64,000 nucleotides of DNA from Antechinus flavipes (taxonomy: Eukaryota). Of this stretch, positions 1-64,000 are shown one piece after another (position 1 is the stretch's first letter; each line of letters starts with the position of its first letter). Under the pieces are notes generated by a model. The model made no database searches, was not told where the DNA came from, and saw nothing but the letters and a program-made list of their open reading frames with translations. The translations under genes and the position numbers were made by a program. The stretch lies in assembly GCF_016432865.1 (NCBI RefSeq), contig NC_067400.1, positions 63,612,001 to 63,676,000 on the forward strand, written 5' to 3'.

Positions 1-25
1 GCAAGAGCAAGGGAACAGCACCTGA
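1..25 (+). CDS. CHPF: CHPF (chondroitin polymerizing factor), last codons of terminal exon (partial)
   Basis: 2-25 reads CAA GAG CAA GGG AAC AGC ACC TGA = QEQGNST*, matching the CHPF C-terminus as I recall it; tail-to-tail position with ASIC4 matches human synteny. Confidence 0.85.
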
Positions 26-488
26 TCCACCTGGAGCCGCCGCCACCCAGTCCGCGGAAGCCATTGCGGCCCTCCCTCCCCTGCGGAAATTCGAGCTGCT
101 CTGCCTCCAGCCCCGGGGGCTTAGCTCTGGAGGGGGCCCTTCAGCCTCGGGGCTGGAAAGAGCCAGCAGCAAGCAGCAGCGATTTCTGGGTGGGAGCCTG
201 GTCTCTGCTCTGGGGACTTGGGGGAGAGACTGGAGCCCTCCCACCTCACCTTGCCCGGTTCCGACATTTGGGCCCTGGCCTTTTTAAGTATTTATGCAGA
301 AAAATCTGCTCGACGCCAGCGTCCCTCCCCCCATGGGGGGTCCAGCCTGGGGGAGTGGGGAGCTGCAGGTGAAAGTCTGGATAGAGTCATTCTGGGCTTG
401 AGGGCCTGGCTTACAAATAGAATTTAATGGATGGTCAGGAGTCCCTAGAACCGAAATCCACCATCCCCTGATGAAGCTGATTGCCTTT

Positions 489-494
489 AATAAA
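489..494 (+). terminator. CHPF: Likely CHPF polyadenylation signal AATAAA
   Basis: First AATAAA downstream of the CHPF stop, followed by GT/T-rich sequence. Confidence 0.6.
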
Positions 495-1172
495 CCAGCT
501 GATCTTGTAGATGTGAGCTCTGGTTATTATTCCTGCTCTCCCCTTCTCCTCCAACCATCTTCATCGGGGGTGCTCCGGGCCCAGAGCCGTTCAGGTCTAC
601 ACATGTACACTGACTGTCGCACCACACACCCACACGCAGCCGATAGTTTGTGACTTTTTATTTCCATTTGTTTCACAGATTTAGAAACTCAGACCCAAGG
701 CTGGGAGCAGGGGAAGGAGCCCTGGTAGAGGGTCCTGGAAAGTACTCTCCTCCTACCCTTACCCACCCCCACCCCCCCAACCAAGCTTAGCCAGGTCTGA
801 CAGGCCTCCCGCCCAGAGATTCATTAGGGTCTTTTGAAAGGAAGCAGGAATGGAGGTTAAGGGAAAAGGTGGCCTTAAGAAGGGAAGGACCGGGAGCTGG
901 GCAGAGGGTGCATTTGGGGGGCAGACCAGGCCAGCTGGGGCCATTCCCATTTACCCTAACAGAGGATGGGGCTGTGCCAAGAGGCCTGAACTAGGGCCAG
1001 CCCAGAAGCCCTTCATCCCCTCTCTCTCCCACATACTTACTTAGTCTCAAGGCTCCCACTCTCTAAGCCCAAACACCTTTCTGGGATCACTGCTGGCCCT
1101 CTCCCATCCCTATTTCACCCCCACCCTCCCTCCCAGCTATTTACAAATATACAGAGGGGTTTGTTTTGCTTT

Positions 1173-1178
1173 TTTATT
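1173..1178 (-). terminator. ASIC4: Likely ASIC4 polyadenylation signal
   Basis: TTTATT on + strand (AATAAA on -), about 390 nt past the ASIC4 stop. Confidence 0.55.
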
Positions 1179-1561
1179 CTGCAAGGAAGAGTACATACCC
1201 CCTGCCCTTGCCAAGGGACACTCCCTACCCTGGTCCTGAACCAGTCCTGACCCTCCTGCCCTCGGCTGGGCCCGAGGCGGGGGTGGAGTAGTCTGGGCTC
1301 CTGGGAGTGAGGATTCGAGGGGAAGTGGGGAGAGAGAAGAGAAAGACGCTGATGGCCCGGACTTAGCTCCTGGAGAGGTGAGGGGTAGCAGCTGATTTCC
1401 CTGCCACTCCCTGGGAGCCTCCCAGTGGGCCTCTCAGTCCTGGGAGTCACAGTATTCTGCCCCAAGGGGGAAGGAGCAGGCTTCGGAAGGGAGTCCCTGG
1501 CTCCACCCAGGGAGCCGTGCAGGAGTCCAGACGCTTGTCTCCCTCCTCTGAGAGCACCTTC

Positions 1562-1675
1562 CTAGCAAGCGAAGTCTTCAAAAAGGCCCCCAGGAGGGCC
1601 GTGAGGGTGGTGGTGGTTGGGGAGCAGACTGCTGGCCCCCCCACCCTCAGCACAGCCTCGGCCCGGACACGGACT
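1562..1675 (-). CDS. ASIC4: ASIC4 exon 10 (SPCPGRG...HHHPHGPPGGLFEDFAC*)
   Basis: CAG acceptor 1676-1678, TAG stop 1562-1564; ASIC-type C-terminal FEDFAC; joined CDS totals 1620 nt = 539 aa. Confidence 0.97.
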   Translation of the reverse strand, partial: SPCPGRGCAEGGGASSLLPNHHHPHGPPGGLFEDFAC

Positions 1676-1793
1676 CTGCAGGGCAACAGGCACGAGGGCG
1701 AGTCGTCAGCGGCCGCCCTGAGCACGGGAGGGGAGGGGGCTGGGGGAGGGCTCACCACCAGGCAGAGGGAGAAGGGGCCGCACGGACCCTTAC

Positions 1794-1898
1794 CTGGTCC
1801 TTCAGCTCCTGCAGCCCTAAGGTGGAAATGCCTCCTGCGGAGGTCCTGAGGGGCGGTTTGGGCCGGCGCCACGTCCTCTTCAGCCGGTCCCAGGACAC
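1794..1898 (-). CDS. ASIC4: ASIC4 exon 9 (VSWDRLKRTWRRPKPPLRTSAGGISTLGLQELKDQ)
   Basis: TAG acceptor, GTAAGG donor, 105 nt, phase 0/0. Confidence 0.96.
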
Positions 1899-2099
1899 CT
1901 AGTCGGGGGTGGGAGAAAGGGGAATGAGTCTGGCGGACTGGGGGAAGCACAGAATTGTCCCTTCAGAGGGCCCTCGGGTAACAGATGAGGGGAAGACATC
2001 TGGGAAAGCCCCCACCATTCCCCATGACCGACTCCCCTCCAGTCGTAAACCCTTCACCCTCCTGGCCCTGAGGGCTCCTCCCACCAGCCCCATCCTTGC

Positions 2100-2179
2100 C
2101 TCATAGATGTAATCAAGGATTTCTAGAAAGGTGAGGAGGCTGGCCCCGATGAAGAGCCCCATTTGACCTCCAATATCAC
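2100..2179 (-). CDS. ASIC4: ASIC4 exon 8, TM2 with GAS selectivity filter ([27 protein letters not shown])
   Basis: CAG acceptor; 80 nt; donor is non-canonical AG|GCAAGG. Confidence 0.95.
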
Positions 2180-2307
2180 CTGGGGATAGAAATAGCAGTG
2201 CATCAGGGAAGAGCAGGTGGTTAGGAGGCCCGAGGTGGGGAGGGGGGGGGGGGCGCCAAGCCTGCAAGGCCGTCTGGGCTCCGTCTGGGGAGGGGGACAG
2301 GTCTCAC

Positions 2308-2399
2308 CCAGCAGGGAGGACAGCCCATAGACCGCTCTCTGCTCCACCGACTCCGAGGTCAGGGCTTCAAAGAAAACGTCCAAGACCAGGAAGTTCTCT
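2308..2399 (-). CDS. ASIC4: ASIC4 exon 7 (ENFLVLDVFFEALTSESVEQRAVYGLSSLL)
   Basis: CAG acceptor, GTGAGA donor, 92 nt, phase 2/1. Confidence 0.96.
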
Positions 2400-2689
2400 C
2401 TGCGGAAACATTCAACAGGCTCAGGGCAGGAAGCAGTTTGGAACTGGAGTCGGGTAAAGAACATGGGCAGCATCAGGTAGTTGGCAAGGGACAGAGAATG
2501 GCTGCGGGAGAAACCGGCTCCACGCCTCCTCCCGCTCCCCCCAGAAGCCTCAGCAAGAGCTCAGGGCAAAGAGCCCGTGGCTTCCACCTTCCCCTCACGG
2601 GCCACGGGGGCTTGGGTCTCCCATAACAAAGAGCTGGGGCACAGCCCCCAAACGCTCCCAGACAATGGACTCACCTTGGCGAGTAAAGC

Positions 2690-3180
2690 ATTAAATGACC
2701 TCCAAGGCCCTTTACAATTCTGATCGCTGGATCATAATCCTCATTTCTGCCGTCTTAAATACCCCCTCCCTCATTCCTTCCAGAATTTACAACGGCCCAA
2801 CCCAGGAAGGCTAAGTTCTTCCTCCTCCCGTGTCTCCAACTTGGGCCCACGTCAGCATCTCTACCCCATCATACTTCCCGCTGTTCCATTCTTGACTATC
2901 CCACGAACAGCATGATCATGAACCTCCTCGTTATTGCTTATACGGCTCCAAGCCCTACAATGCCTCCCCCCAACTACCCAAATCCTTCAGCCCCAAGCCT
3001 TACCTCCTCCGTGAAACTCCCCTGACTATCAGCAATGTCTCTGCTCTCCATTTCTCTCAGTTTTCGTAGTCAGTCCCATGAAGTGAGCATTTAATTTTGA
3101 GTTTGCCCCCCAACAAGACAGTAACCTTTTCGAGGGCAGGGGCTATGTCTTACTCACCTGTGTATTACCAGCCCTTTATT
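2690..3180 (+). mobile_element. Old L2-like LINE 3' remnant
   Basis: Degenerate L2 3'-end phrases (ctcaaggccctttacaattctg; gagggcaggggctatgtctt); recognised by eye, boundaries approximate. Confidence 0.45.
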
Positions 3181-3454
3181 CCTTATTCGTTCGTTCACAC
3201 CCTTAGCCATTGTCTAAAATGGAGCAGGTGTTTTGAGAAATAAATTTTACCTGTTACGGGCCTGGCTTTGTGGTGGGCAGAGGCAGTGACCACTTCATCG
3301 TTCACGCTTACCCTTACACCCCTTCCTGCCCCATTTCTTGCACCTAATGGGGGAAGTCCCGCAGCCTCCCAGGATTCCCGAGACCCTCCCTCACCCTCAG
3401 CCCCCTCCAGGCCCTTGCAGCTGCCCCCTGCCTGGCCCCCCCTCGCTCCTGTAC

Positions 3455-3608
3455 CGTATGTAGGTCTCGTTTCGGTTGTACTTCCTGGCCAGGTATCGGG
3501 CCGAGCTCCGGTTGGGGATCCGAACCATGGAGATCTCCTTCCCGTAGCGCGTCAGGTTGCAAGGCAGGGGGCAAGCACAGCGGCCTCCTGATCCCCCACC
3601 CAGAGAGT
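3455..3608 (-). CDS. ASIC4: ASIC4 exon 6 ([52 protein letters not shown])
   Basis: CAG acceptor, GTACAG donor, 154 nt; ENaC/DEG signature CxxPCxxxxY. Confidence 0.96.
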
Positions 3609-4708
3609 CTGCAATACAACAGTTCCTTCTGGGCCGGACTAGAGAAGGTCAGAGCTTAAAGGGGAGCCGGCTGGCAGAGGGTACGTGCCAGTCCTGTCAG
3701 GCAGGTATCTTCACAAGAACAATCCTCCCCCGCCAAAGATCTGGGTGTGACTCTTCCACTCCTGGGCCCCCTTTGCCTACCCCTTCCATCCAGTATAATC
3801 CGAACGGTCTAAGATCCTTCCCAGCTGCCCACCTCAGACTCTCTCAGCCCTGAGACACAACTCAGCAACCGCATTCCCACTATACCCTGTCTGGGTCCCC
3901 CCGACCCGGCACGAGTCCAGACTCACTCGGGGGGGTAAATGTGCCCCATGGAACTCGGGGGGAGGCTAGATTGTGGGGCAAATGGGAGCCGGTGTGTAAC
4001 AGAGGGAGCCAGGGCCAGGGGACAGGTAATGTCAGGGCCTGGGCGGACAGGGAGGGTTTGCCCCGAACGGACACGAGGTGATGCTTCCAGCAGGAGATTT
4101 CTCCCCCGGGGAAGGCGAAAATATTTATTTGTCAGGCAGAACCTGGATTCCTGACTTGCAAAGTCAAATATGCTTCCCAGGCTGAGCCCCCAGTCCTAAA
4201 TCCCACAGACCTCCCCCCCAGGGAGGGTCCTGCTAAGGGGGTAGAGAGGAGATAGAGAGTCGGGGTACGAGGTTGGTGGGGGGCAGGGTAAGCAAGAGAA
4301 GGCACGAGTGAGGATGCAGAATGAGAAGGTAGACGGGCTGGGCCAGGAATGAGGAACTAGGGAGAGACCTGATTGTCTATTATGGGAAGGAGATAAGAGT
4401 GATCCTACAAAAGCCGGACCAGCAGGGAGGATGTCAGAGGGAGCCCGGTTTGTTCGGGAGGCACACAGAAACTTCTGTTAGTGCTGTCTAACCGGGCACG
4501 GGCTGCCCCATCGGGTGGCAAGCTCCCCGACCCGGGAAATATTCAGGCAAAAGCGACTAAGACTCAAGGATGGCGCAGATTTATCCAGCAGGCGGGTTCA
4601 GATTAGGCGGATTCTGAGGTGCCATGATTCTGGGAGAAGGGACAGAGGGAATGGGGAGCTGGGAAAGGGAGGTCGAGGGAGGGAAAAGAGGGAAGAAGGA
4701 GCACCTAC

Positions 4709-4765
4709 CTAAAGTGTGGTCTGCACACTCAATGTAGATGTTGGGGGAGCAGATGGTCTCGTTGC
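4709..4765 (-). CDS. ASIC4: ASIC4 exon 5 (NETICSPNIYIECADHTL)
   Basis: CAG acceptor, GTAGGT donor, 57 nt, phase 1/1. Confidence 0.95.
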   Translation of the reverse strand, partial: ATRPSAPPTSTLSVQTTL

Positions 4766-4901
4766 CTGGGGGAGAGGAGAGTGTCCTTGGAGTCCCCAGT
4801 CCCTTCCCCGCCATGCAAGCCCTGCCCTCCGGATGGCACATGCACAAAGGCAGGGCCCCGGGGCACCGGCTGCTAGGAAGGGGGTTCCCGGGGGCACCCA
4901 C

Positions 4902-5064
4902 CTGGCATGTGAACCATTCTGCAGTGGCAGCGAGCCAGCACAGCCTCCTTCTCACAGCGCAGCCTGCAGGCTGAGACACTGTAGGACGCATAGCCCTGGA
5001 GTTCTGGCTCCCCTCCCTCACTCTTAGCCCTGCAGTTACCCCAGGGCTGGGGCAGGTAGGTCAG
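4902..5064 (-). CDS. ASIC4: ASIC4 exon 4 (LTYLPQPWGNC...CRLRCEKEAVLARCHCRMVHMP)
   Basis: CAG acceptor, GTGGGT donor, 163 nt; cysteine-rich thumb. Confidence 0.96.
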
Positions 5065-5403
5065 CTGAGAAATAAAGGAGGATCAGAGGGTCACAGTGGG
5101 TCTAGGGCTAGATCAGAAGCCTGATTTTACAAACGAGAAAACGAGAAAACGGAGGCTCCCGTCACACAGGGAGTAAATATCGGAGGCAAGATTTGAAACC
5201 AGATCCTCGGACCTTTAGAGTCCTTCTGCAGACCAGGAGCTCTCCACACCAGTCCCCACCCCCTAAAACACAGCCCCTTCCATCTGACCTCGCTCCTCAG
5301 ACCCCAGACCCCGCTGCCGGAGCAGGCCAGTGCAAACTGGATGCGGAACGATCAGAGGCTCCTCGGGGCAGAACCATCCCACACTGGCCACCCTCATGCT
5401 CAC

Positions 5404-5531
5404 CCGCTGCTCCTGGCAGGACACAAATGTCTGGAAGCCCGGAGACACCCCAAACCCTAGCTGGTGGATGTACGGCGGCTCCTCCTGGCTGTGGATCTGA
5501 ACCCGGATGCCAGCCTCGAAGGACGTCTCAT
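5404..5531 (-). CDS. ASIC4: ASIC4 exon 3 ([42 protein letters not shown])
   Basis: CAG acceptor, GTGAGC donor, 128 nt. Confidence 0.97.
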
Positions 5532-5915
5532 CTGCAGGGGAAGAAGCCCAAAGATGAGGAGATGGGAATTCTCATGCTCTCCGGCTTCTCTGGGGTCCAG
5601 GCTCTGCGACCGGCCTCTGTGCTCCCTGCGGTGGCCCCCAACCCGAGGCCGTTCCCCCTCAGAGAAAGATGCACCCACGTGAAACTCGGGCAGACGCCTT
5701 CTCTCTGCTCCGAGCGTTCTTAAAAGATAAGTTTCCTTCATTTGATTAAGACCCCCCCTCCTCCCCCCACCAGGAATCTTGCTCTGGTTTTTCAGTCTCT
5801 TTCTTGAGTCATTCTCACTCACCCTCACCCCAACACAGCATTCAACCATGATGTAAGGCCCATCTCCCCAATGAAAGGGCCAAGGGAGGGGGAACCTTCC
5901 CCCTTCTGCTCTTAC

Positions 5916-6060
5916 TGGTCTCTCTCCAGATGGGCAGGTATTCTTCCTGCTGAATATCCAGCATGATCTCCAAACCGCTGCCCATGCCCCCTGCCCTGCT
6001 GGGCCGAGGACTCTGGGGGTCAGCATTAAAGGTGTAGCACTTTCCATACCGAGTATATAC
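5916..6060 (-). CDS. ASIC4: ASIC4 exon 2 ([15 protein letters not shown]...[19 protein letters not shown])
   Basis: CAG acceptor, GTAAGA donor, 145 nt; conserved YGKCYTFN. Confidence 0.97.
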
Positions 6061-6134
6061 CTGGGGGGAAAGGGGAGAAAGGGAGGTACCATGAAGAGTT
6101 CGTTGTCGTTTTTCAGGCCGATGCTTCATGACCC

Positions 6135-6350
6135 TATTTGTGGGTTTTTTTGGCAAAAATACTGGAGGGCTTTGCCATTTTTTTCTCCAGCTCCTTTTTT
6201 TATAGAGAAGAAACTGAGGCAAACAGAATTACGTGGCTTGCCCAGGCTCACACAGCTAGTCAGGACCTGAAGTTGGACTGGAATTCAGGAAGATAAGCCT
6301 TCCTGACTCCAGGCTGAGTATTCTATCCACTTGGCTACCTAGCTGCCCAT
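6135..6350. mobile_element. MAR1-type marsupial CORE-SINE
   Basis: RTE-derived tggcaaaaatactggag...ttgccatttt..ctccagctc joined to CORE gaaactgaggca...cccaggctcacacagctag. Confidence 0.7.
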
Positions 6351-6464
6351 TAAATATATATATACATATATACATATATACATATATATACACATAGCAA
6401 GGATACAGTGGCCCTGAGCTTCTCCAAAGTCCAACCCTGCCTTGACAAATATTTTTGTGCATTC

Positions 6465-7020
6465 CCCAGGGTTTTCTTGGCAAAGATGCGGGAGTGGTTT
6501 GCCATTTCCTTCCCCAGCTCCTTTTACAGATGGGGAAACTGAGGCAGAGTCACACACCTAATAAGTGTCTGAAGCCAGTTTTTTTTAATCTGCCTTATAT
6601 TTATTTTTTTTTAAACAACTATAACTTTTTATTGACAGAGCTGACGCCTGGGTAATTTTTTATAACATTATCCCATGCATTCACTTCTGTTCCGATTTTT
6701 CCCCTCCCTCCCTCCACCCCCTCCCCCAGATGGCAGGCATTCCTATACATGTTAAATAGGTTACAATATATCCTAGATACAGTATATGTGTGCAGAATCA
6801 AACAGTTATCTTGTTGCACAGGGAGAATTGGATTCAGAAGGTATAAATAACCCGGGAAGAAAAACAAAATGCAAAGAGTTTGCATTCATTTCCCAGTGTT
6901 CTTTCTTTGGGTGTAGCTGCTTCTGTCCATGCTTGACTAATTGAAACTGAGTTAGATTGAAGCCAGTTTTGAAATCAGGTCTTGCTAACCCCAGTCCCAG
7001 GACTCTGAGCCACAGCACTT
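6465..7020. mobile_element. MAR1-type SINE split by an L1 insertion (halves ~6465-6582 and ~6958-7020)
   Basis: gggttttcttggcaaagatgcgggagtggtttgccatttcc...gaaactgaggc; SINE text resumes after 6970 (gaaatcaggtcttgctaacc). Confidence 0.65.
6583..6957 (-). mobile_element. 5'-truncated L1 3' UTR with poly(A) tail, flanked by 13-bp TSD TGAAGCCAGTTTT
   Basis: Identical 13-mers at 6570-6582 and 6958-6970; T runs at left end; G-rich tract and AATAAA on - strand; resembles dasyurid L1 3' UTR from memory. Confidence 0.8.
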
Positions 7021-7199
7021 GCCATCCCTCCTTGGGGCTCAAGTAATCCAAGCCATTGAGAAGGGAGAAGCCGGCCTCTCGCTTGGGATAGTCCCTCTCC
7101 CCTAGTTTGTCCCACCTTCTTATCTGTCTCCCACATTTCCTTGCATCCCCCCATTCTCTGCATCCTTAATTCTCCTTGCTCGAGGAATTGTCCCAGCAT

Positions 7200-7213
7200 C
7201 CACCAGATGGCAC
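7200..7213 (+). promoter_or_regulatory. Candidate CTCF core site
   Basis: CCACCAGATGGCAC fully matches CCASYAGRKGGCRS. Confidence 0.45.
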
Positions 7214-7659
7214 TGACACAGCACAGACAGAGAGAAGGGAAAGTCGGGGACCAGGGAACAGAGCTTGGATTGAGTGGTAAGGGAGAGGAAGTTAGTAAAT
7301 GGAGTGTATTTTGCTGTAGGGAAAATATCTCTGCTCTAGGAAACACTCAGAAGCCTCTAAAAAGGCAGAAGCTTGCACGCGGAGAGAATTCCCTCCTTTA
7401 GGATTTCCCTGTATCAATGAAACGGGAGGTCCTGTTCTTACCCCCTGCCTTCGGTTCTTCTGGGTCCGAAGACACTACACTGCCCTTAGCCATCATCCCA
7501 GCTGACATGAGCATTTCTATGCAGGAGCAGAGACCCCTTGGGAAATGACCCTCAGCCACCTCCTTCCCAGGAGCCAAGGGAAAGCTTGCAGCTATCAGAG
7601 AAGTCAGCTCTAAAGCATCATATCCCTAATCCGGGCAAATTGAACAAAAACGCATTGAG

Positions 7660-8230
7660 AGCATATCAGGTTATACAGGGGAGAGGGATCAGGTACCTGC
7701 TTCTGTGAGTATGAGCCGGGGCAGAAGAAGTGGCAAGTGCCAAAAACAAAGTGACCCAGACATTGTGTAAAAACATGAGGAAAGGGGACCTATGAGATGA
7801 TCAAGGAATCCAGGGATGAGCCTGGAATCTAGAGAGGGATTTCAAGAGGCGGAGAGACGGAAAGAGGCCGCGTTCTAGATGGGAACGCAGGAAGGTGGGG
7901 AAAGGCAGAGCAAGGTCAGGCAATGGCCAGCTTGGCTACGATGTGGAGTCCTCCGGTGAAATGAATGTGGAAGGGTAAGGCAGAGTCAGATTGTGGAGGG
8001 CTTTAAATACTGGGCTAAGCATTTTGTATTTTGCCCTTTAGGTCATGGGGAGTCGCTGAGATTTTTAAAGTCAAGTGCTATATTCTGCCCTGTGCAGTAC
8101 AAAGATTATTTTGGCAACTGCGGGAAGGATGGATTGAAGGGAGAAGATAATGGCAGCAGGGACACGATGTAGGAGGGGATTAGAATAACCCAGGAGAGGG
8201 TTAACAAGAGCCTGAATTCAGGTGGTGGTG
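7660..8230 (-). mobile_element. Old L2-like LINE fragment
   Basis: Antisense L2-type phrases (ggcagagtcagattgtggagggcttt; gggagtcgctgagattttt; aaagattattttggcaac); approximate. Confidence 0.5.
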
Positions 8231-9059
8231 ATGGGTATGGAACTGGAGAGTCTTCCAGCCCAATAAGCAACCTCAATCAGCAAATCCTGCGGCTTTATCT
8301 TCTCCAGACCTGGCTCCTGGGTGCCTTCCCCAAAAGGCATCCTGCTCCTGCATTCCCTCCCGGAGCCTAGGGGTGTGCTGGAATCAAGTCTAACCGGCTC
8401 CAGAGTCCATTGTTCAATTTTCCGTGCTAGCATTTATCTCTCAAAAATGTCTCCACAAATTAGGGCTTGATTTATTATTTTGTTGATTGTCTAGACAAGA
8501 AAGTGATGGATAAAATGTTAATAATACCAATTAATCTTAAAAGTAGGGGCACATAGGTTTTTCCCCAGTGGAACATAGTGTTCAACATTCACCAGAACAC
8601 CCCCCCTATCTCTCTGTAAACACTGCTTGAGCTCAGCAGGAATGCAGTAGAAGGATCTGGGAGAGAAGTCATCACCTCATTGGAAGCCTGTAGTAGACTG
8701 TTGTGAAACACATAATAACAACCCTAGCAACATCAACTGCCATTCATTCCGTGCTTTGGGATTGACAAAATGCTTTTCACCCATTCTGTCACGGGAGCCT
8801 CACAGCCCCTGCCCGCAGCCCCAGGGCCGGCTCAAGAAGGTTCCTAGACACAGGCTGACCTTTGGCTTTAGCCAGAAGAGAGGGGACAGAATCCTGACCA
8901 TTACTCTTCTTCCCTTCTCTCTAACCTTAAGTCCAAATGTCTCCAATCTACCTTTTCATCCTTCCTCCTGCCCTTCCTTTGTTAGTCTCTGTTAAACCAC
9001 TCCCTATCACCCAGCAAGGAGTTCCTTCCAGGTCCATCATTTTGTGACCAAGTCCCTCT

Positions 9060-9268
9060 GTGTTGTTCAATCATTCTTCAGATCTAAAAACCCCATTTGG
9101 GGTTCTTTTGGCAAAGGTACCGGAGTAGTTTGCCCTTTCCTTCTCCAGCTCATTTTTATGGATGAGGAAACTGAGGTAAACAAGGCCACACAACTAGAAA
9201 GTGTTTGGAGATGATCTTCCTGACTCCGGACCCGGAGTTCTAGCTACTACCCCACCTAGCTGCTCCCC
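9060..9268. mobile_element. MAR1-type SINE
   Basis: ggggttcttttggcaaaggtaccggagtagtttgccctttccttctccagctcattttt...gaggaaactgagg. Confidence 0.65.
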
Positions 9269-9435
9269 AAATCAGTTCCATTCACTCTTTCCCCTCATTC
9301 CTCTTCCCTTTAGGTGTGTGTTCTGACTATTCATATTTATAGCACATGAAGAGCTCTGTGTTAGGCCCTGGGAGACAAGCAATAGTGCAAAATGATACAA
9401 GAAAAATGAATGAGAGATTTTTAAAAGTGCTTTGT

Positions 9436-10040
9436 TAGAGGGGAAAGGAGAGGAGGGGAGAAGGGAGGAGAGGAGAAGGGAAAGGGGGAGAGGAGAGGAG
9501 GGGAAGAGAAAAGAGGGGAGAGAAGAGGAAAGGAGAAGAGAGGACAGGACAGGATAGGAAAGAGAGGAAAGAAAGGGGAAAGAAAGGGGAGTGGATGGAA
9601 GAGGGAAGGGGAGAGGAGAGGAGGGGAAGAGAAAAGAGGGGAGAGAAGAGGAGGGGAGAAGGGAGGAGAGGAGAAGGAAAGGGGGAGAAGAGAAGAGAGA
9701 AGAAGGGAGGAAAGGAGAGAGAGGAGGGGAGGGGAAGAAGAAGAGAAAAGGAGAAGAGAGGACAGGACAGGATAGGAAAGAGAGGAAAGAAGAGAGGAAA
9801 GAAAGGGGAAAGAAAGGGGAGTGGATGGAAGAGGGAAGGGAGAAGGGGATGAAGGGAGGGGACATGAGAGGTGAGAGGGAAGGGGAGAGGAGAGGAGGGG
9901 AAGAGAAAAGAGGGGAGAGAAGAGGAGGAGAAGGGAGAAGAGGGAAGGGGAGAGAAGAGGAAAGGAGAAGAGGGGAAAAGGGGAGAGGACAAAGGAGGAG
10001 AAGAGAAAGGAGGGAGAGGATCGTGGAGGAGGGGGGGAGG
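9436..10040. repeat. Polypurine (GA-rich) low-complexity tract with internal duplication
   Basis: Nearly pure G/A on + strand; block gacaggacaggataggaaagagagg...gagtggatggaagagggaaggg occurs near 9543 and 9761. Confidence 0.9.
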
Positions 10041-10946
10041 AGAGGTCAGCCCCATCCTATACAAAGTCAGTGAGATCAGGAAGCTTAACTGCTATCCTCC
10101 CCCCAGGGGCTCTGGGACTCCTCCCCAGCCCCCAGCCCAGCCCACCTTGCCCTTGCATTTTACCCTGGACCTCTGGCACACTGTCTCTCTCAGTGAAAAG
10201 GGCTGGATAGGAGGCAGAAGGCTTGAAGAGAGTCTAGGCTCTGCTACTTGAGCCAGTTATATCACCTTTGCCCCCAGCCCCCCATTTTCTCCTCCCTAAG
10301 ATGCTGAGTTGGAGCTGATGTTTCCAGCTCCAAACCCAGGAAGTTTAGGATGTATATTTATATATATATTCCCCCCCAGCCCACCCAGCATCTCCCCTAC
10401 CCAGAGGAAATGGATTGGAAAAGGAGAGTGGGGGGCAGGCAGACGGGCAGGAAGTCCACAGGGAAGGAGCTGGCCAGGCCGAGCTGCCCGCCCCCCTTCG
10501 TGGGACACTGACTGCCAGACAGACCACATCGTTGCCCCGGAAACAGCCCCCGGGGCGGCCGGGCAGCGGGTGGAGCCGCGGGCTCCTAAGTGGCAGAACT
10601 CTGGTGGCAGCACAGCCCGGCTGCCTCTTCCATGGAGACGGCACGGCCGCTCCGTCCCACAAGAGCCGCCGCTGCCCGCGTCTCCTTGGCCACAGGCTGC
10701 CCCAGGTGGGGCTGGGAGGGGGGAGGGGGGCCACGCAAAGCACTCCCGGGGACCGGCACAGGTCCTGGGCCAGAGGGCCAACAACAAGGGTGCTGCTCTC
10801 TTCCCCATCAGTCCCCTGAGGCTCCTCTCCTCGTTTCCTCGGCCTCCCCTCTACCCTTCCAGCATGAAGCTCTCCTTCCTTCCTTCCTTCTGCATCCACC
10901 TCTCTCCTTTCTGCTTGTCTACACACATCCCTAATTCTAACCTCAA

Positions 10947-11680
10947 TTTCTGACCCTCTGCTCCCCATTGGTCTGCTCCCCGATTTCTGACCCTCTGTTC
11001 CCCATTGGTCTGCCCCCCTGATTTCTGACTCTGCTCCCCAGCTCTCTATTCCCCTGAGTTCTGACCCTCTGCTCCCCAGCTCTCTGCTCCCCATCAGTCT
11101 GCCCTCCTGAGTTCTGACCCTCTGTTCCCCAGCTGTCTGCCCCCCTGATTTCTGACCTGCTCCCCATTGGTCTGCTCCCTTGATTTCTGACCCTCTGCTC
11201 CCCAGCTCTCTGCCCCCTTGATTTGACCCCCTGCTCCCCAGCTCACTGCCCCCTTGATTTCTGACCCTCTGTTCCCCAGCTCACTGCCCCCTTGATTTCT
11301 GACCCCCTGCTCCCCCGCTCACTGCCCCCTTGATTTCTGACCCTCTGTTCCCCAGCTCACTGCCCCCTTGATTTCTGATCCCCTGCTCCCCAGCTCTCTG
11401 CCCCCTTGATTTCTGACCCTCTGTTCCCCAGCTCTTTGCCCCCTTGATTTCTGACCCTCTGTTCCCCAGCTCACTGCCCCCTTGATTTCTGACCCCCTGC
11501 TCCCCAGCTCTCTGCCCCCCGATTTCTGACCCTCTGCTCCCCAGCTCTCTGCCCCCTTGATTTCTGACCCTCTGTTCCCCAGCTCACTGCCCCCTTGATT
11601 TCTGATCCCCTGCTCCCCCGCTCTCTTCCCCCTTGATTTCTGACCTGCTCCCCAGCTCTCTGCCCCCTGATTTCTGGCCC
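10947..11680. repeat. 38-bp minisatellite, ~19 copies (gatttctgaccctctgttccccagctcactgccccctt)
   Basis: gatttctga recurs 38 nt apart (e.g. 11294, 11332). Confidence 0.92.
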
Positions 11681-14505
11681 TCAGTTCTGTCTCCCTGGCC
11701 TCTGCGTCTCTGCACCTCTGCCTGTGGGTCTGTGCCTGTGTGACCCTCGGCCTCTGCCTGTCCACCTTCCCCACTCTGTCCCTCAGCCTGCCTTTCCAGC
11801 CCTTCCGCCCCTGACACTCCTCCCTCCTTCCCCCTGACAGCCCGGGCACATTTCCCAGCCTCCCAACTCCCTCCTCCCCACTCTGCAACAAGAGACAGTA
11901 ATCTGAGATCTGGAGAGATCTGTCCTGAGCTAAACTCGGTGCTCGGCGCTATCAGTCCCCTGGGCTCTATCTATCCACCGGGCTCCCATTCCCCAGGAAA
12001 GCGCTCTCCGCACCGAGCCCTCGCGGGGCTCTTGCTCTCCCGACGCCCCCCCCCCCTTCAGTCACAGTGCCCACGGGGTTAACAGGCAATTAGTGGGGCC
12101 AGGGCTCAGAGCTTCGGTGGGGAGAGGGGGCCGAGCCTCCGGGAGATAAGCGGCAGCCGGGGAGCTGCAGAGACTGGGCTAATCCCAGAGCTAATCTTCT
12201 GGCCGGGCTTTATCACAGCTGCCTTCTGGGCATTCTGCCTCCGCCAAGGAGCTCAGACTTTCCCTAGCTGCCCCCAAGCCCAGTGCCCCCATTAAGGATC
12301 CGCCTGCCCCGCTCTCCATTCGTGGCTTCTGACCCTCACGCCCCCTCCCCAGCCCGGGAGCCCGAATCCTTCAGTCTGACGGCAGGTTTGGGGAGGGGGA
12401 GGCAGCTGAGGGCACCTCCCCCTTGGGTTTGATCCCTTCGAGCGGAGGCGCAGAGGGGGTCCCGGCGCTTCTGCAGCTTCCCGGCTCCCCACTTCTCTAC
12501 AGACAGAACTCGGGGATCAGAGCTGACCGGAATAACGGATGAGGTGTTTAATCACGGGAGGACTTAGCACCCTTCCCAAGGTACATCTGGTCTGTGTGGA
12601 GATGACACCGGTCTTTAAGAGCAACTCCTTTTCCAACACTCCCAGTCCTTCCGGGCAGGAGAGGACACCGTCTCCCCTCCCAGCCCCGCAGACCCGCGCG
12701 CACTCCGCTTTTACCCCGACGGTCCCCAGGACCAAGGGCAAGGATTGCCTTCTTCCTCCCGCCACCCACAGGGGGGTAACTGGGTCTTGAAAGAAGCTGT
12801 CTTTGTCTTCAAGCATATGTAAATTGTGAGTAGTTGTGGAAGCACTATCATTACCTGCAGGTGATCTCTAGAAAAAAGAAATGGAAATTAGAAAGCTGAG
12901 AGCAGGAGAACCGGGAGGAGATGAAGGTGACAAAAATGATGATGATGATATTGGGGTGGGTGGGAGGTTACCACCCAAACTGGCTCCTGGGAAACCCGAC
13001 TAGAAACGAGGTGACTCCAGGAAGAGGGGAATGAGGAATCCTGGGAGTAAGATGGACGGGTCCAAGGGCTGGCTCTCCAAGAGCAGGGTAGGGAAGTAGA
13101 TGGGATGGATGGAGGGGAAGGAGCTCCTTGCAAATTCTCCACTACTCCTAAACTCAGGAATTCCATTTTCTTCATATCGACCTCTCTTGTAAATGATCCC
13201 TTTCCTTAAATTCACTCACCCCTACCAGCCACCTTCAGTGTGTGTCAGACAAGCAAGGGAGGTGGGCAAGAGAAAGGGCTGGCTAAGGCAGAAACTAGGG
13301 GCTCCGGGGTAGAGTGTAGTTTGTTCTTCAAGAGAGAAAAATGTCCCCTTCTGGTTTGGGAGGTAAGGAGAGCCCGAGATGACAGGGACAAGATGGAGGC
13401 CAGGTTTCCCCCCAGGTTCTCCAGGCTCCCATTCAGCCTTACACACACACAGACCCCTCGGACCCCATTCAGTCCCCACAGCACCCCTCCCTGCAGCACC
13501 TCTCCCTGACCCAACCCTGCAAACCCCCTTCAGCCTTACACAACTCAACTCCCGCAAGCCCCAGGCACCACACTCAGCCTCCCAGCTCCCGGCACCCACT
13601 CAACTTTCTACACATCTACATTTAACCCAAGCCCACAGCCCACCATTCATTCCACGTTACACAAGACATTACAAGATCCTTGTAATCCCACACCACAGGC
13701 CTGCCCCCCCAGGAGGCCCTGGCCCTGCCGGTGGGTCCTGCCCCTGCTGTGGTCCCCATGCCGAAGGAGGCCCCTGCCGGCCCATCCTGCCCCCCCGGGG
13801 AGGCCCTTGGCCCCCGCCCCATGTGACACCCTGTGCAAGGAGGCCCCCGGCCCCGGCCCCACATCCCTCCACTCTCTCCTGCACACTTACACGGCCTGGC
13901 ATACATCCATCACACATGCAGCTCCCTCCCTCCTGTCTCCTCTCCTTCCCTTCTCCTCTCCGGGTTGCCTCATTTGCATTCCCCAGGCTCCCAGCTCCTC
14001 AGCAAAGTGACCTCCGCTCAAGAAGCGCCAGAGGCTTCCACAGCGGCCATGAGGGGGGAGCTGGGGGGAGCAGCGCGAGGAGGTGGCCGGTGGAGGGGGC
14101 GGGGGGAGCAGGCAGGGGGACGGCCAGGAGACACGTCCCTAGGTGTGTGTATCAGGGCTTGTGGGGGGAGAAGAGGCAGACTGGGAGTCTTGGGGTTCAG
14201 AAGGCAGCTGAGGGGGCCGGAAGGGAAGAGCAGCCTCTTCTGCCCGGGAGGTCCAGAGGCCGAGGTGGTGGACGGGGAACCACTGGGCAGCCCCGCTCCT
14301 GGGAGGCGGCCCCCCTCCTGGGAGGCGGCTCCCCTGCACAGCCTCCCGGCAGGGAGAAGAGCCTGCCTGGCCCTCTCCCCTGGCCACCCATCTCGGGGCC
14401 ACAGGCCCAGGAGACCCCTGCCCCTGGGAGAGGGCTGCCGGCCCCTTCTGCTCCCCGCCCCCCCCCAGCCAAGCCGCCTTCCCTCCCCTCCCCCTGCCTG
14501 GTATT

Positions 14506-14645
14506 NNNNNNNNNNNNNNNNNNNNNNNNNNNNNNNNNNNNNNNNNNNNNNNNNNNNNNNNNNNNNNNNNNNNNNNNNNNNNNNNNNNNNNNNNNNNNNN
14601 NNNNNNNNNNNNNNNNNNNNNNNNNNNNNNNNNNNNNNNNNNNNN
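14506..14645. other. Assembly gap; other gaps at 36857-37008, 40269-40447, 47906-48060, 61772-61939
   Basis: N runs, mostly beside low-complexity or GC-rich DNA, indicating a short-read draft. Confidence 0.99.
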
Positions 14646-16249
14646 GAACTCCCTCACTGCAGCCTGTCTCTGTCTCACTGGGGCTGGGGGCGGCTGCCCC
14701 CAACCCAGAGGGCCAAAATGGGGCCACCCAGACCATGGGGGGGGGGCGGATAAAAAGGCTGGGACAGGTGAGAAGGGATTTCCTCACTCATCTGGGGAGA
14801 ACTAGGAAAAACAGATCCCAGCCCCAGTCCCCCCTAAGACCCTCCCCCGTGTCCTCCCTGTGGGAAGGGTCTCCTTCCCTCCACCCCTAAGGGCCCCTCC
14901 CATGGCACCCCAGCCCCCCACACACACCCCGTCTCCCTCATGTGCAGCTCCATCCTTCTCTCAGATTGCTGCCTCCTTCGGGGGGGGGGTCAAGAAAAAG
15001 CACAACCCCACTGCAGCTGCTGGGGGCAAACCCCAAACCGACCACCCGATCATGGGGGGCCCAGGTAGGTCTTTTCCCTGCCCAATCCCCACCTGCCCCA
15101 AGGGACCACGCTCCCTCCCTCCCTCCCCCCATGACTGCCCGGCTGGAGGCTGAAGAGATCAGTCAGAAATGGACTGTGGAACACTTGGCTGACGGAAGCC
15201 CCACATCCTCGTCATTCGGGAGGCAGGAGGAACCACGGGTTTTCTCCCTGGGCCTCGGGCTCCCCCTCATTCCTGGAAGCCAGTGGCCGCCCCCCCCCCC
15301 AGCCCCCAACAAGCAGGATCCGGAGCGGCCGCAGCCTGACTGCCTTGCGTCACTGGCCACCACATCACAGACGGGACCCCGGTATTCCCGGCCAAAGCCC
15401 TGCTCCTTCCTCCAAACTAAATCTCCCCCCCAGCTCCCCACCCCAGCCCCCCGCCCCATCCTCCTTGCCCCAGCCCAGATCTTGTCATGTTCCTAACAAA
15501 TCAGGCCCGGGACTGCAGAGGAAGGGGGGGGGTGGGATGGAGACAATTTGGGGAGCTAATTCTGCACAGGAAGGAAAGGAGCAGAGGGAGGGGGAAGCAG
15601 GTGGGGAGCAGTGCAAGGAGTGACAGGGAGCAGGGTGGGGGTCCAGGAGGGGACAAGTAGGGAGCACTGCTACAAACACTAATCAGCATCTTCCGGCAGC
15701 TCCATAGAGGAGCTGAGCTGATAATGAGCTGGGCTCCCGGTTGATTCCTGATTAATGAAGAGGCCGGCGGGGGCCTCTGCAGAGTGGGGCCGGGTCAGGG
15801 CTGGCTCTGCAGGGCCCCCTCCCACCCTCTGAGCGGTCTCCCTCCAGGCCCCCATCCCCTGCAACAATAAGGAGTGCAGACCTCATGGGGCCATCCTTGG
15901 TGCCGGATTCCCTACGGGACAAGGCCTCCCCCACCCCATCCAGGCAGGGAGCCCCCCGAGAGAGGGCTGAGGGCAGCTGGGGCTGCAGCCAAAAGGAGGA
16001 TCCAAGAACGTGAAGAAAGCACCTCTGGAGGGAGGCAGAAAATAGGGGCCTGGACGAAAAGCTGCAATTGGTCAGATTAACAGACCCCGCAGGCCCAGCA
16101 GCCTCCCGCGCCTCTCTCTGGCCTCCAAGAGGCCCTCGGTGGGGAAAGCATAGGGGTACTGGGGGCCAGGAAAAGGCAGCAAGGAAAGGGGCAGTAAAAA
16201 GGGAACACAGAGCAGAGGGCCAGCCAGCCTGTCTCAATGCTGGCCTGAA

Positions 16250-16740
16250 GGGGAGGGGGCTGGGGCTGCCCGATGGAATGACAAGAAAAGAACTGAGATG
16301 TTAGGGGGCTTAAAAATAAAAGAAGGACCCCAAACCAGGTCTGAGGGGGCTGGGGCTGCCCGATGGAATGACATACAGAGAAAAGAAAGGAACTGAAATC
16401 TAGGGGGCTTAAAAGTAGGAGGAAAAGGACCCCAAACCAGGTCTGAAGGGGCTGGGGCTGCCCGATGGAATGACAAGAGAAGAACTGAGATTTAGGGGGC
16501 TTAAAAATAAAAGAAGGACCCCAAACCAGGTCTGAGGGGGCTGGGGCTGCCCGATGGAATGACATACAGAGAAAAGAAAGGAACTGAAATCTAGGGGGCT
16601 TAAAAGTAGGAGGAAAAGGACGCCAAACCAGGTCTGAAGGGGCTGAGGCTGCCTGGTGAAATGACATACAGAAAAAAAAAAAAGGAATTGAGACCTTAGG
16701 GGCTTAAAAGTTGGAGAGAAGAACCCCAAACCAGGTCTCA
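16250..16740. repeat. Tandem repeat of alternating ~89 and ~102 bp units
   Basis: Anchor ccaaaccaggtct at 16330, 16432, 16521, 16623, 16726. Confidence 0.9.
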
Positions 16741-18594
16741 GGCCCCTTTGTCCCGAAGCTGACCTGAAAGGGGGGGAAGGAGCTGTGATAAGAGGGGGAG
16801 GGATGGGGGACTGCCCAGCTGGAAGTGGCCTTGTCTAATTGTGCCTGATTAGCAAAGAGGAAGGAGAACCAGGTGAGTGATTATTAGTCATGCCAGTCAA
16901 AGGAGGGAAGGAAAAAAGAAATAAATTGGAAGGGCAAGAATGGGGCTTAGTCAGGAAGGGGAAATAGGGGTACCAGACAGTCTGATGGGAGGAGAAAAAG
17001 GGGCAAGCAATTTTTTCTCTTGCTCTAGCTGGCATCTGCAATAACATACTAAGAGTGCAGCTCTGGGAGTCCTAAGACCTGCATTCTAATTCTGCTGGGA
17101 TACTTGCCAGCTGACCTTGGGTAAAACTGATGCTCCTGGGTCTTGGTTTTCTCATCTGTAAAATGGGTTGGATTTGTTGACTAACACTAATTGTTAACTT
17201 CTGGGAAACTCGTCTTGTTCCTGCCTCAGTTTCCCCACCTAAGGGAAACAATCATTCAGAACTCAAAGGACCTTAAAGCCACCCAGTCTTACCCCCTCAT
17301 TTTATGGCTCTAGAAAGAGGGGTAGAGTTTCCAAGGTCATCCAAAAAGGAACAGAGCTAAGATTTAAACCCTCTGTCCTGACTCCAAAATCAAACCGTGC
17401 CATCTACCAGACAATATCAACAACGAAGCAGAAATAAAACACAATCTGGACTTAAATGTTTGCGTTATATAAAAATACATACTATATATAAAATGCACTG
17501 TATATTACAATATGCTATACATATGTATGTGTGTATTTTTATATATGGAGGCAATTACAGCTAAATGATCTGTCCAGAATCATACAGCTCGTAAGGGTCT
17601 GAGGCTGGATTTGAATTCAGATCCCCCGACTCCAGAGCTGGTGCTCTATCCCATGTGTCCCCTAAATGCCCAGATATGTGTGTATACCCATATACAGATA
17701 TTTAACGTAGACTTCTTCTCCCCTTATTTCACTTTTGCAACTATCCTCTCAGCCTCCAAGCTCTCCCGAATCCCCTTTACGAGATTTCCCCGTGTTCCAG
17801 TCCATAACCACATGGAGCAAACTTTCGCCCCCCTGGGAAGCCCGACGCAGAGTAAAGCTCCCCGGGCCCGTGGCCTGTTCTGTGTGGGACCTTGCAGGGG
17901 CCCTCACCCCTCATCTTGGGTTCCCTCATCTACAAAACGAACATAACTCTTGCCCCACGGAGTTGCCTGGAGAATGGGTGGGTGAGTGGACAAATGTTAT
18001 TGTTGGGACTTGCTCCTGGGCCCCGGCCCTCCATTCTTGGACCCCCAGCTCTCCATCAGAAAGGCTCCGAGTGCTGTCCCTAAGTTTTGAAGTCATACAT
18101 CTTGTAAGATTAGCTCAGTCGTGTCTGATTCTTTGCGACCCCAATGGGTCAGAGATGCCGTTAATTTTACAGATGAGGAAACTGAGGCAAACTGAGGTAC
18201 GTGTCGGGTCTTCCTGACTCCAAGCCCATCCATCTCACACAGACCTTGGGAAGACGGGGTGATGTAACAGAAAGTCAGCGGCCCTGGATGTCGATCCCTC
18301 CTCCACCTCTCCTTAACTGGGGGGCTTCTGGGCAACCCTGGGCCTCTCCTGCCTGCTTCCTCATCCCAAAAACGGTGGTAAGGATTGGGGCCCTGCCCAC
18401 TTGACTGGCCTGTGGGCCTGCAAACCTCGAGAGAAGGAAAAGGAGGTGCTGTCCTTCTTGTTTGATTTATTCATTCTAAAAATCCCACTGAATCCTGACT
18501 GGGCCCCACATCATGCCAGGAAAGTGCTTGGAGGGACTGGAATACGCCCATCCAACCATCTTCCTGAGCACAGCCTGCAGGAGCAGGTAAATGG

Positions 18595-18830
18595 CCCCGT
18601 GGTGCACACAACACCGAGCCCGCAGTCCGAAAAACTCGAATTCAAATCCGGCCCCAGAGGCTTGCGAGCTGGGGGCTCCTGGACAAATCTCCTAACCCTG
18701 TTTGCCTCAGTTTCCTCATCTGTAAAATGGAGATAGTAATGCTATCCCCTCCTTCCCAGGGTTCTTGTGAGGATCAAATGAGATAATACTTGCAAGGTGC
18801 TTAGCACAGTGTCTGGCACTTGGAAAGTGG
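18595..18830 (+). mobile_element. MIR-family SINE
   Basis: cctcagtttcctcatctgtaaaatggagatagtaat...gttcttgtgaggatcaaatgagataat...cttagcacagtgtctggcac. Confidence 0.75.
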
Positions 18831-19099
18831 CGCACTTCTCGGCGCACTTTAATCTTATTATTATGCCTTAGATTTCAGTTCCACCCCCACCCAAACAGCA
18901 GTCCCAAGCCAAACCCATCCCAGTACTTGGGAAGCGATGAGAATCACTGAGGGAGCGACGGACAGAGGGTAGGTTCCCCTGGAATTGTGCCTTGTCAGGA
19001 GAAGGGAAGAGGAGGAAGGGCTGGGGTCGTGTGGAGCGGGAAGAAGCACTTTCTAAAATCGCTCCCCCTCCCAGCAAAGCCTTTTACATCCCCTCGGCC

Positions 19100-19370
19100 T
19101 CCTCAGGGAGCCTTTCCCAGGCCTTCCCAAGGCACGAGGGCTCTCTCCCTCCTCTGAACGCATAGCACTTCCTGAGTGTAGACATCATTCGGTGATTAAT
19201 CATAAACTGCCTCGTGAAATCCTCTCCAACAGCTGTTGTCTTTCATTGTGATTTCACATAGGATGCGTTCAGGCTGTAAGCTCCCTGAGGGCAGGGACCA
19301 CGTCTTCTTTTTTAATCCCTCATTGTGTCTGAGGCAGAGCCCCCGCATGTAGCTGCTGCCCAGTAAATGT
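19100..19370 (+). mobile_element. L2 3' end remnant
   Basis: tgtaagctccctgagggcagggaccacgtct...; typical L2 terminus. Confidence 0.55.
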
Positions 19371-21441
19371 GGGGGGCTTCCTCGGTTGCTCCGGAGGGGA
19401 CGGAGAAGACTAGACAGGGAGGGGAAACAGCAGGGAGAATGGGGAAGAGTGAGAACAGGTAGAAGTATGGGAGGGGAAAAGTAAATGGGGAGATGGGAAA
19501 TGAGTTGGGGGAGTGGGGGAGGTAACAAAGTGTGGGGGTGAGAGATTGAAGTGGTAGCAGCAGCTAGATAGAGCAGCAGCTGAGAAGGACTGGGGGAGGG
19601 AGCATTACCCAAAGTAAAAATAGGCTGGAAAATGTGACATTTATTAACTCGGATTCCAGAGGAAAGGTCACAGCATAGTGGGGAGTGGGGAAGGAGGGAT
19701 CAAGGAAGGTAAGAGAAAAAAAAACAGGACAATAACCCACTCCTCAGACCCGTTTCTCTAATTGGCTGACCCATCTCATTGCCCAGTGTCCAATCAATAG
19801 CAGAATTCCCTTCATCATTCACAGAGCCATCTCTATCCTAGTCCCCATTTTCATCACAGACCCATCCCCATTCTAGATGTCATGTTTATCACCGATCAAT
19901 CCTATCACAGATCTCATCATTTTCCTACCAATATGAAAATCAGAATCCGATTCAATTTCCAACTGGAAGAGAGGAGGATGGGGGTGGGAAGGAAACAGTG
20001 TTAAGAGACAATGGCCTTTTAGTGCTAAGGGACAATGCATCTCCAAAGGTGAATGGCTTTCCCCCTACATGTCCGCTGCTTCTTACCCAGTCCTTTCTGT
20101 CTGGTAGCCACTCCTGCAAGAAATCCCTAAAAACTCCCATCATCCTCATGTCACCAGATTATCAGTATCAAAAAGACCCAAGAAAAATGCACCCTCCACA
20201 CAACCCTTCCCCATCACTCTCACCCTGACCAGACCATGAGTCCAAGGAATTCCTCCTATGAGCTCGCTTGACCCAAAACAGGGGAGAACACTGCTTCCAA
20301 ATGCTCTAGCCAGCTCTCCTTTCCCAGACCACAGCAAGAAATCTCTCCTTGTTCTCCCTCCTTCCTCCAGTTTTCTCCCTCCCTTCTTCCTTCTTCTCTT
20401 CTGTCTTCGCCTTTCCCTTTCTTCCCACTCTACTCCTCTCCTCTCCCTCCTCCCTCCTTTTTTCCTCTCTTCCTTTACTCCAACTGCCTCCCCCCAGCGC
20501 CCCCCCCACTTCTCCATCTCCCCTCCTTTCTTCCCCCTTTGGATCCCCCTCCCTTTCCTTTTTCTCTCTTCCCCCCCTCCCATCCCCCTCAGGCCCTGAG
20601 ATACAAACTCCCGCTCTGTAGGCACAAAGATTCCATTGATTTCTGGCCCCCATCAGCACCTGCTGGGACCAGTCTCTGTTCCTTCCCGATTTGGGGGGTG
20701 GGCAGGGAAAGAGCAAAGGAATCTCACCCCAGGGGGATGACAAACACGAGTGGGAACCTCACAGAATACTGTGCCCCCCACTTTCCCCCCCCCAACTCTA
20801 TATCCCACCTTCTGATTCTTCCCAATCTGCAGGGAGATAAAGCTCAGGGACATAAGAAAAGGAGAATGAGCGGGTGAGCATGCTGCCTCAATTTCCCCGA
20901 CCAGCCCCTTTCCACTCACTGTCCCCCAAGGAGAACCATCTCCCGTAGGACTCTCTCTCACTCTCTCCTCCTCCCCCATCCCATGCTCCTTTCTCCCCTC
21001 CATGCAGCCTCTGCTTGTGCCCATGGACAAGACATCCCTGGTCTGTGGGACTCCAAAACTGTCCCCTGGCACATAGTCCCCTCCAGATAGCAATGAAGTC
21101 GGGCCCGTTTGACTGCAATGAGAGGCTGTATATTACTCTACTGGGGGCATGTGTCCCCCTGATGCTCAGGCAGGGAACCCTGGTTCTCCTATCTCTGCAT
21201 TTCCATCTTGTGGCCAATTCAGTGGCAGGAGAGTGATTGTGTGTGTGTGTAGGGGGGGATGCTGGGTAGTAAAAATGGGGGAGGAGGGGAATATACCCAG
21301 AAAGCATGGTGTGAGTTGAACATGGACTGTGTGCCTGAGACACCGTCACCCAAATGCCACGTCCAGGAAAGCATCTCTGTGTGAGAGACATACATGAGCA
21401 AGTGGGCAAAGGGCTTTCATGCATCATCAGTGGGACCCTAC

Positions 21442-21478
21442 TGTGTGTGTGTGTATGATTGTGTGAGTGTGTGTGTGT

Positions 21479-21511
<33 letters not shown>
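21442..21511. repeat. Interrupted (TG)n microsatellite
   Basis: Direct reading. Confidence 0.9.
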
Positions 21512-21513
<2 letters not shown>

Positions 21514-22526
21514 CACAGGACAAACAGGGATTAAAACTCCCGGAGCGGAGTGTCTGGGTCTGTGCATGTGCACATAGGGAGGCAGCCCCACCAGCCTACT
21601 GTGTGTCGATGAGCTCCTGACATGCAGAGTGTGAGTTGAGAGAGATCATGGTAATCGCGGGAGGGAATGACACTGGATAACGGCCCTCCCTGCTCCTCCT
21701 GTGTTCCACGACCCTGACACTGAGGATGGAGATGAGCGGTGATCCGTGGGGGGGGGGGGCACCCCAAACCCAGCACCCAGGGATCTGTAGGGTGGGTAAG
21801 AAACAGTGGCCAGGATGAGGGATTTTTTGAAGGGGGTGTGTGGGGGGGAGATGTGCACCTCAGAATGAATGAGTGAGCCTGAGTGTGAGAGCCACAGACT
21901 ATAAGAGAGAAAGAGCTGTTAGTGTTAACGACCGAGTGAAAAGCCAGAACTGAGCATGGGGGACAACATGAAAGGGGGAGTGTGTGAGAGAGAAAGACGC
22001 TGGCACTGTGTAAATGTCCACGAGGTCCTTCTAGGTAGTGCCCGTGCCAGCTCCACAAGATGCCCCCAAACCCTTCCTCGCCTGCTCTCCCTCAATCCCT
22101 TGAGCCCCCAACCTTTGACTCTGCTACTTGCCCAAGGTGGGAGGGGGCCAGCAGGAGTCAGAGAAGGTAAAAATAGGGAGGGGGGAGAAGACACAAGCCC
22201 CGACTTTCTGGAGAGATGTTCTCTAGAGTGGCAGGGCTCAGAAGCCTCCCACTGAGCTGCAGCCGGGGGCTGCCCCATCCCTTCAGTGCCAGCCCCCTGG
22301 CACCAGGGTGCCCCCTCCAAACCCTGGCAGTGCTGCAGTGGCAGGAGCAGCAAGGACAGGGCAAGCCCCTCGAGGCTTCCAAAGAGCTGTGGCTCTAGAG
22401 TGGAGAGAGGGACCGCTAAGCCCAGGAGAGATCCCGGTGGCAGAGGAAAAGGGGAGCCCCCATCCCACCCCCCCAGCCCAGAGGGCCCCCCCTAGAGCCA
22501 GGGGCCAGCCAGCCGGCGGGACTCAC

Positions 22527-23108
22527 CACAGAGAAGTTGCTGGCGGAGCAGTGGTGGCCACTGAAGTTGCAGCTCTTGAGCATGTCGGCCAGCTGGTGGC
22601 CAGTGCGGTTCAGGATGTCCACCATGTCCGGCTCGGGGTACCGAAGGCCGGCCGCCCGGTGTCCGTCTCTGTCCTTAGGGGGCAGCCCCGTCAAGTTGGC
22701 CAGGTGGAAGATGTCAGCGTCGCTGAGAGCAGAGTGGCGGAAGCGGTTGATGTTGCAAAGGGTGACGGCCGGGAAGCCCAGGACGGGGGCTACCCCGGCT
22801 GGGTCCAGGGAGACCAGGTGAGGCCGAGCCAGGTAGCTGCGGGCCAGGCCCACCGCCTGGTAAAGGAAGGCGGCCAGGGAGGCCAGAAGGGCCAGTGCCC
22901 ACAGGCTCCTGCGCAGCCCTCGAGGTCCCCGGCCACAGGCGTGCCCCAAGCCGTGCAGGGTGCTGGAGCTGGCAAAGGTGGCCAGGTCCCTCGGGGGCGC
23001 CCCCTGGCACGCTGCCCCCAGCAGGCTCTGCTCGTCCCCCTCTTCCTTCTCCTTCGGTTTGGCATCCTCCTCGGAAAATTTGATTTTGCACACTATCTCG
23101 ATAGGCAT
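22527..23108 (-). CDS. ASIC4: ASIC4 exon 1 CDS (MPIEIVCKIKF...STLHG...FPAVTLCNINRFR...CSASNFSV)
   Basis: ATG at 23108, GTGAGT donor 22521-22526, 582 nt; HG motif, TM1 and FPAVTLCN ENaC/DEG signature. Confidence 0.97.
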
Positions 23109-23411
23109 CTGTCCCTGGCTGCTCGGACCCGGCGGCCGGAGCGTCCCTGCCCGCTGTCCCCTCCCCGCCTGGCAGCCCGGGCTCCTCTCCCCAAGTGGTT
23201 GGTGACAGCAGCCGCTCCTCCAAACTCCAGCCGAGGAGGGGGAGGGGGCGGAGGGAGGGGAGCTGCTCACACTCCCAGCAGCTCCGCAGCCCTGGCTGCC
23301 GCCGCCGCTTGTCTCTCTCCTCGATCGTCTCCTTGTGGCTTCGCTTATCAGCAGCAGCACAGCTGTCAGCCCCTGCGTGTGTCCCTGCGAGCGCTCGCTC
23401 CGCCACGCCGC

Positions 23412-23432
23412 TCAGCCCGCGCCGCTCAGCAT
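23412..23432 (-). other. uORF MLSGAG* in frame with the ASIC4 start codon
   Basis: ATG CTG AGC GGC GCG GGC TGA; 324 nt upstream of and in frame with ATG 23108. Confidence 0.6.
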
Positions 23433-23800
23433 GTGCTCCGAAGCCCACCCCGCGCTTAATAATTCAGGACATGTCAACAGCGTTTCACCGGCGGGCGGGC
23501 GGACAGCAGGAGCCGGGCCAGGGGAGGGGAGTGCCAGGGGCGGGAGCGGACCCCGGCCCGGGGCCGGGGCGTCCCGCTCCGCCCCCCACCTCAGGCGCGA
23601 CCCCCAAACTCTCTTCGCGCCCTACCCACCCCCACACCCAATCACATGACAGAATCCCAGCTCTGCCCTGCTCCCTTTATTCCCTGCTGGGCCCGAGGCC
23701 GTGCCCCTGGGCGGCCCCCGCGCTGGTTCACGGATGAGCACCACCCCCAAGGCCCCACCCAGGCCCGCGGGGGGACCCCTGCCATCCCCGCTGCTCCCAC
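23430..23800 (-). promoter_or_regulatory. ASIC4: ASIC4 CpG-rich promoter region
   Basis: High CpG density, GC boxes (ccgcccc near 23579), AT-rich AATTATTAA near 23455-23463; TSS not determinable. Confidence 0.6.
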
Positions 23801-26533
23801 TACCACCCCCGGCCTTGTATCTGACCCAGCTGCCCCATTCTCAGCTCGCCAAGCTGCTCTACCTGAGCCACTTGTTTGAATAGCTCGTGAACTTGAGAGG
23901 AGGAAAAGAGGGTAGGGAATCCCGCACTAGCTCCTGTTCGCCTCCCTAAGGCTCCCTCCAGGTTCTGGCTGCAGAGCTTTGCCCCAGGAGGAGCCGGGTC
24001 TCCTTCCAGGCTCCGACCCTCCCCTCGCTCCCCAAGTTCCCAGACCCTCCCAGGCAGCAGCAGCAGAGGGGGTCCTCCCGGCTGACTGGCAGCAGCTGCG
24101 GCTCCCTTGCCTCCCCAGATGGCATGGCAAGGCTGGTGAGAGTGCTCTCGGCTCAGGTAGAGAGCGAAAGCGAGGTAGGCAGGGTGTCCCACCTGGATGA
24201 GGGAGTGTGGGTGTGGAGGAGGGCGTGTTTGATGGGCCTCCCTTGGGGAAGTGAGGAGAAACTTCTGGGGAGAGATTGAGTGTAACTGGGGGTGGGATTG
24301 AAGCAAGAAAGATGAAAATGCTTTTTAAGATCGTGGGGGGAGGAGGAGAGGGTGCTGCCTTCCCAAGTGTGGAAGCACTCAGGGACTACCACAGCATCTT
24401 GAGGTCTAAAAAAAATCATCCATGCCAGGCTGGGGGGAGGGAGGATACTTGCATCGGTGACATGGCCAGGCTTAGAGCTGCCGTGGCCCTGAGCCTAGCA
24501 GGGGAACACCCGATGGGATGAGCTGGCTGTCCTGAGGTGGGGTGAGGGAGACACGCTGGGAGTTGTGGCAGGGAGAAGCATGTGGGCTGGCCTGGGAGCA
24601 TTAGCACGTGCCCTCCAGGGACGGGGGGTGGCCGGAGAGGAACGGGATGCGCTTTTTGGGGAGGGGATGTCGGGCGGGGGTAAGGAGGAGCAGTGTGTGG
24701 GAGCAAGTGCTTTCAGAGGGGAGGGAGCACATGTCCCGGGGGAAAGGGGGGGGGCTGATTAATCGGAGCGCTAATGAGCAGCAGGGAGAGGAAGCACGGA
24801 GGGGCGGGGGGGAGGCCGCTCCATCGATCCAGCGCCGCGGAACCAGCAGCAGAAAAAAAAAAGTGCGAAGGGAATCGATCTGAGGGAAACGGCAGCTGCT
24901 GGGGATTAGAGCCCAAAGCCCGCCTGCCGCCACCCCCTCCCTCCTCCCATGCACCAGAGCTGCCCATCGACACCCGCCGGGGCATTCCAGGGGCGGGGGC
25001 ATTCAACCCCGGCTTTAGCCCTACCGGGAGAGAGGAGAATGTCTCCCCGGGGGTCCCTGTCGGAGAAATGGCCCGTGTTCCACGCCAGCTCAGTTCCAGT
25101 CCTACCTGGCGCTCTCCTGCCCTCCCCGGAGGCGTCAGGGCCCTCCCCAAGCATACCCTCAATCCCTCTGACCCCAACTCCTGGTCAGACGTAGCCCGCC
25201 TGACCGTTTCGGGAGGGAGACTTAGGGCCCAAAGAGCTGATCTGCAGCAGTGTTCCCAGGAGGAAGCTGGGGACACGGGTGCCTGGCTCCCTAAAATGAT
25301 CTTCTTGTAGGATCCCTGTGGATGGGATCCTCGAGATCCATGGGCTTCAACTTCCAACTGAAAGCTGATTGTGGGGTTTTGAGAGGAGGAGTCCGTCCTG
25401 GGGACCTCCGAGAGCTGGAAGTGATGTGTTGTGGAAAATGCAAATGTTGCTAAGGTGACCGCAGGATGGGGCAACCTCCCCCTTTTTTTCTTTCTTCCTG
25501 CCCCCAGCAATGCCCCGACTTTCTCTAGTCCTAAACTCCCCCTCTTTTCCAGTCTCCAGTCCATGCTTCCCCTCCCTTCCACCCCCCACCCCCCACCATC
25601 CTCCTCTACCCTTTTCTCTCCTTCTCCTCCCCTTTCTCCCAGTATTGATTTTTCTTTACTGGGTTTTTTTAAAGGTGATTTAATTGCTTTTTTAAGGTTA
25701 CTTCAGTCTGGGTCTTTGCCAAGGAAATGAGGGGCCTGGCCACCTCTCCCCATTCTCAAGCTTAAACTCCCAGTCTCCCATATGTAAATTCCCAATTACC
25801 TATATGCCCTTAACTCCTTCCCCAGATTTACCGTCTTTCCAAAACCTTAGGTCCTCTCTTTCCTGCTCCCCATGGGCATGCATAGTAAATCCCACGTCAC
25901 CCCTCCTTTTCCCCCTAAGGGGGGAAAGCAGGAAAAGCTCAGACAGTAATGTGGCTGTAAAATTCCACATGCAGATGGAAAAAGGGGTATCATCATGTTT
26001 GAAATGGGGGTTCTGTGGTAGATGACTTGACACCACCAAGGGACAGCTCCCAGAGCCTTAAAACACAAAGCAATTGTGAACAGTTCCCGTCCACCCCTCA
26101 ACAACCTCTGCACCACCAACCAGTGTTCCCATCACCTGTCTCCACAGAAATGGCCCCATATCCTAAACTCCCCATCCCTTTTGCTTATTTACCTCATTTG
26201 CCACCACACCCTGCTGCTGCTCTAAAACCACCCTCCCCAAGCCCCTGTCTTCTTAATTCTTCACCCCTGATTGCTCCCCATTTTCCCCTGTAGCCCCCCA
26301 TTCCCATTCTCCCCCCCTCTCTCCGCTTCCCTGCCTCCTCTCTGCTCTCTCCCTGCCCGGCTGCAGTTGGGTGATAATCTCCCTCATTTAGCCTCCCGGC
26401 TGCTTCCCCGGCTCATTGCCCAGCCGGTCCCTGGGGCCCAGCCCAGATTCCTCCCCCTCCCCAATCCCTATAGCCCATTCTCTCCCCCCCACAATCCTTT
26501 TTTTGCTTCCCCCACAGTAATGCAGACTTGTTC

Positions 26534-26536
<3 letters not shown>

Positions 26537-26577
<41 letters not shown>
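26537..26577. repeat. (AC)n microsatellite, ~20 units
   Basis: Direct reading. Confidence 0.95.
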
Positions 26578-26580
<3 letters not shown>

Positions 26581-29235
26581 TCCAAGACCTCTTTAAGGGG
26601 TATCAAGGTCAGCTAGAACTGATAAGGGCTTGGACTAGGTTATGGAGGTAGGGGCACCTTAAAGCCCCCCGGCCCTATATGATGGGAGCATCTCCTGAAA
26701 GATGATCTGGACTACTGCTGGGAGTTAACATCAAGCCCAGAGGGTACATTTCCCCGTCCTCTTCTGGTCCCTTGTGGAAGCTGGCGGACATTCCAGTCCT
26801 CCTCCCTTTCTTTACCCCACCTCAGAGCCGGCCCCCCCAGAGATGATGGACTGGGCTTTGAGACAGTGATTAAAGGAAAATAGAAGGTGGACTGGAGAGG
26901 GAGAGATTAGAGGAGGGACATCTGCACAGCTCGGCTGGGTGACAGCACTGGGAGCATCAGAGTGGGTGGGGAGAAGAAGGGGAGGAATGGACAGAGAAAT
27001 CCAGGTTTGGGGGTCAGGCAGGTAGGTAGGTTTAGCACAGCTGGGATGGGGTCCATTTGAAAACCTGTGGTTCAGTTCTGGCAAGCTGCCTGAAAGGAAG
27101 ACCCTGTGACCTGGGAAACAGCTGCAAAGAGCTATATACAATCCCCCTGAGCCATGTCAATCCCTTACAACTGCCCCCCACATACACACAGATACACCCC
27201 ACCAACCCTCACAGGGAAAACGCAGGGCTTCTCCCTGGAACTCTCTTCCCCCTCCCAAGCCCAGGACAGGGAGCTTTCACCAATCGTCAGAATTTATGTG
27301 CTTTTCTCCTCCCCGCCCCCCCCCCCCATACTACCTTATCTCTCCACCACCCCCAGCTCTTCCTTAGGACTATAGTCCCCCTCCCCAACCCCCTGATGTG
27401 ACAAAATGGGCCTCTACCCCTGATTTGTATGTGTGCTTTCCCGCATTTAAGGCCAGAACAATCGCCACCCTCCCGGCGCCCCCCCTCCCTAAAAAAATAA
27501 CTCTCGAAAAACCCCTTCACTGCAGGCTTCATTTATCTCTCCCTTCTTCAGGCCGACTCTTAATTCCTCACCTCCAAGGAATCCCACCCCCTGCACCCCT
27601 CCCCCAAGGGCTTCCCTTCCCCTAGTGGTCCCCACTACCTACCCAGGGGGGAGGCGGTGCTGAGCCGGTACCCTGGAGTGGGTAGCGGGTGGGAGGAGAT
27701 GGGGGGGGGGGCCTGCAGGGGCTGGGCTGGTGAGCGGGGCTGGCGAGCTCGGCGGTGACAAACGGGCGGTGCGGGGGCCGGGGGGCGGGGGGCGGACGGC
27801 GGACGGCGGCTGATTTATCTGGGTTATTTATGCCGCGGACGAGGCAGGAGAAGCGGTTAATGAGAGTCCCGGGGAGGGGGGGCGGGGAGGCCGGGACGTG
27901 ATCTGAGGCGGTTGAAGAGGGTTAGAGTCCCGGCAGGAGAGCCTCTGCCCCTCAGCCTCCCAGCCCGACATCACCCCACTCTGCCACTTCCGCACAGCCC
28001 TACCTCATCACCCGAAACACCCCCTTCCCTTACTCTGAAGCTTCTACTCTTGCCTCTAACGTCTGCCGTCGCTGTCCCCCCACCCAAGCCCCAGCCACTC
28101 CACAGTGACTCAGACTGAAAAGGGCTCTAGCCAACACTCGGGGAGTGGGGGAAGGGGACTACCAGACTGAGCTGGGGAGAAGAGCCAGGGCAAGGGGGCG
28201 GGGGGAGAAGAAAGACTGCCATAGATGGACAGGGCCAGAACCCAAGGACAACCGTGGGGGGGGAGGGAGGGGGGAAGACACCAGGAACAAGACATAGTGT
28301 CCAGAGAAAGGGCAGGTGGCAAGGGGTCAGAAATAGAGATGAAGCGGGTGTATACACTGGGGGACATGGAGATCAGAAAGATAGGGTGCACACATACGGA
28401 AGGGCCAGGAAGCAATGAGGAGGAAGAGGAAGGAAAGGTCAGAGTTGGTATGGAAGGAGAGATGGGGATTCAAAGGGAGAAAAGCTCACAGAAATGTGCA
28501 GGGAGGGAGGGGGTACAGAGGGAAGTCTGAGATATGAAGTTGGGGTGCAGAGGAAAAAGGTTGAGAGAGAAGTGCAGATGGGAAGAGTCAGAAATAAGAA
28601 AGCACAGAGAGGAGGGACAGATGGGATCCAGACAAACATGGAGCCCAGAGAAGTGAGAGATGGAGTGAGAGAAAGATAGGGTTCAGAAAGGGAGGGTCAG
28701 AAAGAGGAGAGGTCCTATAAATGAGGTGGAGGGACAGGGGAAGCTGCAGAGTTAAAATCGAAGGTATGAGATAGAGGAAGAGATGAGGGGCCGAGGAGTC
28801 TGACAGACAGATGGGAGTGAAGAGGGGGAGAAGTCAAAGAGAGATGGGGGTCCGGAGGACAGAGAAATCCAGGGGTGACAAAGGAAAAGATGAGTGTCAG
28901 AGGTGGTGGGGAAATAGAGAGAGAAAAGAGGTGAGGTCAGGGAGCAAAGGGAGTCAAAGAAAGCGGAAAAAAAGAGAAGGATAGAGGTGGGGGGAGGAGG
29001 GAGATGGAGAAGGAGGGGGAGAGGGCTTTGCAGCAGTGAAAGCTGCTGGGAGAAGATAAGGCAGCAAAGCAGCAGGAGGGATTAAAGCTCTAAGGGGCAG
29101 GAGAGCAAAGGGAGGGGAGAAGAAGGGAGGGGAAAGGATAAAGGGAGGGAGGCAGAAAAGAGGAGAGGGATGGAAAAGGAAGTGGTGAAGATCTGGAAGG
29201 GAAAATGGGGGGGAGGGAGATGGGTCGTGATTTAA

Positions 29236-29237
<2 letters not shown>

Positions 29238-29270
<33 letters not shown>
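29238..29270. repeat. (TG)n microsatellite, ~16 units
   Basis: Direct reading. Confidence 0.95.
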
Positions 29271-29272
<2 letters not shown>

Positions 29273-32200
29273 GGAAGGAGAGAGGAGGAGAGCGGGGGTA
29301 GGTCAGGGGTGAGGGGAAGAGAAGACAGGGCCAGATGCTTGGGGTTAGACAATTAATCTGGAGGTTTGGGGGGAATGGAATGGGGAGCCTGTCAGATTAA
29401 GGGGGGGGGGAGGGAGAGCCTCTCCCAAATAAGTGGCAGACATTGGATAGTTCCCTCTTCCAGCCTCCCAGGGCAGCCTCAGCCTAAACAGAACAGAGCC
29501 CCAAAGATAGATGGAGAACTGCTGAGGAAGGAGCTCCAGAAAGGGGAAGCACAAGGAGCTGGGGAGCAGGGCAGCGAGGCAGTTGGAAGCCCCGAGCCCA
29601 GAACTGTTTCATACTCCAGAGAGCAGCTATTCCTCAGGAAGAAGGATAACAGAACCTCCGTCGCTGAGGGGCAGGTGCTTAACCTCAGGGGACACAGTAG
29701 AAAAGTGAGGGAAGCCTAGGAAATAAGTTAACTCGGGCCCCCATCAATCCCGCCCGCCGTGGCCCGGATGAGGCTGGGAGCGGTCCGTACCTATGGGGAT
29801 GGTGCAGTAAGATGGGGGCTCTCTTCCCTGTGGGTCAGGAGCCAGTGGCTGTCCCCCTCATCTCCCTTCCTCCTTCCTCCCCAGCAGTTTTGGCTTTGGG
29901 AGCCAGCCGGGACAGCTGCCCTCGGGAGCCCCAGAGCATGAGGGCAAACTCCAGGGACGGGGCATCTTTGTCTCCCGAAGGGCCCAGCCCCTGGGAGAAG
30001 CAGGGGGGGAAGAGGGTGCGAGAGAGGGAGCAGACTAGCGAGGGAAGCAGAGTGGGAGAGAACAATGAAGGTGTGTGAGCCTGTCAGAGTAATTGTGTGT
30101 TTTTGTCAGCTTTCACGTCTGTGTCTATCAGTACATTGTGTTTGTATGTCTGTCAGATGGTGTATCTGTGTTTCCTCGTGTGTCTGTATCATATTGTGAT
30201 TCTGTGTGTCTGGCTTGGGGAGAAACCACAAGGGAAGGGACGACGTCCCCTGGAACTGTCCCTGCCCAGCCTCCCCCTCCTTTGGGGAGGGGGCCGCTTC
30301 TGGGTGCATCCAGCTGTGTTCAGTGCTGATGTGGCAGATGTGGAGGAGCGCCCAGCTGTGCCAGCTTCCATGGGGTGGGGGAAGGGGGGGCTGCAATCTG
30401 CTCCCCAGCTAATGGCTGCTAAGTGCTTGGGGGAGGGAGAGGGGGAAGGGAACACGCATCCAGGCTCTGAGGAACTTAGTTGTTCAGTTAGCAGGATCCG
30501 AGAGGTCTCAGGCCAGGCTCTGCTCCCTTCCCATCCGTGGCCTTCCTCTTTAGCCCAGCTCCTCCTCCTATGTCCCACCTTTTGGGTTGTCTATAGCCCA
30601 GAAGGGTGATTTCTGGTTCCGGCCCCAGTCCAAATCTGTTTGGAATTCCCATCCTACCTCTTCCCCATGTGTCATCCCACCCCTCTCTTCTGCACTGGCA
30701 CTCTCCCCCTCTCCGATTTCACAGAATAATCTTTTTATGGAAAAGGAGAAAAGCTCTAATAGCAAGATCGTTCTCCTCCCCCGCATCCCTCTCCCCTCCT
30801 CCACCCCTCATCAATCTACCCATCCCCATCTTCCAGTCCTGCTCCCAGTATCTTCTCTTCCCCATCTCTACACTCTCCATTACTCACCCACTCCCTATTT
30901 TACAGCCTAGTAAATTCCCCTCACCCCAACATCCCTCTTTCCTGGAGTTCATTTCGTCCCAGGTTGGAAGCAAGGAGGATTCTGGGTCCCAGAAAAGGCT
31001 CTTTCTTCTCAGGTCTCTCCTTCTGTCTTCCTGCACTAGTCTATGCTGTCCTCTGTTCCACGCCTTGTTCTTCCCTGTAAGTTCTTGTCCTTCCCCCACA
31101 GGAATATAATGGCCCCCAACTCCCGTCCTAAAGTGGGAGAACAACTATGAGGAAGATCTGAGGTTCTCTCCCATCCCTATTCCTTCCCTTCAGCCCCTCC
31201 CCAATCCCCCCCCCCCACCATCCGGACCCTCTCTCCCCCTCCCCCCATGAGCGGTGTGTGAGTGTTGGGGGCTGAGAGGGGGTTGTCCCGGAGGCCAGGG
31301 CCTGACACAGACTTATTGGATTTCACGGTGTTTTGCTGAGAAAATAATTAAATTATCATATTTATGACGGAGCTGCCATGGCCTCCACCAGTCACACAGA
31401 ACAGCGGGGTCAGGAGGGGAGGGGAGACCCCAGGCCCACGGACTGCACCCCCCCAACTTCCCCCCCATTCATGGGGACGGCGCTGCACCTGAGAGGGAAT
31501 TCAAGTGCCAGGCTCAAAGCTGTAGCTCCACTCCCAAGAGGGGGAAAGCCTAGGTTTGGGAGGGAAAGGAGGGGACAGGAAGGTAGTGAGAGGGAAAGCA
31601 GCTGAAATTTCCGGTTCTCCCTTCGGAGGCCTCCAGGGTTAAGGGCCAAGGAAGCAGTTTCCACTCGCCCCAGCGGCCGGGGCCTGACTTCCATGAACCC
31701 CCACCCTGCGTTTGCCTGATGCCCAGAGCTCCCCGTGGGTCCCCCAGGATGGCCTAGTCTCTTAGCCTCCCCCCCACCCAGAGCCCGGCCCTGGGCTCCC
31801 ATCTCGGGAGCCCTCCCCACTAACACACAATCTCTGCCGCTGGTGCCCCTCCTCCTCCCCACTCCCTACCCCCCCATTCTCTTCGGGTAATTAGATTCCT
31901 CTCAATTAGCAGATTACGATCATTACCAGCTCATCTGGCAACTAAGCTCCGCACCCACAGCTGGGGGAAGGGGGAGAAGGGGGAGCACGTCGGGGTCACA
32001 GGCACACAGCGTTCTTCCCCCCGAGTCCACACCCCCGGTGTGGGGAGACGAGGGTCTCGGTGTCGGAGCAGGGAGGGGCTGCCGGAATTTGGGTGATGCT
32101 TCCTCGCCCCCACCCCTAGGAAGCAGTTCCTCCCCCTGGGAGCCATCCAGCTCCGGCAGCATCTCCCACCCTGAGCCCAAGAAGCAGAAGACGGGGACAC

Positions 32201-32742
32201 AGAGAAATGGAGACAGAAAGATCTCTCCTCTGCTAACGGTGCAACTTGGGTAGCAGATGGAGCCAGCAAAGCGGAGCGGGCGGGGGCTGGAGCGGAGCGC
32301 CCACCAAGGGGGGCCTGTCCGTGACACCCCGGCCCAGGACTCCCTCCTGAGGCCAGCTTTTCCCCAGCACTGACCACGCGGCCAGAGGCTTCGGGCGGCC
32401 TTGGTAATCGGTGCCCCCGCTAAGGCAGAGGGGGAGCGAGGAGACGGACCCACCGCAGGGGGAGGGCAGCAGTTGGGGCCTGAGTGTGGTGGCTCCCGGG
32501 TGGAGTTTTTGGGGGGCAGAGAGTTTGGGATATGAGGCAGTGCGTGTCTCCCTCCTGAGCAGCAGAAGAGGGTGAAGGGGGGGAGATTTACCACGAGTCC
32601 AGATTCATTATTCATGAGCCTGCAGCCCAGAGACTCCAATTTAAATGCTAATGTGGGGGTGGGGTGGGGGGGCCCTGACTCAGCTGCCCCCCTCACTCCA
32701 GTCAGAGGCGGGAGACAGTCCTGGCTCCAAGGTTCATCAGGG

Positions 32743-32748
32743 TTTATT
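32743..32748 (-). terminator. GMPPA: GMPPA polyadenylation signal
   Basis: AATAAA on - strand about 150 nt after the stop. Confidence 0.7.
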
Positions 32749-32898
32749 GGAGATGGAAAGGGCGGCGCGGCCCGGCCACCCACATGCCTCCCACACCCCC
32801 AGAGTACCAGCCAGTGAAGGTCCAACTCAACCGACTCCTTCCCGCCCAGAGACAGGAGCCAGCGGGGGCAGCGGGGGGTCCTTCCCCAAGCCCCCCAT

Positions 32899-32999
32899 TC
32901 AGAGGATGATCTGGTTGGTGAAACTCCGGCTCAGCTCCTTGTGTGGCAACACAATGGAATTCAAGATCAGCACCTCCGCGGGAATCCTAACCCGGCAGC
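32899..32999 (-). CDS. GMPPA: GMPPA last coding exon ([32 protein letters not shown])
   Basis: CAG acceptor, TGA 32899-32901; joined CDS 1263 nt = 420 aa. Confidence 0.97.
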
Positions 33000-33246
33000 C
33001 TGCAGGTGAGCAGAAGGGGACCAGGAGAGTCATGGGAGGGAGGGAGGGGGCACCAGGGGGAAGGCGGGGGCCCGGGCCCCTGGGAGCGGCCCATCGGAGG
33101 GAGCCTCACAGCTAGGGCAGAGTGGGCAATACTGCTCTGTGGCACCGAACGGCCTGGCAGGGGCCAGTGGCCCACACCATAATGGCAGCCCCTGTCCCCG
33201 GGACGCCGGCCCCCCCCCCGTCCCTCCCCCTCCCCCCGCTCCCTAC

Positions 33247-33415
33247 CCAGAATGGTGATGGCTGGAAGCAGCTTCCCATCCCGGAAAAGGCTCTCGCTGT
33301 CCATTCGGGCCCGGGGGTCATTGGGGTTGGGGTCGTTGGGCGTGCCCTCCACGCGGGCCCACCGCCCCACTGTGCTCCCCCAGCCTACGATGCTGTGCAG
33401 CACACACGTGTGCTC
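33247..33415 (-). CDS. GMPPA: GMPPA coding exon 11 ([12 protein letters not shown]...KLLPAITIL)
   Basis: CAG/GTAGGG, 169 nt; hexapeptide repeats. Confidence 0.97.
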
Positions 33416-33984
33416 CTGTGGGGGCGGGAGAGCGCGGTCGGCCTCCGAGGCCTTCCTGGGCCGCCCCCTCCTCCCCCGTCCCGGTGCCAGGCCACGCGGG
33501 CTCACTGGTGCCCCCTACGGCGACTGCTGCCCCTGCCCCCGCCCGCCTGAAAGAGAAACCACAGCCCCGCTCCCTCCTCTCTGAGAAGGGCCGCAAGGGC
33601 TCAGGGCGCCGGGAGAGGAGGCGGCCCCCAGGCCGGGCCAGCAGCGAGGCGCCCTCCTCCAGCCTCCAGCTCGCGGGAGCTCAGCCCGGGGCCGAGCCGG
33701 GAAGGGCGGAGTTCGGCTCGGGCCTCGGGCACAGCTCCAGCCCCGCAAACCATGGACCCCCATCTGTAACATGGGGAGGGTAGGACCCCCCCACAAGGTG
33801 GCTGTGAGGATCAAAGGCCCCACTGCGTGGGGGGGCAGCCCTGGGGGGCAGTGAGCGCTGGTCCTGACCCCGCTCCCTCCGGGTCCAGCCTGTCCACCAC
33901 CCCACCCCCCCCCACCCCCGCCCCGGGGATTTCGGAGCCGTCCCACTTCCCGGCCACTCCCCCAGCCCCCGCCCAGCCTCGCAC

Positions 33985-34077
33985 CTGCAGAGTAGCTCCA
34001 TGGAGGACGATGGACTCTCGCAGCCGAACCCCCTCCCCTATCGTCACCCCTTCCCCGATGGAGACGTTGGGACCGAG
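33985..34077 (-). CDS. GMPPA: GMPPA coding exon 10 ([31 protein letters not shown])
   Basis: CAG/GTGCGA, 93 nt; left-handed beta-helix repeats. Confidence 0.97.
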
Positions 34078-34213
34078 CTGGGGAGAGAACACGACGCTGA
34101 GAGCCGGAGGCACCTCCTATCCTCTCTTAATGGTGCAAATGAAGAAACGGGGGCCCAGAGACACTGGGGCTTGCCCAGGCCCCCGGCTCAGTGCCAGCCA
34201 CGGCCCCACTCAC

Positions 34214-34260
34214 CACTGCAGAGGAAGCCACCTTCGCCGTTGGGTGGATAAAGACATTTC
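34214..34260 (-). CDS. GMPPA: GMPPA coding exon 9 ([15 protein letters not shown])
   Basis: TAG/GTGAGT, 47 nt. Confidence 0.95.
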
Positions 34261-34468
34261 CTATAAGCAAAAGAGAAAGCCTGGGGCAAGACATCCCGGA
34301 CCAGCCCCGGAAGGAAAGGGGAGGGGCCGAGGAGGGGTTCTCGGGGGTCCCGAGGTGGGGGTCTCAGAGGTCCCGAGGGGGGGTCTCGGGGGTCCCGAGG
34401 AGGGGGGGTCTCGGAGGTCCCGAGAAGGGACAGACACGGGGCTGGCGCCTGAGGAGGAGGGGGCGTAC

Positions 34469-34566
34469 CTCGGATGCAGGGGCCTCCAGGGGTGAGCTCC
34501 GCCAGCCGCTCGGGGTGAGTGACTTGGTACCGGTTCAGATAGAGGCGAGAGGCGTAAAGGGCAGAG
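34469..34566 (-). CDS. GMPPA: GMPPA coding exon 8 ([32 protein letters not shown])
   Basis: CAG/GTACGC, 98 nt. Confidence 0.95.
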
Positions 34567-34668
34567 CTGCAGAGGCGGGGAGGGGGGAGGTCAGAGCAGA
34601 CAGTCCCAGGCCCACCCCCCCCTGCAGTTCTCTCCGCTGGAACCCCCAGTGCACACTCCCCCCCATAC

Positions 34669-34803
34669 CCTGCAGACTTGATCTGGCTCCAGATCCCATC
34701 GGTGAGGTGCACATAGATCTGGCCCTGGCCAGAGAGGGCTGTGAACACGTCCTGCTCCAGCCGGATGGTCCCTGCCCCGGGCCAGCTGCCCGAAGAGCCG
34801 TCC
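34669..34803 (-). CDS. GMPPA: GMPPA coding exon 7 ([20 protein letters not shown]...WSQIKSAG)
   Basis: CAG/GTATGG, 135 nt. Confidence 0.96.
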
Positions 34804-35642
34804 CTGAGGGGAAGCGGGGAGGCCCAGGCTCAGGGCGCGAGGACGCCCCCAGCCCGGTGGGCACCCGCCGAGGCCCGGGGGGTCGTACGCAGGCGCGTCA
34901 CACACACCCATGGCCACACGAGGCTCCTGGGGGCCCCCAAACCATAGCAAAATGTGGCTGGAGACCAGCCAATAAATGAAACTACGCAGAACACGGACCG
35001 TGTCTGAGGTTCTCTACGTCGGCCGCAGCCACGGGGATGTTTATGTGGGTTCGGCGGCCCCCCTGTGTCTGACTCTGCGGGCGCACCCTGGGGATGGGCC
35101 GGGGGCAAGGCCCTCACTGTGCCCCCGGAGCCGGGCCGATCACAAGCCCCCCCATCACGTGCAGCTCCGCCCCGGGGGGGCCTGCGGGGGAGGGACGGAG
35201 AACCCAGACCCCCGCGCCTCTGCGCCTTACGACCTCACAGGCCCCAAGCCCTCCTCCATCGCTAGCCCTCCCCCGTCCCTTGATTCAGAGACAGACACTC
35301 ACCCCAGATCAAGGCAGCTGGTGAGGCCAGAAAAAGATGAGGAGGGAGATGGCAGAGACAAGACACCAGAAAGAAACAGAAAAGCAAAAGGAGATGGGAT
35401 GGCAAGCCGAGCGGGGGGCGAGCATGAAGGCGTGAGGCAGGAAGCGGGGCTGCCGGAGGAGGAAGCGGATGGGAGAGCCCCGACGGGAGCAGGAAGGGCC
35501 TGGTCCTGGGGAGGGCCGTGGGGCAGAGGGGCACGCCCGGCCTGGCCGGGGTAAGGGGGACAAGGGGGCCCGAAAGGGCCCAGGGCGGGCCCGAGGGGGA
35601 GCAGGAGGCGGGGGGCTGCCCAGGGCCCGGGGCACGTCTCAC

Positions 35643-35773
35643 AGTTGCCGGTCCTGCTGGTTTCGCTGGAAGACGTCCCGAAGGGGCTTCAGGGCTTCCG
35701 GTGAGAAGAGGTAGATGCCACAGTTGATGATGTCACTCACAAACGTGCTCGGCTTCTCCACATAATGCAAAAC
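35643..35773 (-). CDS. GMPPA: GMPPA coding exon 6 ([28 protein letters not shown]...)
   Basis: CAG/GTGAGA, 131 nt; EKP and INCGIY nucleotidyltransferase motifs. Confidence 0.97.
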
Positions 35774-36004
35774 CTGGAGGGGATGAGAACAAATGGGGGA
35801 AGGGGTGGAAAGGACGATGGCGGCTGCTCCGTCCTGCTGGAAATGAGGCGCAGAAGCCGGGGGTGTCACGTTGGGAGAAGGACCTGCCTGCAAGGGGGGC
35901 CCCGACTTTGGGGGGCTCTTGGGGTTCAGGTCGGGCAGCCCCAAGGACCCAGAGAGAGATGGAACCAGGGAGGGGACACCTCCCCAGAACAAACCGCCCC
36001 TTAC

Positions 36005-36064
36005 CTCGTGAGTTTCCGGGTTCTCCACAATGCAGCCATAGTTAAGGGACTGGGTCCGGTTGGC
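36005..36064 (-). CDS. GMPPA: GMPPA coding exon 5 ([20 protein letters not shown])
   Basis: CAG/GTAAGG, 60 nt. Confidence 0.96.
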
Positions 36065-36196
36065 CTGAGAGACAGAGCCGTGTGGGCACATGGGGGCAGG
36101 CCCTGGAGCGGGAGGGGGCCTCGCTTCTGGCCAGTGACAAACACTCCCCCTCCCCCCAGGCCCCTCGGGTCACCTCCCAGCCCTTCCGTCTCTTAC

Positions 36197-36383
36197 CGTG
36201 GTGCCTAGGAGCAAGAAGGGATGAGGCTGCCGTCTGTGGGCTTCCAGCATAGCACCCAAGGGGAAGTCCGAGCAGACGTCGGCATTAAGAACGAAGAAGG
36301 CTTCGGGACCCCCGGCCAGGATCTGGTCTCGGAAATGATACAGACCACCTCCTGTACCTAGGGGGGCAAATTCCTGCAGGTAC
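36197..36383 (-). CDS. GMPPA: GMPPA coding exon 4 ([22 protein letters not shown]...LLGTT)
   Basis: CAG/GTAAGA, 187 nt; PLGTGG and NADV motifs. Confidence 0.97.
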
Positions 36384-36572
36384 CTGAAGCCCGGAAGACC
36401 AGATCCCCCAGATGAGATCCGGCAAGAACCCCCTGCGTCCCCGATCCATCTTATCCCCGGGGACATCCCCCCACCCCCTCCGGTTCAGGCCTAGAAACTC
36501 AAAGGCTCTTTCCGTAGGTGACAAACCCCGGGTACGTAGGGGGGCCCCAGAACCTCCCCCTCCGCCCCCCAC

Positions 36573-36676
36573 CTGATAGGAAGGTTGAACTCCTGTTGAG
36601 CAGCCTCCAAGAACCGTGTCAGTGCCTCATCTGGTTGGTAGAAACCAATGAGGAGAATTTCCTGCATGCCATGAAC
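36573..36676 (-). CDS. GMPPA: GMPPA coding exon 3 (VHGMQEILLIGFYQPDEALTRFLEAAQQEFNLPI)
   Basis: AAG acceptor, GTGGGG donor, 104 nt. Confidence 0.95.
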
Positions 36677-37229
36677 CTTCAAAGGGATTCGGGGATAAAG
36701 TTGGGAAAAGAAACGTGCAGCGTTACAAGGAAAGCCAGGGGCTGGCACAGGACCGTGAAGGACGGAAACAGGCGCCTATTAAGCGCCAACTATATGCCAG
36801 GCACTGTGACTTAGAAATATTCTTACTGACCCACCCCTCCATCCATCCTTCCCTCCNNNNNNNNNNNNNNNNNNNNNNNNNNNNNNNNNNNNNNNNNNNN
36901 NNNNNNNNNNNNNNNNNNNNNNNNNNNNNNNNNNNNNNNNNNNNNNNNNNNNNNNNNNNNNNNNNNNNNNNNNNNNNNNNNNNNNNNNNNNNNNNNNNNN
37001 NNNNNNNNTTCTTTTTTTGCTTCCTTCCTTCCTTCCTTCCTTCTTTTTTCGCTTGCTTCCTTCCTTCCTTCCTTCTTTTTTCGCTTGCTTCCTTCCTTCC
37101 TTCCTTCCTCAATACCTTCCAGTTATGACTTGAGCTCTCATTGGTGGGCCAACAAAAAGTCCCAAGGCAAGTGTTTTGGCCAGAAAGCCTGAGAATCTTC
37201 CCTCCCAGAGGGTTGTTGTTTTTTTTAAA

Positions 37230-37530
37230 TAGGTATAAAAGGCCATCCTTTGCCTCACTTCTTTCTTACTTCGCCTTAATCACTGAATGGGTGTTGCCTC
37301 TGTCAAACTGAGACCTAGTAAATGTCTTTGCTTTAAAAGGCCGAGGCTTCCCACAGCACCTGGGGCTATTTCCTGGTAGGGACCAGGCCACTGATTCCAG
37401 ATGCTTCTGGAGGAGAAAGTGAGGCAGGGGGCCTTGCCCAACCCTCCCTCATTTCAATGCAATTCACTTGCAAGTCATGCTAGGTCACCTCCCTCTAGGT
37501 CTTCTTCCAGAACAAAAGACAAACTAAACT
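37230..37530. mobile_element. Marsupial RTE-related SINE (WALLSI-type)
   Basis: ccttaatcactgaatgggtgttgcctc...aaactgagacc...ggaggagaaagtgaggc; family name from memory. Confidence 0.5.
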
Positions 37531-37809
37531 GGATCCAGCCTGAGATACAGGCGGGTTAAGCACCTGAGAGACATTTTACAATCTCAGTAATTTTTTTTAC
37601 AATCTCCATTTTACAGCTGAGGAAACTGAGGCAGAGGTGAAGTGACTGGCCCAGAATCACCCAGCTGGTGTCTGGGAGACTCTGGTCTCCGGGCTCTGCC
37701 CCAGGAGACGAGCGAGGGTCTTAGAAAAAGGACGGGTCCCCCCCAGCACAGGGGAGCCCCTCCGAGCACCGCTTCGGCTAGCAGGGTCTGCACTGCTTGG
37801 GGGAATTAC

Positions 37810-37907
37810 CTGGGCACAGGCCTCTATGTGATGCTGGATCATGGGGACTCCCGCCACAGGAAAGAGTGGTTTGGGCACTTCAAAAGACAAAGGCCGGAAT
37901 CTTGTCC
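37810..37907 (-). CDS. GMPPA: GMPPA coding exon 2 ([32 protein letters not shown])
   Basis: CAG/GTAATT, 98 nt; GTRFRPL...PKPL motif. Confidence 0.97.
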
Positions 37908-38069
37908 CTGGGTTAGGGAAAGGTCCTTAGGCTCCTCCAGCCACAGGGCACCTGGACACCCTCCCAGGGGCGGGGGCGGGGGGGGGGGTCACAAGTAGCC
38001 CATCCTGGCTACCTGGAGAGTGGAAGGGGGTCAGGGAATTCCCAGAGAGGGAGCAGAGAGGTTCCTCAC

Positions 38070-38109
38070 CCTTCTGGGGACCTCCAATCAGGATCACCGC
38101 TTTGAGCAT
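38070..38109 (-). CDS. GMPPA: GMPPA first coding exon (MLKAVILIGGPQKG); mannose-1-phosphate guanylyltransferase regulatory subunit alpha
   Basis: ATG 38109, GTGAGG donor; GGPQKGTR insertion distinguishes GMPPA from GMPPB; TAG acceptor at 38132-38134 implies an upstream non-coding exon. Confidence 0.96.
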
Positions 38110-38529
38110 GATGAAGGACACCTCCTAATCCCTAAAAACCCCAAACAGACCCTGTAAGGACTCTAAAGGTCCCCAAATCTCTCCCTTCCAACCCTGAACC
38201 CCAAGTCCCCAAAGGGACCGCCCTCACACTCAACTCTACAGATCACAATACCCCATACCCCAACAAACCCCAAACTTCACGATCCTAAGCCCAAACCCAG
38301 ACCTAGAACTCTGAACCTCAACGCTGCTCCCACCGGACCAAATTTCAGACGCCCCTCAAGTCCTTTAGGTTCCAAACCCCTAAATCCATGAATCCCGCAA
38401 GATGGCGACCAGACACGAGACTTTGAATCTAACAGACTCAGGATGTGAAGTCCAACCTCCACAGACCTTGAGCCCAATACTGCCTTCCATGAGTCCTGGA
38501 ACCCTGACTAGCCCCTGCACTCTGATGCC

Positions 38530-39500
38530 CCTAATTTCTGTGGGTGACCCCTGGTACAGACTCTGTCCGTCACACACACCTCCGCAATCAGTACAGACGC
38601 TGAACCCCAGCACTGACCCTTCTGGGGGCCCCACAGATTCGGGCCCCCCATAATCTCTGTGGGTGACCCCTGGTACAGACTCAGCACTGACCCCGTCACA
38701 CACACCTCCCCAATCAGTACAGACGCTGAACCCCAGCGCTGACGCTTCTGGGGGCCCCCCATAATCTCTGTGGGTGACCCCTGGTACAGACTCAGCGCTG
38801 ACCCCGTCACACACACCTCCGCAATCAGTACAGACGCTGAACCCCAGCGCTGACCCTTCTGGAGCCCCCGCAGATTCGGGCCCCCCATAATCTCTGTGGG
38901 TGACCCCTGGTACAGACTCCGCGCTGACCCCTTCACACACACCTCCGCAATCAGTACAGACGCTGAACCCCAGCACTGACGCTTCTGGGGCCCCCGCAGA
39001 TTCGGGCCCCCCCCAGTTTCTGTGGGTGACCCCTGGTACAGACTCAGCGCTGACTCCGTCACACACACCTCCCCAATCAGTACAGAGGCTGAACCCCAGC
39101 GCTGACCCTTCTGGGGCCCCCCATAATCTCTGTGGGTGACCCCTGGTACAGACTCCGCGCTGACCCCTTCACACACACCTCCCCAATCAGTACAGACGCT
39201 GAACCCCAGCGCTGACCCTTCTGGAGCCCCCGCAGATTCGGGCCCCCCATAATCTCTGTGGGTGACCCCGGTACAGACTCCGCGCTGACCCCGTCACACA
39301 CACCTCCGCAATCAGTACAGACGCTGAACCCCAGCGCTGACCCTTCTGGGGGCCCCCACAGATTCGGGCCCCCCATAATCTCTGTGGGTGACCCCTGGTA
39401 CAGACTCCGCGCTGACCCCGTCACACACACCTCCGCAATCAGTACAGACGCTGACCCCCAGCGCTGACGCTTCTGGGGGCCCCCACAGATTCGGGCCCCT
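38530..39500. repeat. VNTR of ~126/~110-bp units, 8 copies, in GMPPA 5' UTR intron
   Basis: Anchor gtgggtgacccc at about 38540, 38659, 38770, 38896, 39022, 39132, 39258, 39384. Confidence 0.93.
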
Positions 39501-39739
39501 CCCCCGTCCCATCTCCACAGATGACCCCTGCTACAGGACCCTGCCTTTCCCCTTCACACAACCCTCCGATCAGTACAGATTCTGACTAAAGCCCAAAATG
39601 TCAGGCCCCCCAATCGCCACAGACTCTGAAGCCCGACGGACCCCTTCAAACGCCCCCCCCCCGGGAACCTGACGGGGAGCCCGCCCCGCGCTGCTCTCCC
39701 CCAGATCTGCACCCCACAGCCCACCTACGCCAACGCCCC

Positions 39740-40060
39740 GCGCGGCGGGGGAGGGTGCGTGCACGCGCACGCGCGCCGGGGGAGCAGCCCGACTCCCCGG
39801 TCCCCTCTGCCCCTCACATCAATCAGTCGCACCGGGATGCCTCGACGGTTCCGAAATCCTTCCGCACACGTGTCCTCTCGGACTTCGCGATAACTCCTCG
39901 GCGGGGCATGCCGGGAGTTGTAGTTTCAAAGATTTCCCTTCCCTCCCCGTAGCAAGTTACTGAGAAAGAGACCCCCCAGGGGGCGGAGCCTTAATAGCTA
40001 GGGGGCGGGGATACACCGAGGGGGCGGGGGGAGAGTCCGGAGAAGGGCGGGGCCTCACTG
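39740..40060 (-). promoter_or_regulatory. GMPPA: GMPPA CpG-island promoter with ZNF143/THAP11 (ACTACA) motif and GC boxes
   Basis: 39906-39925 reverse complement AACTACAACTCCCGGCATGC; several GGGGCGG boxes 39979-40052; NRF1-like gcgtgcacgcgcacgcgc near 39757. Confidence 0.75.
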
Positions 40061-40447
40061 AGAGTCTGAAAACCAGAAGAGAAATTGTAGGATTTGGAGA
40101 TGTCAAGTTAGCGACAGACTAACCTCTGACACGGGGCCAGGGCTTCTCCCCAGCAGGAGGCGCCGCGGGAGGGGCTCAGAGAGTGGGCTTCAGCAAGCCA
40201 GGAAAGGCTAGAAGTCACCCAGACCGGGGCCGGTGGGGGAACAGGGCGGCCTGCCAAAGCTAAGGGTANNNNNNNNNNNNNNNNNNNNNNNNNNNNNNNN
40301 NNNNNNNNNNNNNNNNNNNNNNNNNNNNNNNNNNNNNNNNNNNNNNNNNNNNNNNNNNNNNNNNNNNNNNNNNNNNNNNNNNNNNNNNNNNNNNNNNNNN
40401 NNNNNNNNNNNNNNNNNNNNNNNNNNNNNNNNNNNNNNNNNNNNNNN

Positions 40448-40835
40448 GAGGAAGTAAGGAGGAGGAGGAGGGGGAGGAGGAGGGGGAGGAGGAGAGAGAG
40501 GAGGGGGAGGAGGAGGGGGAGGAGGAGAGAGAGGAGGGGGAGGAGGAGAGGAAGAGGAAGTAAAGGAGGAGGAGGGGGAGGAGGAGAGGAAGTAAAGGAG
40601 GAGGAGGGGGGAGAGGAAGTAAAGGAGGAGGGGGGGGGGGGGGAGAGGAAGTAAAGGAGGAGGGGGAGGAGGAGAGAGAGGAGGGGGAGGAGGAGGAAGA
40701 GGAAGTAAAGGAGGAGGAGGAGGTGGGGAGGAGGAGGGGGAGGAGGAGGGAGAGGAGGAGGAGGGAAAGGAGGAGGGAAAGGAGGAGGAGGAGGAGGAGG
40801 GGAAACAGGAGGGGAAGGGGAAGGGAGAAAAGGAA
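40448..40835. repeat. (GGA)n purine-rich low-complexity tract beside an assembly gap
   Basis: Direct reading; recurrent GAGGAAGTAA(A)GG. Confidence 0.9.
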
Positions 40836-41557
40836 GAGCCTAAGACAGGGCCACCTAGAGCTGAGGCTCTCACTTGGTGAGGGAGAGTAATAGAACTAAG
40901 GAAACTTGGACTCGATGATATTCCATCCTGTCCTGATTTAGAATTTAGAAATCAATCCTCACTCCCCACCCCGCAATTTGCCTGTGAGGAAGCTGAAGCC
41001 CGGAGGTTAACCGATTTCTCTTCTCTGTTTTTATAGCTAATAAATGTTTCTTGATTAAAGATAAAGAAATTTCGGTTCAGAGAGATAATAGCTAGTACTT
41101 ATAGTATTATATTACAAGCTTTGCATGTTACTTTACATGTGACTTCATTTTTATGCTATTTCATAACTCTAGAGAAAGTAGGTGTTACTATTCTTCCTAT
41201 TTTACAGATGGAGAAACTGGCTTAGAGCGGTTCGTGGGGCCTGTCTAGGATCCCCCAGCAAGTCACAGACTTGGATCCAAGCCAAGAGCACGGGGAGTGG
41301 TCGCTCCCCTCTGCACCACTAGTGGCTTCCCTAAGTACTCCCTGCTAACGCCGCCTGAAGCCTCTGTCCAGAGTTCCTCCCGATAGACCAGAGAGCTGTC
41401 TGTTAGATGAGTTCCAGGAGCCCCTTCCAGCTCTGCTGTTCTGTGATGCTCACATAGGGACACAGGGAGGGAAGGGGCAGCTTGGGAAACGGGACTCCCC
41501 TCTCTCCCTACCTCCCCATAGGAAGATGACACAGGCAGCCGTCAGATCGACCATAAC

Positions 41558-41563
41558 TTTATT
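41558..41563 (-). terminator. SPEGNB: SPEGNB polyadenylation signal
   Basis: AATAAA on - strand 67 nt after the stop. Confidence 0.7.
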
Positions 41564-41629
41564 ATCCGCAGATCGAGAAAGAAAGGATGTCGCGACGGCC
41601 CCGGCACCGGGAATACCGAGGATTCCCCC

Positions 41630-41768
41630 TCAGGCAACATCCACGCGGGCAAAACTCTGGTCCATCCCCAGGCTGTTCTCCACGTAGACCTCATACTTGC
41701 CGCTGTCCTCAGCTGTGGCCCGGCGAATGGTCAGCGTAGTATTGGTGTTCCCGATCTCGTAGAACACC
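41630..41768 (-). CDS. SPEGNB: SPEGNB last exon (VFYEIGNTNTTLTIRRATAEDSGKYEVYVENSLGMDQSFARVDVA*)
   Basis: CAG acceptor, TGA 41630-41632; Ig DSGKY motif; joined CDS 711 nt = 236 aa. Confidence 0.92.
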
Positions 41769-41869
41769 CTGAAAAGGAACACCTGTGTTGGCGGTCCCCC
41801 AGATGACCTCGAAGGCCAGGGCCCATCCCCCACCGCTTCCGGAGCTCCACCCTCTGCCCTGTCTCTCGC

Positions 41870-42011
41870 CTGTCATCCTCTTCGATGTCCAGCCCGTCCT
41901 TGGTCCATCCCACGTCGGGAGGTGGCTCGCCTAGGATTTCCGCGGTTAGAGTCACCGTGGTTCCTCTGCGTGCTTTAGTATTGTCTGGTCCCTTCTTGAT
42001 CTTCGCTGGGA
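41870..42011 (-). CDS. SPEGNB: SPEGNB coding exon 3 (PAKIKKGPDNTKARRGTTVTLTAEILGEPPPDVGWTKDGLDIEEDD)
   Basis: TAG acceptor; 142 nt; donor AG|GCGAGA (GC); Ig I-set GxPxPxVxWxKDG. Confidence 0.88.
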
Positions 42012-42532
42012 CTATTAGGGCATTAGGGGGATGGATGAGAAAGAGTTCCTCCCTCCCGCCTCCTCTCCCGGGACTTGCCCACCGCAGGATGTAGAACTGA
42101 AAGGAATTTAGGGAGAGTCCTTCTTCTTTTAGGCGTGGGTAGTCAGTCACAACCCTGAGCCTCAGCGCTTCTCATGTATAAACACGAGTATACAACTCCC
42201 TGCACCACCTCACTCCCCGGGTGTTGGGGAAAGTACTTACAAAGTTTGGAAGAGCTAGAAAAAATCTGGGGAATATATTTACAGACAAAGACAATGTCGC
42301 GCGGAGAGTTAGCCCCACCCTCAGCCCCGTGGGGAACGCGAAGGAAGGAGCTCTCCCATGACCTTGGACAAGCACTTTTAGCGACCTCTGTAATACTGCC
42401 AGCCCCGTCCCCCTCGCAGACGGGTGGGATGGATGGGGTGCGCTGAAAACTGGGTCTGATCTGTTCAGGGAAAGCTCGAAAAATCCAACAAACTCCAAGT
42501 GTTGCTGTGTGACGGGGCCCAGGAGGTCGTAC

Positions 42533-42840
42533 CTTCCACGAGTATCCGCGCAGAGTCCGAGCACTCGCCGAAGGGATTGGACACGTTGATGCTATACTGG
42601 CCTAGGTCGGCGAGTTCTCCGTCGCGCACCACCAGGGCCACCACGTCGGGGTCCTCGAAAACGTAGCGGTACTTGGGCCCGTCACGGAGCTCCTTGCCGT
42701 CTTTGCTCCAGCGGATAAAAGGGTCAGGAAAAGCCGAGATCCGGCAGGACAGTTTCGCTGCGCTTCCCTCGATCAGAACGACGTCCTGCAGCGGCTGCAG
42801 GACGCGGGGTGGACCCTTTTCTTTCAGCTCTTTCCGGGAC
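42533..42840 (-). CDS. SPEGNB: SPEGNB coding exon 2 (SRKELKEKGPPRVLQPLQDVVLIEGSAAKLSCRISAFPDPFIRWSKDG...DLGQYSINVSNPFGECSDSARILVE)
   Basis: CAG/GTACGA, 308 nt, open frame; Ig I-set domain. Confidence 0.93.
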
Positions 42841-43342
42841 CTGTTCAGGTTAACGCCAATCTTCCATCCTGTCCCTTACGGGGCAATTCCAGACCAACCC
42901 TCTCCCAATAAGAGACAGATGGATCACGGGAAGGTTTCCCTTCTGTCTTTCCTCTTGACTCCATACCCTAACTCAGCCTTCCCTTTGCTTGACCTCTAGG
43001 TCAAAGCCCACGGCTGCTGTAGGATACCTCCTGACCCAGATCAAACACATTCCCGGGACCAGCCTTCCCCAACCTCTCTGTCCCGGTCTCTCTCACTCTA
43101 TCTCTGCTCTGTTTCTGTGTCTGTCTCTCTCACTTTGTCTCCATCTCTCTTTCTCTGTTTCTGTCTCTCACTCTCTGATTCTGTCATTCTCTCTGTCTCT
43201 GTCTCTTCTCCCATGTGTGTATGCTGTGTAGATCTCTCTGTCCCTCCCTTTCTCTCCCACGTCCCTTTCTCAGAGACTCTTTCGGAGGCTTGGAGAATCC
43301 TGTCACTCAGGACCGACTCCAAGACGCTCCCACCCTTCTCAC

Positions 43343-43464
43343 CTGTGGCCCCGGTAAGAGGCCTGGATGCGGATGGCAGCGCTCTGCACCTGGGGGTCAT
43401 TGATGTCCAGGGTGCAGCCTGGAGGTGGGGCCGCTGGCTTCTTGGCCGGAGCTGCTTTGGACAT
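43343..43464 (-). CDS. SPEGNB: SPEGNB first coding exon (MSKAAPAKKPAAPPPGCTLDINDPQVQSAAIRIQASYRGH), IQ motif
   Basis: ATG directly after a CAG acceptor (43465-43467), GTGAGA donor, 122 nt. Confidence 0.92.
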
Positions 43465-43576
43465 CTGGGGGAGCAGATAGTGACCACTAATGCGAGGCCT
43501 AGACAGGAGCTCGTCCCCAGTACCCACCCCTCTCCCGGAGCGGAAACTGAATGGGACGCTACAGGTCCGAACTCAC

Positions 43577-43680
43577 CACGGGGCTGGGGGCGGAGGGACC
43601 AATAAAAAGGGCTTGAGTCGAAGGGCAAGATTAGCGTTCAGCGTGAAGTTCCCAGGACAGCACAGGACTGGACGCGGAGG
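43577..43680 (-). other. SPEGNB: Predicted non-coding first exon of SPEGNB
   Basis: GTGAGT donor at 43571-43576; TATATAAA ~25-30 nt upstream; 5' boundary inferred. Confidence 0.55.
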
Positions 43681-43703
43681 GCAGGTAGCCCCGCGCCCCT
43701 GGC

Positions 43704-44152
43704 TTTATATACATCTCCCCTCCTCGCCTTGTTTGGCGAGGTAGCCCCTGGTCCCCCCGGGACCCCAGGCTTCGTCTACCCAGCCCGAGCTGGATCCTTA
43801 TTTAGCCCGAGGACGCCAAGGATGCTGGCTCAGCCGTCGCTGCTCACTCGTGGGGGAAACCCGAGTGGCCCTGGGGCCCTCATAGCGTCAGCAACTTGAC
43901 AGCTGGACAGCGAGACACCGCCCCGCTCCCTATCCCCACCCCACCCCTCCAATAGCAGAACCCTTGGGGAGGATAGAAGCCGAAAGTGCCGTTCTCTTCG
44001 TGAAGTTCCAGTATACCCACTAGACCAATCACAAGAGGTTAACGGGGCCACTCTGACCAATCAGGTCAGACCCTCGGTGCCCAGGTCTGAGCCTGAACTT
44101 TCTAGCTAGGAGCTTCCAGGTTTCCTCTCCCCCACCCCCAACACCAACCAAT
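43704..44152 (-). promoter_or_regulatory. SPEGNB: SPEGNB proximal promoter: TATA box, CArG-like site, E-box, CCAAT boxes
   Basis: TATATAAA 43704-43711 (-); CCTTATTTAG 43796-43805 (1 mismatch to CArG); CAGCTG 43900-43905; CCAAT at 44025, 44057, 44148. Confidence 0.55.
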
Positions 44153-44486
44153 GGGCTGACCGGAGGACACAGCGAATAATAGAAGTCCAGCCTCCACCCT
44201 CCTAATGCACACTCTTTTCCGTACTGTTTTCAGAGTATTGGGATCAGATGGTTTCTTGAAGCTAGATGTAGCCTAATCTAAACCCTGATTTCCCCATCTC
44301 CTTTAGAGAAGCAATTCATTACAGTGGAAATATCACTGGATTTTGGAATCAATGAACTTGGGCTGTTTTCTCAGCTGTAAATGAAGAAAGTTAGACTTGA
44401 TAACCTGAAAGGTATCCGTCACCTCTACAGGTATTATTCTACAAACCTATCATATTTCCTCAGCTTATGACCTTGGGCACCTCATT

Positions 44487-44710
44487 TGCTAGGTGTGCGA
44501 TGGATAGTGCTGAGCTTAGAGTCGGGAAGACCTGGAATCAAATGTGGTCTCAGACGCCAAGTGTGTGATTCTGGGCAAATCCTTTCACCTCTCTTTGCCT
44601 CATTTTTTCAACTATAAAAACATCTCCCTCACAGGATTGTCTTGAGGATTAAATGAAATATTTGCAAAGAGTTTAACATAGTACCTGACATATAGTTAAT
44701 AAATACTTCT
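44487..44710 (+). mobile_element. MIR-family SINE
   Basis: tRNA-like head, gaagacctggaatcaaat, ttgtcttgaggattaaatga, tacctgacatatagttaataaatac. Confidence 0.65.
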
Positions 44711-46214
44711 TCCCTTCCCATTTATTTCCTACTAGTTTTGGCCCTGCAATATTAGATCTAACATTTCTTGATTGCGTAACCTTGAGCAAGTCATTAAATT
44801 AATTGATCATCAGTTAGCTCATCTGGAAAATGGGTTATTGTGAAGAAAATCCTATATAAATCTGAATTATAATTAGACACAACCTCATCCTTTGGTGTTA
44901 ATCTGACTGGATCATAAGGAGAGTCAGGATGTCTGGAGAAACAAGACAAATGCCACCTGAAGTTCTAAGATTGTTAGGCAGAGTATTATAGTGGACAGAA
45001 TATCGGATTTGGGGGCAAAGAACCCAGTTTCAACTTCACTATTATATGAACCTGTAAAAGTGATTTCCTAATTTCTGAAATGAAAGGGTCATATATCAAA
45101 TTGCTTGCCATCTCAGGAAGTAGGGAGAGAGAAGGGGAGAGATATTGAAATTCATTTTTTAAGTTAAAAATTGTTTTATATAAATAAATATATGTGCATG
45201 TGCATAATATGTAAATGTATGATTTGTTGTCTCCTATTAGAACTCAAGTTGTTGTTATATATATATATGTCGGGACCATTGCATTTACTGTGTTTGTATT
45301 CTTAATACATGACACATAGAATGTGCTTAGTATTTGTGACCAAGAAACATTTCAATCTATGAAAAAAAATTGTTTTTAAATGTAATTGGGAAAAAGGAAA
45401 TACTTTTTTTAAAAAGAAAGAAAGAAAGAAAATGAGAGGACTGGACAAAAGGATATCTATGCTCTCTTCCAGACCCTAATCTCAGATGACTTGTATGACC
45501 TTTGGCAGCTCTACATCTAGGGGTAGAAGAGACCTCAGAGGACCTTCCGTTTATAGATAAAGTGACACAAGGCAATTCTTAGATTGATGAAAGGATTTTG
45601 TTTTTCCCTATGAGAGGAAAAATAAAATCCCTTCCTCAATCTTAAATATTTTAAATAATATACCTTCGTAATTATAGAATCCAAAAAAACTGAGCTTGTC
45701 CTAGCTGGGGCAGACAGCCTGGGAACTTTTGTGGAGGAGCAGCTTGGACTCAAGCGACAGAAAAGAAAATTGCCAATTAATATCTCTTTCAAGTCATGAG
45801 TTTCTTAATGGTCATTGAGTCCATTTCCATTTGGGGTGATGGCTTTTTCTCCTTCACTCAGGGCAGAATCATAAAGATTGAGGGAGAAGCACAGGTAGGA
45901 GAGAAGGGTGGTACTGCATGAGTCTATCAAGCTGCAAATCCCAAACTCTAGGTCACTTCTGGGTTGGACTGTTCTACATTATAGTCCTGCTCTAGATGAC
46001 CAATTTGGCTGGGAGCCAGAAAGCTCTTGCTAAGTTAGAGAAGGAAATGAAAGTAATAGAAGTAAATGTGGAGGTCATTTAAAATATATATATATTTGAT
46101 TATATGATAAATTATACTATTATATTTTATATAATAGGAAATATTAGATTATAATATGTAATAAATGTATATATATATATATATATATTATATAAAGTGT
46201 GTGTAAGAATACAC

Positions 46215-46800
46215 TGCAAGCTCAGCAAAGGGGATGTGCCAGCTAAAAACTAATGCCTTCTAGATTGCTTTGAGAAAAATCACGTCCAGAATAGGGGAGG
46301 CCATAACCCTGGTCATACCATTTCTAGGGTACTGTGTTCAGTGCTTGCTGCTACACTTTAGGCAAGCTGAGAAGCATCCAAAAGACGACCAGGATGATAA
46401 AAGTTCTGAAGAAAACACTTTGTCAATATCATTTGAAGGAAAGAAGGATGTTTCAATTGGAGGAGAGATGACTTAGAGATTCTGTGATAGTTATCTTTAA
46501 AATTTTGAAGATATTATATGAAATAGGAATAAGATGTGGTCTGCTTGTGGGGGCTCCCCTCTGCCCCACCTCAGAGGACAACCAGATGTGGAAATAGTAG
46601 AGAATTAAAGTTTGATAAAAGGAAACATTCCAAACAATGAAAGCAATCCCCAAATGCAAGGGACTGGCGGGGGAGAGAGCAGGCTTCCCATCACCAGAAA
46701 TCTTCAGGTAGTGGTTGGCTGGATGACCATTTGCTGAAGAGGTTATAGAGAGTGTTCTTGGTCAGGTAAAGGGCTTCCGTAAACCCCTGAAAATGCCCTA
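46215..46800 (+). mobile_element. CR1/L3 LINE 3' remnant
   Basis: gggtactgtgttcagtgcttgctgctacactttagg...gaccaggatgat; cccatcaccagaaatcttcagg...ggatgaccatttg. Confidence 0.6.
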
Positions 46801-47312
46801 CCTGCAAAATAGCCTCTGGGATCTCTTTCCGTCTACAGAATCAAGATGCCCTCCTGAGCAACAGCTCAGCTGGGTCATAGAAAAGGATGGGAGCACAGAA
46901 TTGATCCCCCCAGGTTATCTTGCAGCTATTCAGGACCCATATAAACCTTAGGTTTCATGGGATCTTGCAGTTCTAACATAATGATTCAATTATTTCAAAA
47001 AGAAAAAAAAACTGAAGCATGCTGACTTATGGTTAAAGGTAGAATTAACCGGTTTCCCACCGATCCAGGTAAATGGTCCTTGATTGGGTCCTGTCACTAC
47101 AGATAGACTTCTCAACTCTGGTGTACATTCCCAGGGTGCAGCTGCTGCTGGTCAAGCACCTGCTTGTAGTTATTCCTGCGTACCAGTTGTGTAGCTATTC
47201 GTTCTACCTTCTTTTGGGGTGTGTTTTCTTAGTACCCAGTGCAGGACCCACATAGGAAAGATGGTGGGGTCCAAAAACCACTGGTCTGGATTGGCATCTT
47301 GGCTTAAAATTT

Positions 47313-47504
47313 CAGGGGTCCTCAAACTACGGCCCACGGGCCAGATGCAGCAGCTGAGGACATTTATCCCCCTCCCCCAGGGCTATAAAGTTTCTTTATT
47401 TAAAGGCCCACAAAACAAAGGTTTTGCTTTTACTATAGTCTGGCCCTCCAACAGTCTGAGGGGTAGTGAACTGGCCCCCTATTTAAAAAGTTTGAGGACC
47501 CCTG
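47313..47504. mobile_element. 192-bp non-autonomous hAT transposon (OC1/OposCharlie-like MITE)
   Basis: Perfect 16-bp TIRs CAGGGGTCCTCAAACT (47313-47328) and AGTTTGAGGACCCCTG (47489-47504); degenerate TSD gcttaaaa/gcttagat. Confidence 0.8.
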
Positions 47505-48591
47505 GCTTAGATGGTTATTGGCTGTGTGATCCATGGCAAATCACTTTCTGAGAGATCCAGTTCTTTAGCCCCTCGGCCTCGATAAACTTTTTCCTAATCC
47601 AGAAAGAGTTTATGTTGTCCTCGATACTTCCATTAACCATGAGTCCATGTGGTAGCGCATGGATGCTGCTGGTGATATCTGGTTCTCCTTGGCTTCTCTG
47701 TCCTACCCACAATACCCCAGGGCCTCCATAAGCTTTTGGAATGTCCTAGGTTTTCTCATCTGTAAAATGGGCTTGTTATTTGTATTCTCCATCTCACAAG
47801 GTGATTTTAAGAAATTTGCTTTGTAAACTATTAAGAATTTTGCAAATGCAAACTCAAAATAGTGATTGGTTTACAATGACAAATTAGACTAGGGTCTGAA
47901 TCTGANNNNNNNNNNNNNNNNNNNNNNNNNNNNNNNNNNNNNNNNNNNNNNNNNNNNNNNNNNNNNNNNNNNNNNNNNNNNNNNNNNNNNNNNNNNNNNN
48001 NNNNNNNNNNNNNNNNNNNNNNNNNNNNNNNNNNNNNNNNNNNNNNNNNNNNNNNNNNNNTGGATGGAATTAGGGATAGATAAAAGGGCATCATGCTAGG
48101 TCTTAAGATATCTCATTTGATTCTCCCAACAATATTCTGAAGTAGGTGCTATTATTATCTTCATTTACCAGTTGAGGAAATTGAGACAAACATTAAGTGA
48201 CTTTCCCAATAAATATCTGGGGTCAGGTCTTTTTGACTCCAGGCCCTGGGGTTCTGTGTATTATGGCACCTTCTGGCTGCCTCAGTTGGTCTAGTTTATA
48301 CTTTTGTGTCATGGAACCATTTGGCAATCTGCTAAAACCTATAGACTCCTTCTCTAAAAAGTATTTTTTATTTATATAGAATTAGAAAGGAAACCAAAGA
48401 TTAATGAAAATAAATGGATGCTTTTGTCCATTCAAATTCATAGACCTTCCAAAATCTATCCATGGACCCATCCATGGAGTCTGAGTAAAGAACCCAGCTC
48501 TACAAGTGAGCTCTATTCCCCCCCCCGCATCCCCCACTCCCCAGGAGAGACCCCCCCAAAGAACACAAAGGTCTCCCTGGTGCTTGTTGTT

Positions 48592-48597
48592 TTTATT
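48592..48597 (-). terminator. SPEG: SPEG polyadenylation signal
   Basis: AATAAA on - strand ~1.0 kb after the stop. Confidence 0.65.
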
Positions 48598-49620
48598 GGC
48601 CCTGGGACAGACAGACAGATGGAGTATGGAGAGATAGGCAGGGCTCAGGACAACACTGGAGGTAGGGATTGGGTGATGGAGAGAGGGCGGGAAAACTTCA
48701 CAAAAGTCAATAAATAAATAAATATGAGGGTGGTGAGGGCAAAGGCTTTGAGGATTGGCGGGAGGGAGGAGGAAGGTGGTGGGACCATTTCAGACCCAGG
48801 GCAAGAAGCCTTGGGCCACAAGTTGAGAGGTCAAGGGCAAGACCCCCTTCCCCCCATTAGGCAGAGAGAGGAGGGCAAAGGAAGAATGACCTCTCTAGCC
48901 TCTTCTCTTACTGATTCCCAACCTCCAGGCTAACCGGTCCTTGAATCTCCTTGTCTGGGATGCACCGTCTCGGCGGATCTGCGGCCCCGTGCCCCCGGTG
49001 CCACACCCCGTCCTCACCCACCTGACTGATGGCCTACGACCACCGCTTTTGCTCCGGCCCTTTCTGGTTTATCATCCCCTCCGCTGATGGCCCCCACGCC
49101 ATCGGCCCGTGATGCTGGCTGTCTCCTTCCCTGTTCCTGCACTTCCTTCCCTTCAGTACTAGTGCTCACACCCTCCTGCTCACGAGTCTCCTTGATCTCC
49201 CCCCCAGGAGCCCTCCGTCCAACAAACGACTGCCTCCGTGCCCTCCTTTTATCATTTCTCTCTCTGCCCCTTCCCTCCCACACCCGAGTCCTCGTCCTCT
49301 TTGCCCCCTCTCTCCGTGTCCCTCATCTCCCTCCCTCAGTTCTTCAGCCTGGTTGAAGCTTGCCACCCCCCAGGCGGGGCCGTTGCTTCCCGGGGCTCCC
49401 GTGGCCCGTGGGTCCGTGAGGTAATGCCCCCTGGTTGGCTGTTGCTGGTGGTGTCCGGGCTCCTGCGGCCTCTCCGCCTCCCCCCACCCCAGTGCTGCCG
49501 GAAGCCCCTGGAATGTCCCGTATGCGAGGGCAGGGGGCCCAGGAGCCGGCCTGCGGGGACCCCAGAGGGCAGGGTCCGGGACGTCCGAGGTCCGGGAGGC
49601 CAGGGATCGGGTCCGGAAGG

Positions 49621-49813
49621 CTAAGGGCTGCCGGGATAGGAGCGTAGCAGCACCTTGTGGCGGGTGGCGGCCTCTGCCCGTCGCCGTTTCTGTTCCCCCA
49701 GGAATTCCTTCAGCCTGTTGGTGGTAAAGGTCAGCGTCTGGCGCCGGAGCTTCATCAGGTAGGCGTCCTGAAGCCAGGGATGCGCCAGGCAGTCCTGCAG
49801 AGAAGGCCGGCTC
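49621..49813 (-). CDS. SPEG: SPEG last exon ([25 protein letters not shown]...LLRSYPGSP*)
   Basis: CAG acceptor, TAG 49621-49623, 193 nt. Confidence 0.96.
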
Positions 49814-49864
49814 CTGGGAACAAGGTGGGTCAGAAAGGGGGTGAGCCGGGAGACAGCGCAGAGC

Positions 49865-50130
49865 TCGGGGCACGCGCCCGAGGCGGGGGGCGTGCGCCCG
49901 AGGTAGGGGGCATGAGCCTGAGGCAGGGGGCATGTGCCCAAGGTGGGGGCACACGCCCAAGGTGGGGGACATGCCCCCGAGGCGGGGGGACCACACCCAA
50001 GGCGGGGGGGGCACGCCCAAGAAGGGGGGCACGCGCCCGAGGTGGGGGGCATGCGCCTGAGGCGGGGGGCATGTGACCAAGGTGGGGGGACACACGCCCG
50101 AGGCGGGGCATGCACCCAAGGCGGGGAGCC
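49865..50130. repeat. 20-bp GC/CpG-rich minisatellite, ~13 copies (gggggcatgcgcccgaggc-type)
   Basis: gcc(c/t)gagg at 49876, 49896, 49916 etc. Confidence 0.88.
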
Positions 50131-50159
50131 CGGGAAAGATCGGGGATAGCCTCACTCAC

Positions 50160-50309
50160 CAGGGGTGCACAGAAAGGACCTTGCGCAGAAAGAGGGCCGC
50201 ACTCTGAGAGGTATTGGGGTACAACAGGAAGGCATCAAAGCGGCCCCCAACAATCCGGGCTTCCGTCTCCCGGGGATCTGGCTCATAAAATGGGGAGTGT
50301 CCACTGAGC
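50160..50309 (-). CDS. SPEG: SPEG exon ([27 protein letters not shown]...VLSVHP), kinase-2
   Basis: CAG/GTGAGT, 150 nt, phase 2/2. Confidence 0.96.
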
Positions 50310-50493
50310 CTGGGGAAAGATACAGCAAAAAGGTCAGCGTTGGGGGCAGGAGAGAGATTGGCCCTGAGGGGAGGCGCTGGAAGAACTTTGGGGAAGGGGC
50401 TGCCAGGAGTGGAGGAAGAGGTCCCAGAGAACATGGAGAGCAAGGAAAGGTCCCCGGCGGGGAGCCGGGTTCCCCAGCACAGGGATCACTCAC

Positions 50494-50569
50494 ATGATGT
50501 AGGTGAGCACACCGACGCCCCAGATGTCCGTGGCAGAGCCGATGGGTTCTCCTTTCACCATCTCGGGAG
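50494..50569 (-). CDS. SPEG: SPEG exon ([25 protein letters not shown]), kinase-2 APE/DIW
   Basis: CAG/GTGAGT, 76 nt. Confidence 0.96.
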
Positions 50570-51629
50570 CTGACAAGAGACAGAGGCAGAAATGACCCAA
50601 CCGCCTGTGGAGGGCGTCTTTGCTGGGTACGGGGGCTCCCTCTGGAAGCTCGTGTCACTCAGAGTTACAGTTATAAGTAACCTCTTCCACTTGGTGAATA
50701 AAGTCCAACATCGCTGGGGACTCAAGACCCTTTTCAACTAAATTCCAACCCAGTTTCCCTTCCCTTTTCCTTCTGGTGACAGATATCTAGAAAGGGTTAC
50801 TCACCCCTGATACCTCTATTTCTTCACCTTCCACTCCCTCCTTAACTCTACTAATCCCGCTTCCTTTCTGTTTCCTCCTGAAATTTCTGCCTTCGAGGTC
50901 ATCCGCGCGTATCTTATTGCCAAACCCAGTGGTCTCTTCCCAATCCCCACCCCCCGAAACCTCTGCAGCGCTGGACACTCACCACCCTCCTTCGGGCGCT
51001 TTCCCTTCCCTGTCTTGTGCTCTCCTCCTCCTGTCTGTTTCTTCGCTATATTATTTGCCATCTCTTTTCTCTCTTCCTGATTCCTAACTGCAGGTGTCCC
51101 TCACAGAGACAAGCTCTATGTCCTATCTCCTGATAATTCTCCTGCTTTTCTTAGCACAGTCCCTGGCACAGAGCAAGCCCTTAATAAATACGTGTTTCCT
51201 TCCTTCCTACACCTCTATATTTGAGGGAAACTACTCATCCTTCCAACACCTCTCTCTATTTCTAGACAGTGCCTTTATTTGAACTGTTGCCAACAAACAC
51301 GGAGTATGTTATTTCCCCATCTCCCATTCCTCAGTTCTGAGGGAAAAGGAAGTGACTTCTGCTCCTTCCTCTGAAACCTCAGAGAAAAGCGTCTCTAGTT
51401 CTCTCTGTTTCTCTCACCCATTCTGTACTAGAGTTTTACATCTTCTCTCCCTAACTGACTTGAAGATTAGAATCTTGCTTATTCATCTTTGAACTCTGAA
51501 ACACCTAATACAACCTTGCACATAATGGACATTTAACAAACGTGGATAAATTTAATTTGTCAAATGGATGAATGAATGAGAGCATCAAGAGCCATGTATT
51601 GGCCACTAGGTGCCTTTAGCTCACAGATA

Positions 51630-51914
51630 CAACTATCCCTTCCACATCGCAAGGGCTGGGATTGCCCTTGATCTGGAAAATCCACATTTTGGCTTCCTAT
51701 CAGAGAAGTCTGCATTATTATGGCAAAAGACAAAATATGTTGATATTACACAATATTATACTTATATTTTATGCATTTCTGAGTTTCTAAACTTTTCTGT
51801 GCTGTCTGTTGGCTTTCTTGAATTGTCTGCAACTTCCACAAAATTCCCCCCCCCCAAAATTCCCACAATTATCAGGACTGTGATGGGGAAGATGAGACGT
51901 GGAAGGGATAACTA
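51630..51914. mobile_element. Short TIR element, probably Tc1/mariner-Tigger class non-autonomous
   Basis: Left caactatcccttccacatc is the inverted match of right gacgtggaagggataacta; TA precedes the left end. Confidence 0.55.
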
Positions 51915-52423
51915 TGGGCAGTGGCTGGGTGTCCTTCCCACTCCACCTCTCCAAGGAGTGTGGATGTCCATGGGAAAGCCACGCATGTTACACTCAGGGA
52001 AATCTCAGGCTCTGACCCGGTGGGCCTAGAGTATCCCAATGTCGGACTGGGCCCCCGGCTCTTTTCACCCTCAGCCTTTGTCCAGGTTGTATGTACCCGT
52101 GGCCCTGCTTGGGCTGGCTGGGCCCAGAGTCTAGCCCAGTGCTTTCAAACAGTTCCCACGGACCCCTTAAGGTTTAAATCACGAAGTATTTTCTTCTTAA
52201 GGTTGGCTCCCTGAGGAGCAGGGCCCCAGGAACACTTTTCCCTTAGGAGATTCCCCGAGGGACTCTTAGATACCAAGGTAACCCTTTTTAAGCCCCCCAA
52301 GCTCAAGGCCTCCTGGAGCGCCATGAATGGGGTTTTTGCCCCAAACTGGGGGGGGGAGCGGGACTGACCACCGGAGCCCAGAAACCCGGCCAGAGCCCAG
52401 AACACCGGGTCCAAGCCACTCAC

Positions 52424-52647
52424 CCATGTACTCCAGCGTGCCCGTGCGGTGCCCCAGGGGCTGCAGGGCCTGGGGGCTGTAGGGCTGGGCACTGCCGAAG
52501 TCCACGATCTTGAGAGCATTGTCTTGTGCGAGCAGCAGGTTGTCTGGCTTGATGTCCAGGTGCAGCACGTGGTGGTCGTGCAGGTATTCCAGGCCCTGCA
52601 GCAGCTGGACCACATAGGTGGCCACGTCGTCCTCGGAGTACCGAAAC
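52424..52647 (-). CDS. SPEG: SPEG exon ([11 protein letters not shown]...HLDIKPDN...DFGSAQ...GTLEYM), kinase-2 catalytic loop
   Basis: CAG/GTGAGT, 224 nt. Confidence 0.97.
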
Positions 52648-52772
52648 CTGCAGGGGGTGGACAAGGGGGCTGAGCTCCCGAGGGCGGGGACGGCGCTCTG
52701 CCGGGCCAGCTCCCCGCGGCCCCTCGGCCGTGGCCAGACCACCCCCCCGGACAGGAGTGGAAGCCCCCGTAC

Positions 52773-53012
52773 CGTTCGCTGAGTCCGCAGAGCAGCTCGC
52801 GGTTCCCGCAGCTCTCCGCAATGAGCACGAGGTAGCGGGGGGTGATGTACGCCTCATGCAGGGACATGAGCCGCTCGTGGTGGAGCGAGCGCAGGACTTC
52901 ATACTCCTGGAGCACTCGCTGCTTCCCCTCCGCCACGTAGGGGATGATCTTGGCCACGAATGACCGGCCCGTGGCGTTCTCCCGGCAAGCCCTCACCACA
53001 CCAAAACGCCCC
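52773..53012 (-). CDS. SPEG: SPEG exon ([21 protein letters not shown]...LLCGLSE), kinase-2 N-lobe
   Basis: CAG/GTACGG, 240 nt; VAK lysine. Confidence 0.97.
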
Positions 53013-53241
53013 CTGGGGAATCAAGGACACAGGAGCCCTGAAGAAGGGCGGGAAGCCAGAGTGGGGGCTTCGGGGGGAACAGGAAAGACGCCTTGGCGTC
53101 CGCGTCCCATCCTGTATCTCAGGCCCTACCTCAGGCTTTGGATGCTGCATCCCATCCCCAGCTCCTCCCCAAGCCAACACGCGCCCATTAAGCGTTTATT
53201 CTGTTCGAGGCAGGTGCGGACCGTCCCTCCCTTGGACTTGC

Positions 53242-53968
53242 CTGGCCTTTTCCTCCAGGAAGGTGTAGGGCTTCTGGGGAGGTCCCTGACGAAGGCCGGT
53301 GCCCTCCGAGCCAGGGGAGCTGGGCGACCCCCTCCCCGGAGAGCCGACCCTCTCCTTGGCTGGGCTGAGGCTGCGTACGGTCACCTTAGTGGGGCTGGGG
53401 GTAGGTTCGGGGGCCTGGGGCTCAGGGGTAGGGGGTTCGGACACAAAAGAAGTCACCATATACATCGGGGCAGGGGAGGAGGTTGGCTTAGTCTCAGGAG
53501 CGCTAGGGGAGGGGGCTTTTGTGTTGGAGGCAAGAGACTCAGGCCCACCGGGAGGAGGTGGATCACTGCGGGGGGTGAGCTCTGCTTGCCGAGCAGCCAG
53601 CAGACCCCTGTGCTTTCGTGGGGGAGTGGGGGGAGGTGGGCCGACAGCCTTGAGGTGAGATGGCGTTGGGGAGGAGGGGGAGGTTGGGGCTGAAGGGGGA
53701 GGCTGTGGAGAGGCTGGAGCCAAGGTAGATGTGGGCTCAGAAACAGGGGCTGGAGAGACTGGAGAGGCTGGGGCTGAGGTGGCAGGCTCTGGTGTGGCTG
53801 GGGCTGGGGAGGCGGGGGCTGGAGAGGCTGGGGAAGCTGCAGGGGCTGGGGAAGCCGCAGGGGCCGGGGCTGGGGGAGAGACAGGTGAGGTAGGAGTGGA
53901 AGGAATGGGGGTCCCAGCTGAGGTAATAGGAATTTCTTGTTGAGTGGTAGATTTTGAAACTGGGGTAT
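53242..53968 (-). CDS. SPEG: SPEG exon, Pro/Ser/Ala-rich linker to PYTFLEEKA
   Basis: CAG acceptor 53969-53971, 727 nt open, donor AG|GCAAGT (GC). Confidence 0.92.
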
Positions 53969-54208
53969 CTGGAAGAAAAAGGAGAAAGCATTTGCTATAG
54001 AACCCTCCAGGTAGAAGTGAGGTCCTGGTGATAGATAAAGATGGAAAGGAAAGTCACATACTAAGCAGACGGGATCCCAAAGCCCAGAGGGCTCCGGGAA
54101 CTGAGGGGTAGAGTCCCCCTGCTTCCAAAATCACCAGGTCCCCATTCCTTCCCCACTAAGTTACTCCCACCATCCACCCTCGAGGGCCCCCCCCCCCATC
54201 CTCCTAAC

Positions 54209-54376
54209 CTCTGACTTTCCCCACAAAGACCCTCTCGGAAGCATTGCTGAAGGGCCCCTGCCCAGCTCGGTTGGCACAGGCCACTCGAAACCTCACGGTC
54301 ATGCCGGGAGGCAGTTGGGTCACGTTGTAGTAGCAGTCAGAGATGCCCGAGCTCACGCAGCGCCATATGGATTCCC
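54209..54376 (-). CDS. SPEG: SPEG exon, FN3 second half ([21 protein letters not shown]...[15 protein letters not shown])
   Basis: CAG/GTTAGG, 168 nt. Confidence 0.95.
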
Positions 54377-54676
54377 CTGGGGGAGAGAGGAGGTAAGGGT
54401 GGGAGGGAGGCAGTGGGGGGCTGTCATGAGGCCATGGCAGCAAGGGGGAGGTTTAGCTCACACAACAGGGTTCCCAGGAATCCTATAAAGGAAGGAGGGA
54501 GGAGTGAGTGGTTCAGAATGCTGGGGGCGGGAGCCAAGGGGGAGAAGAACAGAAAAGAGCCTCGGAGCCCATTTCTCCCTCCTTGGTAGGGTTCCCCCAC
54601 CTCTAGTCTCACCCCCTCCTCCCAGAGGCTCCCAGCTTCCTCTGAGCTCCCCCGAGCCCTCTGCCCCAAGTCTCAC

Positions 54677-54799
54677 CATCTATCCGCTGCTCTAACGTGT
54701 ATGTACAAGGGGCTCGACTGTCTCCGGGCTTCCACACCACCAAGGCTGTATCCTGGTATTTCTGGGGAACTTCAGGGGGGGCCAGCTTGCCTGGGAGGC
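54677..54799 (-). CDS. SPEG: SPEG exon, FN3 first half ([40 protein letters not shown])
   Basis: CAG/GTGAGA, 123 nt. Confidence 0.95.
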
Positions 54800-54912
54800 C
54801 TGGGGGGAAAAAGCTTCCTGAACCCTTAACCCCCTGCCATTCCCGTGCCTTTCCTCTCCTCCCACTCCTCCAGCCTCCTTCCCGCTGGGGCTGCCCCTGC
54901 CCCGGCACTCAC

Positions 54913-55080
54913 GGGCCACAGCCAGGGTGCAGGAGCTGGTCGCGCTGCCCAAGGCGTTGCGGGCAGAGCACTCGTACAGCCCCGCGTGGCGCTTCCCGGC
55001 GCGAGGGATGGTCAGCAGCTGCCGCCCGTCTTTGCAGGAGACTATGGTCACCGACGGCTCGGACCGAAGGGACTGTTTGT
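54913..55080 (-). CDS. SPEG: SPEG exon, Ig domain second half (KQSLRSEP...[25 protein letters not shown])
   Basis: CAG/GTGAGT, 168 nt. Confidence 0.96.
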
Positions 55081-55302
55081 CTGCAGGGGCCCAGAGAGAG
55101 CCATGGCCCAGTCAGTCCCTCCAGTCCCCGTCCCCCGGGGTCTCCCAGACAAGCCCCCCCACTGCCCGCCATCGCCCCAGGGAGGCTCCATCCCTCCCGA
55201 ATGAAGGGCTCTCTGGGAGGAGCAAGGGAAGGTACATTGGACAGCACCGGATCGCACAGAGTGAGGGCAGGGGGTGCAGGGACAGAAGGGACTCCTGGCT
55301 AC

Positions 55303-55419
55303 CTTTTGTCCAGGAAATATGGGGTGCAGGGCAGGCTGCTGGGAGGCACAGGAGAGTGGCTGCCTCCCCCTCCAGCAGCACCTGGTCCTTCAGCTTGATA
55401 TGAAAGACAGGAGGGAAAT
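55303..55419 (-). CDS. SPEG: SPEG exon, Ig domain first half ([38 protein letters not shown])
   Basis: TAG/GTAGCC, 117 nt. Confidence 0.96.
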
Positions 55420-55899
55420 CTAACGGGAGAATGAGAGAAAAAGTAGTGTCAGCCCGAGGAAACATCAGGAGCAAGGAGAACCGGAAGAGTACGTATTTGT
55501 TACGGGGAAAGGCTCGGATTCTTATCAATAAACACTTGTGAACGGGCCTGCCAGGGGATCAGGCCTCGAAAAGCTTCCCCTGAAGTGGGCAGAACAAGGC
55601 ACGTGCCCATGACGGCAGAAACCTTGTAGCCATTTCAATAATGGCAGCTTATCCACCATCAGGTTTGCAGAGCGTTGTACCCATCTGATCTCCTTTGCTC
55701 CTTACCACAAAGATAAGAAGTAGATATTAAAGTATCTACTTTAAAGATATTTAATATCTAAAGTATGTATTATTATTATTTCCACTTTACAGATGAGCAA
55801 AATGAGCGAGATGAAGTAGCTTTCCCAGTGTCCCACGCAGCTAGCAAGTGTCTGAAGGAGGACGCAAATTCCTAATAATAATAATAACAGGACAAGAAT

Positions 55900-56700
55900 A
55901 ATGGCTATCATTTCTGGAGTACTTACTATGAGCCAGGGGCCAGAAAAAATATTTTGTCCTTAAAATAATCCTTCGAGGTAAGTGCTATTATTGTGCACAT
56001 TTTACAGAGGAGGAAACTGAGGCACACGGGGCTGAGTGACTTGCCCAGGCTCACACAGCCACTAAGTGTCTGAGGCTGCATTTGAAGTCAGAAAGGGGTT
56101 TTTCTGTCTCTAGGACTCGCAGATACTCTGTCACCTAGTTGCCCTTCTCCCCACCCTAGCACGTTGTACAGAAACACTGAATACAAAGCAGGGTGCCAGC
56201 GTACATAAGAGCTACTCAGCGCTATGAAAGATCACTTTTGACTGATGGCGGGGAGGAATAATTCCACGGGATGAGAGGGAGTGCATGTCTGGTAGGAATC
56301 CAACCTTCCCCCTTACTCTAAGGGAGCGGAGCCAACAAGCCAGGCTGGGACCACTATTATGGAAGTTTAATTGGACCCAGCTGGTGCTAGCCTAGCCCAG
56401 CCATGCAAACAGGAAGGGGCTAGAAAAAGGCATCAGCTAGGAAACAAAGAAAAGCAGGGAAGGAGGGAGGGAGGGGGAAACGAGCATCTATTAGGCACCT
56501 ACTATGTGCCAGGCCCTGTGGTTTTATAATATCCCATTTGATCTTCACGACGATGTTGGAAGGTAGGTGCTTATTATTTTGCAGTTGAGGAAACTGAGGC
56601 AGACAGCGAGAGAGAGGTTATTGATTTTTCCAGGGTCACATGAGCCAGTAAAGATCTAACTCAGATCTTCCTGATTCAAAGCCCATGACCCTGGATTCCC
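55900..56700. mobile_element. Cluster of MIR/WSINE-type CORE-SINEs (~55900-56150 and ~56480-56700)
   Basis: cttactatg(a/t)gccagg...aggtaagtgctattatt...gaggaaactgaggca repeated. Confidence 0.6.
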
Positions 56701-57917
56701 CAGCTAGCTTTGCTGGGTGACTTGGGGCAGTGTTTTCTATTTTATAAATGGAGGGGATCGGACTCAAAGATTTTTAATATTCCCCCAATCCCAGAGAACC
56801 CGGCCAGACTTAGACACTTGAGAATGGGCTGTTTGGCTCGGAAAGCTGGACTGCTCACTGATATCTAAACTCTGGGCATATAGAACGAGGATCTGCGTCC
56901 TGTAAATGTGGTTTATAGCCTCTCTTAATTGCTAGTCAAGTCCTCTTCCCAGACCCCAACCCTAATCTCTCTCTTTTAACAAATAATGGGCAAAAAATCT
57001 AAATGTTCATTGGGGGAATGCATGAGAGGGGGAGAAAAGTGGGGAGGGAAAGGAGCCTACTGGCTATTGAGTGCAACGGGAAAAGAAGCCCCCGATGCTC
57101 AGAATGGGGGTCTGTTTTGTCGCTTCAGTCTACGAATGACAAATGACAAAAGGGAAGATTAGAAACCCAGCGAGCAGGCTGAGTGGTCACTTCCTCGTGT
57201 GATTTGAGAAGGGTTGGAAAAGCTCACCACCCAAAAATATCTCCTTCCACCTCCCCCTCCCACCCTCCGAGCAAGCCGAGATTCTACAAATAGAGGCTCA
57301 TTCTCTTAGATTAAGCGCTACCTTCTCCTTCTTTTAAAGGCAAATGCCCAGGGTGGCCAAATGCTGTGATAATGAGAATTGGGGCTACCAGATAAAAGGT
57401 TCTGGCTGGAAGAAAGGGTCTGGGAGGGGCAAGTAAGGGAGGTGGGGGAAAGGGACAGGGGAAGGGGAAGAAAAGGCTGATGAGGGAAGGAGACCCAGCT
57501 TCTATCTTGGCTTTGCTACTAGCCTCGAAGGGTTAGTAAGTCACTCCCTGTTCAGTTTCCTTATCTGTAAAATAGAAATGTGCTCTAGGTGATCCTGAAA
57601 GGCCCTTTTAGCTCTGATTTGGATGATTCTGACGCCCCAGGGCAAGAGTGAGGAGGGCAGGAACTGAAACAGCCATGTTGGGGATTAGAGCCGGGCAGTA
57701 AGTTATGCATCTCCCCAGAGTCCTTTAGATGTCTGGAACTGGCACGGGGAAGGGCAAAGTGACCAGGGAAAACACAAGCTTGGGGCCCCTGGTGCCGATT
57801 TCAAAGAAATCAGTTCAACTGTCCAACCCCAAGACCCCACTGCCTGACAAGGGGCTCAATGCCCCTCCGTGCCTTCCCTCCCAACCCCACTGCCCCAAAC
57901 CGGGGAAAGGGTCCTAC

Positions 57918-58064
57918 CTGACTCACTGCGCACATATTCGTAGCCCAGACTGGAATCCTCCTGGACGCTGGCTGGGAGGTTGGGCTGCGATGACCCTTTG
58001 TCCTTCCGTGACCTTGACAGGCCCCAGCGGTCCCAGCGGGACCGGGTCCGGCCTTCCCCGGGAC
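57918..58064 (-). CDS. SPEG: SPEG exon ([23 protein letters not shown]...[10 protein letters not shown])
   Basis: CAG/GTAGGA, 147 nt, phase 1/1; matches SPEG RKDKG...YVRSES from memory. Confidence 0.9.
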
Positions 58065-58544
58065 CTGCAGAAACCCTAAGTCATCGGCGCTGGCCCACAC
58101 AGCTCCGCTTCTCTCCTACCCTTCTGTTTTGACTTTGCAGATGGGACTGTACAGAGCATATCCTTCCCAGCCTAGACATGGATCACGTAAGGCCTGCCTG
58201 GGTATCTGCAGCTGGAGCCCCTTTGTAAGCTATTCTAAGTGAGACTCCGCACTTTGGTTTCCTCACCCTGGTGGTTTCTTTTTTAAATTTGTTTAGTTTC
58301 CTTTCCCTGAAATTTTACTCTTGAAACCTGGATAGGGAGGTCCAGGGAGTAAGGGTGCAGCCATCAGGTTAGGGCCCCCCCTTTCACAGCAATCGGAGCA
58401 GAAGGAGAGGAGACGGAACGAAGGCCCTCACTGGGCCCAGAAGGACTAGATGAGATCAGGAGATCAAGGAAAGCGTGTAGAAGGTGAAAGCTGTCAGGCT
58501 AAAGGTCCTTGGGATTGTCCATGAGGAGGAGATGGGATTTCTCT

Positions 58545-59085
58545 TGTTATGCCACAGTTTTCTTTAACTGTCCTGACTCAGTTTCCCTGTCTCAGTTTCC
58601 TTAACTGTTCTGTCTCTGACCCAGTAAAACTAAGGATTATTCGCTCTCGGGTTGTAAATTAGCAAGATAAAAGAGTAGATCTCCTGACTCTTTTAGGGAT
58701 TTATAATATTCCTTTAGAATATTCCAAGATCAACCCATGATATCTTTACTTCTTTGTCTCTGGAATTTTTAGGTTTATGGCTTCCCCTCCCTGATAAAAA
58801 AACTTTCCCTCCCTTTCTCTTCTTTGTCTCCAAAAAGGTATTTAAGAAGTTGGGGTTCCTCCATTCATTGCTGGAGAATGGCGGCTGGCAGCTGTATGCT
58901 GGACGCTGGATTCTTTGGGTCCTCCAGCCCTGGGACCAATATGGATTCCTTGGTCCCAGTATACTTATCTCTGTCTGACTGGATAATCTGAGACGAGAGT
59001 CCTGTCCAGTCAATCTTACTCTCCCATTAATAAAAATATTAAAACTCTCTAATCTCTCTCCTGCCTCAGTTTCTCCGGCATTACA
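58545..59085 (+). mobile_element. Solo LTR (541 bp), ERV1-like
   Basis: TG start, CA end, 4-bp TSD CTCT (58541-58544 and 59086-59089), TATA-like gtatttaag ~58838, AATAAA ~59028. Confidence 0.75.
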
Positions 59086-59165
59086 CTCTGAAGCTGCAGT
59101 GAATTCTCAAACCCTGTCCTAGGCTACTAAGATAGGGAGCTAAAGACAGTGTGGTCAGAGTTCTG

Positions 59166-59450
59166 TCTGCTGAGGAACTGGGGTCCCCCCTTTCTAGCCT
59201 GCTGAGGAACTGGGGTCCCCACTTTCCAGCCTGCTGAGGAACTGGGGTCCCCCCTCTCCAGCCTGCTGAGGAGCCAGGGTCTCCCCTCTCCAGCCTGCTG
59301 AGGAGCTGGGGTCCCCCCTCTCTAGCCTGCTGAGGAGCTGGGGTTCCCCTGAGGAGCTGGGGTCCCCCCTCTTTAGTCTGCTGAGGAGCCGAGGTCCCTC
59401 TGAGGAGTCAGGGGCCCCCTGAGGAGCCGGGGTCCCCCCTCCAGCCTGGC
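59166..59450. repeat. 32-bp minisatellite, ~9 copies (cctgctgaggagctggggtccccctctccag)
   Basis: ctgctgagg at 59168, 59199, 59231, 59263 etc.; degenerates toward the exon. Confidence 0.88.
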
Positions 59451-59553
59451 TCCCTGTGCCTTCCCTGGGCCTCCCTCCATCCCAGGAGCCCATGTTCCCC
59501 CATGGCTCTGCCGCCGAGCCGGGCCCGGCTTCCGCCCCCTCTGGACATCCTAC

Positions 59554-61533
59554 CTGAAGAGGCCGAGTTGGCGCTGGCCTCGGAGCCCAGGGACTCCGCC
59601 GAGGGCGTGGCCGCGCCCGCCTGGGCCGACAGCTGGTTGTGGGGCAGGCCGAGGCGCCGCAGGCTCTCCCCCTCGGACGTGGCCCTGCGCAGCCGGCCCA
59701 GCAGCGGGGTGCTCCCCCCCGAGCGGCCCCCCGAATCCTCGCTGCTGCCGCTGCGGTGCAGACGCCCCGAGAGCCGCTCCAGAGTGGCGCTGAGCTTCCT
59801 CCGGACCGCCAGCACCGGGGACCCCTTGGCCGAGTCGCCCCCTTCGGAGCTCTCCCCGTCCCCGGCCCGGGGGGACCCCCAGGACGGGTGACGTTGGGAG
59901 GGGGGTGTCCGACGCAGCCTCTGGGACAGGGACAGGGAGAGGCGCCGGACCAGCCCCATCTCCCCGGCGCCCCCGGCCCCACGAAGGTCCTGTACGGAGC
60001 GGGAGCGCTCCGGCCGCTTCACCAGCTCCAGGGGGGTCCCGGCCGGGCTGGGCCTGTACATGCCGTCTTCCTCCTCCGATCCCCGGAAAGGGCCGCGCTC
60101 CTCGGACTGAGAGCGGCTCAGCATCCGCAGCCTCCGAGCCAGGGGAGACTGGCGGCTCTTCTTGAATTTCGCTTCAAACACTTCCTCCGAGTCCAGATTT
60201 TCAATGCTGCTTAAGCTCCTGTCCGAGCTGGCAGGCCTCGGGGGGCCCCCTGCCTTCTCCCCGGGAGGAGGGCTGAGCGCCTTGAGTCCCGGCCCTTGCT
60301 TCCCAGGATGTGAGGAAGCCACCTTGGCAAAGACAGCCGCGTGGGGCTTGGGCTCGGGCGGGGGGCCCAGGACGATCTTTGGGGTGCCGGGCAGTTGGAG
60401 AGACTGGATGATCTGGGCATAAGGGGTAAGGGGGGTCTCTGGGACTGGGGAGACCACAGCTGCCTTTGGGGGTTCTAGGGTCCTGGAAGGCCCTGCCTTG
60501 GAGCCTGGCTCTTCTCGGGCAGTCTTGGGGGGCCCTGGCCGGGGGGAGCCCCTGGAGGAAGCCACGGGCTGCTCGGTGGGCCCAGGGGAGGCAGGTTTTG
60601 CAGGAGATAGCTTGGCAGGGATGGGTTTGGCAGGGCTATGAGGCTGAGCTTCGCTGAGGGCAGACAGGGAAGGCGACTCCTGCAACCTCCGGGCCCCCAG
60701 CCGGGCCACGGGGATCTCCAGGGGGGCTCCAGCCCTCGGTGCCTCCCCCTGGGTTCTGCCTCCCCCTGGGAAAAACTACTGCTTTTCTGAAGGCTGCGGG
60801 CCTCGGGGGGCAGTGGGTGTCGGGGGGCCGCCTCACTGGAGGCGGCCCGTGCCAGCCGGGGATCGCGGGCCCTTCCTCCACCCCCCAGGCTCTCTAGCAG
60901 AGGGCCCCTGAGACCGCTGACCTTGCCGTCATCAGGGCCTACCCGAAGGAGCCTCTGCCGCAGGGCCTGGAGCCTCTGGGCGTACTCTCCCTCCCCCAGG
61001 CCGCCCCGTGCCAGGTGGGCGGCCCCCGGGCTAGGGCTGCGGCGCTGGGGCAGGTCTACAGAGGCCGCCTTCTGCAGCCCCCGGCCCGGCTCCCGCAGCC
61101 CTGCCCCGGGCAAGGCGCTCTCGGCCGAGCTGCCCCTGCGCAGCTCCCCCCGCCGGGCGGCAGCCATCTTGGGGGGCTGGGGGCCTGGGGAGGGGAGTGC
61201 CTGAGAGCCAGGAGCACGACTGTCTCCCGAGGGGGCCCCCCCCTGCTCCTGCCAGTCCATGGGGGCGGAATCCCTAGCGTCGGCAGCCCCAGAGGCATCG
61301 TCCTCAGTGGGGATGTCAGTGAGAGAGACGCGCGAGCCAGAGAACTCGGGCAGCAGCGGCCGGGGCACGGAGGGCAGTTCCTCCAGCTCCTCCTCTTCGG
61401 AGTCTGAGGAAGATGAAAGTCCCCCTGGGGGTGGGCGCCGAGGCACTGCCACCCACACCCGCTCGGGGGGAGCCCGCAGCAATTCTGGGATCGGGCGCAG
61501 CACCAGATGGCACTTGTAGCTGATCTGGGAACG
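59554..61533 (-). CDS. SPEG: SPEG large inter-kinase exon ([19 protein letters not shown]...[11 protein letters not shown]) with a 1-nt frameshift at ~60737
   Basis: CAG acceptor 61534-61536, GTAGGA donor; SPEG homology lies in ORF 60475..61626 to RGRH, then in ORF 59408..60709 frame. Confidence 0.93.
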
Positions 61534-61689
61534 CTGGGAAGAAGGGAACAGGGGAATCAGGGAGTGTGGGAGCAGTGGGGGGCAGGCAGGAAGGGACGCC
61601 TGCAGAGACCGGGGGCCACCCTCCACGGGCCCGACTTGTCACCTAGGGTAGGATGGGGGGGGAGAATGGGGGTAGCGAGGTAATGGTGA

Positions 61690-63445
61690 GAGACAGAGAG
61701 AGACACAGAGACAGAGACAGAGAGAGATGTAGAGAGATAGAGACAGAGATACACAGAGACAGAGAGAAATANNNNNNNNNNNNNNNNNNNNNNNNNNNNN
61801 NNNNNNNNNNNNNNNNNNNNNNNNNNNNNNNNNNNNNNNNNNNNNNNNNNNNNNNNNNNNNNNNNNNNNNNNNNNNNNNNNNNNNNNNNNNNNNNNNNNN
61901 NNNNNNNNNNNNNNNNNNNNNNNNNNNNNNNNNNNNNNNGAAAGAGACAGAGATGTAGAGAGATAGAGACAGAGATACACAGAGACAGAAATATGGAGAG
62001 ATAGAAGGAGACAGAGAGACAGAGACAGAGATGTAGAGAGATAGAGACAAAGATACACAGAGACAGAAATATGGATAGAAAGAGACAGAGAGACAGAGAC
62101 AGAGATGTAGAGAGATAGAGACAGAGATACACAGAGACAGAGAAATATGTAAAGATAGAAAGAGACAGAGATGTAGAGAGATAGAGACAGAGAGATACAC
62201 AGAAACAGAGAGAAATATGTAGAGATAGAAAGGGACAGAGAGACAGAGACAGAGAGAGATGTAGAGAGATAGAGACAGATACACAGAGACAGAGAGAAAT
62301 ATGTAGAGATAGAAAGGGACAGAGATACAGAGAGAGATATAGAGATAGAAAGAGACAGAGACAGAGAGAAATATATAGAGATAGAAAGAGACAGTGACAG
62401 AGAGAAATATATAAAGATAGAAAGAGACAGAGACAGAGAGAAATATATAGATAGAGACAGAGACAGACACACAAAGACAGAGAAATTGAGAAATATAGAA
62501 AGAGAGACAGACAAATATATAGAGATAGAAAGAGACACAAAAAGAGATGTAGAGAGAGAGACAGAGAGATAGAGATAGAGACAGACAGAGACACAGAGAG
62601 AAATATATAGAGATAGAAAGAGACAGACAGAGAGATGTAAAGAGATAGAAAAGAGACAGACACAGAGACAGAGACAGAGGCTGCCTTCTGCCTTTTTATA
62701 GAGATAAAAAGAGAGAGAAATAAACAAAGACAGAGCAATAGAGAGACATAGAAAGATAGAGACAAAAACAGACACAGAGACAGAGACATTGAGAAATATA
62801 GAGAGATAGAAAGAGACAGACAGAGATGTAGAGAGAGAGACAGAGAAATAGAGAGATATATACAGACAGAAAGAGACAGAGACAGACACACAGAGAGAAA
62901 CAGACAGAGAAATATATAGAGATAGAAAGAGCCAGAGACAGACACACAGAGATTGAAAGAAATATGGAGATAGAGACACAGATATATAGACAGAGAAATA
63001 GATATATAGACAGAGACAGACACACAGAGATAGAAAGAAATATGGAGATAGAGACACAGATATATAGACAGAGAAATAGCTATATAGACAGAGACAGACA
63101 GAAATATAGACAGAGACAGACACACAGAGACAAAGACATTAAGAAATAGATATGGAGAGATAGAAAGAGACAGACACAGACACAGACAGGCACACAGAGA
63201 TAGAGACAGAAAGAAATATATAGAGATAGGAGATAGAGAGACACACAGAGACAGAGACACACAGAAAAACACAGAGAGACAGAGAGAAAAGACAGAGAAA
63301 CAGAAACAGATAGACAAAGACAGACATACAGAGACAGTGAAACAGCGACACAGACAGAAAGAGAAGAGAGATTCACATACAGAATCAGAAAGACAAAGAG
63401 AAACAGACACAAAGAAAGAGATAGAGACAGAGAGAAAAAAGAAAT
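61690..63445. repeat. ~1.75-kb AGAG/AGAC/AGAT low-complexity tract including a 168-nt gap
   Basis: Direct reading; recurrent gatgtagagagatagagacagagatacacagagacag. Confidence 0.93.
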
Positions 63446-64000
63446 GAAGAGTGAGAAAAGAGGGGGAAGGATAGAGAAGTTGCAACAAAATAACCCTTTT
63501 CTTATTGCTGATACAAAATGTGTATTATTACTATGTACTTTGTTTGTGACACAAAAAATGATAAGCTGGGATTCTGGGAAGAGGGGCTACCCTGAAGATA
63601 CTGGAGCATATCATCAAAAATTAACCTGAATCAGGGGTAAAGCTGGTAACTGTCGATTGGGCTCCAAACTTGGCCATCATCCCAGCTCCACAAATGAGCT
63701 GGAGCTGCTGGTGCCCTGGAAACGGGATTTGCAGGGAGGGGCATCCAGGGACATTGCTTTTGGTGCTCCAGTGTGGTGCAATGGGAAAAGTAAGAGATTG
63801 TGATTCCTGATTCTGCTGCTTAGAATCAACATGACCTTGAGGGGGACCTGTCTGGGTCTCAGTGTCCCCTGTGTAAAATGGCCCCAATGACCTCTCAGTG
63901 CTATATCTTATGTTCTCTAAACAAGTCCATCCGTTTAGGGGTTTCTGGCAGGGAACAGTCACCATTGTGGACCATGGGACCTGGCTAATTCTACAACTAG

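Follow-up and report, generated by a model that had tools for sequence, protein, structure and literature searches.

The 324 nucleotides (nt) that separate an upstream ATG (uATG) from the main ATG of ASIC4 in Antechinus flavipes are very probably non-coding, with the MPIEIV start at 23108 as the true beginning of the protein, and a comparison with the same region in other amniotes points to a promoter-proximal or 5' leader that carries three blocks selected as nucleotides. We read the leader in this way because the frame of the uATG is lost between species, because its variable sites lack codon periodicity, and because its insertions and deletions are not multiples of three. The window referred to throughout is the 64,000-nt stretch of DNA that was analysed, which carries ASIC4 on its minus strand.

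The upstream ATG and its reading frame

The coding part of ASIC4 exon 1 (22527..23108, minus strand, 194 codons) runs from MPIEIV to SNFSV. It matches the Pfam ASC family (PF00858, E = 5.6e-22), and its product has 99% identity with the ASIC4 proteins of koala and sugar glider (Petaurus). The splice donor GTGAGT begins at 22526 and the coding sequence ends at 22527, which is a small correction to the initial annotation. The other exons continue to ~1565, beyond an intron of ~16 kb. Among them, positions 4620-4769 (minus strand) match the 539-aa ASIC4 of platypus alone (47% identity), the 520-aa isoform of koala giving no match. The 539-aa and 520-aa forms differ at this site by an alternative segment of 19 residues, and its conservation looks poor in the window.

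The uATG occupies 23432-23430 and is followed by CTG AGC GGC GCG GGC and a TGA at 23414-23412, giving a six-codon open reading frame, MLSGAG* (23412..23432, minus strand), that is identical in Petaurus. It lies 324 nt upstream of the main ATG (23108-23106) and in the same frame, and the TGA is the sole in-frame stop between the two, leaving 101 open codons (303 nt) in frame ahead of MPIEIV. Positions read afresh from the minus strand agree on all of these points with the initial annotation, which had also described the extension peptide of primate-type ASIC4 as split over two frames. This too is what we find, with LAGTHAGADSCAAADKRSHKETIEERDKRR encoded in a second open frame (ORF 22714..23448) and SQGCGAAGS in the main, MPIEIV frame. 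The open stretch itself is unremarkable, as an in-frame stop is absent from 17% of dinucleotide shuffles of the leader (71% G+C). The G+C content of the leader region in the window is 71-76%, and a CpG island at ~22600-23800 encloses the leader. The uATG has a weak context, both -3 and +4 being C. On the opposite strand, a 383-codon open frame (22308-23459, plus strand) runs antisense to exon 1 and the leader; a frame of this kind is expected at 70% G+C, and there is no gene evidence for it.

To follow the frame across species, we compared the window with DNA from sugar glider (L001), platypus (L002), narwhal (L003), Chinese hamster (L004), raccoon dog (L005), muntjac (L006) and the turtle Emydura (L007), so that marsupials are represented by two sequences (the window and Petaurus) and placentals by four; the frames of primates and cattle were taken from annotated proteins rather than from DNA. 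The frame from the uATG to MPIEIV is kept in only two of seven DNA sequences, the window at 324 nt and the hamster at 345 nt, where the uATG is fused in frame to MPIEIV. In the annotated primate and cattle proteins the uATG frame is likewise open through to MPIEIV. The sugar glider, with a spacing of 326 nt, has the same six codons and stop, out of frame with the main ATG, while in muntjac (374 nt), raccoon dog (383 nt) and turtle (326 nt) the uATG opens an out-of-frame ORF that overlaps the real start, and in narwhal (415 nt) it reads 100 codons before a stop. When the main frame is instead read upstream from MPIEIV, the first in-frame stop lies 101 codons away in the window, 119 in sugar glider and 177 in hamster, and 55, 35, 10 and 63 codons away in raccoon dog, muntjac, narwhal and turtle, respectively; only the hamster, among the seven DNA sequences, has an in-frame ATG before that stop. 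We have discounted the narwhal, because toothed whales, with the exception of the sperm whale, are reported to carry ASIC4 as a pseudogene (PMC9774174). In the narwhal locus (L003:4200-4330), the uATG frame is moved by a 20-nt expansion of a CTCG repeat, which the deposited protein model avoids by splicing.

The lengths of the gaps in the leader give the same picture. In our alignment (A1) they measure 5, 23 or 43, 11-32, 14, 2, 1, 1, 5 and 37 nt, which is not a triplet pattern, and even the two marsupials differ by indels of 2, 1 and 1 nt in the 3' leader, all three of which break the frame. Furthermore, variable sites phased on the uATG frame in the four placentals are distributed 5/6/7 over the three codon positions, compared with 6/6/49 in exon 1 (Fisher P 0.002), in a test of modest power given the few substitutions in the leader. 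The proposal of the initial annotation that the DNA of the leader is conserved and its protein frame is not is therefore upheld: the blocks described below are 86-96% identical, the spacing between uATG and ATG varies, and following frame and indel phase along the alignment shows the frame lost and the phases broken even between the two marsupials. One part of the leader does keep its frame in placentals. From the uATG to the third conserved block (block C), hamster, raccoon dog and muntjac keep the frame and so, judged from annotated proteins, do primates and cattle, and up to block C the repeat-length differences among these frame-keeping placentals are multiples of three (12, 21 nt). The CAG/CGG repeat in particular varies in multiples of three nt between three of the four placentals, and the narwhal differs from these by 12 or 21 nt too. 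This partial maintenance leaves room for a placental-specific translated extension or a long upstream open reading frame (uORF), both of which are weighed below.

Three conserved blocks in the leader

Conservation in the leader is concentrated in three short blocks, all given here on the minus strand. Block A (23419..23489) has 94-96% identity to the four placentals and 99% to Petaurus, and directly upstream of it, above 23489, identity drops to 51-66%. It contains the motif GTTGACATGTC (23478-23468), a TATA-like AATTATTAAG (23464-23455) and an 11-mer, AGCACATGCTG (23437-23427), that includes the uATG. A variable spacer with runs of gaps in the alignment (23395..23418) connects it to block B; relative to the window, placentals carry 5 and 23 additional nt here, in CTCG-type repeats, and narwhal 5 and 43. 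Block B (23297..23394) is 92-94% identical to placentals and contains TGACAGCTGT (23368-23359), in which an E-box CAGCTG is combined with TGACAG, a GATA-like CTGATAAG (23351-23344), GAGACGATCGA (23331-23321) and GAGACAAGC (23315-23307). The spacings between these motifs, 17, 20 and 16 nt, are the same in all eight species. Block C (CCAGGGCTGCGGAGCTGCTGGGAGTG, 23269..23296) is 86-93% identical to placentals and is preceded by a CGG/CAG repeat whose length varies by 11-32 nt between lineages. The remaining 3' part of the leader (23109..23268) is poorly conserved, with 64-69% identity to placentals and indels of 1, 2, 5, 14 and 37 nt between species. The transcription-factor names attached to these motifs come from matches to consensus sequences and are leads only.

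Exon 1 provides an internal standard for these values. Its identity to placentals by codon position is ~.91/.93/.65, with third positions at 62-70%, and the blocks (86-96%) stand well above both these third positions and the flanking leader (51-69%). By this measure, the blocks are as constrained at every position as are the codon positions that determine amino acids. The uATG is invariant in the six therians and the turtle, as are all 11 nt of the 11-mer around it, which is more than a start codon needs. We propose that the uATG owes its survival to its place in this invariant 11-mer within block A and not to any encoded peptide. Two further candidates in block B were considered and rejected. 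An alternative conserved peptide (frame LTAV.LISE.TRRRS) has no consistent start and coincides with the uATG frame only in turtle and, after the 20-nt insertion, in narwhal, and in turtle a stop interrupts the other frame. A canonical RE1/NRSE site was judged by eye to have its half-site spacing off by one.

The blocks reach well beyond therian mammals. The platypus keeps block B (84% identity, E = 4e-29) and block C, ~830-960 nt upstream of its ATG, and its block A is degraded and lacks the ATG segment. Between block C and the ASIC4 ATG, the platypus locus has a CT-rich minisatellite of ~780 nt (L002:3230-4000) with units like CTCCGAGACTCCCCCTGCCT; its leader is either very long or intron-containing. 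In the turtle, block B is found at 84.5% identity (E = 6e-18) and the core of block A is kept in order, with GTTGACATGTC, AATTATTAAG and AGCACATGCTG following one another and the starts of the latter two 28 nt apart, versus 27 nt in therians. Block C was not detected in the turtle locus. Relative to the ATG, the turtle blocks occupy -373 to -191, nearly as in marsupials. Blocks A and B are thus kept across amniotes, and B and C in platypus.

Other conserved blocks lie farther upstream of ASIC4 on the minus strand, at 24695-24942, 25574-25752 and 26282-26463, with 79-88% identity between marsupial and placentals, and the first two of these are also kept in platypus. These blocks probably represent the final exons of GMPPA, the upstream neighbour. 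In the hamster locus (L004), a nucleotidyl-transferase gene ends ~1.9 kb before ASIC4.

Candidate roles of the leader

The explanation that we favour is that three short blocks under strong nucleotide-level selection are held in a leader whose GC-rich repeat spacers are free to vary in length, and that the blocks would act mainly as DNA, as a core promoter with transcription-factor sites (TATA-like, E-box CAGCTG, TGACAG and GATA-like TGATAAG). The sharp onset of conservation, the TATA-like AATTATTAAG placed 27-28 nt before AGCACATGCTG, and the CpG island together suggest block A as the candidate core promoter. The TATA-like box begins ~28-30 nt before the uATG itself. Transcription may therefore begin at or very near the uATG, in which case the uATG would be too near the cap for use; if the transcript instead starts farther upstream, the uATG would act as a mild leaky-scanning brake, with a six-codon uORF in marsupials. 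The arrangement resembles known conserved core-promoter elements (TATA-like, initiator and downstream sites) in its sharp conservation onset and rigid motif spacing, in having its TATA-like motif 27-28 nt before an 11-mer that contains CA, and in a position relative to the gene that is kept from turtle to mammals. It differs from them in its imperfect TATA-like and initiator matches and in downstream blocks that could work at the RNA level instead. The literature that we searched contained nothing linking ASIC4 to a uORF, a mapped transcription start site or a conserved non-coding element. Viewed as a whole, the ASIC4 leader belongs to a familiar class, that of conserved promoter or leader elements with an incidental ATG.

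A functional uORF is possible, though we consider it doubtful, and it would bear on the mechanism only, being compatible with a non-coding leader. It would require the uATG to lie within the mRNA and to be translated, thereby lowering the translation of ASIC4, with reinitiation after six codons in marsupials and with long or overlapping ORFs in other species bypassed by leaky scanning. The persistence of the uATG from turtle to therians fits this proposal, as do its weak context, which suits leaky scanning, and the lack, in six of seven species, of any further ATG before the main one; that depletion of ATG, however, is not significant (P 0.03-0.37 per species). Conserved uORF brakes similarly keep a start codon over a long span in a leader otherwise free of ATG while the peptide changes freely. 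Classical examples, however, also preserve length, stop position or overlap geometry, and the uATG ORF of ASIC4 keeps none of these, passing from six codons to 100 codons, to out-of-frame overlap and to in-frame fusion. Its membership of the mRNA is putative, and the platypus retains blocks B and C yet has no uATG. The invariance of 11 nt where three would serve, and a TATA-like box whose distance could place the cap at the uATG, also speak against it. The initial annotation had described the leader as a conserved regulatory 5' UTR with a uORF, and this description stands only in part: the leader behaves as non-coding sequence, but neither the length nor the stop of the uORF is conserved and the platypus is without the uATG. 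The core-promoter and uORF mechanisms are compatible and not exclusive.

It is also conceivable, and in our estimation less likely than a uORF, that the leader module of ~220 nt, kept for >300 million years at the start of ASIC4, is a dedicated post-transcriptional control element. The 11-mer and blocks B and C would then act in the mRNA through start-site choice, protein binding or message localisation, by a mechanism that tolerates any reading frame downstream. A comparison of the leader with Rfam gave no match above chance (none better than E 0.1). In RNAalifold, the covariation term was unfavourable, with double changes in 2 of 128 pairs, in blocks that are too invariant for the test to have power.

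Long ASIC4 models and the annotated start

Many placental ASIC4 models begin at the uATG. We compared the long form that the initial annotation had described by way of non-human proteins only. The models of Gorilla (647 aa), Mandrillus (666 aa) and Callithrix (642 aa) begin MLSGAAG, read through LAGTHAGADSCAGADKGSHKETIEERDK and QGCGAAGS, and have 127 residues ahead of MPIEIV. Comparable long models exist for Chinese hamster (Cricetulus, 637 aa), cattle (Bos, 642 and 623 aa), bison (flagged as low quality), muntjac and raccoon dog, and across the long ASIC4 (ACCN4) models the extension measures 115-129 aa. These proteins use the same uATG (MLSGA) and the same DNA blocks as the window, translated there as THAGADSCAGADKGSHKETIEERDK and QGCGAAGS, whereas the window has a stop at codon 7 of the uATG frame and its peptide lies over two frames. 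In the 3' half of the extension, cattle read FRRAAAATAATPEGTGG where primates read LSLEEQPLPPPPLGRAPG in the annotated proteins, a difference of the kind that a frame change produces. Database entries for ASIC4 also show mixing with another gene: a shrew entry (P0045) joins ASIC4 to TMEM198, and the 90% cluster of koala ASIC4 also contains many TMEM198 proteins, probably through such chimeras. This mixing is a database artefact and can mislead the transfer of names.

A real extended ASIC4, gained after the marsupial split and present in some placentals only (primates, hamster and cattle), seems improbable to us. The frame is open into MPIEIV in the hamster DNA and in the annotated primate and cattle proteins, it is maintained as far as block C in several placentals, and the first ~85 residues of the extension are nearly identical among primates, hamster and cattle. 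That near-identity, however, matches the conservation of the DNA blocks and comes without an excess of third-position changes, and the uATG of raccoon dog and of muntjac, at 383 and 374 nt, is not in the MPIEIV frame. The change of frame between cattle and primates in the 3' half counts against an extended protein as well, as does the fact that several long models are flagged as low quality or splice around frameshifts, as in narwhal. Production of an extension in marsupials, by readthrough of the stop or by near-cognate initiation in the 303-nt open stretch, is more improbable still. The 101 open codons would permit it, but dinucleotide shuffles are equally open in 17% of cases, the indels of 2, 1 and 1 nt in Petaurus break the relation of the MPIEIV frame to the uATG and TGA, and the main-frame translation of the leader is not conserved in any other species beyond the DNA blocks. 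The initial annotation had raised both of these routes, and neither agrees with the out-of-frame uATG and TGA of Petaurus or with the in-frame stops at 55, 35 and 63 codons in raccoon dog, muntjac and turtle. Least probable of all is an assembly or sequencing error that produced the stop and the split of the frames. A region of 71-76% G+C is of an error-prone type, but no N run lies near, the closest being that in ASIC4 intron 1 (14506-14645), and the independent Petaurus assembly has the identical ATG to TGA segment and equal spacer lengths all the way from block A to block C. We exclude an error on the ground that this second marsupial has the same MLSGAG* and not an intact extension in one frame.

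A non-coding leader with MPIEIV as the start thus remains our preferred reading, and under it the long extension in the annotations is at best specific to some lineages and is most likely an open frame that arose by accident. This agrees with the suspicion of the initial annotation that a human-type extension is lineage-specific or misannotated: the ORF that follows the uATG varies by lineage, there is no codon periodicity, and the indels are not triplets. Gene predictors have reported a 115-129-aa 'extension' only in the case where the frame is open into MPIEIV.

For annotation, this means that the channel should be described from MPIEIV, its conserved start, and that the 127-residue extension in many ASIC4 entries should be left out of it. 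Experimental work on ASIC4 begins the protein at MPIEIV, and forward trafficking depends on its first 18 residues (PMC4678866); the choice of start site matters because these residues direct the trafficking of the channel. Additionally, the leader would provide a compact, deeply conserved control region with defined motifs for a channel that is still poorly understood in both regulation and function.
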